NCBI GenBank assembly: GCA_049967655.1
Contig: JBMFSH010000020.1
Coordinates: forward strand, 1 to 46,907
From: Acidobacteriota bacterium
GTDB lineage: Bacteria; Acidobacteriota; UBA4820; DSQY01
Length of the DNA stretch: 46,907 nt
Direction: 5' to 3'
Part shown: one piece after another, positions 1-46,907 of the stretch
How the letters are laid out: each line of letters begins with the position of its first letter
How positions within the stretch are numbered: the stretch's first letter is position 1
Made by a program: the position numbers and the translations under genes
Notes under the pieces: model-generated
Told to the model about the DNA's origin: nothing
The model's database searches: none
The model's input: the letters and a program-made list of their open reading frames with translations, nothing else

Positions 1-63
1 CCTTTCCCCCGTGAACCCGAGCGGTAGCCGGAGGCACCCGCGTTTCCATCGCGGAATTTGGGG
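1..63 (+). repeat. Dispersed ~72-bp repeat, copy 1 (cut by window start)
   Basis: CCTTTCCCCCGTGAACCCGAGCGGTAGCCGGAGGCACCCGCGTTTCCATCGCGGAATTTGGGG; 2 mismatches to 7319-7380 and 2 to the reverse complement of 46784-46846. Confidence 0.95.
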
Positions 64-1660
64 TGCGGGAGTCGCTCCGCCTTCTCCACAGGGAAAGTCC
101 TCCCGTCGCCGCAAATGCGGCCCGAGCCCTGATCTCGAACCCAAACCGCCGCAGATCGGTATCCACATAGCCCGGGCCCGCGTGCTCCAAAATCCACCCC
201 GCATTCGGGGCGTTGCCCTCTGCGAGATGCGCCATCGGGACGACCGTGCGTTCGCCCAGAAAGGAGACCCAGCCGCGGAGATCGTGCTCGCCGGCGGCAA
301 TCCCCACGGCCTGACCAGGGGGCACCTCATCCTGGAGCCAGCGAATGGCGGGCGTGGGGTCCCGCCTCAGGTTCAGAAGGGGGACCAGCAACACAAGGAC
401 CGACATGCAGAACAGCGCGGCTCCCATTCTCTGCAGGTCCCACAGGTTCCGCCATCGCGCGGCCCGGATCGAGACCGCTCCTCCCGTACCCGCCAGCACG
501 CCCAATCCCAGCATAAGCGCGTAGGACGGCCACAGGGAGCGGCTCCACAGGATGGCTAATGCCGGTGCCGCTACCGCGAGAAGGCCGGGGAGGTCCAGGA
601 GGGGAAGCGCCAGAGAAGAGGGGAGCGAGGCGACCCATGGAGTCTCCGGCCCCGCCAGCTCCCGGGTGGCCGCGGCGAGCAGGAGAAAAACGAAAGGAGC
701 CACCGCCAACACCAGACCGGGCCGTCCGCCCGGCCAGAGGAGCAAGGCGCCGAAGGCCCCCGCCGAAAGCACGGCCAGCTCCGACAGTTCGGGGTTGCGG
801 GCGGCGACGCGGCGCCAGAATACGGGCCTCCCCAAAGAAACGACTGCCACTAACCACGGCACGGCCATGCTGCTTAGGATAAGGAGATCCAGCCCCATCC
901 CCGACAAGGGCCAGAGGGAACGGCCGACCGGCAGCCCTAACAAGAGTGGGGCTCTCTGAGAAGGAGCGGCAATCGACCATGCCGCCAGGAACCACGGAGC
1001 GCACCCGGTGATCGCGAAGAGGGCGGCCGTGACCAGAAGACGAGCGTTTTTTCCCCTTTTCTCGCCGGCAGAACGTCTGTGGAGGAGGATCCCGGCCCCC
1101 GCCACGACCCAGAGGCCGGCGACGCCCGAACACCAAAACGTGAGGACCAGCGAGGCCGTGAGCAAGGTAGCTCGGCGCGGTGACGGCCCCCGTAGAAAGA
1201 GCCACAAAGCCGAGAGCGCTAGGGCGCCGCAGAGTCCCTCCAGGGCGGCGGGTCCTATCCAGTGGCCCGCGGCGAGAAACGGGAGGCTTGTCGCCATGAG
1301 GAAGACAGTCCTGCCGGCCAGTTCGCGCAGGCCGGCGGCCGCGGCGAGACGCCAGGTCAACAGGAGCAGGAGGATGGCCGCGAGGGCGCTCACGATGCGC
1401 GCCGAAGCCGGGGTGAAAGAGCCGGCGAGGGCAAAGGAAGAGGCGGCGAGCCAAGCATAGAGGGGAGGCAGATCGAGGACGCGGTCTCCGTTGAAGCGCG
1501 GAATCATCGTCGGTTGAAGGGTTATTTCTCTGGCGATTTCCGCCTGCTTCGCCTCGCCGCCCGGCCAAAGGGGCCGATCCATGCCTAGCACGCAAAGGCC
1601 TCCCAGGAAAACCCACAGCAGGATCAAGGAGAGTCTCTGGCTGTCGCGAGGGATGGCCAT
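1..1660 (-). CDS. ArnT/PMT-like (GT-C) polytopic membrane glycosyltransferase homologue, 3' end outside window
   Basis: Manual translation from ATG 1660: MAIPRDSQRLSLILLWVFLGGLCVLGMDRPLWPGGEAKQAEIAREITLQPTMIPRFNGDRVLDLPPLYAWLAA..., resembling the ArnT N-terminal 'DE.RYAEIAREM...P.LNG..Y.EKPPL..W' pattern. Many hydrophobic segments. No in-frame stop down to base 1, which is probably why it is absent from the ORF track. Confidence 0.8.
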   Translation of the reverse strand, partial: MAIPRDSQRLSLILLWVFLGGLCVLGMDRPLWPGGEAKQAEIAREITLQPTMIPRFNGDRVLDLPPLYAWLAASSFALAGSFTPASARIVSALAAILLLLLTWRLAAAAGLRELAGRTVFLMATSLPFLAAGHWIGPAALEGLCGALALSALWLFLRGPSPRRATLLTASLVLTFWCSGVAGLWVVAGAGILLHRRSAGEKRGKNARLLVTAALFAITGCAPWFLAAWSIAAPSQRAPLLLGLPVGRSLWPLSGMGLDLLILSSMAVPWLVAVVSLGRPVFWRRVAARNPELSELAVLSAGAFGALLLWPGGRPGLVLAVAPFVFLLLAAATRELAGPETPWVASLPSSLALPLLDLPGLLAVAAPALAILWSRSLWPSYALMLGLGVLAGTGGAVSIRAARWRNLWDLQRMGAALFCMSVLVLLVPLLNLRRDPTPAIRWLQDEVPPGQAVGIAAGEHDLRGWVSFLGERTVVPMAHLAEGNAPNAGWILEHAGPGYVDTDLRRFGFEIRARAAFAATGGLSLWRRRSDSRTPNSAMETRVPPATARVHGGK

Positions 1661-1766
1661 GCCTTCATCGTAGCACGGAGCGCGAGAGGGCCAGGGTGAC
1701 GTGGCTCGGTGGCGGTTCGTGAGGGGAGACGTGGATGGCCTCTTCGGCCTAGCTCTCGACAGCCAA

Positions 1767-3215
1767 TCAGGCCGCTCCGCGCGCGCTGAGCACGGCCGGG
1801 ACCGTCTTCAGCAGGATGACGAAATCCAGCATCAGACTCCAGTGGTCGATGTACTGCAGGTCCAGACGCATCCAGGTGTCGAAATCGAGGTCGCTTCGTC
1901 CGGAGATCTGCCAGAGGCAGGTGATGCCGGGGCGCATCGAGAGACGCCTTCGTTGCCATCTCTGGTATTTTTCGACCTCCGAGGGGATGGGAGGGCGCGG
2001 GCCCACGAGGGACATGTCGCCCTTGAGCACATTCCAAAGCTGTGGGAGTTCGTCCAGGGAGCTTTTGCGCAACAAACGTCCCACGGGCGTCACCCTTGGA
2101 TCCTGCCGAATCTTGAAAACGGGGCCGTCCACCTCATTCATGTGCTCGAGATGGTCCTTGAGGTTTTCAGCGCCCTGCACCATGGTCCGAAATTTGAAGC
2201 ACTTGAAGCGGCGGCCGTTCAGCCCCATTCGCTCCTGGACAAAGAAGATGGTACCCGGGCTGGTAGCCTTAATGGCAATGGCAACAAGACCTAGTATCGG
2301 CGCCAGGAGAAGAAGCCCTAGCGCAGAGACGCAAACGTCCAGGCTTCTCTTGAGGAAGAGTGCCAGCTGATCGTGGGGCACCGTCGTGTATCGGAGGAGG
2401 GGGAGTTCCTCGAGCCGCTCCATCTGCACAGCCGCTGAGAGATGCGGGAAGAGGTTGGCGGCTACCAGCGTATCCAGCCCGAGGTCTTCGCAGATCAGAA
2501 AAAGTTCCTCGAGTTCGGCGAGATCCTGGGTATCCACGCAGAAAATCACCCCGTCTACCACCTCCCTCGCGAGGAACTGCGGCAGGGCCTGGACGCTCCC
2601 CAGATTGGCCACCCCCAAAGCCTCCAGCGCAATGGCCCCTTCCCTCTCATCCTCTTGCCCGAGAGTCATGAAACCCCGTGGGCAAACTCCGATTTCGGGC
2701 TTCTCCAGCAAACGCCTGGCCACCTTCTGGGCCTTTTCCCCGGTTCCGACCAGAACCACGAGGCGGCAGTTCTTTCCGGCCACTGCCCTTCGCCGGAACC
2801 AGAGCGCTACCAAGTACTTCAGAAGTGTGGAGTGGATCACGAAGAGGCCAACGAAGAAGGCCAGGAAAAGACGGCTCATGAAGGTCAACTTGAGAAGGTA
2901 GGCAAGGGCCAACATGAGAAGCAACGCTACGGCCGCTGCCTTCACATTGCTCGCGAAGGTCAGCGTCAAGGAGACGCCCGGGTTCTGGCGGTAGCCGCCC
3001 GCGGAGAAGAGCGTACCCATGATCACGAGTGAAGCCAGGAGAAACACCGGAACGTAATCGTTGAACCCAAACATCGGGCGTGAAGCCAAAATGGTTGAGA
3101 GGCGCGGGATTAAGTCGCGGCGGGCCCAGAAGGCCAGCAAAAAGGAAAAGAGCACGGCCAGCAAATCGGCCAGGACGCAAACGGAGTTGAATTGGTGGCG
3201 GTAGTACTTCAGCAA
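1767..3215 (-). CDS. Undecaprenyl-phosphate sugar phosphotransferase (WcaJ/WbaP-type priming glycosyltransferase)
   Basis: N-terminal TM helices, central 'LVGTG' domain, C-terminal motifs KFRTM, DPRVT, SLDELPQLWNVLKGDMSLVGPRP, PGITCLWQISGRS. Start moved to TTG 3215, downstream of a GAGGAG SD and an extended -10 TGcTAAACT (3235-3243). Confidence 0.92.
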   Translation of the reverse strand: MLKYYRHQFNSVCVLADLLAVLFSFLLAFWARRDLIPRLSTILASRPMFGFNDYVPVFLLASLVIMGTLFSAGGYRQNPGVSLTLTFASNVKAAAVALLLMLALAYLLKLTFMSRLFLAFFVGLFVIHSTLLKYLVALWFRRRAVAGKNCRLVVLVGTGEKAQKVARRLLEKPEIGVCPRGFMTLGQEDEREGAIALEALGVANLGSVQALPQFLAREVVDGVIFCVDTQDLAELEELFLICEDLGLDTLVAANLFPHLSAAVQMERLEELPLLRYTTVPHDQLALFLKRSLDVCVSALGLLLLAPILGLVAIAIKATSPGTIFFVQERMGLNGRRFKCFKFRTMVQGAENLKDHLEHMNEVDGPVFKIRQDPRVTPVGRLLRKSSLDELPQLWNVLKGDMSLVGPRPPIPSEVEKYQRWQRRRLSMRPGITCLWQISGRSDLDFDTWMRLDLQYIDHWSLMLDFVILLKTVPAVLSARGAA

Positions 3216-3439
3216 AGGGCAAAACTCCTCGGTCAGTTTAGCACACGCCTCGGCGCGGTTGAATGTCGCCCAGCTCTCTGTCGTCCCAGCGTCGTCCCAG
3301 CTCACCCTCCCCCAGCGCCGTTGTGGCTCGGCATGGCTCCCGGCTGGCTCCTGGCTGTCAACACTCTTTAGCAATGTCCCCTGGCTTGCGCGCTAGCAGC
3401 TCAATCTCATAGAATACAGGATTGCGTTAAGGAGACCAG

Positions 3440-4429
3440 ATGCACATCGGGTCACAAGAGCTGGATTTGCTTAGGTCCGGCCGGAAATTTGTTCTGACGA
3501 CCCACGTCTCCTCGGACGGCGATGGGGTGGGGAGCCAGCTTGCGCTCGCGAGGGGGCTGCGGCAGTTGGGGTGCGACGTGACGATTATCAATCCTACGCC
3601 CGTACCGGAAAACCTCCGCTTTCTTCTCAAACGCGCGTCGGAAATCCAATCGGTTCGAGAGATGGAGTCGCCGGAGCGCTACTTCACGGGAGCCTTGACC
3701 GTGGTGCTGGACATAGGTGCCTTCGAGCGTTTGGGGGACGTGCTTCCGCTGGCCCGTCTGAGCGAAGGAATTCTTGTCGTGGACCACCACCGCATGGAGA
3801 GGACGAGCGGAGTCCACTACCTCCTGGACACGCAGGCCTGTGCCACGGGCGAGGTTACGGCGAGGATCCTGGAGGAGCTGAGCATACCCTTGACCTTGGA
3901 GCTAGCCGAACCCCTCTACGTGGCCATCCACACGGATACCGGTGGCTTCCGTTATCCCGGCACGACCCCCGAAACGCACCGCCTCGTAGCTCGGCTACTC
4001 GAAGTAGGCGTGGATCCGCAGAAGGTGTACACCGAGCTCTTCGAGCGGCTGACGCCCCTAAGGCTCTGGTTGACGAGTGAGGTGCTCTCAACCGTGCGCA
4101 TTTCTCCCGGCGGAAAGGTAGCCTGGCTCCAAATCCGCCAGGCGGTGCTGCAGAAGTACGGAGCCCGGATGGAGGATGCGGACGATATGGTCAACTTCAC
4201 GCTTGAACTGGACGGAGTCTTGGTCGGCTTCTACTTCAAGGAACTGGGCGATGGCATGACGAAGGTTTCCTGCCGATCGAGGGGGGATTTCGCCATCGAC
4301 AAGTTCGTGAGCCCTTGGGGAGGCGGAGGCCACCAGCACGCGGCGGGGGTGAAATTGAACCTCCCCATCGAGGAGGCAACGAAGATGTTGGTCTCTGCCG
4401 CCACCGATGTTTTGGAGAAAAAGGGTTGA
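3440..4429 (+). CDS. nrnA: DHH/DHHA1 bifunctional oligoribonuclease/pAp phosphatase
   Basis: Motifs TH..DGD, DHH, DTGGF, SCRS, GGGHQHAAG; AAGGAG SD upstream. Confidence 0.9.
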   Translation: MHIGSQELDLLRSGRKFVLTTHVSSDGDGVGSQLALARGLRQLGCDVTIINPTPVPENLRFLLKRASEIQSVREMESPERYFTGALTVVLDIGAFERLGDVLPLARLSEGILVVDHHRMERTSGVHYLLDTQACATGEVTARILEELSIPLTLELAEPLYVAIHTDTGGFRYPGTTPETHRLVARLLEVGVDPQKVYTELFERLTPLRLWLTSEVLSTVRISPGGKVAWLQIRQAVLQKYGARMEDADDMVNFTLELDGVLVGFYFKELGDGMTKVSCRSRGDFAIDKFVSPWGGGGHQHAAGVKLNLPIEEATKMLVSAATDVLEKKG

Positions 4430-5055
4430 AGCGAAGAATAGGGGTGCTTTTGACCGGGTGCGGCGCGTACGACGGCACGGACCCGCAAGAAGCCGTTTTG
4501 GTCATGCTCGAGATACAGGCCGCCGGGCATGAATTGGTGCCCTTGGCCATGGATTTGCCTCAATTCCATACCGTCGATCACACTACGGCTCAGGAGGTGG
4601 AGGGGGAAAGCCGCCAACAAATGCTGGAAGCGGCGAGGCTTGTGCGCGGTAAACTATATTTACTTGAAGAAATATCACCTAAGTTACTGGATGCGTTAAT
4701 TATTCCTGGTGGTCAAGGTCCCGTCAAGAATTTGCTGACCGGCTTTGCTACCATGCAGGAGCGGAGCGCCGTGGAGGCCGTAGGCAGTTTTCTTCGCGCC
4801 GTCCACAACTCTGGAGGGCTCATTGGCGCCCTCTCCCTCGCGGAATTCGTGGTGAGTTCGGTGCTGGGCCCCTGGCCGGAGGGGAAAGGTTGCTTTGATC
4901 TTCAACAGGACGAGGTCCTTGTGGACGCACAGCGGGGGATCTACCTCACTCCGGGTTATACGCTCGCCACCTCACTACCGCACCTGCACACAGGAATCCA
5001 TAACCTGTGCCAAGCCATCTTTCGGGACCTGGAAAGGCGGGATGAGAGCCAATGA
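4426..5055 (+). CDS. ElbB/ES1-like (DJ-1/PfpI superfamily) protein
   Basis: N-terminal LLTGCGAYDGTD..EAV, 'EAARLVRG' and 'IIPGG.G..KNL'. TTG start overlaps the nrnA stop (TTGA). Confidence 0.8.
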   Translation: MKRRIGVLLTGCGAYDGTDPQEAVLVMLEIQAAGHELVPLAMDLPQFHTVDHTTAQEVEGESRQQMLEAARLVRGKLYLLEEISPKLLDALIIPGGQGPVKNLLTGFATMQERSAVEAVGSFLRAVHNSGGLIGALSLAEFVVSSVLGPWPEGKGCFDLQQDEVLVDAQRGIYLTPGYTLATSLPHLHTGIHNLCQAIFRDLERRDESQ

Positions 5056-5147
5056 AGGTGCGCGCGGATAAGGGATGCTGTCCCGCCCCATCTGCACATT
5101 CGGAACCGCCGAGGAGGGGAGTGGTGGGTTTGCCGAAAGCCGAACCT

Positions 5148-5435
5148 TCAACGGGAAGGAGGTTGGCAAAGACAACTGATGCCCGGGATGCGAAGCCTAT
5201 GCATGGTTCGCTCTCCGCGGACTCGCACCTCCAATACCAGCTCATCCCTGTTGCACTTCAGCTCGAGCCGTTCTAGACCGCCCAACCACCTTTGGCGCTC
5301 CAGCTCAGCCATCACCCTCGCGCCGGCTTTCTTCTCCAAGCCATGAATCGAAAAGAATTCCGACAAGACGGCCTTCGCCACTCGCTGGCAGGCTGACGGT
5401 TCGTATGCGGCTAGGTCAATTCTCAAGCACAGCAT
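5148..5435 (-). CDS. Hypothetical protein (~95 aa)
   Basis: ORF with protein-like composition downstream of an extended -10 TGcTAGACT (5486-5494). No clear SD, start uncertain, no family recognised. Confidence 0.45.
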   Translation of the reverse strand: MLCLRIDLAAYEPSACQRVAKAVLSEFFSIHGLEKKAGARVMAELERQRWLGGLERLELKCNRDELVLEVRVRGERTMHRLRIPGISCLCQPPSR

Positions 5436-5590
5436 GGGATTCGAAGGTACGCGTAAGCCCGCAAAAAGTTCCGCCGCGAAGTGGCAGTCTAGCAAGGATT
5501 AAGACAGGAGGCAAACGCGGCGAAAGGCCCCCATCTGAAGAAGAGGATGGGCGCGCACAAGTCGCCGGTGCCTTCACTGCAATGGCCTTT

Positions 5591-5618
5591 ATTTAACATA
5601 AGATATCTTATCAGACGT
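5591..5618 (-). other. dif: dif site (XerC/XerD chromosome dimer resolution site)
   Basis: Minus strand ACGTCTGATAA-GATATC-TTATGTTAAAT has the 11-6-11 architecture. The right arm is identical to the E. coli XerD arm TTATGTTAAAT and the left arm ends in ATAA like XerC arms. Intergenic, AT-rich context. Confidence 0.9.
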
Positions 5619-5696
5619 ACTATAAGCGCAACCACTTTCCCTTCAAGCGTTCCCTGCACGCCAACCGACCATCGAGAAATCGCCGATGGGCAGGGT

Positions 5697-5933
5697 CTAC
5701 TCCAGAGGTTCGAGCGCGGGCAAACCCTCTGTCGTGTTCGTAACCCGGCTTGGAATACGCTCCGGCTCGTCGCCCAGACGTTGCTCCCACAGCTCCACGC
5801 GCATGTCCTTATCTTCCAGCACCTCACGGGCGTCCATCCAGTCATCTGGGGCTGTCGGAATCAAGGGCGCGGTGGGAGGCTGTGTGGCAGTCCCCCGTCG
5901 CCGCCGCTTTGAGCGTACCTGAATTGCTGGCAT
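5697..5933 (-). CDS. Small hypothetical protein (78 aa; basic N-terminus, acidic C-terminus)
   Basis: ATG with AAGGAG SD just upstream; AT-rich promoter-like region at about 6030-6125. No family recognised. Confidence 0.55.
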   Translation of the reverse strand: MPAIQVRSKRRRRGTATQPPTAPLIPTAPDDWMDAREVLEDKDMRVELWEQRLGDEPERIPSRVTNTTEGLPALEPLE

Positions 5934-6131
5934 GTGGGGCTCCTTGTCCCCAAGGTAGGCTACGAAATTGCCGGGTGCAACCCGCAGGTCTCCGGGGCCG
6001 AGCCGCTACGCTTCCAGCAGTATCTCGGTAGTCACTGTTATGAACTATATTTATACTGTAACGGAGGGCTATAATATTCTATTACTGAATAAGTTAGATT
6101 ATAATAGTAATCGTAATGCATTGCGAACGTA

Positions 6132-6166
6132 GAAGACTCCAGGCGGAATTACCGCCTGGAGTCTTC
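6132..6166. terminator. Perfect 15-bp hairpin, likely terminator of the trxA operon
   Basis: GAAGACTCCAGGCGG-AATTA-CCGCCTGGAGTCTTC directly downstream of the FmdB gene; no long U-tract. Confidence 0.7.
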
Positions 6167-6190
6167 GTTAGCCTGTCCGCGGTTTGTTAG

Positions 6191-6209
6191 AGGCCGCTCA
6201 CGGCGACCT
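6191..6209 (-). promoter_or_regulatory. Candidate bacterial SECIS for the FmdB UGA at 6225-6227
   Basis: AGGUCGC-CGUGA-GCGGCCU: 7-bp stem with one G-U pair, GU in the loop, loop starting 22 nt after the UGA. Confidence 0.55.
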
Positions 6210-6215
6210 GCGGTA

Positions 6216-6440
6216 TCAGCCCGCTCAGCTGAAGCCCGATCCACATCCCGAGGAGGAGCCCCCTGAGCTAAAGCCCCCGGAGGTCGCTGTCGCGGCTCCG
6301 CAGGCACCGGGCACGGATATCAGTTTGTGCACCTTCTCCGAACCGCAGTTCGGACAAGGGGGTGGGGGCGCATCCGAACGGAAGATGATCTTCTCGTAGC
6401 GGAGAGCGCAATTTTCGCATTGGTACTCATAGATTGGCAT
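6216..6440 (-). CDS. FmdB-family zinc-ribbon protein; possible selenoprotein (71 aa if UGA 6225-6227 is stop, 74 aa ending ...GCGSGFS-U-AG if Sec)
   Basis: MPIYEYQCENC...CPNCGS...KLIS is the FmdB signature, followed by a Gly/Ser tail. In-frame TGA GCG GGC TGA followed by a SECIS-like hairpin. Family call is firm; Sec is inferred. Confidence 0.85.
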
Positions 6441-6456
6441 CTGAATTCGCTCACTG

Positions 6457-6783
6457 TTAGAGGACCTTATCCAATAACCCCTTAAGTGCGGCCTTAGAAA
6501 GTGCACCCACGTGTTGTTGCGCCACTTGCCCATTTTTGAAAATGAGCAGCGAGGGAATGGCCATGATGCCAAACTGTGCCGCCACGTTCTGGTTCTCATC
6601 CACGTTGAGTTTGGTGAACTTGACTTTATCACCGAGTTCGCCGGACAGCTCTTCCACAACTGGGGCTACCATTCGGCACGGCCCGCACCACGGCGCCCAG
6701 AAATCCACAAGGACGGGCTTGGTGGAGTCGAGAACCTCGGACTGAAAAGAGCTATCCGTCACTTCGGTTACGTTTTTCGCCAT
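6457..6783 (-). CDS. trxA: Thioredoxin
   Basis: VLVDFWAPWCGPC active site; AAGGAGG SD 7 nt before ATG 6783. Confidence 0.97.
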   Translation of the reverse strand: MAKNVTEVTDSSFQSEVLDSTKPVLVDFWAPWCGPCRMVAPVVEELSGELGDKVKFTKLNVDENQNVAAQFGIMAIPSLLIFKNGQVAQQHVGALSKAALKGLLDKVL

Positions 6784-6934
6784 CACTTGGCCTCCTTACT
6801 TCCGTGGGACCGGACCCGGTCCCGCAGGATTGCGACATTCAGGTGTCGACCCCCATCTTCGGCAGCAGGAAGCGGTTGAGGAGATACCATGCCGCAATCA
6901 CAGCGCCGTAGATAAGCAGGTCTCGTCCCGTCAT
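6752..6934 (-). CDS. Small single-TM membrane protein, putative selenoprotein (60 aa, UxxxxC)
   Basis: MTGRDLLIYGAVIAAWYLLNRFLLPKMGVDT-(TGA 6839-6841)-MSQSCGTGSGPTEVRRPSDGEKRNRSDG-TAG. The ATG overlaps the DUF2892 stop (ATGA coupling) and a strong SECIS-like hairpin follows the TGA. Confidence 0.65.
6801..6829 (-). promoter_or_regulatory. Candidate bacterial SECIS for UGA at 6839-6841
   Basis: UCC-U-GC-GGGACCG-GGUC-CGGUCCC-AC-GGA: perfect 7-bp upper stem, GGUC loop (E. coli fdhF SECIS loop region AGGUCU), bulged U, loop starting 22 nt after the UGA. Confidence 0.7.
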
Positions 6935-7116
6935 TGAAGCCCTGCCTTTTTCAGAATCCACATCATGGGACACCAGTTGGTGAGGGAGGACTGAAACAGG
7001 TTCAGCCCCACAAAGGCGGTAAATAGATACCACAGCGGACTTACCCAATATCCTAGCGCCACCGAGAGCAAGATGAACAAGCCTGCAATTCCTCTCAGCG
7101 CACGGTCTACGCTCAT
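6931..7116 (-). CDS. DUF2892 (YgaP-like transmembrane domain) protein
   Basis: DRALRGIAG...FVGLNLFQSSLTNWCPM with two TM helices and the conserved CP; GGAGG SD. Confidence 0.9.
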   Translation of the reverse strand: MSVDRALRGIAGLFILLSVALGYWVSPLWYLFTAFVGLNLFQSSLTNWCPMMWILKKAGLQ

Positions 7117-7176
7117 TTCTCACCTCCACGTCAGGGTACTATAGATGCGTGAGAGGAGGCAACGGTAACACGAGCT

Positions 7177-7209
7177 CCCCAATCCCGCGATGGAACGGGG
7201 GAAAGAGCA
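7177..7209 (-). repeat. Internally deleted copy of the dispersed repeat, inverted relative to copy 2
   Basis: CCCCAATCCCGCGATGGAA+CGGGGGAAAG joins the two ends of the reverse-complement repeat (CCCCAAATTCCGCGATGGAA...ACGGGGGAAAG) with about 30 nt missing. Confidence 0.6.
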
Positions 7210-7308
7210 TGGAAAGCAGGCGGAACAATCCATTGAAGAAGAGGCCCTTGTCACCTACAAGGGATTGGGGCGCCCTCGAGCCAAGGGCGAGGGCACCAAG
7301 GGCGGGGT

Positions 7309-7380
7309 GGAGACAATGCCTTTCCCCCGTGAACCCGAGCGGTGGCCGGAGGCACCCGCGTTTCCATTGCGGAATTTGGG
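7309..7380 (+). repeat. Dispersed ~72-bp repeat, copy 2
   Basis: GGAGACAATGCCTTTCCCCCGTGAACCCGAGCGGTGGCCGGAGGCACCCGCGTTTCCATTGCGGAATTTGGG; 5 mismatches to copy 3 over 72 bp. Confidence 0.95.
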
Positions 7381-7461
7381 CGAGCTGTGATCGAGAAGGG
7401 GCGGACCTTTAGCCCTAGAGCCGGCGCAGGGCCGAAGGGGCGCGCCTGCGTGGAATCCCCC

Positions 7462-8718
7462 TCACCGGACGAGAAGCTTCCGGATCTCTTGTAGGGCGCC
7501 GAGAAGAACGTCCACCTCCGCCCGGGTATTGTACAAGTAGAGTGAGGCGCGAAGGGTATTGTCCATGCCGAGGTGTGTCATCAGTGGTTGGGCACAGTGA
7601 TGGCCCGAGCGCACGGCTATGGCGAAGCGGTCCAGGAGGTTAGCCGCGTCGTGGGGATGAGCGCCCTCCACGTTGAACGAAAACACCGCCAGGTGGTCCC
7701 CAGCGCGGTGCCCATACAGCGTAAGCCATGGACATTTATTCAACTGCTCCAGGGTGTAGTGCTCAAGTTCTTTTTCATATTGATAAACATTTTCCATGCC
7801 GATGGAAGAGAGGTAATCGACGGCTGCGCCCAGCCCGATGCCCTCCGCAATGGCGCTCGTACCCGCTTCGAATTTCCACGGCAGCTCGTTCCAGGTGGAG
7901 CCCTCGGTGGTAACGGTGGCGATCATGTCGCCACCGGTCAAGAAGGGCGGCATCTCCTGCAGGAGCGCCTTGCGCCCGTAAAGGAACCCGATCCCCGTGG
8001 GGCCAAGCATCTTGTGGCCAGAAGCCACGAAGAAATCGCATCCCAGCGACTGCACGTCGACGGGCAGATGGGGGGTGGATTGGGCTCCGTCCAACAGCAG
8101 AAGGGCACCGACCCCCTGGGCCATGGCTCGAATCTCTTCAACCGGGTTGATGACGCCGAGGACGTTGCTGGCGTGCACCAGTCCCACGAGTTTGGTCCTG
8201 GTCGTGATCAGGCGACGCGCGGCCTCAAGGTCAAGGGTTCCCTGAGGGGTCACGGGGATGAACTTCAGGACGATGCCGAGCCTCTCGCGCAGCATTTGCC
8301 AGGGCACGATATCGCTGTGGTGTTCCATGAGTGAGACCACCACCTCATCCCCTGCCCTCAAGGCGGCCTGCCCCCAGGTCATGGCCACAAGGTTGAGCGC
8401 TTCGGTGGCGTTCCGCACGAAGACAATTTCACGCCAAGACTTGGCGTTGATGAAGCGCGCCACCTTCTTGTGCGCATCCTCGTAAGCCACCGTGGCTTCA
8501 TAGCCGAGGGTGTGGATCGCCCTGTGGATGTTGGCGTTGTACTCCGTTAGGTAGGAGACCATGGCCTCCACGACCTGCCGGGGGCGCTGGGTGGTCGCCG
8601 CGTTGTCCATATAAATCAGCGGATGGTCGTGCACCCTGCGCTCGAAAATTGGGAAATCCCGGCGCACGGCCTCCACGTCGAAGCCGTTCGGGGCTATCCG
8701 TAAAGCTGACTCGGTCAT
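7462..8718 (-). CDS. sufS: Cysteine desulfurase SufS (group II)
   Basis: YMDNAATTQ, MEHHS, SGHKMLGPTG (PLP lysine), RSGHHCAQP. Start ATG 8718 overlaps the Rieske stop. Confidence 0.96.
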   Translation of the reverse strand: MTESALRIAPNGFDVEAVRRDFPIFERRVHDHPLIYMDNAATTQRPRQVVEAMVSYLTEYNANIHRAIHTLGYEATVAYEDAHKKVARFINAKSWREIVFVRNATEALNLVAMTWGQAALRAGDEVVVSLMEHHSDIVPWQMLRERLGIVLKFIPVTPQGTLDLEAARRLITTRTKLVGLVHASNVLGVINPVEEIRAMAQGVGALLLLDGAQSTPHLPVDVQSLGCDFFVASGHKMLGPTGIGFLYGRKALLQEMPPFLTGGDMIATVTTEGSTWNELPWKFEAGTSAIAEGIGLGAAVDYLSSIGMENVYQYEKELEHYTLEQLNKCPWLTLYGHRAGDHLAVFSFNVEGAHPHDAANLLDRFAIAVRSGHHCAQPLMTHLGMDNTLRASLYLYNTRAEVDVLLGALQEIRKLLVR

Positions 8719-9035
8719 GGCTGTGACTCCTTGAGGAACACCTTGCCTTCGACAATCCGGACTTCGCGGGTGGCAATCGCCTCGATGGCGGGCATGGACA
8801 CGGCCTCTCCCGTGGCCACGTTGAATCTGGCACCGTGGTGCGGGCAAACCCAGGCGTCCCCCTCCAGATGGCCTCCCTCCAGCTCCATATCCTGATGGGA
8901 ACAGAGATAGCCAAGCGCGAAAACCTCCTCGCCCCGGCGGACGAGCAGCACCTCCTCGCCACCCACGACCACGCGGAGCCCTTCGGGTCCGATATCATCG
9001 AGGGCGGCGACGGCTTCAAACCCCTCCATCGTCAT
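8715..9035 (-). CDS. Rieske-type [2Fe-2S] ferredoxin
   Basis: CSH...CPHHGARF Rieske motifs; 106 aa. Confidence 0.92.
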   Translation of the reverse strand: MTMEGFEAVAALDDIGPEGLRVVVGGEEVLLVRRGEEVFALGYLCSHQDMELEGGHLEGDAWVCPHHGARFNVATGEAVSMPAIEAIATREVRIVEGKVFLKESQP

Positions 9036-9463
9036 TCGTCCTCCTCCTCACCCGGCCAATGGGCCTGCCCATAAACCCCGGACTTGAGCACCTTGAGAGC
9101 CAGCAGGGCGCACTTCAGGCGCATGGGACCAATGGGGATGCCGAGGTTTTCCAGCATGTCGTCCTTGGTGAACTCCTTGACCCGTTCCAACGACTCCCCC
9201 TTCATGAGGTCCGTGAGGATAGAAGCGGCGGCCTGGCTGATGATGCAGCCCTTTCCCTCGAACTTGATGTCCTCGATGAGGCCGTCGCGAGTCTTGAGTG
9301 CGATGCGCATCTGGTCGCCGCAGGATGGGTTCCCCTCTTCGTGGACGATGTCCGCACCGGGCAGGGGGCCAAAGTTGTGAGGGTGCTTGTAGTGGTCCAG
9401 GAGCAGATCCATCATCAGCGGATCCACATCCAGGAGCTGGTTGGGATTGGGGATTTCCGTCAT
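9032..9463 (-). CDS. sufU: SufU/IscU-type Fe-S scaffold / sulfur-transfer protein
   Basis: DHYKHPHNFG, NPSCGD, GCIISQAAAS, RLKCALL. Confidence 0.92.
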   Translation of the reverse strand: MTEIPNPNQLLDVDPLMMDLLLDHYKHPHNFGPLPGADIVHEEGNPSCGDQMRIALKTRDGLIEDIKFEGKGCIISQAAASILTDLMKGESLERVKEFTKDDMLENLGIPIGPMRLKCALLALKVLKSGVYGQAHWPGEEEDE

Positions 9464-10683
9464 AGGTTCACCCTGTTCTCCAATAATGGGTCGAGGATCT
9501 GCGGCACAAAAGCAAAAGGAGCCCTTCCGAACAGGCTCTCTAGAAAGCCCACCACCAGGAGCCGGCGCGCGTGCTCTGGACTCAAGCCCCGGCTCTCCAG
9601 ATAGTAGAGCTGCTCCTCATCCACCTGCCCGACGCTCGCCGCATGGGAGGCCTTCACGTCGAGGGCCTTGATCTCCAACCCGGGAATCGAGTCCGCCCGG
9701 GCCTGAGGTGAGAGGAGCAGGACGTGGTCGGACAGGAGGGCCTCGCTGAAATTGGCCTCCTTTTCCATGAGAAGGTTGCCCGTGAAGATGGCTCGGGACG
9801 AGCCCGCGGCCACCGTCTTGACCTGGACGTCGCTGCGCGTGTGGTGGTCCAGCATGCGCACCCGGCTGTCGAGGTCGAAGTGCTCCTTTCCGGTGGAAAG
9901 GACGAGGTGGCTCTCCGTCCAGCTCGCTCCGGGAGCGGTCAGATCCGCCTGCATCCGGGTCACGCCCCATCGCCCCCCCATCCACGCCGAAAAGATCTCC
10001 ACGGCCGCGTCCTTGCCCACCTTGAAGGAGGCCGACAAGTGGTGGTGCGAGCCATTTCCTTCGTGGAGAAGGAAGAGCTTCAACCTGGCCCCGTCGGCGA
10101 TCCGCATTCCCAACGTGCTGATACGGAAAGAATCCGCCTCCGCCAGGTCCCTGAAATGAAGGAAGAGGGAAAACTCCTCCCTCTCCCCCACCTCCAGGAA
10201 CAGAGGCTCCAGAACGAGGCCGTCGGCCGCCTCCAGGGCGAGGTAGGCGACGCCTCCATCGGGCTGTCCGGAGGGCCTCTTCAGGTAATACCCCTGCTGC
10301 CACGCGGCCATGACCAAGTGATCCCATGCGGTATCCGGCAGGGGCACCCTGTCGAAGAAGGGGCGATCCCCGCGGAGCACCTCGCCGAGAGGATGGACCC
10401 ACTGCGAAACAGCCTTCATGGACGCTAGGCCCTCAACCCCGGAAGGGGCGGCCAAGCTGGGCGAGGGGGCCGCAGGAGAGAGCCGCTTCCAGTTCAAGTT
10501 CAGACGGGAGTATCGGCCCAGAACCGGAGGCGTTTCTCCGAAGCGCAGGAGGTGATTCTTGCGAGCCTCCAGCAACCACTCGGGCTCTCCCCGAGACCGT
10601 GAGGTCTCCCGAATGGCCTCCAGATCAAAGGGAGCGACAGCTTCCACCCCTTTCCCCAATCCGTTCGCGTGGCCCTGGGTCAT
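9460..10683 (-). CDS. sufD: Fe-S assembly protein SufD
   Basis: C-terminal [35 protein letters not shown]; follows sufB. Confidence 0.9.
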
Positions 10684-12086
10684 CCCACCGCCCCTTCCAT
10701 CTCGAGCTGAATGAGCCGGTTGAGTTCGATGGCGTATTCCATGGGGAGCTCCTTGGCGAAGGGTTCGATGAAGCCTTGGACGATCATGGCCGTGGCGTCC
10801 GATTCGGAGAGGCCCCGGGACATGAGGTAGAAAATCTGCTCGTCGCTGATCTTGCCTACCGTGGCCTCGTGAGCGATGGCCACCTTGTCCTCATCGATTT
10901 CCATGGTGGGGTAGGTATCCGAGCGGCTTTGAGGGTCCAGCATGAGCGCGTCGCATTTGACCGAGGCCTTCACGCCGGTGGCGCCCTTCGCCACCTTGAG
11001 CAGGCCCCGATAGCTGGTCCGCCCCGCCCCCTTGCTGATGGACTTGCTCGTGATGGTGGAGCTGGTGTTGGGAGCCTTGTGGATGATCTTCGCGCCCGCA
11101 TCCTGGTGCTGGTCGCTGGTGGCGAAGGCGATGGAGAGGATGGTGCCGCGCGCATGCTCACCCACCAGGTAGATCGAAGGGTACTTCATGGTGAGGCGCG
11201 ATCCCATGTTGCCATCCACCCACTCCATGGTGGCCCCCTCGTAGGCGATGGCCCTCTGGGTCACAAGGTTGTAGATGTTGTGGGCCCAATTCTGGATGGT
11301 CGTGTATCGCACCTTGGCCCCTCGCTTCACGAAGATCTCGATGACCCCCGTGTGCAGGGACTTGGTGGAGTACTGCGGGGCCGTGCATCCCTCGATGTAG
11401 TGGAGCTGAGCGCCCTCATCCGCGATGATGATGGTGCGCTCGAACTGGCCCATGTTTTCCGAGTTGATCCGGAAGTAGGCCTGGAGGGGGATGTCCAGCT
11501 TCACTCCCTTGGGCACGTAAATGAAGCTGCCCCCGGACCAGCAGGCCGTGTTCAGCGCGGCGAACTTGTTGTCCTCGGGCGGAACCAGGGAGGCGAAGTG
11601 CTCCCGGAAGAGCGCTGGGAACTCTCGAAGCCCCGAGTCCGTATCCAGGAAGATGACGCCCTTCTTGGCCAGGTCTTCGTGGATGGAGTGATACACCATC
11701 TCCGACTCATACTGCGCGCCAACGCCCGCCAGGAACTTCCGCTCCGCCTCGGGAATTCCCAGTCGGTCGAAGGTTTTGCGGATGTTTTCCGGGACGTCCT
11801 CCCACCGGTCCTCCCGCTTGTCGCTCGGCTTGATGTAGTAGGTGTAGGCGTCGAAATCCATCTCCGAGAGGTCTCCGCCCCACCGAGGCATGGGCTTTCC
11901 CAAGAACACCTCATAGGCGCGTAGACGGATGTCGGTCATCCAGTCCGGCTCCTTTTTATGGCGCGAGATGTCCATGATCGTCTCCCGAGTCAACCCCTTC
12001 GCCGAACGGTACACGGCGCTTTCGGGATCGATGAAGTCGTACTTGCTCTGATCTAGGTCGAGAGCGCTCGTGGTTTTGGCGTTCAT
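10680..12086 (-). CDS. sufB: Fe-S assembly protein SufB
   Basis: [54 protein letters not shown]. Confidence 0.97.
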
Positions 12087-12152
12087 TACCTGCTCCTTGT
12101 ATGGCGAAGGTTCCCCCGCCGGAGCCTGGCCCCCGCGGAAGGCACGGAAGCT

Positions 12153-12932
12153 CTACACGACATTGAATTCCTTGAGGATCCAATCGTAGCCCTTCTGCTC
12201 CAGTTCTCGTGCCAACTCCATGCCGCGCGAGCAGAGAACCTTGCCGGCGGCCATCACGTGCACCCTGTCGGGCTGAAGGTACTCCAGAATCCTGGGGTAG
12301 TGGGTGATGATCAGCGCCGTGAACTCCGGGCCCTTGAGGGACCGTATGCCCTCGGCCACGACTTTGGTGGAATCTATGTCCAGCCCCGAGTCGATCTCGT
12401 CCATGATGACCATCCGCGGGGCGAGCATCTGCATTTGCGCGATCTCAACGCGCTTCTTTTCGCCGCCGGAGGCCCCCACGTTCAGGTGACGCATGGCGAA
12501 ATCCGCCGGCATCTTGAGGCTCTCCAGCGAGGCGTTCAGCCGCTTCCGGAAAGCCAGGATCTCCTTGGGGTTCTTCTTGGCGTTGCCGTCTGCCCCACTC
12601 CGACCGGCCTGATAGGCATTCCAGAGAAAGTGCGAGAGAGTGACTCCCGGAACCTCCACCGGGTACTGATAGGCGAGAAAAAGGCCCTTGCGAGCTCGTT
12701 CGTGAACCTTGAGGGAGAGAAGATCTTCCCCAAACAGGTACGCGTCTCCCTGGGTCACCACGTAGCGGGGATGTCCCATGAGCGTATGGGCCAGTGTGGT
12801 CTTGCCGCTGCCGTTGGGGCCCATGATGACGTGGATCTCTCCCTTGGGGACTTGCAGATCGATGCCCTTCAGGACCTCTTTTTCTTCGATGACCGCATGG
12901 AGGTTGCGGATATCAAGCGCCAGCTCGGGCAT
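12153..12932 (-). CDS. sufC: Fe-S assembly ATPase SufC
   Basis: Walker A GPNGSGKT, LAYQYPVEVPGV, SGGEKKR, DEIDSGLDID, ITHY. Confidence 0.96.
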   Translation of the reverse strand: MPELALDIRNLHAVIEEKEVLKGIDLQVPKGEIHVIMGPNGSGKTTLAHTLMGHPRYVVTQGDAYLFGEDLLSLKVHERARKGLFLAYQYPVEVPGVTLSHFLWNAYQAGRSGADGNAKKNPKEILAFRKRLNASLESLKMPADFAMRHLNVGASGGEKKRVEIAQMQMLAPRMVIMDEIDSGLDIDSTKVVAEGIRSLKGPEFTALIITHYPRILEYLQPDRVHVMAAGKVLCSRGMELARELEQKGYDWILKEFNVV

Positions 12933-13380
12933 ACTTCCTCTCCTTCTCCTTCAACTGGGCCAGCCTCTGTTCCCCAGTCGGTTGGGGAAGGAGGTCTTTC
13001 AACGTCGTCTCTCGGAATATCTCTTCGACGGTATTCTTGAGCCTGTGCCACACAGATACCTGTGTACATCCCTTGAAAAACATGCAATTTTTCTGATCTT
13101 CCATGCATTCGACGAGCCGCATCTCACCCTCGATGACCGCATAAACCTGCATGAGGGTGATCTCCGCTGGAGAGCGCCGGAGGCAGTAACCGCCATCCCG
13201 CCCCAGGGTGGAGCTGACCAGCCCGCCCCGCACCAAGTTGCGCATCACCTTGGCCAGGTAGGAGAGCGGAACGTTCTGCGATTCCGCGATGGTCCTCAGC
13301 TCAGCAGAAGCGCCATCGGGGAGGAGCGCGAGGAACACCAAACTCCTCACCGCGTAATCAAACCCTTTGCTCAGTTGCAT
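12913..13380 (-). CDS. Rrf2-family (IscR/SufR-like) Fe-S-sensing transcriptional regulator
   Basis: wHTH with GRDGGYCL and three C-terminal Cys (C-x6-C-x5-C). Start ATG 13380 with GGGAG SD; first gene of the suf operon. Confidence 0.92.
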   Translation of the reverse strand: MQLSKGFDYAVRSLVFLALLPDGASAELRTIAESQNVPLSYLAKVMRNLVRGGLVSSTLGRDGGYCLRRSPAEITLMQVYAVIEGEMRLVECMEDQKNCMFFKGCTQVSVWHRLKNTVEEIFRETTLKDLLPQPTGEQRLAQLKEKERKYARAGA

Positions 13381-13406
13381 GAACTTCTCCCAAAATCGAA
13401 CAATCA

Positions 13407-13465
13407 TGGAGTTAATGACTCCACGATTGAGGAGTTAATGTAACACCCGCCCCCTGGGCTGTCAA
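13407..13465 (-). promoter_or_regulatory. Sigma70 promoter of the suf operon with overlapping operator half-sites
   Basis: TTGACA (13460-13465), 17 bp, TACATT (13437-13442) with extended TG. Half-sites GGAGTTA/TGACTCC/GGAGTTA at 13408-13437 overlap the predicted start site. Confidence 0.75.
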
Positions 13466-13466
13466 G

Positions 13467-13492
13467 CACGCCCGTGTGCCACGCCCGTGTGC
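13467..13492 (+). repeat. 13-bp tandem duplication CACGCCCGTGTGC x2
   Basis: Exact direct repeat immediately upstream of the suf -35 box. Confidence 0.9.
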
Positions 13493-13544
13493 CTTCAGGA
13501 ACGGGCTGGTGAGTTTCACACCGTCACCATGCTAAAGTGACTCC

Positions 13545-15125
13545 ATGGCGGCGGTATCCAGCATACGCTTCTCCAGCCACTTGCTACGCTCCATCAAGCG
13601 ACAGATCCGCGAGGTCCGGGGACCCGAGGACGAGGAGGTGGAGGCCTACTACCGGCCCTATTCCGACTTTTTTCGCCACCGGAGCGCCGTTTCCGTCGAA
13701 CCCTCCGTCTTCCTGGCGGAATGCAAGCTCTCTTCGCTCATCCTGGTGGGCGACTTCCACACCCTGGACCAGGCGCAGAAAACTTTCCTCTGGATTCTCG
13801 AGGAAATGGGCAAGAGCCGAATCAGACCCATCGTGGTGCTGGAGATGGTCCTAGCCCGCCACGACACTCCCCTCCTGCACTATATTCGCGGGAAGATCGG
13901 AGAGCTCGAATTTCTAGAGCAGACGCGCTATTTCGACAACTGGGGGTTCGACTTTTCTCACTATGAGCCCATCTTCGCGTATGCGAGACGCTGGAAGCTG
14001 GCTGTACACGGACTCAACCAGGGCCAGTCCCTGTGCTATCGCGACCACTTCATGGCCCACCGCCTCAAGCATCTGCGAGACCGATACCCTGGCCAACCCC
14101 TGCTGGTCCTGGTGGGGGACCTCCACCTGGCGCCCGCTCACCTCCCCAGGGAGTTGGCCCAGGTTGGATTTGCCCGCCCGCTCGTTCTCTTTCAGAACAG
14201 CGAAGCGGTCTACATGCGCAAGCTTCGCAACGGCGTTAACCCGTCGGGGTGGTTTCGACTTGGCGGGGGACGATACTTGGTGAACAACACCCCCCCGTGG
14301 GTCAAAATGCAGACCTTCCTGACGTGGCTCGAACACGGGGGGGAGGCCCTTTGCCAGATGTACGGCTTCTGCCGTCGAGGCGAAGATCCCGAAGAGGCCC
14401 CCGATCTCACCGACACGGTGGTCAGATACCTGGACGCGCTTGCCAACCTGCTCCAGGTTCGGCAGGCTCCGCCGCCGGACTTCGAGGTCTACACCTTTCG
14501 TTCGCTGGAGTTTCTCCAGGATCCCTATTTCAAGAGGGGGGCCGGACGGCGCTTCGCGGCCCTGGTGCGGGATGGCCGCTCGGTGTACATCCACCAGCAT
14601 CAAATTCTCTACGTTCCCGAGCTGGATTTGAACCGCACCGTGGAGGAAGCCATGCATTTTCTGATGCATCGCGGCTTCAGGACCCGCTCCTCCCCCATCG
14701 CCTTCATGGCGCGAATCCACTACTACGCGAGCGGGTTCCTGGCATCCAAGCTGATCAACCCCTTGCGGAAGACGCCCAATGAAAGCCAGATGCGAGACTT
14801 CCTATCGAGCTTCCACACGTTGGCCAGGGAGAAGGACAGGGTCAAGCTAGGCCGTCAGGCGCTCGTTTTCTCGAGGGCGATCGAGTTCTTTCGGCTCATG
14901 AGACAACCGCTGGGGATCGCCCGCCTCGAACTGGAGCCCATGCTCCTGGCGGACTGGAAGACCCTCTACGGGCTTTCGCAGCAGATCGGCTATACGCTGG
15001 GGCTGGAACTGTACGAGCGATTCGACCGAGGAGAGCTGTCCGCGCTCGACCTCCGCCGGTACGCCTTCGAACAGCAGGACCCCCTCCTCTTTCATGGCTT
15101 GCGCAGCGAGGCCAAGGTTTCGTGA
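13545..15125 (+). CDS. ChaN-like (haem-uptake/TIKI-fold) domain protein with C-terminal extension, no signal peptide
   Basis: LILVGDFH, VVLEMV, W.FDFSHY.PIF, RDHFMA and LVLVGDLHL are ChaN-type motifs; the C-terminal ~280 aa are unrecognised. Confidence 0.65.
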   Translation: MAAVSSIRFSSHLLRSIKRQIREVRGPEDEEVEAYYRPYSDFFRHRSAVSVEPSVFLAECKLSSLILVGDFHTLDQAQKTFLWILEEMGKSRIRPIVVLEMVLARHDTPLLHYIRGKIGELEFLEQTRYFDNWGFDFSHYEPIFAYARRWKLAVHGLNQGQSLCYRDHFMAHRLKHLRDRYPGQPLLVLVGDLHLAPAHLPRELAQVGFARPLVLFQNSEAVYMRKLRNGVNPSGWFRLGGGRYLVNNTPPWVKMQTFLTWLEHGGEALCQMYGFCRRGEDPEEAPDLTDTVVRYLDALANLLQVRQAPPPDFEVYTFRSLEFLQDPYFKRGAGRRFAALVRDGRSVYIHQHQILYVPELDLNRTVEEAMHFLMHRGFRTRSSPIAFMARIHYYASGFLASKLINPLRKTPNESQMRDFLSSFHTLAREKDRVKLGRQALVFSRAIEFFRLMRQPLGIARLELEPMLLADWKTLYGLSQQIGYTLGLELYERFDRGELSALDLRRYAFEQQDPLLFHGLRSEAKVS

Positions 15126-16270
15126 GCGGCGGTGGGACCGAAGAGGCCAGCTTCGCTGTGCTGTTGGCGCGCGTCCCGGATCTGACGGCGAGGCTGGTGG
15201 ATTGGTATCGGAGGGGCCACAGAGACCTGCCTTGGCGTCATACTCAAGATCCCTATGCCCTCTGGGTAAGCGAGGTCATGCTCCAGCAGACCCAGGTCTC
15301 AACGGTCCTGGCGTTCTACGAGAGATTTCTCCTCCGGTATCCAAACGTGGAGTCCCTGGCGGCGGCAGATCGGGAGGCCCTTCTCAAGGCCTGGGAAGGC
15401 TTGGGGTACTACGGCCGCGCCAAGCGCATGCAGTTGGCCGCGAAGGCCATTCTGCAAGCGGGCGGATGGCCGCGCCGGGCGGTCGACCTGCAGGCCCTTC
15501 CCGGCGTCGGACGGAGCACCGCCGGCGCCATCGCCTCGTTCGCTTTCGGCCAGGCTGCGCCCATCTTGGACGGAAACATCAGGCGGATCTGGGCCAGGCT
15601 CCTAGGACTGGATCGGCCTGCCTCGGGCCAAGTCCTGTCCAGGCTTTGGCGGTTGTCGGAGGCGGCCGTCCAAAGCGCCGATCCGGCTCTGGTCAATCAG
15701 GCGCTCATGGAGCTGGGGGCCACCGTCTGCAAGCCGCGCAACCCCCTCTGCGGGGCATGCCCCCTTGTGAGCTGGTGCGAGGCCGCACGCAGCGGTGATC
15801 CCGAGAGATTCCCGCCGCGCACCCCCAGGCCAGCCCGCCCCCTCCTGGAGGTTTCCCTGGGGATCATATGGCGCGGGGGACGTTTCCTGGTAACCAGGCG
15901 CGCCCAGGATGGGTTTCTCGGCGGCCTCTGGGAATTGCCCGGGGGCAAATGGCAAGAGGGCGAGACCGCCCCCGAGGCCCTCCGCAGGGAGCTGCGGGAG
16001 GAGCTGGCCCTCGAAGTCGTCCACCTGCGCCCCCATCCCGCCCTGCGCCACGGCTACTCCCACTTTGAGGTGCGCCTTCACCCGTTCGAGTGCGAAGCCG
16101 CCGACGGTGCCGAGCCCCAGACCCCGCTCGCCTACCGGTGGATTCTGACCGAAGAGATCGGGACGCTCGCCTTTCCGGCCGGCACTCACAAGGTCTTCTC
16201 CAGGATATTTTCCCTCAGGAGGCGGGCCGCCGAATCTGCCGCTGCTTACGATACCAACGACGGCCGCTGA
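15122..16270 (+). CDS. mutY: A/G-specific adenine glycosylase
   Basis: WVSEVMLQQTQV, WEGLGYY, LPGVGRSTAGAI, DGNIRR, Fe-S loop C-x6-C-x2-C-x5-C, C-terminal NUDIX-like domain. Confidence 0.95.
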   Translation: MSGGGTEEASFAVLLARVPDLTARLVDWYRRGHRDLPWRHTQDPYALWVSEVMLQQTQVSTVLAFYERFLLRYPNVESLAAADREALLKAWEGLGYYGRAKRMQLAAKAILQAGGWPRRAVDLQALPGVGRSTAGAIASFAFGQAAPILDGNIRRIWARLLGLDRPASGQVLSRLWRLSEAAVQSADPALVNQALMELGATVCKPRNPLCGACPLVSWCEAARSGDPERFPPRTPRPARPLLEVSLGIIWRGGRFLVTRRAQDGFLGGLWELPGGKWQEGETAPEALRRELREELALEVVHLRPHPALRHGYSHFEVRLHPFECEAADGAEPQTPLAYRWILTEEIGTLAFPAGTHKVFSRIFSLRRRAAESAAAYDTNDGR

Positions 16271-16338
16271 CTGCAGCCAACGCACGGCCCTTGACCGCGC
16301 CGTGCCCTCTCTGGTTTCATAAGCGGGGGAGGCCGCCA

Positions 16339-16803
16339 TTGGCCAGCCGGACCGACAAGGTGTTGCTCTACGCTCTCCTTACGCTGATCCTTTTGGGTGG
16401 CCTCTGTGCCTGCTGCCTTTTTGCCGCCATCTTCACCCCGCTCCGATTTTGGACCCACGGTGGAGCCCCGGAGGCAGCCAAGGCCTATCTACGCAACAAT
16501 CCGGTTGTCGTGTCTCAAATCGGGCAGGTCATCAGTTTCGGCTGGTTCCCCAACGGCTCCGTGAGCGACGTGAACGGACGGGGGGAGGCCCATCTCCTCT
16601 TTGCCCTCAAGGGAACCAAGGGCGAAGGGCGCGCCGTTCTGGATCTGCAGAAGAAGCCAGATGCCAACTGGACCGTCGTCGCCGCTCGCCTCTACGTGGG
16701 GGGAAAGGAGTTCATCCTCCAGGAACCCCCCCTTGGAAGTCAGCCGCCCCCATCTCTCCCCGGAAGCAAGTCCGAACAAGGCTCGGATGGGTACAACACC
16801 TGA
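16339..16803 (+). CDS. Coa1-family-like membrane-anchored protein
   Basis: N-terminal TM then 'NPVVVSQIG..I.FGWFPNGSV...GRGEAHL...LKGTKGEG'; TTG start with GGGGAGG SD. Confidence 0.6.
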   Translation: MASRTDKVLLYALLTLILLGGLCACCLFAAIFTPLRFWTHGGAPEAAKAYLRNNPVVVSQIGQVISFGWFPNGSVSDVNGRGEAHLLFALKGTKGEGRAVLDLQKKPDANWTVVAARLYVGGKEFILQEPPLGSQPPPSLPGSKSEQGSDGYNT

Positions 16804-16912
16804 TCCGACCGTCCGCTCACCACCGTCGTCCGATTTCATGATTCTAAGTGGTTAGCCTTGGCCGCGGCCGTAGCGCGGTTTGGACGAGTTTGGTGATCGG
16901 CCGGTGGACCGG

Positions 16913-17938
16913 TCACCCTTCGAGGTCCAGGAAAAGGCGAAGCCGGTAGCGGCGACCTTCCAGCTCGACGGGGATGTCCAGGGGCACACCGGGCAGCAGA
17001 CGGACTCGAGAGAGGGCCTCCATGGGCGTCTCCTCGGGAATCGCGACTCCCCCGCCGCTTCCCGATTCCGCCTTCGGTTTGCGGGCGGTGCCTGGAGCCC
17101 CCGTAGTTCCAAAGGGCGAATCCTCGCGGAAAACCTCCTCGAACAGGAGTTTGGTGGAATCTTCCGCGGCGGAGGCGAGGAGCGGATCCAGGGGGCTGCC
17201 CTGTTTCTCGGCACCGCTTACGCCCTCGGGGAGTAAGTCACCCCGTGCCGTTGGCCTTCCGTCCAGGGGCTCTGTACCCTCCAATGCCTCGCCCCATGGC
17301 CCTCCGCGGGACAACGGCGATGGGGGGGCCTCCATGCGCGGAAGGCCTTGCAGCGACTGGGCCAGAAGGGTCCGAAGCACCAGGGAGGTGATGGACTTGA
17401 GCGTGTCTTCGACACCCACGCCTTCGCTGGCGATTGCCTCGAAGAACGGGCGATTGGAGGGGTTGAGTTCGCGGTCGAGCTCCTCCAGGCTCAAGATGTC
17501 CTGAAGATCCCTCTTGTTGTACTGGATCACCATGGGCGTGGAATCGGGATCCAGCCCGTTGTCCCGGAGGTGCTCTTGGAGCTGCATCAGGGATTGGAGG
17601 TTGGCCTCGCGCATCCTTCTCTGGCTGTCGGCCACGAAGATGACCCCGTCAGCCCCCTTGAGAACCTTGCGGCGGGTATCTTCATAGAAGACCTGGCCGG
17701 GGACGGTGTAGAGCTGAACGCGCAGTTTGTGGCCTTGGACGGTGCCCAGCTCCAACGGGAGGAAGTCGAAGAAGATGGTGCGGTCGGCATCCGTAGACAG
17801 GGTGAGGAGCTGGCCGCGCTGGCTCTCGTCCATATTGTCGTACACGAACTGGATATTGCTCGTTTTACCGCCCAGACCGGGCCCATAGTAAACAATCTTG
17901 GCCGTAAGCTCCCGGGTCGTGCGGTTGATGAGCGCCAT
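16913..17938 (-). CDS. MglA-like small GTPase with long acidic linker and C-terminal extension
   Basis: KIVYYGPGLGGKT (G1), RTIFFDFLP (G2), YTVPGQV (G3), QYNKRD (G4). Confidence 0.88.
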   Translation of the reverse strand: MALINRTTRELTAKIVYYGPGLGGKTSNIQFVYDNMDESQRGQLLTLSTDADRTIFFDFLPLELGTVQGHKLRVQLYTVPGQVFYEDTRRKVLKGADGVIFVADSQRRMREANLQSLMQLQEHLRDNGLDPDSTPMVIQYNKRDLQDILSLEELDRELNPSNRPFFEAIASEGVGVEDTLKSITSLVLRTLLAQSLQGLPRMEAPPSPLSRGGPWGEALEGTEPLDGRPTARGDLLPEGVSGAEKQGSPLDPLLASAAEDSTKLLFEEVFREDSPFGTTGAPGTARKPKAESGSGGGVAIPEETPMEALSRVRLLPGVPLDIPVELEGRRYRLRLFLDLEG

Positions 17939-17956
17939 CGCCCCCCCTCGTCCGAA

Positions 17957-18304
17957 TCAGGAAAACATGTCTTCGAGAGCTTTCTCTTCCGAATCGTAAA
18001 TCTTGATGATCTCGTCGAGGCGGGTGAGCCGCATGAGCTTCAGGATAGTTTCGTTGGGCCTCACCAGCTTGAGACGCTTCCCGCTGTCCTCGAAGCGCGC
18101 CAGGTAGCCCACCACCTCACCCAAACCCGTGGAGTCCATGTAGTTGATGTTTTCCAGGTTGAGGATCACTCCCTCCACGCCCTCCTCGCCCAGGAGCTTG
18201 GCCAGCTCCCGGCTGAGTTGGCCGGCCGACTGCCCCAGCGTCACCTCGCCCGTGACGTCCAGAATGATCACGCTGTTGTCCAGTACCTTCTTCACGATCC
18301 TCAC
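17957..18304 (-). CDS. STAS-domain anti-sigma-factor antagonist
   Basis: LNLENINYMDSTGLG with the conserved phosphorylatable Ser; 115 aa. Confidence 0.92.
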   Translation of the reverse strand: MRIVKKVLDNSVIILDVTGEVTLGQSAGQLSRELAKLLGEEGVEGVILNLENINYMDSTGLGEVVGYLARFEDSGKRLKLVRPNETILKLMRLTRLDEIIKIYDSEEKALEDMFS

Positions 18305-19032
18305 GGCGAGCCGCCCGCATCCCCCGTCCTGTCGAGGGAGAAGAGACCCGTGATGGGCTGGCCCGAGGCGATCTCATAGCTGAACCAGGACCCGCGAACG
18401 CTCTTCTGGTCGTTGGAGAGCGTCCCGTCCAGTCGCCCCATCTTGCCGAACTTGGCGTCGATCCGTTCAAGGAAAATCTGGTTGTTGATGAAGGTACCCT
18501 GAAGGCTGCCGGCCTGGCCGTTGTCCAGCGTGTAATCGCCGGTCACGAGGGTGCCGTTTTGGGAGAGGTAGACGTCGCCGTGAGTGCCGGCCGGCATGAG
18601 CACGAGGGTCCAATGGCCATCAAGCACCTGCCGGGCCTCCTGGAGATGGGTCCGGAGCTTCTGGATCTCACCCTGAAGAACGCTCAGTTCGAGGTAGCCG
18701 TCGTGAAGCGAACGCAAAAGATCGAGCCTCTCCGTTTCCAGGCTCTGGCGGCGGGTGGCGTTGCGCAACAGCGCCTCGGCCCGGTCCGCGTTCTTGGCAT
18801 CCGTTTCGGAGGCGGCCTGCTCGTCCGAAGAGACCAGGTCCTTAATCTGCGAATCGAGCTGGGCAAGGCCCCTCCACTTGGCCGCCATCAACGCCTGCTG
18901 GGAAGTCTGCATGGCTTCCAGCGCGGCCAGCCGCATTTTCTGGATATCCCTTCCCCCGTCCGCGGCGAGCGCGCACACACCTATGCCCACCGCTAGCAGA
19001 ACTGGCAGTTTCTTGATCATGGCCGTCTCCAT
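18301..19032 (-). CDS. Secreted protein: signal peptide, coiled coil and C-terminal beta-rich domain
   Basis: MIKKLPVLLAVGIGVCALA signal-like segment, heptad-like middle region, Gly-rich beta-strand C-terminus. Start is either 19032 (leaderless) or 19020 (GGAG SD). Stop overlaps the STAS start. Confidence 0.75.
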   Translation of the reverse strand: METAMIKKLPVLLAVGIGVCALAADGGRDIQKMRLAALEAMQTSQQALMAAKWRGLAQLDSQIKDLVSSDEQAASETDAKNADRAEALLRNATRRQSLETERLDLLRSLHDGYLELSVLQGEIQKLRTHLQEARQVLDGHWTLVLMPAGTHGDVYLSQNGTLVTGDYTLDNGQAGSLQGTFINNQIFLERIDAKFGKMGRLDGTLSNDQKSVRGSWFSYEIASGQPITGLFSLDRTGDAGGSP

Positions 19033-19153
19033 GCTGCGAAGATAGCATAGGGGCACCACCTCGGCAAGCTCGCGACCGCGGCCGTCAGGCCCTGAGACCC
19101 GATGAGGGCCGCCACCCCGGGGGATGTGCTAGTGTTGAGCGCGGAGGGGTGGC

Positions 19154-20419
19154 ATGGCGAAGGAACGGGCACTTCTCGTCGGTCTGGTCCTCCAGAACGT
19201 GCCCCTGCACCGCGTGGAGGAGTACCTGGACGAACTGGCCTCGCTGGTGGACACGGCTGGCGGCGTGGTTGTGCGGCGAGAGGTCCAGTCGCGGGACCAT
19301 CCCGATCCCGCCACCTTCGTCGGGCGCGGCAAGGCCGAAGAGCTGGGGAGGCTCTGCGCTGCCGAAGGGATCAAGCTCGTGGTGTTCGACGACGATCTGA
19401 CGCCTGCGCAGGTCCGGAACCTGGAAAAGGCCGTGGGCGTCAGGGTGACGGATCGGACGGGAGTCATTCTGGACATCTTCGCCCGCCGAGCGCGAACTCG
19501 CGAGGCCAAAACCCAGGTGGAGCTCGCTCAGTACACCTACCTCCTACCGCGCCTCACCCGCGCATGGACGCATCTATCCAGGCAGGCCGGAGGCATTGGC
19601 ACGAGGGGTGTGGGTGAAACTCAGCTCGAAACGGACCGGCGGGTGATCCGCCGCCGGATCGCCGTTCTCACCCGTGACCTGCGGCGTATTGCCGATCAGC
19701 GCGAGGTCCAGCGAAGGAGCCGCGAGGAGACCTTCGAGGTGGCCCTCGTGGGCTACACCAACGTGGGCAAGTCCTCCCTCATGAACAGGCTGACGGCGGC
19801 GCACGTGGCCGTGGAGGACCGGCTCTTCTCGACGCTGGACACCACCTTCCGTAGGATGCCGTCGGACAGGGCCGGCCTTCCGATCGTGCTCATCGACACC
19901 GTGGGTCTCGTGCGCAAGCTGCCCCATCACCTGGTCGCCTCCTTTCGATCTACCCTGGAGCAGGCGAGCGAGGCCGACCTGATCCTCCACGTGGTGGATG
20001 TCAGCCACCCCTCCTTCGAGGAGCAGGCCGTCACCACCCTGGAGGTCCTCGCCGACCTCCATATGGACAAGATTCCCGTCTTGACCGTGCTGAACAAGGT
20101 GGACTGCACCGGCGAAGGCGTCCTCGCACGCGCAGGGAGCCTCTACCCGGATTCGGTGGCGGTGTCCGCGGCCACCGGGGAGGGCCTCGACCAACTGCGC
20201 GAGGCGGTATCGACGGCCGCCCGCCGCGCTACGGCGGGCCGGACCCTCTTCGTCCCGTACGAGGCCTGGCCACGATTCGTCACCTTGCGAACCGGCTACC
20301 GCACGCTCCGGGAGCACTACGAAAACGATGGCGTGACTGTGGTGCTTCGGGCAGGCGAGGAGGAGGTGGCCGAGCTCGCCGCCCGCCTGGGAATTCCCGC
20401 CGAGCACCGAGAAAACTAG
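19154..20419 (+). CDS. hflX: Ribosome-associated GTPase HflX
   Basis: ILDIFARRA.TREAKTQVELAQ, GYTNVGKSS, LFSTLDT, DTVG, NKVD. Confidence 0.96.
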   Translation: MAKERALLVGLVLQNVPLHRVEEYLDELASLVDTAGGVVVRREVQSRDHPDPATFVGRGKAEELGRLCAAEGIKLVVFDDDLTPAQVRNLEKAVGVRVTDRTGVILDIFARRARTREAKTQVELAQYTYLLPRLTRAWTHLSRQAGGIGTRGVGETQLETDRRVIRRRIAVLTRDLRRIADQREVQRRSREETFEVALVGYTNVGKSSLMNRLTAAHVAVEDRLFSTLDTTFRRMPSDRAGLPIVLIDTVGLVRKLPHHLVASFRSTLEQASEADLILHVVDVSHPSFEEQAVTTLEVLADLHMDKIPVLTVLNKVDCTGEGVLARAGSLYPDSVAVSAATGEGLDQLREAVSTAARRATAGRTLFVPYEAWPRFVTLRTGYRTLREHYENDGVTVVLRAGEEEVAELAARLGIPAEHREN

Positions 20420-20535
20420 GTCGAGAAACTCTCCCCGCCTTCCCGGGATTGCGTTTCAGTAACGGACTTGCTACACTCTCGCCTCGTGAGGCCGGGGGGG
20501 GATCTACCCCACATAACGCGACGAGGGAAAAAACC

Positions 20536-21153
20536 ATGAGATTCTCTCTGGCTCCCCGTGAGGTGCGCTTCTTCGATATGTTCGAAGCATCGGTGGAGGT
20601 CGTGCTCAAGGGTGCCCGCCTCTTCAGCGAGATGCTCCACGACTACACCGATACCCCGCAGAAGGCCAAGGGCATCAAGGCCGTCGAGCTCGAAGGCGAC
20701 CAGAATACCCACCAACTCATGGACGCCCTCAACCGCTCCTTCATGACGCCCATAGACCGCGACGACATCTGCGCGCTCAACTCGGGCCTGGACGACATCC
20801 TCGACTGCGTAGAGGCGCTCGCAAGCCGCATGGTGCTCTTCAAGATCCAGGAGCCCACACCGGAGATGTGCGAGTTCGCGGACCTCCTGCTGGAGGCGGT
20901 GGAGCACTTGGCTGGAGCCGTCCATTCGCTTCGGAAGATGGACACACTCATGCTCTACTGCCGCGAGGTAAAACGGCTGGAAAACCTGGGGGACGACCTG
21001 AGCCGGAAGGTCATATCGGACCTCTTCGAAAAGGAGGGGGACCCGATCCGGATCATCAAGCTCAAGGAGATCTACGGCCGCATGGAATCGGCCATGGACC
21101 GTTGCGAGGACGTGGCCAACATCATCGAAACCATCTACGCGAAAAATGGCTAA
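20536..21153 (+). CDS. DUF47 / PhoU-like phosphate transport regulator
   Basis: E.EGD...LNRSFMTPIDRDDI...LDDILD...LKEIY..ME...DRCEDVAN; directly upstream of PiT. Confidence 0.92.
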   Translation: MRFSLAPREVRFFDMFEASVEVVLKGARLFSEMLHDYTDTPQKAKGIKAVELEGDQNTHQLMDALNRSFMTPIDRDDICALNSGLDDILDCVEALASRMVLFKIQEPTPEMCEFADLLLEAVEHLAGAVHSLRKMDTLMLYCREVKRLENLGDDLSRKVISDLFEKEGDPIRIIKLKEIYGRMESAMDRCEDVANIIETIYAKNG

Positions 21154-22138
21154 CCCGCTCTGGTTTTTCATCCTCTTCGTCGCCACCGCCCTTTTCTTCG
21201 ACTACATCAACGGCTTTCACGACACGGCCAACTCCATCGCCACGACGGTCCTGACGGGCGCCCTCTCCATTCCCAAGGCCCTCATGCTGGCGGCGGCCCT
21301 CAACTTCGTGGGCGCCTTCCTGGACAAGGCCGTCGCCACAACCATTGGAAAGGGCATCGTGGACCCGCATACGGTGACTCTCTCCGTGGTCTACTCCGCC
21401 CTTCTCGGCGCCATCGCCTGGAACCTCATCACCTGGTGGAAGGGACTTCCCTCCTCCTCCTCCCACGCCCTGATAGGCGGCATCGTAGGGGCGGTGGTAG
21501 CCCGGTACGGCTTCGGCGTCTTTCACCCCAGCGGCCTGAAGCTCATCATCGCAGCGCTCCTCCTCTCGCCCCTCATGGGCCTGGTCGTGGGGCACCTCTT
21601 CATGACCGCCATCGGTTGGACTTTCCGCCATTTCAGACCCAGTGCCCTGAACCACTACTTCAAGTTCTTCCAGATCCTGTCGGCGTCGGCCATGGCCCTC
21701 GCCCACGGCGCCAACGACGCCCAGAAGACCATGGGGCTGATCACCATGGCTCTCGCCAGCGCTGGATTCCTGCCGAGCTTCGAGGTGCCCCTGTGGGTGG
21801 TGGCCTCTTGCGCCGCCGCCATGGCCCTGGGTACGGCCGCGGGAGGTTGGCGGATCATCAAGACGGTGGACCGCCAGGTCCTGACGCTTCAACCCGTCCA
21901 CGGCTTCGCCGCGGAGACCTCGGGCGCGGGCGTGATCTTTCTGGCGACCGCTCTCGGAGCGCCCGTCTCGACCACGCACGTCATCTCGTCGGCCATCATG
22001 GGCGTTGGTTCGGCCCAGAGGCTCAGCGGAGTCCGCTGGAATGTGGTGAAGCAGATCGTCTTCGCCTGGATCCTCACTCTGCCGATCTCCGCCCTATTCG
22101 CCGGCACGGCGAGCTGGCTCTTCCACTTCATTCGTTAG
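21146..22138 (+). CDS. pit: Inorganic phosphate transporter (PiT family)
   Basis: NGFHDTANSIAT, PSSSSHALIGG, HGANDAQKTMG, PVSTTH. Confidence 0.95.
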   Translation: MANPLWFFILFVATALFFDYINGFHDTANSIATTVLTGALSIPKALMLAAALNFVGAFLDKAVATTIGKGIVDPHTVTLSVVYSALLGAIAWNLITWWKGLPSSSSHALIGGIVGAVVARYGFGVFHPSGLKLIIAALLLSPLMGLVVGHLFMTAIGWTFRHFRPSALNHYFKFFQILSASAMALAHGANDAQKTMGLITMALASAGFLPSFEVPLWVVASCAAAMALGTAAGGWRIIKTVDRQVLTLQPVHGFAAETSGAGVIFLATALGAPVSTTHVISSAIMGVGSAQRLSGVRWNVVKQIVFAWILTLPISALFAGTASWLFHFIR

Positions 22139-22194
22139 GCGCGCTTGCCCTCCCACCGACACGGCGGTAGCCTACGGCCACCCCGGGAGGCGGA

Positions 22195-24603
22195 ATGGCT
22201 CGTCAAAAGAGAGTAAAACAGGGCGCCGAAAAGCGAGAAAGCGGACGGACGCGCCTGCGCATCCGCTGCACCGGCCTTGTCCAGGGGGTGGGGTTCCGCC
22301 CGGCCGTGCACCGCCTCGCCACGGCCATGGGACTAGCCGGTTGGGTCCTGAACGGGCCGGACGGGGTGGTCATCGAGGTGGAAGGCGCGGGGGACTTGCC
22401 GCGGCGCTTTGCGCAGGCCCTTCCCAACTGCCTGCCGCCCTTGGCCCGCCTGGAGAGCCTGAACCTGGAACCGCAGGCTCCCCTGGCAGAAACCTCCTTT
22501 GAGGTGAGGGCATCGGAGCTCGGCGCCCGGGGCAGAGCCCTGGTGCCCCCCGACGTGGCACTGTGCGCCGATTGCCGCCGGGAGATGGACGAGGCCGCAG
22601 ACCGGCGGTTTCACTACCCTTTCACCACCTGCACCAACTGCGGGCCGCGCTTCTCGCTGGTTCGCTCCCTCCCCTACGACCGCGAGCGCACCTCCATGTC
22701 GTGCTTCCCTCTCTGCGAGGCCTGCCGGACGGAGTATGAGAATCCAGTGGACCGGCGCTTCCACGCCGAACCGGTCTGTTGTCCCGAGTGCGGTCCCAAG
22801 CTCTGGCTCTGTGCGCCGGACGGAGCCCGGCTGGCTCTCGGCGCGGAGGCGCTGGAGGAGGCCCGGCAGGCGCTGGCTCGCGGGTCCATCGTCGCCGTCA
22901 AGGGCATGGGCGGGTTCCAGCTCGCGTGCCGTGCGAACGACGAACGAGCTGTGGCCGAGCTTCGCGCGCGGAAACATCGGCCGCGCAAACCCTTCGCCGT
23001 GATGGTCCGGGACCTGCCGACGGCCCGGAGTCTGGCGCGGCTCTCGGTGGAGGGTGAAGCGCTCATGGCCTCGCCCCGCTCGCCGGTGGTCCTCGCCCCG
23101 CGGTGGGAGCCCTCTCCCCTCGCCTCGAACGTTGCTCCGGGCATCGGCGATCTGGGCCTCCTCCTACCCACCACACCGCTTCATGTCGAGCTTTTCCGCG
23201 GCGCGGTTTACGACGCGTTGGTCATGACCTCCGGAAACCTCTCGGAGGAGCCCATCTGCCTGGGGAACCGCGAGGCCCTCGCGCGCCTAGCCGGGCTGGC
23301 CGACCTCTTCCTGCTCCACGACCGCGATATCCTTCGCCGGGTAGACGACTCGGTCGTGCGGCTCTGCCAAGGGGAGGCGGTGATGGTCCGCCGGGCGAGG
23401 GGCTACGTGCCCGAACCCCTGGAACTCCCGAAGCCGGCCGCGGAACCCGTGCTCGCCCTCGGAGGCCACCTTCAGGCCACCGCCTGCCTGGCGGCGGGAG
23501 ACCGTGCCTTCCTCTCCCAGCACGTCGGAGACCTCGAGGGTGACGCGGCGAGGGGCTTTCTGGTCGAGGCGGCGCTAGGCCTCGAAGAGTTCCTCGAGGT
23601 GCGGGCGCGCCTGCTCGTTGTGGACGAGCATCCCGACTATCCCAGCGCCTGGAAAGGCGAAGAGATGGCCCGTGAGCGGGGGGGACGCCTGCTTCGGGCA
23701 CAGCACCACCTCGCCCATGCCGCCGCGGTCCTGGCGGAGAACGGAGTCTTTCCCCAGGGCGAGGAGACCGGGGCCGCGCTAGTTCTCGACGGGACCGGCT
23801 GGGGGAGGGATGGAGAGGCGTGGGGGGCCGAATGGCTCCTCCTGGAGGGGGTGGGACGCTGGCGGCGGCGCCCCCTTCTGTCAAGCGTGCCGCTGGTGGG
23901 AGGAGAGCAGGCGGTGCGGGCGCCCTGGCGAGTGGCGGCGGCGGCTCTGGCCCTGGAGGATGCTGACCTGCTCTCTGCGGATCTCCCCATGATGCACGTG
24001 GTGCCGCGGGCGCTCGCCGCCCAGGTGGGTGGCCTGGCGAAAGGACCGTGGCCCATGGCCTGCGGCGCGGGCAGGCTGTTCGAGGCGGGCGGGGCCCTCC
24101 TCGGCCTCGCGGTCGAGAACGACTGGGAGGGGGAGGCCGCCGCCCGGTTGGAGACCCTCGCCGCTCAGTACCAAGGTCCCGCACCCTTCTGGGACGAAGT
24201 GGCGCTGAAGCCACGGGGAGAAGGAGTGATCCTGCCCTTTGGCGCTCTGCTCGCCGCCGCCGCGCGCCGCCTCGTGGACGGCGAGGGGCCGGCCGCGGTC
24301 GCCGCCGGCTTTCACGAGACCTTCTGCCGTCTCGCCGCGCGTTGCAGGCCCACCGACTGGTTCTCGGGGCGGCCCGGGGTCGTGGCGCTGGGGGGTGGAT
24401 GCCTCGTGAACCGGCTCCTCCTCGGCGGCCTCAAGCGCGCCATCGGTGAAGCCGGGGCCGAGGTGGTCGTGGCCCGTCGGCTCCCCCCCGGCGACGGCGG
24501 TCTCTCCTACGGTCAGGCGGTTCTGACCTGCTCGCTCGCGCCGGGACTCCCCGGCTGGGAACTCAGTTCCTCTTGTTTTCCTCGGTCGCGCGGCCGAAGA
24601 TAA
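22195..24603 (+). CDS. hypF: Hydrogenase maturation carbamoyltransferase
   Basis: Acylphosphatase VQGVGFRP, zinc fingers CxxC-x18-CxxC (x2), KGMGGFQL, QHHLAH, DGTGWG, PPGDGGLSYGQ. Confidence 0.96.
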   Translation: MARQKRVKQGAEKRESGRTRLRIRCTGLVQGVGFRPAVHRLATAMGLAGWVLNGPDGVVIEVEGAGDLPRRFAQALPNCLPPLARLESLNLEPQAPLAETSFEVRASELGARGRALVPPDVALCADCRREMDEAADRRFHYPFTTCTNCGPRFSLVRSLPYDRERTSMSCFPLCEACRTEYENPVDRRFHAEPVCCPECGPKLWLCAPDGARLALGAEALEEARQALARGSIVAVKGMGGFQLACRANDERAVAELRARKHRPRKPFAVMVRDLPTARSLARLSVEGEALMASPRSPVVLAPRWEPSPLASNVAPGIGDLGLLLPTTPLHVELFRGAVYDALVMTSGNLSEEPICLGNREALARLAGLADLFLLHDRDILRRVDDSVVRLCQGEAVMVRRARGYVPEPLELPKPAAEPVLALGGHLQATACLAAGDRAFLSQHVGDLEGDAARGFLVEAALGLEEFLEVRARLLVVDEHPDYPSAWKGEEMARERGGRLLRAQHHLAHAAAVLAENGVFPQGEETGAALVLDGTGWGRDGEAWGAEWLLLEGVGRWRRRPLLSSVPLVGGEQAVRAPWRVAAAALALEDADLLSADLPMMHVVPRALAAQVGGLAKGPWPMACGAGRLFEAGGALLGLAVENDWEGEAAARLETLAAQYQGPAPFWDEVALKPRGEGVILPFGALLAAAARRLVDGEGPAAVAAGFHETFCRLAARCRPTDWFSGRPGVVALGGGCLVNRLLLGGLKRAIGEAGAEVVVARRLPPGDGGLSYGQAVLTCSLAPGLPGWELSSSCFPRSRGRR

Positions 24604-24676
24604 AATGGTCTTCGGCGGGTTACGCTTCGGTGAGGATCGCGTTCTTTTGTGCCGCCCAACTTCAAGGAGTCCGTGC

Positions 24677-24904
24677 ATGTGCTTGGCCATCCCCATGGAA
24701 CTCAAGGAGCGCGACGAGTACGAGGGCATCGTGGAGCTGGGAGGGGTGCAGCGCAGGGTCTCCCTCCTGCTCTTCCCGGAAGCCGCCGTGGGCGACCACC
24801 TGCTGATTCACGCTGGCTTTGCCATCGGCCGGGTCGATGCCGAAGAGGCCCGCCTGACCATCGAAGGGCTGGAGCGGCTCGCCGCCGAAGCGCACCCCTC
24901 ATGA
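24677..24904 (+). CDS. hypC: Hydrogenase assembly chaperone
   Basis: N-terminal MCLAIP and LIHAGFAI; AAGGAG SD. Confidence 0.95.
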   Translation: MCLAIPMELKERDEYEGIVELGGVQRRVSLLLFPEAAVGDHLLIHAGFAIGRVDAEEARLTIEGLERLAAEAHPS

Positions 24905-26010
24905 TCTCCCAAGAACCGTTCCGCGATCCCCGCCTTCTCGACACCCTCTTCGAGGCCATCCGGAGCGAGGCGGCGCTCGCGGGGCGCCGTTTCAGCTTCA
25001 TGGAGGTGTGCGGCACCCACACCCACGCCATCGCCGAGGCGGGGCTGAGACGGCGGCTCGGTCCGCAAGTCCGCCTGATCTCGGGCCCCGGGTGTCCCGT
25101 CTGCGTGACACCCGTGGAGTACCTGGACCGCGCGATCGAGCTGGGCCGCCTCCCCGGCGTCCGCCTCGCCACCTTCGGGGACCTCTTCCGCGTGCCTTCC
25201 AGCCGGGGCAGCCTCGAAAGCGCGGCGGCAGAGGGGCTCCGCGTGGAGGTCGTCTACTCCCCGATGGATGCCCTCACCCTGGCCTCCGCCCATCCGGAGG
25301 AGCGGGTCGTATTCCTGGCCGTGGGATTCGAGACCACGGCGCCGGCCATGGCCGCCACCCTGGCCGAGGCCGACCGCCTGGACATCCGCAACTTCTATAT
25401 TTTGAGCGGGCATAAGGTGGTCCCTCCGCCGCTGCGGCTGTTGGCCTCGGATCCGGGGCTGGCCCTCGACGGCCTGCTTCTTCCCGGTCACGTGAGCGTG
25501 ATCACGGGCTGGGGGGTCTTCGACTTTCTGGCCACCAACTTCGGCCTCCCATCGGCGGTGGTCGGCTTCACCCCGGCCGACATCCTCCTGGGCGTGCTCG
25601 AACTCGTCCGCCAGCGCCGCAAGGGAGAAGCCCGCGTGGCTAACCTTTACGGCAGGGCCGTCCGCAGGGAGGAGAACGCGGAGGCACGTCGTCTCATGGA
25701 CCGCTACTTCACCCCTATCGACTCGGACTGGAGGGGCATGGGTGTGATTCCCGGCTCCGGGTTGGCCCTCCGTCCGGAATGGGCCGAGCGCGACGCGGGG
25801 CTCTGGCCCGCCATCCTGCCCGAACCGATGGAACCGGCGGGTTGCCGGTGCGGGGAGGTACTCAAGGGCACCATCTCGCCTCCCGAGTGCCCCCTCTTCG
25901 CCGCCGCGTGCGACCCGGATTCCCCAGTGGGTGCCTGCATGGTCTCCAGCGAAGGCACTTGCGCCGCGTGGTATCGCCATGAGCGCTACCGCGGGGAGGC
26001 GGCGCCGTGA
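24901..26010 (+). CDS. hypD: Hydrogenase formation protein
   Basis: MEVCGTHT, GPGCPVC, GFETT, PGHVS, GACMVSSEGTCAA. Confidence 0.96.
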   Translation: MISQEPFRDPRLLDTLFEAIRSEAALAGRRFSFMEVCGTHTHAIAEAGLRRRLGPQVRLISGPGCPVCVTPVEYLDRAIELGRLPGVRLATFGDLFRVPSSRGSLESAAAEGLRVEVVYSPMDALTLASAHPEERVVFLAVGFETTAPAMAATLAEADRLDIRNFYILSGHKVVPPPLRLLASDPGLALDGLLLPGHVSVITGWGVFDFLATNFGLPSAVVGFTPADILLGVLELVRQRRKGEARVANLYGRAVRREENAEARRLMDRYFTPIDSDWRGMGVIPGSGLALRPEWAERDAGLWPAILPEPMEPAGCRCGEVLKGTISPPECPLFAAACDPDSPVGACMVSSEGTCAAWYRHERYRGEAAP

Positions 26011-27026
26011 CCCTGCCGGACCGCATCCTCCTGGCTCACGGGGCCGGCGGGCGCAAGACCCGAGAGCTCATCGAAGAGCTCCTCCTCCCGTCTTTGAGCA
26101 ACGAGTTCCTGGCCACCCTTTCGGACGCGGCCGTCATGCCCCGCCTTCCGGAGGGCCGTCCGGCCCTCACCACGGACGGCTTCGTCGTGGACCCTCCCCT
26201 CTTTCCGGGCGGCGACTTGGGCTACCTTTCGGTCTGCGGCACGGTCAACGACCTGAGCGTGGCCGGCGCCGAACCCCTTTGGCTCACCTGGAGCCTCATC
26301 CTCGAAGAGGGGCTGGAGACATCGCTGCTCCGCACCTGCCTCGAAGGCGCCGTGCGGGCCGCGCGAGAAGCTGGGGTGCGCATCGTGGCCGGGGACACGA
26401 AGGTGGTGCCCAAGGGCAAGGGAGACCGGCTGTTCATCACCACGGCCGGCCTGGGCGTCGTTCCTCCCGGGCGCGAGCTGGGCGATCACCGCGTGCTCCC
26501 CGGAGACGTCATCCTGGCCACCGGGCTGCTGGGGGACCACGGAGCCACCATCATGGCCAGCCGTCACGGCATGAGCGGGGCGGCGCTCCGGTCCGACTGC
26601 GCCCCCCTGAACGGCCTCATAGCCGCCCTGCTGGCCTCAGGGGCCGAGGTCCACTCCCTGCACGATCCCACAAGGGGAGGTGCCCTCGTCACCTGCCACG
26701 AGGTCTGTGCCCGCACGGGATTGAGGATGGTCCTCGAGGAGGCCCACCTGCCCGTTCGGGCGGAGGTGGCGGCCCTCTGCGAACTGCTCGGCCTTGCCCC
26801 TGTGGCCATGCCGTGTGAGGGACGGGCCCTGATCTGGGTGAAGGAATCGGACGCACCCCTTGCCATCGAGGTACTCCGCAGCCACCCGCTTGGACGAGGG
26901 GCGTGCGCCATCGGAAGGGCCGAGGCCCCGAGGAAGGACCGCTCTCCCGTGGCCATGAGGGCGCCCACGGGAGAGGAGCGGCCGCTAGACCTGCGCGCGG
27001 GCGCCGACCTGCCAAGAATCTGCTGA
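26007..27026 (+). CDS. hypE: Hydrogenase carbamoyl dehydratase
   Basis: LAHGAGG, GTVNDL, GDTKVV, DPTRGG, C-terminal PRIC. Confidence 0.96.
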   Translation: MTLPDRILLAHGAGGRKTRELIEELLLPSLSNEFLATLSDAAVMPRLPEGRPALTTDGFVVDPPLFPGGDLGYLSVCGTVNDLSVAGAEPLWLTWSLILEEGLETSLLRTCLEGAVRAAREAGVRIVAGDTKVVPKGKGDRLFITTAGLGVVPPGRELGDHRVLPGDVILATGLLGDHGATIMASRHGMSGAALRSDCAPLNGLIAALLASGAEVHSLHDPTRGGALVTCHEVCARTGLRMVLEEAHLPVRAEVAALCELLGLAPVAMPCEGRALIWVKESDAPLAIEVLRSHPLGRGACAIGRAEAPRKDRSPVAMRAPTGEERPLDLRAGADLPRIC

Positions 27027-27060
27027 GAGGGGCGCCGCAAAGCCCCCACCGGGGAGGGAC

Positions 27061-27432
27061 ATGCACGAGTGGAGTCTGGCCTGCGAGCTGGTGCGTCAGG
27101 CCGAGACCGAGGCCCGCCGCCGGAGCGCGCTGGGCGTCCATGCCGTCAAGGCGTCGGTGGGGGTGCTAACGGGGGTCGTCCCGGAGCTCCTCCAGCGGGC
27201 TTACGAGATCGCCCGGCAGGGCACCTGCCTGGAGGAGGCACCCCTGGAGATCGAGGTGGAGGCGGTCCGCGCCCGATGTCCCCAGTGCGGACGGGAGGTC
27301 ACCCTGCACTCCCCCGCCCTGGTCTGCCCGGACTGTTCCGCCCTGGGGTTGGAAGTGCTCGGAGGCGACGGGATTATCCTCGTTGGCCTGGAGCTGGAGG
27401 TCGCCGAAGCGGCGGGAGGGGATCATGTGTGA
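27061..27432 (+). CDS. hypA: Nickel metallochaperone
   Basis: N-terminal MHE and two CxxC motifs (CPQC, CPDC). Confidence 0.95.
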   Translation: MHEWSLACELVRQAETEARRRSALGVHAVKASVGVLTGVVPELLQRAYEIARQGTCLEEAPLEIEVEAVRARCPQCGREVTLHSPALVCPDCSALGLEVLGGDGIILVGLELEVAEAAGGDHV

Positions 27433-28168
27433 AACCTGCGGATGCGGGCTTCCTGAGGAAGCCAAGAATCACGTTCATGAACACGATCACGACCCGGGGC
27501 ACACCCACCGAGAAGAGGCGGTTCTCTACCGCAACCTTCTGGCCGCCAACGAAGCCCAGGCTAGGGAGAACAGGGCCCACCTCATGGAGCACGGCATCCT
27601 GGCGGTCAACTTGATGTCCTCTCCCGGCGCGGGCAAGACGAGCCTCATCGAGGCGGTGACCGCCTCGCTCGCGGACCGGCTCAGGGTGGGGGTCATCGAG
27701 GGGGACCTGGCCACCGACCGCGACGCCGAGCGCATAAGGGCTCTTGGGCTCCCCGTCTGGCAGATCACCACCGGCTCCACGTGCCACCTCGATGCGGCCA
27801 TGGTTCACGAGGCGCTGCACCACCTACCCCTCGAAAGCATAGACCTGCTCTTCGTGGAGAACGTGGGCAACCTGGTCTGCCCAGGCCTCTACGACCTTGG
27901 ATGTCATTTGAATGGGGTCCTGCTGTCGGTGACCGAGGGCGACGACAAGGTGGCCAAGTACCCGGTCATCTTCAGGTACGCCCAGTTCTTCTGCATCACC
28001 AAGTCCGACCTCCTTCCATACGTCTCCTTTGATGCGGTCAAGCCCCAGCGCGAGGCTCGGATCCTCAAGGGAGACCTCAAGACCTTCTCGCTCTCGGCAA
28101 AGAGCCGCGAGGGCGTGGGCTCGTTCTTGAACTACCTGCTGGCTGAAAGGGCCGCGCTCACGGCTTGA
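27425..28168 (+). CDS. hypB: Nickel-insertion GTPase
   Basis: MCETCGC, His-rich segment, SSPGAGKT, ENVGNLVCP, TEGDDK..KYP. Confidence 0.96.
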   Translation: MCETCGCGLPEEAKNHVHEHDHDPGHTHREEAVLYRNLLAANEAQARENRAHLMEHGILAVNLMSSPGAGKTSLIEAVTASLADRLRVGVIEGDLATDRDAERIRALGLPVWQITTGSTCHLDAAMVHEALHHLPLESIDLLFVENVGNLVCPGLYDLGCHLNGVLLSVTEGDDKVAKYPVIFRYAQFFCITKSDLLPYVSFDAVKPQREARILKGDLKTFSLSAKSREGVGSFLNYLLAERAALTA

Positions 28169-28293
28169 AAGCGGGCGGACCGGAGATCAAACCACGCGTG
28201 GGCTAGGCCCTCAGCTCATGCGCTCCTGTATCATTGCGAAACGATGCCCCCCCTCGGCCGCCGCGCAAGCTTACGTGTGTTTTCACCCTAAAG

Positions 28294-28350
28294 AGTGAGT
28301 AATTACATATCACTAAGCGCATTGACATCTAAAAAAGGGGAACTCACATT
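28294..28350 (+). promoter_or_regulatory. Sigma70 promoter of the hydrogenase operon with upstream palindrome
   Basis: TTGACA (28322-28327), 17 bp, CACATT (28345-28350); AGTGA-N11-TCACT at 28294-28314. Confidence 0.6.
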
Positions 28351-28415
28351 ACCAGAGGATTCTCATCTTTGGGGGGAACATCTTCACCCGTTACCGGTCT
28401 TTTGAGGAGGTGGCC

Positions 28416-29549
28416 ATGGGCAAGGCCAGGGGGTTTCCCGTACCGGGGGGCAGTGTGTCTGACCAAGAGGCGGGCGGCGTCGGCAGGCGGGACTTTCTGA
28501 AGGTGTGCACCATGGCGGCGGCCGCCGTGGGCCTATCCGCCTCGGTAGGCAAGGCTTGGGCCGAGGCGGCGGCGAAGGGGCTGAAGCCCTCCGTCATCTG
28601 GCTCCACTTCCAGGAATGCACGGGCTGCACCGAGTCTCTCCTGAGGACCAGCCACCCCAAGGTGGCGGAGCTGATCCTCGACCTCATCTCCCTGGACTAC
28701 CACGAGACCCTCTTCGCCGCCGCTGGCCATCAGGCGGAAGACGCGCTGAAGGCCGCCATGGAAAAGGGCGCGGGCAAATACATCTGCGTAGTGGAGGGGG
28801 GCATTCCCACCAAGGATGGCGGCATCTATTGCCAGATCGCCGGACGCACGGCGCTGGATATGTTGAAGGAGGTCGCGGACAAGGCCGGCGCTATCATCGC
28901 CATCGGCTCCTGCGCCTCCTGGGGCGGCATCCAGGCGGCCGATCCCAATCCCACTGGCGCCAAGGGCGCCCCGCAGATCCTTGAAGGCAAGACCGCGGTG
29001 TCGATTCCCGGCTGCCCTCCCAACCCCTACAACTTCCTCGGCGTGGCGCTACAGTACGCCACATTCGGAACCCTCCCGGCCCTGGACAAGCTGGGCCGGC
29101 CCATGTTCGGGTACGGCCGCGTCATCCACGAAGACTGTCCGAGGCGGCCGCACTTCGATGCCGGCCGCTTCGTGCAGCAGTTCGGGGACGAAGGGCATAG
29201 GCTGGGGTACTGCCTCTACAAGATGGGCTGCAAGGGTCCCGTGACGCACGCGAACTGCTCCATCCAGGATTTCGGCGAAATCCCCGGCGTCTGGCCGGTG
29301 GGCATCGGCCACCCGTGCGTGGGCTGCACCGAGCAGGCCATCCTCTGGCAGCTGCCCATCACCGCCACCGTGGAGATCGAGCACCCCACTCCGCCGGCCC
29401 TGTACCCACCCATCAACCCCGAACACGGGGGCGTGAGCCCGGTGGCGACGGGCGTGGCGGGCCTGGTCGGAGGAGCCCTCATCGGGGCGGGCATCATGGC
29501 CTCGAAGAAGCTCATGGCCGAAGGCAAGGCCACGACCAAGGAGGAGTGA
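28416..29549 (+). CDS. hybO: [NiFe]-hydrogenase small subunit (Hyb-type), Tat-exported, C-terminal TM anchor
   Basis: GRRDFLK Tat motif, ECTGC, GSC, PGCPP, H.DC...CLYKMGCKGP, GHPCVGC. Confidence 0.93.
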   Translation: MGKARGFPVPGGSVSDQEAGGVGRRDFLKVCTMAAAAVGLSASVGKAWAEAAAKGLKPSVIWLHFQECTGCTESLLRTSHPKVAELILDLISLDYHETLFAAAGHQAEDALKAAMEKGAGKYICVVEGGIPTKDGGIYCQIAGRTALDMLKEVADKAGAIIAIGSCASWGGIQAADPNPTGAKGAPQILEGKTAVSIPGCPPNPYNFLGVALQYATFGTLPALDKLGRPMFGYGRVIHEDCPRRPHFDAGRFVQQFGDEGHRLGYCLYKMGCKGPVTHANCSIQDFGEIPGVWPVGIGHPCVGCTEQAILWQLPITATVEIEHPTPPALYPPINPEHGGVSPVATGVAGLVGGALIGAGIMASKKLMAEGKATTKEE

Positions 29550-29550
29550 A

Positions 29551-30444
29551 ATGGGCGTGGACCGTCGCACCGCATTAAAAGGCATGGCCGTGGCGGGCGC
29601 GGCGCTGCTCACCTCGGGTGCCGGAGACCAAGCGCGGGAGCCCCATCCCGCTCCCTCCGATGCCGTGGGCATGCTCTACGACGCCACCCTCTGCATCGGC
29701 TGCAAAACCTGCGTGGTCGCCTGTCGCGAAGCCAACGACATGCCCCCGGAGAGGACCGCCCTCGGAGGAGGCATCTACGACTCCCCCATCAGCCTGGACG
29801 GACAGACGCGCAACATCATCAAGCTGTATGAGGGGACGGACGGCAAGAGCTCCTACATGAAGGCCCAGTGCATGCATTGTCTGGACCCCGCCTGCGTCGG
29901 GGCCTGCATGATTGGGGCGCTGCAGAAGCGCGAGCACGGCATCGTCACCTGGGACGGCAGCCGCTGCATCGGGTGCCGTTACTGCCAGGTGGCCTGCCCC
30001 TACCTCATCCCCAAGTTCACGTGGGACAGGGCCATCCCGAAGATCGTGAAGTGCGAGATGTGCGTTCAGCGCATCGACCAGGGCAAGATCCCCGGCTGCT
30101 GCGAGGTCTGCCCTAGGAGCGCGGTCATCTTCGGCAAATACGAAGACCTGCTGGCCGAGGCCAAGGACCGTCTGAAGAAAAAACCGGACCGCTATTATCC
30201 CAAGGTTTTCGGCGAGAGGGATGGAGGCGGCACACAGGTGCTCTACCTCTCCAAGGCCGGCATCTCCTTCACCGACCTCGGCCTGCCGGCGTTGGGCGAT
30301 ACGCCCGTGCCCGAGTTGTCGCAGGAGATCCAGCACGCGGCCTACAAGGGATTCATCGCTCCGGCCGTGCTCTACGTGGTCCTCGGTACCGTGATCTGGC
30401 GGAACAAGAAGGCTGAAGCCAAGGGCAAGGAGGGGCAGGCATGA
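29551..30444 (+). CDS. hybA: Hydrogenase-2 4Fe-4S ferredoxin subunit
   Basis: Twin-Arg N-terminus, CIGCKTC, CMHC..P.C, CIGCRYC, KCEMC, C-terminal TM. Confidence 0.92.
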   Translation: MGVDRRTALKGMAVAGAALLTSGAGDQAREPHPAPSDAVGMLYDATLCIGCKTCVVACREANDMPPERTALGGGIYDSPISLDGQTRNIIKLYEGTDGKSSYMKAQCMHCLDPACVGACMIGALQKREHGIVTWDGSRCIGCRYCQVACPYLIPKFTWDRAIPKIVKCEMCVQRIDQGKIPGCCEVCPRSAVIFGKYEDLLAEAKDRLKKKPDRYYPKVFGERDGGGTQVLYLSKAGISFTDLGLPALGDTPVPELSQEIQHAAYKGFIAPAVLYVVLGTVIWRNKKAEAKGKEGQA

Positions 30445-31625
30445 CCGACCATGCGGTTCCGGTTGGGGGGCCGATTCTGACCCGTCCCTTCAAATGGCTC
30501 ATGGCCATCTTCGGGCTCGGAGTCGTCCTTCTCCTGTGGCGGTTCTTCGCGGGCCTGGGGGCGACCACGGCCCTGAACGACGGCTACCCATGGGGCCTAT
30601 GGATCGCCTTCGACGTCGTGACGGGGACGGCCCTGGGCTGTGGTGGCTATGCGGTGGCGATCCTCGTCTACATCCTCAACAAGGGCAAGTACCACTCCCT
30701 CGTTCGGCCCGCCATCCTGACGAGCGCCCTCGGCTACTCTTTGGCGGCCTTTGCCATCGTCTTCGACGTGGGGCGCTACTGGTACATCTACCGGATTCCC
30801 ATCCACTTCTGGCAGTGGAACCTCAACTCGGCGCTCCTCGAGGTGGCCCTCTGCGTCATGGCGTATGTGTTCGTCCTCTGGATCGAGATGGCGCCTCCCA
30901 TCCTCGAAGTAATGCAGGAAGGCTCCTCGCCCTTCTTCAAGCGCCTGGCCCAGACCACCCTGCCCATCCTCAACAAGAGCATGGTTTTCGTCGTGGCCCT
31001 TGCCCTCCTGCTCCCCACCATGCACCAGTCCTCCCTGGGGACCGTCATGATGCTGGCGGGGCAGAAGCTGAACCCGCTCTGGCAGACCCCCTTCCTGCCG
31101 CTCCTCTTCCTCGTTTCGGTGGTGGGCATGGGGTACGCGGTGGTGGTCTTCGAGTCCACCCTCTCCAGCTTCTTCCTCAAGCGCCCCTACGAGACGGAGA
31201 TGCTAGGCTCGCTCGCCAAGATCATGGCCTACATCACCATCGTTTTCCTCGCCATCCGCCTGCTCGACCTGCTTTACAGGGGAGCGTTCGGCCTGGCCTT
31301 CACCTCGGGGTGGCTCAGCTTCTTCTTCTGGCTGGAGATCGTCCTCTTCGTGGCCTCCGCGGCCATGGGCCTCTCCCCCGCCGTCCGCGCCAATCCGGGC
31401 CGCCTCTTCCAGATGGCCATGATGATGCTGCTCGCGGGCGGGTTGTACCGGTTCGACACCTATCTGGTCGCCTTCAACCCGGGACCCGGGTGGTCCTACT
31501 TCCCGTCGGTCCCCGAGTTGTTCATCACCATCGGGGTCGTGGCTTTGGAGATCATGATCTACATCGTGTTCATCAAGCGATTCCCGATCCTTGGGGGAGC
31601 GTCTCCCGCCCTGTCGCGGGCTTGA
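30441..31625 (+). CDS. hybB: NrfD-family integral membrane subunit of hydrogenase-2
   Basis: LNDGYPWGLWIAFDV, LPTMHQSSLG, YRFD.Y; about 10 TM helices. Confidence 0.92.
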   Translation: MTDHAVPVGGPILTRPFKWLMAIFGLGVVLLLWRFFAGLGATTALNDGYPWGLWIAFDVVTGTALGCGGYAVAILVYILNKGKYHSLVRPAILTSALGYSLAAFAIVFDVGRYWYIYRIPIHFWQWNLNSALLEVALCVMAYVFVLWIEMAPPILEVMQEGSSPFFKRLAQTTLPILNKSMVFVVALALLLPTMHQSSLGTVMMLAGQKLNPLWQTPFLPLLFLVSVVGMGYAVVVFESTLSSFFLKRPYETEMLGSLAKIMAYITIVFLAIRLLDLLYRGAFGLAFTSGWLSFFFWLEIVLFVASAAMGLSPAVRANPGRLFQMAMMMLLAGGLYRFDTYLVAFNPGPGWSYFPSVPELFITIGVVALEIMIYIVFIKRFPILGGASPALSRA

Positions 31626-31632
31626 AGGGGGT

Positions 31633-33354
31633 ATGAGCATGAGTCCTCGGATCACAGTGGACCCGATTACAAGAATCGAAGGTCACCTCCGGATCGACGT
31701 GGAGGTGAACGGCGGGGCGGTGCAGGACTCCTGGTCCTCGGGCCAGATGTTCAGGGGCATAGAAATCATCCTGCAGGGAAGAGATCCCAGAGACGCCTGG
31801 CTCTTCACGCAACGCATTTGCGGCGTCTGCACGACGGTCCACGCCATCACCTCGGTGCGGGCCGTGGAGAACGCCCTGAACCTGGAGATTCCCATCAACG
31901 CGCAATACATCCGCAACCTCATCCTTTGCGCCCACGCTCTCCACGACCACATCGTTCACTTCTACCAATTGTCGGCGCTGGATTGGGTGGACGTGGTCTC
32001 CGCCCTCAAGGGCAATCCTACGAGCACCGCGGCCCTGGCCGAGAGCCTCTCGCCCTGGCCCGGCAACAGCCGCAAGCAGTTCGAAGCGGTGAAGGACAAG
32101 CTGGCGGGATTCGTCCAGGGAGGACAACTCGGCATCTTCACGAACGGCTATTGGGGCCATCCGGCCATGAAGCTCCCACCGGATGTAAACCTCCTAGCCG
32201 TATCTCACTACCTCCAGGCCCTGGACGCGCAGCGGAAAGCCAACCAGGTGGTGGCCATCCTGGGCGGGAAGACACCCAACATCCAGAACCTGGCCGTGGG
32301 CGGTGTGGCCAACGCCATCAACCTCGACAACGAATCCACCCTGAACATGAACAAGCTGTTCATGGTGAAGGATCTGCTGGACGAGGTCGCCACCTTCGTG
32401 CAGCAGGTCTACCTCATCGACGTCTGCGCCATCGGGGCGCTCTACGCGGACTGGCTCAAATACGGAGCGGGCGTGACCAATTACCTGGCCGTTCCGGACC
32501 TGCCCCTGGATACCAAAGGAACTCAGTTCGACCTGCCCGGTGGAACCATCTTCAACAAGGATCTCGGCACGGCGAAAGCGATCACTAGCTTCCAGGACCC
32601 CTATTTCCGGGACAACGTGACCGAATGCATCGCCCACTCTTGGTACGACGGCGACTGGGACAAGCATCCCTACGAAGAGACGACCGATCCCAAATATACG
32701 GACTTCAACCCCGCCGGGAAATACTCGTGGGTGAAGGCTCCGCGCTTCCAAGGCAAGCCCATGCAGGTGGGGCCCCTGGCCCAGGTCCTGGTGGGCTTCG
32801 CCACGGGGCACGAGCCCACGAAGCGCTGGGCCACCCACGCGCTCCAGACCGCTGGCGCCGTCGCCAAGGCCCAGCTGAGCCCTGCCGTCCTCCACGGGAC
32901 ACTGGGCCGCCACCTCGGCCGCGCCGTGAGGGCGGCCGTCATCTCCGAGCTCGCGCTCCAACAGTGGCAGCGGCTGGCCGAGAACGTCGGCAAGGGTGAC
33001 GTCGCCATCTTCAATCCTCCGACCTTCCCCAAGGGAGAGATCCAGGGCTTCGGCTTCCACGAGGCGCCCCGCGGGACGCTCTCCCACTGGGTGGTCATCG
33101 ACAACGGGAAGATCAAGAACTATCAGGCCGTCGTGCCTTCTACCTGGAATGCTGGCCCGAGAGACGAGAAGGGCCAGAAGGGGCCCTACGAGGCCTCCCT
33201 CCTGGGCAATCCCATCGCCGATCCGGCAAAACCCTTGGAGGTCCTGCGCACCATCCACTCCTTCGATCCCTGCCTCGCCTGCGCCATCCATACCCTGGAC
33301 GTGGAGGGAACGGAACTCTCGAAGGTCAACGTTTTCAACTCCTGCGACGCATGA
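31633..33354 (+). CDS. hybC: [NiFe]-hydrogenase large subunit (group 1, Hyb-type)
   Basis: DPITRIEGH, L1 RICGVC, L2 DPCLACAIH followed by a cleavable C-terminal extension. Start at 31633 or 31639. Confidence 0.95.
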   Translation: MSMSPRITVDPITRIEGHLRIDVEVNGGAVQDSWSSGQMFRGIEIILQGRDPRDAWLFTQRICGVCTTVHAITSVRAVENALNLEIPINAQYIRNLILCAHALHDHIVHFYQLSALDWVDVVSALKGNPTSTAALAESLSPWPGNSRKQFEAVKDKLAGFVQGGQLGIFTNGYWGHPAMKLPPDVNLLAVSHYLQALDAQRKANQVVAILGGKTPNIQNLAVGGVANAINLDNESTLNMNKLFMVKDLLDEVATFVQQVYLIDVCAIGALYADWLKYGAGVTNYLAVPDLPLDTKGTQFDLPGGTIFNKDLGTAKAITSFQDPYFRDNVTECIAHSWYDGDWDKHPYEETTDPKYTDFNPAGKYSWVKAPRFQGKPMQVGPLAQVLVGFATGHEPTKRWATHALQTAGAVAKAQLSPAVLHGTLGRHLGRAVRAAVISELALQQWQRLAENVGKGDVAIFNPPTFPKGEIQGFGFHEAPRGTLSHWVVIDNGKIKNYQAVVPSTWNAGPRDEKGQKGPYEASLLGNPIADPAKPLEVLRTIHSFDPCLACAIHTLDVEGTELSKVNVFNSCDA

Positions 33355-33905
33355 GCGAGGAGGCGAACGAGAACGCCCGCCAGCGGATTTTGGTATTGGG
33401 CCTGGGCAACGTCCTCATGGGCGATGACGGATTCGGGCCCACCGTGGTGACCCTCCTGGCGGCGCAGTACGAACTTCCCGAGGGGGTGTCGGCGCTGGAC
33501 GCCGGCACCCCCGGTTTCGATCTGTCGCCCCACGTGTCCGGTCTCGACTCGCTGATCGTCGTGGATACGGTCAGGCTCGACGCGCCTGCGGGCACGCTGC
33601 GCCTCTACCGCCTCCCCGAGATAGTGGCCCACGTGCCCGTGGTCAGGGCCTCCCCGCACGAACCCGCCCTTCAGGAGGCGCTGCTCGCGCTCCAGTTCGC
33701 GGGCCAGGCGCCCGCGGAGGCCCTGCTCGTCGGCGCCGTCCCAGATCTCATCGATGTGGGACCCGGCCTCAGCGCTCCCCTGCGGGCGGCCGTGCCGGAG
33801 GCCTTACGGGAGGTCATCCTCGAACTGGAGAGGCTCGGGCGTCCCGCGGTCAAGCGGAGGACTCCCCTGCCGGCGAACCTCTGGTGGGAAGAAAAAGTCA
33901 CCTGA
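33351..33905 (+). CDS. hybD: Hydrogenase maturation endopeptidase
   Basis: VLGLGNVLMGDDGFG, DAGT, IVVD, SPHE. Confidence 0.93.
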   Translation: MSEEANENARQRILVLGLGNVLMGDDGFGPTVVTLLAAQYELPEGVSALDAGTPGFDLSPHVSGLDSLIVVDTVRLDAPAGTLRLYRLPEIVAHVPVVRASPHEPALQEALLALQFAGQAPAEALLVGAVPDLIDVGPGLSAPLRAAVPEALREVILELERLGRPAVKRRTPLPANLWWEEKVT

Positions 33906-33925
33906 GGCCGCAAGCCGGAGGCTGG

Positions 33926-34309
33926 ATGGCGCGCCTGGAACGCTGGCTGGTCATTCTGATCGCTCTGCACAGCGCCGCCGTGGGGTTGTTCCTGGTGGCC
34001 GCGCCCGAGTGGTCGGCGACCACCTTGGGCGGTTGGAGTCAGGTCGCTCCCATTTTCTTCCCGCGCCAGGCGGGCGTTTTCCACCTTGTGCTGGCCGCCG
34101 GGTACCTCATCGAGTACTTCCAGTACCGCGGGATCACCCTGCTCGTGACCGCCAAGTGCATCGCCACCCTCTTCCTGCTCGCCTCGACGCTCGCGGGCGG
34201 GGTGCCGTGGATCGTTTCCGCCTCAGGCTTGGGCGATGGCCTGATGGGGATCAGCGTCATCCTCGTCCGGCTTCGGCGGACCTCTTCGGAGCGCGGGCGG
34301 TCTCGTTAG
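33926..34309 (+). CDS. Small 4-TM membrane protein, last gene of the hyb run
   Basis: Hydrophobic helices with 'FFPRQAGVFH' and 'GLGDGLMG'; GGAGG SD. Confidence 0.7.
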   Translation: MARLERWLVILIALHSAAVGLFLVAAPEWSATTLGGWSQVAPIFFPRQAGVFHLVLAAGYLIEYFQYRGITLLVTAKCIATLFLLASTLAGGVPWIVSASGLGDGLMGISVILVRLRRTSSERGRSR

Positions 34310-34338
34310 CGAGCCCGCGGTCGCACCTCGAACAATGT

Positions 34339-35865
34339 TCAGTTCACGTTGCGAGGCACGGGAGAGGTCCCGCTGAGTGCCTCGTAGGTGTCCTCCACTT
34401 CGTCGATCCCCAGCCGGAGGGTCATGGTGACGTGGTTGTAAAGGCACATCTCCAGGCCTTGGCATGCGGGGTCTCGCCCCAGAACCCTGACGATGACCTC
34501 GTTCGTGCTCGACAGCGCCTCGCAGACCTCCTGCACGCTGAAGCCCTGGCTGAACCTCCGCTCCGCCAGGTCTCGGCAGTAACCGAGGAAGGTGGACCTC
34601 TCCCGGGTTCGCACGGCGTTCATCAAGTGCCGCATGAGCTGGCGGAGGTACCACCTCAGGTCCTGAGTCTCCAGCCGCCGGTAGCCGAGAAACCACTGCT
34701 TGGCGCGCGGACCGTGGAAGCACTGCACGAGGGCCTCCATGATCTCCTCCTCGTGCTGCTCCATGAGGCGGTGCACCCGGAGATTCGCGCGAACCCGCAC
34801 CTCCTTCATGGCCGCCCGGTTTCGAGCGGCCCACTCGCTGGGATTGCTCTTGAGGTTCTCGATCAGGAACGGCATGCGCCGGATGATCTCGAGCCGCTCC
34901 TTGGGGCGCCATCCGATGCGCTCGAAGGTGCGGCTGGCATCCACGGTCATCGCCAGGTCGATGTAGCGGCCCATCCAAGGGCGTTCGAAGGGGCGCTCCC
35001 CCAGAAGCCGTCCCGCCACGTCCCTGGCGTACAGCCCGGACCAGCAGACCAATCGCGGTAGAAAAATGGGCTTCACCTTGTGCCCGAAATAGGCCGCGCA
35101 GGCCGCCTCGTAAAGTTCCAGATGGCTGACGGCCCCGTTCGTGCTCGCGATGACGATCTCGCCTGGATTGAGAATCTGGTGGCGATCCAGCAGGGCCAGC
35201 AGGAATGATGCGCCGTCCCTCACGTGGAGGTAAGGGACGGATGAGGCCCCCTTCCCCGCCAGGATCCGCGCGTTCCAAGCCTTCGAGAGCCAAGTCTGGA
35301 GGAACACGTAGAGCGGCGGATACTCGCACCAGTCCGAAAACATGGCCCCGAAGCGGACGATGCACGCGGGGATGCTGTCCCGGTATTCGCCGAGCATGGC
35401 CTCCCCGATCCGCTTGGTCTTGGCGTAGATGTGGTCGCCGTCGGGCGGCGAGCTTTCGTTCAGAACGCCTCCGGGGGGCGGAAATCGGGAGGCGGCCACC
35501 GAACTGGCAAAGATGAACCGCCTCAAATGCAGATGGCTGCACCGATCCAGCATGTTGCGAAGACCGTGGACGTTGGTGCGCCAATACTCGGGGTGGTCCT
35601 CTCCGGTGAAGTCGTAATGGGCCGCGAGGTGAATCACGACCTCCGCCCCCCCCTCACCCTCTATCTCGCGAAACACCTCGTCCAGCGGCTCCCGCTCGCC
35701 GATGTCCACCTGATACCAGGCGATGCTGTCGTGAATCGGTGCGCCACATTCGTGTTGTGACCGTCTGGCAATGGCCAAAATTCGGTAGCGGCCCTTGAGC
35801 GCCTCCAAAAGATGACGCCCGAGGAAGCCCGAGGCCCCCGTGACGACTAATCTTGGAAGGTCCAT
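34339..35865 (-). CDS. Extended SDR (NAD-dependent epimerase/dehydratase) fused to a C-terminal helical, RsbRD-N/globin-like domain
   Basis: TGASGFLG, HLAA, FASS, YAKTK (YxxxK); C-terminal ~150 aa with 'LAERRFSQGFSVQEV'. Extended -10 TGtTATGCT at 35884-35892. Confidence 0.8.
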   Translation of the reverse strand: MDLPRLVVTGASGFLGRHLLEALKGRYRILAIARRSQHECGAPIHDSIAWYQVDIGEREPLDEVFREIEGEGGAEVVIHLAAHYDFTGEDHPEYWRTNVHGLRNMLDRCSHLHLRRFIFASSVAASRFPPPGGVLNESSPPDGDHIYAKTKRIGEAMLGEYRDSIPACIVRFGAMFSDWCEYPPLYVFLQTWLSKAWNARILAGKGASSVPYLHVRDGASFLLALLDRHQILNPGEIVIASTNGAVSHLELYEAACAAYFGHKVKPIFLPRLVCWSGLYARDVAGRLLGERPFERPWMGRYIDLAMTVDASRTFERIGWRPKERLEIIRRMPFLIENLKSNPSEWAARNRAAMKEVRVRANLRVHRLMEQHEEEIMEALVQCFHGPRAKQWFLGYRRLETQDLRWYLRQLMRHLMNAVRTRERSTFLGYCRDLAERRFSQGFSVQEVCEALSSTNEVIVRVLGRDPACQGLEMCLYNHVTMTLRLGIDEVEDTYEALSGTSPVPRNVN

Positions 35866-36116
35866 CCCCCATCCTCTGCTCACAGCATAACAAGAAGCAC
35901 CGGGCGTAGAAAGCCCCGGCGAGGCCCCACGCGGTCGCCCCCAGGGGATGCGCCTCCACGAGGCGGCCGGGAGGGTTGTTTACGGGTGATTCTGTGAAGG
36001 ACCGGGGGTTGACCCCGAGGCGCTGGCAGGCCTCTCCCCGCGGCCTTGCGTGGGCCAACGGACGAGTGAAGCCAGCGCTATGAACGGATTCTCACGCCAC
36101 GGGCTGGCCCGTTGGA

Positions 36117-36848
36117 TCAATGGCCCCGCGCCGCGCGGTCGAGGAACCACGTCACGGGCCCCGCGGCCCGAACGCGGCCGGCCGGCAGTTGTGCGGCCGC
36201 GGACTCGGAGCCGTCGATCAAGATGCGGACCACCGGGGCCTTTTCCGCTCCCGCCACCAGAAACCAGATGGCCCTTGCCGCGGACAGCCCGCGCAGAGTG
36301 AGGGTGATCCGGCTCCGGGGGGTGATGCCCGGCGCGGCCTCCGCCGCCGCCACCCAGGCGGCGCTTTCCTCGAGCGCCGGCGAGCCCGGAAAGAGCGAGG
36401 CGGTATGGCCCTCATCCCCCAGCCCGAGGAGTACCAGGTCGAAGGCGGGCCCGTCCTCTCTGGCGAAGAAGGCGCGCAGCTCTCTCTCGTAGGTCGCGGC
36501 CGCCTCCGCCGGTGAGCCGAGGCCGACGGGCACGGGGTGAAGGTTGTCCGGGGCAATGGGGATCCTTTCCAGCAGCGTCTCCTTCACCATTCTGAAATTG
36601 CTGGCCGGATCGCTCGGCGGAACGAACCGCTCGTCACCCCAGAAAAGGTGGATGCGGTCCCACGGAAGAGCCCCCGCCCCACCCTCGGCGAGAAGCGCAT
36701 ACAACCGCCGAGGGGTGTGGCCTCCCGAGAGGGCCAGGGAGAAGCGCCCACGCTGGCGCACCGCCTCGCGCGCCATCTCGCCCAGGCGCTCGGCGGCATT
36801 CAGGCTCAGCGCCTCCAGATCATCGAAAACCAGGACCTCCGGTTTCAT
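36117..36848 (-). CDS. pgl: 6-phosphogluconolactonase
   Basis: [40 protein letters not shown]. Confidence 0.95.
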
Positions 36849-38308
36849 CGGGTCACCCATCCGCCCGCCAGGTTCGACACGAGGGAGTCGGCCTCCTTCG
36901 GCCCCATGGAGCCGGCGGCGTAGTTCCGCACCGGGGACCCCGTTTCCAGAAGCGGCGTGTAGAGGCTCCATGCGGCCTCGACCTCATCGGCGTGCACGAA
37001 GAGGGTCTGGTCTCCAACGAGCACGTCGTAGAGCAGCGTCTCGTAGGCCTCGGGCAGGGGCTTGAACGCTTCCGAATAGCGGAAATGGAGCTTCTGGGTG
37101 GCCAGCTCCACCACTTGACCGGGCGTCTTCACCTCGAAGTGCAGGTCGAACCCCTCCTCCGGCTGGATGGTGATCACCAGGACGTTGGAGTGGATCGCGC
37201 AGGTGTCGAAGGGGTGGAAGATGGAGACGGGAGGGCACCGGAAGGCCACGGCGATCTGGCTGACCCGACGGGCCATCCGCTTGCCGGTCCTGAGGATGAA
37301 GGGCACGCCGTGCCAGCGCCAGTTGGCCACCTGGAGGCGCAGGGCCGCGAAGGTCGGCGTGCGCGAGCCCGCGGCCACGCCGGGTTCATTGAGGTAGGCC
37401 GGCACTTCGGCTCCGTCCACCGTTCCGGACCCGTACTGGCCCAGGACCATGTCCTCCGGGCCGATGGGGGCGACGGCCCTCAGTGCCTTGGCCTTCTCCT
37501 GGCGGATGGCGTCCGCGCCGAAGGTGCCCGGAACCTCCATGGCGGTGAGCGCCAGAAGCTGGGTCAGGTGGTTCTGGACCATGTCCCTCATGACCCCGGC
37601 CTGCTCGTAGTAGCCCGCCCGGCCCTCCACGCCGAGGGTCTCGGCCACGGTGATCTGAACGCTTTCCACCCGGTCCCGGTTCCAGAGAGGCTCGAAGAGG
37701 GAGTTGGCGAAGCGGAAGACCAGCAGGTTCTGCACCGTCTCCTTGCCGAGGTAGTGGTCGATCCTGTAGATCTGGGACTCGTCGAAGTACTGGTGCACGA
37801 AATCGTTGAGCGCTTTGGCCGAGGCCAGGTCGCGCCCGAAGGGCTTCTCGATGACGAGGCGCGTCCAGCCCCGGCTGCGGTTCAGGCCGGCCTGGCCCAG
37901 GGCGCCGATGACCTCGGGAAAGGCCTGGGGCGGCAGCGCCAGGTAGAAGACGCGGTGTCCCGGATGGCCGAGCTGGGTCTCGATCTGTACCAGTCGGCGG
38001 TCGTAGGCCTGATAGCTGGCGACGCTTCCGTCGGGCACCGCCTGGTAGAACAGGCGGCTCGCCCAGAGCTTGCCGGCCTCATCACCAGCGGGGGCGGCAC
38101 CGGCCTCCTTGAGCGCTTCGGCGGCCATGGCCCGGAAGCCCCCGTCGTCCATGTCGCTCCCCCGCCCCACGCCGACGATGGCGCTGCCCGGGTGGAGGCG
38201 CCCATCGTTCACCAGATGCGAGAGAGCTGGCAGCAGCTTACGGGTGGAAAGGTCCCCCCGCCCCCCGTGGATCACGAAGAGGATGGGTTCGGGGGCGCCG
38301 GCGGCCAT
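36845..38308 (-). CDS. zwf: Glucose-6-phosphate dehydrogenase
   Basis: [32 protein letters not shown]. Confidence 0.97.
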
Positions 38309-38311
38309 GGC

Positions 38312-39220
38312 TCAGCCCTCCTTCTTGATGGCGTGGCCGCCGAACTTGTTGCGCATCATGGCCAGGAGGCGGTCCGAGAACGAATCGGCGTCCCGCGAAC
38401 GAAGGCGCTCCATGAGCGAGATGGCGATGACGGGCGCTGGCACGTCCAGATCCACGGCCTCGGCCAGGGTCCAGCGTCCCTCGCCCGAATCCACCACGTA
38501 GGGCGCGATGCCGACGAGCTTCGGGTTCTCCTTCAGCCCTTCGGCGATCAGGTCCAGCAACCAGGAGCGGACCACGCTCCCGTAGCGCCATATCTCGGCC
38601 ACCTGGTCCAGGTTCAGGCTGAAGGCCTCCTTGTGCTGGAGAACCTCGAACCCCTCCGCGTAGGCCTCCATCAGGCCGTATTCGATACCGTTATGGACCA
38701 TCTTGACGAAATGGCCCGCCCCGCAAGGGCCCACGTGGCCCCAGCCCTTGTCCGCGGCCGGCGCGAGGGCCTCAAAAAGGGGGCGCAGGTGGTCCACAAC
38801 GGCCTTCTCTCCGCCCACCATGAGGCTGTAGCCTTCGGCCAGCCCCCAGATGCCGCCGCTGGTACCGCAGTCCACGTAGTCGATTCCGCGGGACTTCAGT
38901 TCCTTCGCGCGGCGGAGGGAATCCTTGTAGTAGGAGTTGCCGCCGTCCACGAAGACGTCCCCCTTCTGCGCCACGGCCAGGAGGGACTGGATGGTCTCGT
39001 CCACGGGGGCGCCGGCCGGAACCATCAGCCAAAAGGTCCGCGGCGGCCGCAGCCGCCCGGCCAGCTCCCGCAGGTCGTCGGCCCCGCCGGCCCCCTTTTC
39101 CACCAGGGCACGGACGGCATCGGGGTTCTTGTCGTATCCATACACGTCATGTCCGTGTTGGAGCAGCCGCTCGGCCATGTTGGCCCCCATGCGGCCCAGA
39201 CCTATCATCGCGATTTGCAT
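38312..39220 (-). CDS. gnd: 6-phosphogluconate dehydrogenase (short, decarboxylating)
   Basis: IGLGRMG, DGGNS, DCGTSGG, GHFVKMVHNGIEYG, RNKFGGH. Confidence 0.96.
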   Translation of the reverse strand: MQIAMIGLGRMGANMAERLLQHGHDVYGYDKNPDAVRALVEKGAGGADDLRELAGRLRPPRTFWLMVPAGAPVDETIQSLLAVAQKGDVFVDGGNSYYKDSLRRAKELKSRGIDYVDCGTSGGIWGLAEGYSLMVGGEKAVVDHLRPLFEALAPAADKGWGHVGPCGAGHFVKMVHNGIEYGLMEAYAEGFEVLQHKEAFSLNLDQVAEIWRYGSVVRSWLLDLIAEGLKENPKLVGIAPYVVDSGEGRWTLAEAVDLDVPAPVIAISLMERLRSRDADSFSDRLLAMMRNKFGGHAIKKEG

Positions 39221-39263
39221 TTCGGTCTCCTAGGGTGGGGCCGGCCGTCGGCCGGCCCTGTCT

Positions 39264-42011
39264 TCAGCCGGCCAGCGCGACCAAGAGGAGCTCCAGGCCG
39301 GCGGGCGCGTCGCGTCCCACATTGACCCTGAGCACCCGTCGTTTCCTCTGCCGCAGGGCATCCAGGTCGCCCAACGCCTGCGCCCGGATCAGGGCGCCGA
39401 AGGTGAAATCGGTCTCCGGCACCGCCACCGATTCGGCCGGTTCGTCCACGATCTGCAAGAACAGGCCCGTATTGGGGCCACCCTTATGAAGCTGCCCGGT
39501 GGAGTGGAGGAAGCGAGGTCCGTAGCCCGTGGTCACGGCGATGCCCAGCCGCCTTCGGAGCCGCACCGCGATCTCCTTGAGGCGCCGGTCCACCTCCACC
39601 CGAGGGGCGAGATAGGCCTGAAGGCACGCGTAGTCGCCGGGATGGCCCTGGCCGAGCCAGCCCTCCAGCGAGCGGGCCAGGGACCCCGCATTCTTCGCGC
39701 TCACCTCTTCAGCGGGCGCTCCGCCGCCTCCGCCCCTGGCCATGGCCTTCTTCGCGAGGTCCTTCGCCAGCTGCACGTCGGGCTGGTTGAAGGGCTGGAT
39801 GCCCAGCACCGCTCCCGCCGAGGCCACCGCCACCTCCCAGCGGAAGAACTCTCCACCCAGGGCCTCCAGCGAGCCGAGGGGTAACTCGATCACGGGGTGA
39901 CCGGCCTTGCGAAGATCGGCCCGCAGCTTCGCACTGGCCTCGTTACCCGTCCCACCGAGGGTCAGAGAGACAAAGAGCCGATCCTCGCCGTACTCGTTGG
40001 CCTTTCCCAGGGGCTCGCCCGCGACGGGGACGATACCTTTGCCCTCTTTTCCCGTGCTCTCGGCGATGAGCTGCTCGATCCACACGGGAAAGGCCGCCAG
40101 GGCCTCGTCGGCGAAGAAGGTCACCTTGTCGCGCCCTCCCTTGGCCAGCTCTCCGAGGATCGCGCCGAGCTGGAGGCCCGGGTTGCGCGCGGCATCATGG
40201 TCCGCGCACCGCCGGGCCATGGCGCGGCCGGACTCCAGTAGGGTCCGCACGGGAACGCCCATCAGCGCCGCCGGCGCCAGGCCGAAGTGGGTGAGCGCCG
40301 AATAACGCCCCCCCACCTCCGGATTGGCCTGGAAGACTCTCCTGAATCCCCGCGCTTCCGCCAGCGACTGCAGCGGCGTCCCTGGGTCCGTGATGGCCAC
40401 GAAGTGCCTTCCCGGCGTCTTCGTGAGGGCCGCCACGCGGGTCCAGAAATAGCGGAAGAGGGAGAGGGTCTCCAGCGTCGTTCCGGACTTGCTCGATACC
40501 ATGAAGAGGGTCCGCTTCGTATCGAGCCGCTCCGCCAAGTCCAGAACGGCCCGAGGGTGGGTGCTGTCCAGCACGGCCAGCTCCGGGGCGCCTTGGGAGG
40601 CCGCGAAGGTCCTGCTGAAGACCTCGGGCGCCAGGCTCGAACCGCCCATTCCCAAAACCACCGCGTGACGCAGCCCCTCCTCCCTCACCTCGGTCGCCAA
40701 AGCTTCCAAATCGGCCGCCGCCTCGAGCATCGTTTCGGGGAGGTTCAGCCAGCCCAGCCGGTCCGCGAGCTCCGGGACTTGCCGCTCGGACCAGAGGGTC
40801 GTGTCCTTTTTCCAAAGCCTCGCGGCGAACTTTTCCCCGCTCCACGCCGCCAGGCGCGCCTCCACGGCGTCCGCCGAAGCACCGAGGCCCAACCGGGAGC
40901 CGATGGATCCGCCGGGCGTCGCGAGGGCCTTCCGACGCTCCGAAATGGTCGCCAGAAGGCGATCGTAGGAGTCGGAAAAGGCCTTCACCCCCTCCTCCTG
41001 CAAGCGCTCGGTGACCGCCCTTAGGTCGACGCCCAGAGCCTCCAGCCGAGCCAGATCGGCCGCCGCTTGATCCATCCCCTCGCTCAGCGAGGCCCTGGGC
41101 TTCCCGTGGTCGCGGAAGGCCGCCAGCGTCTCCGGAGGAAGGGTGTTGACGGTGTCGGCGCCGATGAGCTCCTCCACGTAGAGGACGTCGCGGTAGGCCG
41201 GGTTCTTGGTGCTCGTGCTGGCCCAGAGAGGGCGCTGTGCGTGCGCCCCCTTCTGGGCGAACGGCTGGAAGGCCTTCCCGTGAAACAGCTCCCGGAACCG
41301 CCGATAGGCCATCTTCGCGTTGGCGACGGCGATGCGGCCCCGCAGAGCCAGCGCCTCTTCGCTGCCGACGGCTTCGAGCGCCTCGTCCACGGCCGTGTCC
41401 ACCCGGCTGACAAAGAAGGAGGCCACGGAGGCCACCCGCTCCGGCCGTTCGGCCCTGGCCAGGCCCCTGAGGTAGGCCGCGCTGACGGCCTCGTAATGGT
41501 CCATGGAGAACATGAGCGTGACGTTGACACTAATCTCCTCCGCGATGAGGGTCTCGATGGCCGGGATCCCCTCCCTCGTGGCGGGGACCTTGATCAGGAG
41601 GTTCGCCCTGTTCACCTCGCTCCAGAGCCGGCGCGCCTCCTCCACCGTGCCCGGCGTGTCGCGCGCCAGCCGCGGCGACACCTCCAGGCTGACGAAGCCG
41701 TCCGTGCCGCCGCTCTCTTGATAGACACCGAGAAGGAGGTCGCAGGCTCGCTGGATATCCTGCACGGCGATGCGCTCGAAGATCTCGGCGTCCGTTGCCT
41801 CGGGCACCTCGGCCAGGAGCGTCCTCAGCCGGGTCTCGTAGCCGGGATCGCCGGCCAGCGCCTTCTGGAAGATGGAGGGGTTGCTCGTGACCCCCCGCAC
41901 GCCGTCCTCCCTCACCAGGCGGGCCAGTTCGCCCGAATCCAGGAGATCGGCGCGAATGTAGTCCAGCCACACCGATTGACCGTACTCGTGAAGCTCCTGC
42001 AAGGGATTCAT
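39264..42011 (-). CDS. tal-pgi: Bifunctional transaldolase / glucose-6-phosphate isomerase
   Basis: N-terminal GQSVWLD, TSNPSIF, IKVPAT, NVTLMFS, ASFFVSRVD; C-terminal LGMGGSSL, SSKSGTT.E, GGRYS, QLIAESTGK, FNQPDV. Start MNPL at 42011. Confidence 0.94.
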   Translation of the reverse strand: MNPLQELHEYGQSVWLDYIRADLLDSGELARLVREDGVRGVTSNPSIFQKALAGDPGYETRLRTLLAEVPEATDAEIFERIAVQDIQRACDLLLGVYQESGGTDGFVSLEVSPRLARDTPGTVEEARRLWSEVNRANLLIKVPATREGIPAIETLIAEEISVNVTLMFSMDHYEAVSAAYLRGLARAERPERVASVASFFVSRVDTAVDEALEAVGSEEALALRGRIAVANAKMAYRRFRELFHGKAFQPFAQKGAHAQRPLWASTSTKNPAYRDVLYVEELIGADTVNTLPPETLAAFRDHGKPRASLSEGMDQAAADLARLEALGVDLRAVTERLQEEGVKAFSDSYDRLLATISERRKALATPGGSIGSRLGLGASADAVEARLAAWSGEKFAARLWKKDTTLWSERQVPELADRLGWLNLPETMLEAAADLEALATEVREEGLRHAVVLGMGGSSLAPEVFSRTFAASQGAPELAVLDSTHPRAVLDLAERLDTKRTLFMVSSKSGTTLETLSLFRYFWTRVAALTKTPGRHFVAITDPGTPLQSLAEARGFRRVFQANPEVGGRYSALTHFGLAPAALMGVPVRTLLESGRAMARRCADHDAARNPGLQLGAILGELAKGGRDKVTFFADEALAAFPVWIEQLIAESTGKEGKGIVPVAGEPLGKANEYGEDRLFVSLTLGGTGNEASAKLRADLRKAGHPVIELPLGSLEALGGEFFRWEVAVASAGAVLGIQPFNQPDVQLAKDLAKKAMARGGGGGAPAEEVSAKNAGSLARSLEGWLGQGHPGDYACLQAYLAPRVEVDRRLKEIAVRLRRRLGIAVTTGYGPRFLHSTGQLHKGGPNTGLFLQIVDEPAESVAVPETDFTFGALIRAQALGDLDALRQRKRRVLRVNVGRDAPAGLELLLVALAG

Positions 42012-42075
42012 GGGGAAGCCTCCTCTGGCCCGCCGGCTCGCCCGGCGGACGACGGTATTTCCCGGATGCCTTTTC

Positions 42076-43038
42076 TCACGCTCCCGCCAGCCGGTGGCGA
42101 GCCATGGCGGCCGCTCCGACCACGCCCGAATCGGGCCCCAGCTTGGCCTTGGCGAAGAGGACCCCCTGCGCCGCGGCGCCCAGGGCCAGGGAGGGAACCC
42201 TTCGGGCCACTTCATCCAGGAGAGAGGGGTTGCCCTCCACCACTCCCCCTCCGAGCACGACCACACTTGGGCTGAAGGCGTTGACCATGCCGGCGAGACC
42301 CGTCGCAAGGTACTCCGCCGTCTCCTTCATGAGCGCTTGACAGAATCCGTCGCCCTTCGCCGCGAGCTGTGCCACGTGCTTCGCCGTGACGGCCCGCGCC
42401 TCCCCGGCCAGGGCGATCAGCGCGGCACCTCCCACTTTATCCATGGCCTCGGCCTCTCGCGCTCTTTCGGCGATGGCCCAGCCGCCCACGTACGCCTCCA
42501 GGCAACCGCGCCCGGGGCAGGAGCACTTCCGCCCGCCGAAGAGCAGCGCCGTGTGGCCCAGTTCGCCCGCCGTGTTGTTAGCCCCTTCGAGCATGCGGCC
42601 GCCGGAGACCACGCCGCCACCCACGCCCGTCCCCACGAAAAGGCAGATCATGTCTGCCCGCCCCTCGCCTGCGCCGTGGCGCCACTCGCCCCAGGCGGCG
42701 GCCCGCACGTCGTTGGTGACGCGCACCGGCAGTCCGAGGGCGCGGGAGAGATCGCCCGCCAGATCTACGTCGAACCATCGTAGGTTGGGCGCCGAGCGCA
42801 CCCGGCCCGAGCGTCCCTCCACCTGCCCCGCCACGCCAATGCCCACCGCCTCCGCCCGCCCGCCGTGGGCGCTGAGTCCGCCGCTCGCAAGGCGGCAGAT
42901 GGTTGCGATGACGGCTTTGTAGCCCTTCTCCGCCCCCGTCGGGCGCTCTTCCACCCACGCGATGCTTCCGTCGGCATCCACCAGGGCGGCCCTGACCTTC
43001 GTTCCCCCCAAGTCCACACCCAGGGTTACGGACGACAT
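42076..43038 (-). CDS. glk: ROK-family sugar kinase (glucokinase)
   Basis: GVDLGGTK, NDVRAAAWGE, GTGVGGG, GELGH, CSCPGRGCLE; AAGGAG SD. Confidence 0.9.
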   Translation of the reverse strand: MSSVTLGVDLGGTKVRAALVDADGSIAWVEERPTGAEKGYKAVIATICRLASGGLSAHGGRAEAVGIGVAGQVEGRSGRVRSAPNLRWFDVDLAGDLSRALGLPVRVTNDVRAAAWGEWRHGAGEGRADMICLFVGTGVGGGVVSGGRMLEGANNTAGELGHTALLFGGRKCSCPGRGCLEAYVGGWAIAERAREAEAMDKVGGAALIALAGEARAVTAKHVAQLAAKGDGFCQALMKETAEYLATGLAGMVNAFSPSVVVLGGGVVEGNPSLLDEVARRVPSLALGAAAQGVLFAKAKLGPDSGVVGAAAMARHRLAGA

Positions 43039-43137
43039 CACGACTCCTTCGCGGAGCTTGTTTTTTTCTGAGAGCGGCCTCGTGACATCCCGGCTTCTCG
43101 GCACTTCCGGCCACCGGTTCATGGGACCCTCGTCCCG

Positions 43138-43166
43138 ATTATAGGGAACCCAAGCCCACAACGCAA
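43138..43166 (-). promoter_or_regulatory. Sigma70 promoter of the glk/tal-pgi/gnd/zwf/pgl operon
   Basis: TTGCGT (43161-43166), 17 bp, TATAAT (43138-43143). Confidence 0.65.
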
Positions 43167-43201
43167 AATTCCTGTGCCACGCGGACGCGCCCTTCCTCTA
43201 C

Positions 43202-44284
43202 ATGTGCGGGGGCAATGCGGGAGACTGCATCCAACAGCCAGGGACTACCCAGCAGCTCGACACCCTCGGCGACCGCCTCATGTACCGCCTGCAGTACCGC
43301 AACATGGGTACCTTCCAATCGCTCGTGGTAAACCACACGGTGGACGTGGACGGCACCAACCACGCGGGTGTGCGCTGGTATGAACTACACAACAACTCGG
43401 GCACCTGGAGCCTGTACCAGCAGGGAAGCTACGCCCCCGACGGCGACAGCCGCTGGATGGGCAGCACCGCCATGGACCACGAGGGCGACCTCGCCATCGG
43501 CTACAGCGTCTCCAGCAGCACCACCTACCCCTCCATCCGCTACGCGGGGCGCCTCGCCGGGGACCCACTCAACGAATTGACCCAGGCGGAGGCCACCCTC
43601 ATCGCAGGAACCGGATCGCAGACCACCAAGTACGATCGGTGGGGTGACTACAGCACCCTGAGCATCGATCCTTCGGACGACTGCACCTTCTGGTACACGC
43701 AGGAGTACTACCCCGCCACCAGCGAGGTGGGCTGGCACACTCGGATCGGCTCCTTCCGCTTCCCCTCCTGCGGCGTGACCGTCACCCCCTCGGCCGCTCC
43801 GGCCACGGGCAGCATCCCCTTCACCACAACCCTGAGCGCCGCCGTCGCGGGCGGACAGGCTCCCTTGACCTACGACTGGGATTTCGGCGATGGCAGCGCC
43901 CACTCCAGCGACGCCTCACCCAGCCACACCTACACCACCGTGGGCACCTTCACCTATTCGGTGACGGTGACGGACGCCCTGAAGTTTTCCGTGACGACCC
44001 AGGGATCGGTGGTTGCCACCGTTCCGCCTCCGGTGATCTCGGCCGTCAAGAAGCAGGCCCCGCCCTTCCGCCTCGTTCTCACGGGCAGCAACCTCCATGA
44101 CGGATGCACAATCTTCGTCAACGGGACCTCGGTGCCCCAGAGCCTCTGGAAAAACGCGGGCAAGGTTGTCGCCAAGGGCGGCTCGGCCCTCAAGGCCATG
44201 GTCCCCAAGGGCACGACCGTCCAGATTACCGTCAAGAACAACGACGACGGAGGAATCTCCGCACCTTACAGTTTCAGCTACTGA
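43202..44284 (+). pseudogene. 5'-truncated gene for a secreted PKD-domain protein
   Basis: Starts mid-domain (CIQQPGT..LDTLGDRLMYRLQYRN...RWGDYS..SIDPSDDCTFWYT.EY), then a PKD domain (YDWDFGDG...HTY) and an Ig-like tail. No signal peptide or SD; in-frame TAG at 43142. Confidence 0.6.
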
Positions 44285-44471
44285 GCCCCGCCTCTGAGGG
44301 GCAATGAAGGGGAACGGGGCGCGCGGCTATCTGCTGGGCGCCCCGTTCCTTTTGTTATCCGCCTCGAGCGCAAGAAGCTACAGAAATATCCGCCGACTTC
44401 AACCCTGCTGGTGCCGGTCCTCGATGCCGTCCACGGTGGGCCGCGGAGCACCTCGCGCGGCTGAAGGCCCG

Positions 44472-44480
44472 TGCTATAAT
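44472..44480 (+). promoter_or_regulatory. Extended -10 promoter of purN-tyrS-tatA
   Basis: Perfect TGcTATAAT about 40 nt upstream of the purN start. Confidence 0.65.
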
Positions 44481-44521
44481 GCACGGTCAACGGGGCCTTG
44501 GGCCTCGGTGTGGAGGTGGGA

Positions 44522-45178
44522 GTGAAGCGGGTGGGCATTCTTATTTCGGGCCGCGGCTCGAACATGGTGGCGTTGCTGGAGGCTATGGAACGGGGCGAGG
44601 TGCCCGCGCGGTGCGCGCTGGTGCTCTCCAACGCGCCTGAAGCGCCTGGGCTGGCGAGCGCGGCCGAGCGGGGCGTCCCCACGGCGGTGGTGGACCACAA
44701 GCTATCGGCCACGCGCGAGGAGCACGACGCCAAGGTGATCGCCAGCCTCCGCGAGGCGGGCGCCGAGATCGTCTGCCTGGCGGGCTACATGCGCTTGCTC
44801 TCTCCCCTCTTCGTGCGGGCCTTCCCCAACCGCATCCTCAACATCCACCCGGCTCTGCTACCGGCCTTTCCAGGGCTCCACGTCCAGCGCAAGGCCATCG
44901 AGCACGGCGCGCGCTTCTCGGGGTGCACGGTGCACGTCGTGGACGAGGAGTGCGACCACGGCCCGATCGTCCTGCAGGCGGTGGTGCCCGTCTTGCCCGG
45001 GGACACGGAGGAGAGCCTGAGCACGCGCATCCTCCGCTACGAGCACCGGACCTATCCAGCGGCGCTTCGCCTGATGTGCGAGGAGAAGGTGGTCATCGAG
45101 GGGCGGCGGACCCGCCTGCTGCTCTCCTCCGAGGAGTACATCCAACTGCTTTCGGCCCTCATGGACCGGGGAGACTGA
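44522..45178 (+). CDS. purN: Phosphoribosylglycinamide formyltransferase
   Basis: ISGRGSN, LAGYMR, LNIHPALLP.FPG, GCTVH.VDE..DHGPI; GTG start with GGAGG SD. Confidence 0.96.
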   Translation: MKRVGILISGRGSNMVALLEAMERGEVPARCALVLSNAPEAPGLASAAERGVPTAVVDHKLSATREEHDAKVIASLREAGAEIVCLAGYMRLLSPLFVRAFPNRILNIHPALLPAFPGLHVQRKAIEHGARFSGCTVHVVDEECDHGPIVLQAVVPVLPGDTEESLSTRILRYEHRTYPAALRLMCEEKVVIEGRRTRLLLSSEEYIQLLSALMDRGD

Positions 45179-45181
45179 CGC

Positions 45182-46405
45182 ATGGACGCGACCGTGGACG
45201 AGGCCCTGGCTTACCTCACCAAGGGGGCCGTGGACCTGGTGGACGAGGCCCTCCTCAAGAAGAAGCTGGAACGCTCCCGCAAGACTGGCCAGCCGCTGGT
45301 CGTGAAGGCCGGCTTCGACCCCTCGGCGCCGGACCTCCACCTGGGCCACACGGTGGTGCTCCGAAAGATGAAGCACTTTCAGGACCTGGGCCACACCGTG
45401 GTCTTCGTGATCGGTGACTTCACGGGGATGATCGGAGACCCCACGGGGAAAAAGGCGACGAGGCCCCAGCTCACGCGCGAACAGGTGGAGGAGAACGCCC
45501 AGACCTACCGGCGGCAGGTCTTCAAGATCCTGGACCGGGAGCAGACCTCCATCCGCTTCAATTCGGAGTGGCTCTCCAAGCTGGGGGCCGAGGGCTTCAT
45601 CCGCCTGGCCGGCAAGTACACGCTGGCCCGCATGTTGGAGCGCGACGACTTCAAGAAGCGCTACCAGGCCCAGCAGCCCATCCACATCCACGAGCTGCTC
45701 TACCCCCTCGCCCAGGCCTACGACTCCGTGGCCCTGAAGGCGGACGTGGAGCTGGGCGGCACGGACCAGCTCTTCAACCTTCTCGTGGGGCGAGACATCC
45801 AGCGCGAGTTCGGCCAGGAGGAGCAGGTGGTGCTCACCATGCCCCTGCTGGAGGGCACCGACGGCGTGGAGAAGATGTCCAAGTCGCTCGGTAACTACAT
45901 CGGCATCAACGAGGCCCCCGCGGAGATCTACGGTAAGGTCATGAGCGTCTCGGACGCGATGATGTGGCGCTACTACCTGCTGGCCACCGACAGGACACCC
46001 GCCGAGGTGGAGGGGCTGAAGGCGGCGGTGGCCTCGGGTGAGCTTCACCCCATGCAGGCCAAGCGGGATCTGGCCTCCACGCTCGTCTCTTACTACCACG
46101 GGCCCAAGGCCGCGGCGGAGGCGGGAGCGCAGTTCACGCGCGTCTTCAGCCAACGGCAGGAACCGGAGAAGCTCGAAGAGTCCCACCTGCCCTGCTCCGA
46201 GGCTCCCCTCCCCTTCTACAAGCTGCTCACCGAGCTGGGGCTGGCCTCCTCCGGGAGCGAGGCCAAGCGGCTCATGCAGCAGGGAGGCGTGACGCTGGAC
46301 GGGACCAAGGTCACGGACATCGCCGCGGCCTTCGACCGAACCCGCAAAGCGTGCTATGTTATTAAGGTGGGCAAGCTCAAGCACAGGAAGCTTATCGTCG
46401 ATTAA
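45182..46405 (+). CDS. tyrS: Tyrosine--tRNA ligase
   Basis: [13 protein letters not shown] (HIGH), ELGGTDQ.FN, KMSKS, C-terminal S4 domain. Confidence 0.97.
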
Positions 46406-46414
46406 GGAGAGCGC

Positions 46415-46714
46415 ATGTCCCTTCTGCCCGCTCTGGCCCTCTTCGGAACCATCGGCACGCCCGAGCTGCTGATCATCCTCTTCATCCTGCTGCTCATCTT
46501 CGGCGCCTCCAAGCTCCCCCAACTGGGGGGCGCGGTGGGCAAGACCATCCGGAACTTCAAGTCGGAGATGAAGGACGGCCAGGCGGAGGAGCCGAAGCGT
46601 GCCAAGACGAAGGCCTCAAGCGCCGCCGGCGAGGCGCGATTCTGCCCCTCCTGCGGCGCTCCCGTCTTCGACGAGGGAGCGAAGTTCTGCGCCAAGTGCG
46701 GCAAAAGCTTCTGA
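46415..46714 (+). CDS. tatA: TatA/E translocase subunit with C-terminal zinc-ribbon domain
   Basis: [34 protein letters not shown], then FCPSCG...AKFCAKCG. Confidence 0.9.
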
Positions 46715-46720
46715 GTCTGA

Positions 46721-46746
46721 GCTTTGCCCTTCGACGGGGGTAAGGC
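46721..46746 (+). terminator. Hairpin after tatA, possible terminator
   Basis: GCTTTGCCCTT-CGAC-GGGGGTAAGGC: 11-bp stem with G-U pairs, no U-tract. Confidence 0.4.
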
Positions 46747-46783
46747 CTGGTGGCCCATCGGATGCCCTTGCAATTCTCCTTTG

Positions 46784-46856
46784 CCCCAAATTCCGCGATG
46801 GAAACGCGGGTGCCTCCGGCTACCGCTCCAGTTCACGGGGGAAAGGCGTTGTCTCC
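46784..46856 (-). repeat. Dispersed ~72-bp repeat, copy 3
   Basis: Reverse complement reads GGAGACAACGCCTTTCCCCCGTGAACTGGAGCGGTAGCCGGAGGCACCCGCGTTTCCATCGCGGAATTTGGGG. Confidence 0.95.
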
Positions 46857-46907
46857 TGGACGGGGAGGGCCATGGCCTTGCCGCCCCGAACCGCGAGCGA
46901 AGCCCGA

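Follow-up and report, generated by a model that had tools for sequence, protein, structure and literature searches.

The UXX-star proteins, as set out by Haft and Tolstoy in 2025, are reportedly defined by a U-X-X-stop C-terminus. In the latest review of prokaryotic selenoproteins, which counts about 119 families, the UXX-star and KCU-star models are tabulated as NF041114, NF041211, NF041212, NF047649, and NF033934 (PMC13188914). The same source gives the bSECIS consensus of Zhang and Gladyshev, that is, a loop of 3–9 nt with a G (then G or U) in its first two positions, located 16–37 nt from the UGA and with a minimum free energy of at most −7.5 kcal/mol (PMC13188914). An FmdB selenoprotein (TIGR02605) has been described from two ocean-metagenome reads, in which Sec lies in the first zinc-ribbon CxxC, as UxxU and CxxU (PMC2398784). 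In sulfur metabolism, rhodaneses cluster with sqr-pdo operons and thioredoxin accepts sulfane sulfur (PMC9163753). E. coli YgaP couples a rhodanese to a DUF2892-type membrane domain (PMC4730233); the available parts of these two descriptions mention no selenoprotein.

In the current study, we describe a cluster of four genes in the window, a stretch of 46,907 nucleotides from an Acidobacteriota genome, which encodes a DUF2892 protein, a small predicted membrane protein (hereafter, the peptide), a thioredoxin, and an FmdB-family protein (Table 1). Two UGA codons, one within the peptide and one near the C-terminus of the FmdB protein, are very likely recoded as Sec, in view of their conservation, the SECIS form of the hairpins that follow them, and their co-occurrence with the Sec trait. 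Judged from comparative sequence evidence, insertion of Sec appears highly probable at codon 32 of the peptide and somewhat less so at codon 72 of the FmdB protein.

The preliminary description had proposed four tightly packed minus-strand genes with ATGA coupling, a readthrough overlap with trxA, and a 16-nt gap, and the coordinates agree: the TGA of the DUF2892 gene overlaps the ATG of the small ORF (6934-6931), readthrough of the latter ends at a TAG (6754-6752) 32 nt into trxA (ATG at 6783), and the trxA stop (6459-6457) is followed by the gap and by the fmdB ATG (6440). The first TGA of fmdB (6227-6225) precedes the A-G codons and a second TGA (6218-6216), which would act as the stop. The 15-bp inverted repeat beyond, earlier taken to close the cluster, is real (z −8.1 relative to shuffled sequences); since it has no U-run and drew no terminator call, closure by a terminator does not follow. 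A multicopy MITE-like repeat is present at 7177-7380, between sufS and the four-gene cluster.

Table 1. Positions in the window of the genes, codons, and RNA elements of the cluster.
Feature	Position	Strand	Basis
DUF2892/YgaP-like two-helix membrane protein, 61 aa, Cys49 (TGT) in N-W-C-P	6931..7116	(-)	PF11127, E 7e-13; C49 in every one of 21 neighbours aligned
Peptide, 60 aa with readthrough, one predicted membrane helix, Sec predicted at position 32 (G-V-x-T-U-M-S-x-x-C)	6752..6934	(-)	no Pfam or NCBIfam family
Codon 32 of the peptide, an in-frame UGA predicted to specify Sec	6839..6841	(-)	TGA in 113/114 loci; Cys in 114/150 best homologues
Hairpin 1, of SECIS type: 7-bp stem, loop GGUC beginning 22 nt past the UGA	6806..6823	(-)	sequence, comparison
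Shine-Dalgarno-like AAGGAGG of trxA, within the readthrough part of the small ORF	6791..6797	(-)	sequence
Thioredoxin TrxA, WCGPC, ordinary Cys form	6457..6783	(-)	TIGR01068, 131.8 bits (cut-off 96.8)
Zinc-ribbon protein of the FmdB family, 74 aa with readthrough, ending in C-G-S-G-F-S-U-A-G-stop, Sec predicted at position 72	6216..6440	(-)	TIGR02605, PF09723
Codon 72 of the FmdB protein, a UGA predicted to specify Sec	6225..6227	(-)	TGA in 39/39 neighbouring loci and 11/11 further F-x-ending copies
Hairpin 2, of SECIS type: 7-bp stem including one G-U, loop CGUGA beginning 22 nt past the first UGA; located beyond the second stop	6191..6209	(-)	sequence, comparison
Inverted repeat of 15 bp without mismatches, which may mark the 3' end or form a stabilising hairpin	6132..6166	(-)	no U-run; single copy in genome

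The host genome (3.14 Mb, 66.7% GC, 99% complete) encodes all four components of the Sec machinery that the preliminary description had suggested looking for, namely selA, selB, and selD, all above cut-off, and the tRNA-Sec (selC). The host selD itself carries an in-frame TGA. TGA also terminates 1187 of the 1926 ordinary genes of this genome (62%). Across the phylum, selA is present in 300 of 401 Acidobacteriota genomes, a tally in which, along with that of the genomes searched, the unpublished genome G052 is counted and to which it is confined. Genomes with the TGA form of the peptide possess selA in 109 of 112 cases (compared by eye); the remaining three all have a tRNA-Sec above cut-off and two of them have selB, so that the UGA form is restricted to Sec users (112/112 with selA or tRNA-Sec). 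The sole genome with a TGT codon at the site (G359, 99% complete) yielded no selA, selB, or tRNA-Sec above cut-off.

A profile of 20 peptide sequences matched 113 of the 401 genomes, and 115 loci were examined, from which a weak second match without the motif (L088) was dropped to give 114; loci L030 and L039 were left out. At the UGA site, 113 loci have TGA, one has TGT, and none has TAA or TAG, AT-rich genomes included, although these loci are related to one another, so that the counts are not independent samples and are not to be read as probabilities. Homologues ending in TAA or TAG, which had been named in advance as evidence against recoding, were thus absent from the 114 loci. The next in-frame stops of the TGA-form genes are mixed (TGA 64, TAG 31, TAA 17; n = 112). 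A wider profile search matched 1874 representative proteins, the best 150 of which have Cys (114), Trp (19), the end of the protein (12), or another residue (5) at the site (five rows were assigned by eye); the Trp cases probably reflect TGA read under another code. The homologues with Cys or TGA at the site that had been called for are therefore present in abundance, and the Cys forms constitute a large family with the motif T-C-M-S-G-x-C. Homologues with a name, from Deltaproteobacteria, Planctomycetaceae, Myxococcales, and others, are nearly all called "hypothetical protein."

Beyond the UGA, the pattern is less uniform. A Cys at positions +4 to +7 occurs in 90 of 113 peptides and is absent from the other 23, including one subgroup that reads U-A-V-P with no downstream Cys; the UxxxxC motif of the preliminary description is thus frequent without being universal, and a redox motif of two residues is dispensable. 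Past this Cys, the readthrough tail shows little conservation. Among the 43 loci with an identifiable next gene, the start of that gene overlaps the readthrough stop or lies within 10 nt of it in 38, and it is never less than 52 nt from the UGA. The codon next to the UGA is ATG in 57 of 113 peptides; restart of translation at this codon was considered and rejected, since the other 56 lack it and the Cys homologues are contiguous across the site. The hydropathy of the peptide (best 19-residue mean, 1.70) and the charge bias around its helix (−0.6 before, +1.4 after) suggest a single helix oriented N-out/C-in, with the Sec predicted just below the inner face of the membrane.

Database comparisons placed the peptide in no described group. 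Searches of Pfam and NCBIfam with the peptide and its homologues returned no family (apart from a chance-level Pfam match for one of 37 members), no solved structural relative was retrieved (best E 0.37, a generic helix), and a plasmid search gave no match. A single-sequence protein search likewise found nothing, owing to a word-index limit, although the profile search did match. In the ESM Atlas, the peptide matches a single unnamed cluster of 123 members. Profile-profile comparison of DUF2892 with the peptide gave 37.8% over 17 columns, which is a lead rather than homology.

Both UGAs are followed, as initially reported, by a 7-bp hairpin with GU in the loop and the loop starting 22 nt downstream. 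As isolated stem-loops, hairpins 1 and 2 have energies of −12.8 and −10.0 kcal/mol, respectively, and their stability alone is unremarkable relative to shuffled sequences (z −0.83 and −0.66). In the host background, a stem of at least 7 bp with a GT loop occurs 16–25 nt after 10 of 1180 ordinary TGA stops (0.8%). The position and form of the hairpins thus exceed chance, and their stability does not. SECIS calls were made with our own scripts. With a looser definition (stem of at least 6 bp, G loop, 16–25 nt from the UGA), a hairpin is present in 98 of 113 TGA peptide loci, as compared with 4 of 72 distinct Cys loci, themselves selected by their Cys pattern, and 89 of 1180 ordinary TGA stops. 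The peptide hairpin exchanges its pairs among C-G, G-C, U-A, and A-U, and has loops of two lengths: a single fixed register gives 53% pairing, and in a two-register test five or all of six pairs form in 63 of 84 TGA loci versus 7 of 70 Cys loci. In fmdB, 33 of 39 loci have a hairpin at SECIS distance after the first UGA, and no locus has one after the second stop; the hairpin lies outside coding sequence, and 32–35 of 37 cases retain its first five pairs, with C-G, G-C, and U-A swaps, an estimate that is partly circular because the alignment was anchored on the best stem. SECIS form at both UGAs, and conservation of the hairpin past them, had been set out as points to verify, and both were found.

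The evidence from the FmdB protein is of a different kind. Where fmdB adjoins the peptide gene, its first stop is TGA in all 39 loci and is followed by one or two codons and a further stop, giving U-X-X-stop in 29 and U-X-stop in 10; the second stop varies (TGA 28, TAG 9, TAA 2). A phylum-wide search gave 96 fmdB matches, 50 of which have the internal TGA and none TAA or TAG there. Among 20 further copies, 11 end in F-x, all at TGA and 10 with a hairpin, and 9 are paralogues with Cys-rich tails and mixed stops (TGA 5, TAG 2, TAA 2), which include those of both genomes without a selA match. All 25 aligned members share a Cys shortly ahead of the UGA, and all four ribbon residues of the window protein are Cys, with C-E-N-C as the first CxxC. 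A Cys homologue at the UGA position was also sought and did not appear among the best 120 of 1768 matches, all of which end at the F-x site. With no Cys form found, the usual Cys/Sec pairing is missing for FmdB, its case for recoding is weaker than that of the peptide, and its tail is invisible to methods that depend on Cys homology. A double-Sec reading of the tail (U-A-G-U) was rejected, as the second codon is TAG or TAA in 11 of 39 loci and has no hairpin at SECIS distance.

The neighbourhood of the peptide differs between close and distant relatives. In the taxonomic order of the window, the arrangement peptide-trxA-fmdB is found in 23 of 23 loci and the complete order DUF2892-peptide-trxA-fmdB in 21; among 79 distant Sec loci (flanks of 3–4 kb, with 12 more of 1.5-kb flanks tallied separately), a thioredoxin accompanies the peptide in 8. 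The four-gene set of the preliminary description therefore stands as a feature of one order and does not extend beyond it. The position beside the SUF operon is similarly local, with sufS near 16 of the 23 close loci and 1 of the 79 distant ones, and a functional link to SUF found no support beyond close relatives. The genes that do recur in the 79 distant Sec loci are DUF2892 (29), AcrB-type RND (21), ArsR (17), rhodanese (16), MBL-hydrolase (15), and DUF302 (15), followed by FmdB and Usp (11 each), TauE (9), the 8 thioredoxins, and SQR-like (5). The 80 Cys-form loci, many of them short, have a comparable set (DUF2892 25, thioredoxin 24, rhodanese 11, DUF302 9, TauE 7, MBL 7, FmdB 0). Of the 79 distant Sec loci, 41 have at least one gene for DUF2892, rhodanese, MBL-hydrolase, TauE, DUF302, or an SQR-like protein, as have 38 of the 80 Cys loci, against 3.0% of random 8-kb host windows. 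This enrichment is overstated, because its queries were taken from the loci themselves and one genome served as background. Sulfur, RND, and ArsR markers are all absent from 29 of the 79 distant loci. Of 48 recurring neighbour clusters, 23 were scanned, most of the others being apparent shadow ORFs, and "persulfide dioxygenase" and "SQR" are our readings of MBL-rhodanese and Pyr_redox_2 matches. The conserved Cys of DUF2892 and its association with rhodanese, both noted at the outset, were borne out by the invariant C49 and by rhodanese-DUF2892 fusions in distant loci.

These phylum-wide neighbours (DUF2892, rhodanese, PDO-like, TauE, SQR-like, ArsR, and RND) point to the handling of sulfane sulfur rather than to a fixed relay or a SUF link. 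In the reading we favour, whose chances we put at about even, the cluster would be a membrane-side carrier of reactive (sulfane) sulfur, recycled by thioredoxin, with both UGAs recoded. SelB would bind each hairpin and Sec would be inserted at both codons. The peptide Sec, which the predicted N-out/C-in orientation would place immediately beneath the inner membrane face, would then accept sulfane sulfur as a selenolate from DUF2892- or rhodanese-type donors, forming a selenosulfide or perselenide-type intermediate that could be resolved, where present, by the Cys five residues downstream. The peptide would be reduced by TrxA, or the sulfur passed to oxidation or export modules where these are encoded, and the FmdB protein may be the soluble counterpart, its zinc ribbon anchoring a flexible C-x5-U tail. 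More tentatively, the peptide and DUF2892 might form a widespread selenium arm of sulfane-sulfur trafficking, with the Sec-only zinc-ribbon tail as the soluble partner and persulfide shuttled among the membrane, thioredoxin, and export or oxidation modules.

If both proteins are selenoproteins, the selenolate might instead bind soft metals or metalloids (Cu, Hg, As, Zn) and deliver them to an efflux system. The RND pumps (21/79) and ArsR genes (17/79) of the distant loci fit metal handling equally, FmdB already has a zinc ribbon and paralogues with Cys-rich tails, and Sec is a possible metal ligand in SaoB, SaoC, and UXX-star proteins according to the available part of the review (PMC13188914). 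We nevertheless consider this unlikely, as merA, merT, arsB, arsC, and copA are all missing from the 23 recurring neighbour clusters scanned and the ArsR genes often lead runs of rhodanese, MBL, and TauE genes.

Both selenoproteins could also serve thioredoxin at the membrane as redox partners in general thiol-disulfide exchange, much like the relay of the preliminary description and with no special link to sulfane sulfur. Adjacency to trxA throughout the order of the window (23/23), the thioredoxins of the Cys loci (24/80), and a DsbD/CcdA-like ORF seen by eye beside some of these loci are in keeping with such a role, as is P0100, the single database protein that fuses the peptide to a thioredoxin and that could be an artefact of assembly or gene calling. 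This role appears rather improbable when the 8 thioredoxins of the 79 distant Sec loci are set against the 41 loci with sulfur-transfer genes, and when 23 of 113 peptides have no second Cys.

According to a further proposal, the UGA of the small ORF acts mainly as a selenium-dependent translation switch, in which ribosomes that read through would reach the start of trxA (or fmdB) and thereby tie translation of that gene to selenium supply. The weak conservation of the tail, which reaches or enters the next gene in 38 of 43 loci, and the location of hairpin 1 just upstream of the trxA Shine-Dalgarno sequence would suit a switch of this type, which we judge quite improbable: the downstream gene varies among loci, and the Cys family keeps the residue, the motif, and the neighbours without the hairpin, so the residue at the site matters to the protein. 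Least credible, and in our estimation very improbable indeed, is that the UGAs are plain stops, giving a membrane peptide of 31 aa and an FmdB protein of 71 aa, the hairpins reflecting mRNA stability or chance, for the predominance of TGA among host stops, the ending of all 120 best FmdB matches at the site with none in Cys form, and a possible restart at the ATG of 57 peptides are opposed by the absence of TAA and TAG from 114 peptide and 50 fmdB loci (AT-rich genomes included), the contiguous T-C-M-S-G-x-C homologues, the loss of the hairpin from Cys forms, the 56 peptides that have no such ATG, and the confinement of TGA forms to genomes with Sec machinery.

Databases truncate both proteins at the UGA and label them hypothetical. 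The peptide is common, with the UGA form in 112 of 401 sampled Acidobacteriota genomes and Cys forms in other phyla, and its Sec marks the working residue of a family that has no Pfam model. It also gives a handle on the DUF2892- and DUF302-type genes that recur in sulfur-detoxification loci and, if the prediction is true, would be among the smallest membrane selenoproteins.

Set beside known systems, the peptide and the FmdB tail are very likely two uncatalogued selenoprotein forms in a lineage-specific cluster, as far as sequence comparison can tell. A literature search for the motifs or the system found no description among the records listed, although the forms could appear in Haft and Tolstoy (2025) or in the groundwater candidates of Deng et al. 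(2026), which the review cites; the view that the system had not been described held for the small protein, for which no described family was found. Neither form is among the 119 families in the table of the 2026 review, where, on our reading, the peptide has no matching domain or motif and no single-helix peptide with Sec at the membrane face was matched (PMC13188914). The nine new families of deep-Sep bear other names in the available text (compared by name), and the NCBIfam models of its three "hypothetical" families did not match the peptide (PMC12013277). In its general features, the peptide is nonetheless like other bacterial selenoprotein genes, with a bSECIS-consensus hairpin, Cys homologues, and selABCD in the genome.

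The window FmdB protein belongs to the same zinc-ribbon family as the published FmdB selenoprotein and likewise has a predicted Sec, and it differs from that protein, as far as the available description goes, in that its ribbon is all Cys and its Sec takes the third-last position of a Gly/Ser tail (PMC2398784). The UXX-star and KCU-star models gave no match to 25 aligned FmdB members (20 families matched overall), and the carrier here is a zinc ribbon with usually a single Sec; it resembles those proteins in having the Sec within one to three residues of the C-terminus (U-A-G-stop in the window) and the SECIS past the stop. The window cluster has only the DUF2892 membrane domain and no rhodanese, PDO, SQR, or TauE gene, which sets it apart from the sqr-pdo operons (PMC9163753), and its DUF2892 protein is a 61-aa stand-alone form with no fused rhodanese, unlike YgaP as described in the available text (PMC4730233). 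The homologous loci come closer to both, with rhodanese, rhodanese-DUF2892, MBL-rhodanese, TauE, SQR-like, and ArsR genes like those of the sqr-pdo-rhodanese operons (PMC9163753) and YgaP (PMC4730233), so far as the available descriptions of these systems extend.

Several features lie on either side of the cluster formed by the DUF2892 gene, the small selenoprotein (peptide) gene, trxA and fmdB. The SUF-type run, read by eye from translations, comprises an Rrf2/IscR-like regulator, sufC, sufB, sufD, sufU, a Rieske-type ferredoxin and sufS. The MITE-like repeat that follows shows a target duplication of 5 bp, and its terminal inverted repeats are imperfect; this genome holds 15 paired copies of 140–316 bp, and the repeat's two ends have 29 and 57 genomic matches. 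The acidic ORF, preceded by a sigma-70-like site, had no match in the family search, and in relatives, ORFs resembling it likewise come after the cluster.

Features near the cluster (window coordinates)
Feature	Position	Strand	Remark
SUF-type gene run	7462-13407	minus	assigned by eye from translations
MITE-like repeat, about 204 bp	7177-7380		between sufS and DUF2892 gene
Sigma-70-like site	6127-6098		ahead of acidic ORF
Acidic ORF, 78 aa	5697-5933	minus	
ElbB-like DJ-1/PfpI protein	4315-5055	plus	NCBIfam score under cut-off

Among the homologous loci, a subgroup of the small selenoprotein (L070-L086, L127 and L144) carries T-U-A-V-P, has no Cys at the usual downstream position and shows a shorter distance from UGA to hairpin. 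In the database protein P0100, a thioredoxin is fused to the Cys form of the peptide; this fusion, known from one contig only, is possibly an artefact.

Gene neighbours of Cys-form loci were also inspected by eye. At L170, L175 and L176, the peptide is preceded by a thioredoxin-like gene and a second small membrane protein, the latter with a C-x-x-G-x-C-P-I motif, and at L170 and L175 it is followed by a DsbD/CcdA-like ORF. At L169, L183, L223 and L247, the order is a small zinc-finger anti-sigma-like ORF, the peptide and DUF2892.

Profile-profile comparison of DUF2892 with the peptide (alignments A4 and A5) revealed a weak likeness, 37.8% over 17 columns, which pairs the amphipathic C-terminal end of DUF2892 (I-L-x-K-x-G) with I-L-P-x-x-G-x-x-T-C/U of the peptide. 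The peptide may have arisen from a DUF2892-like half.
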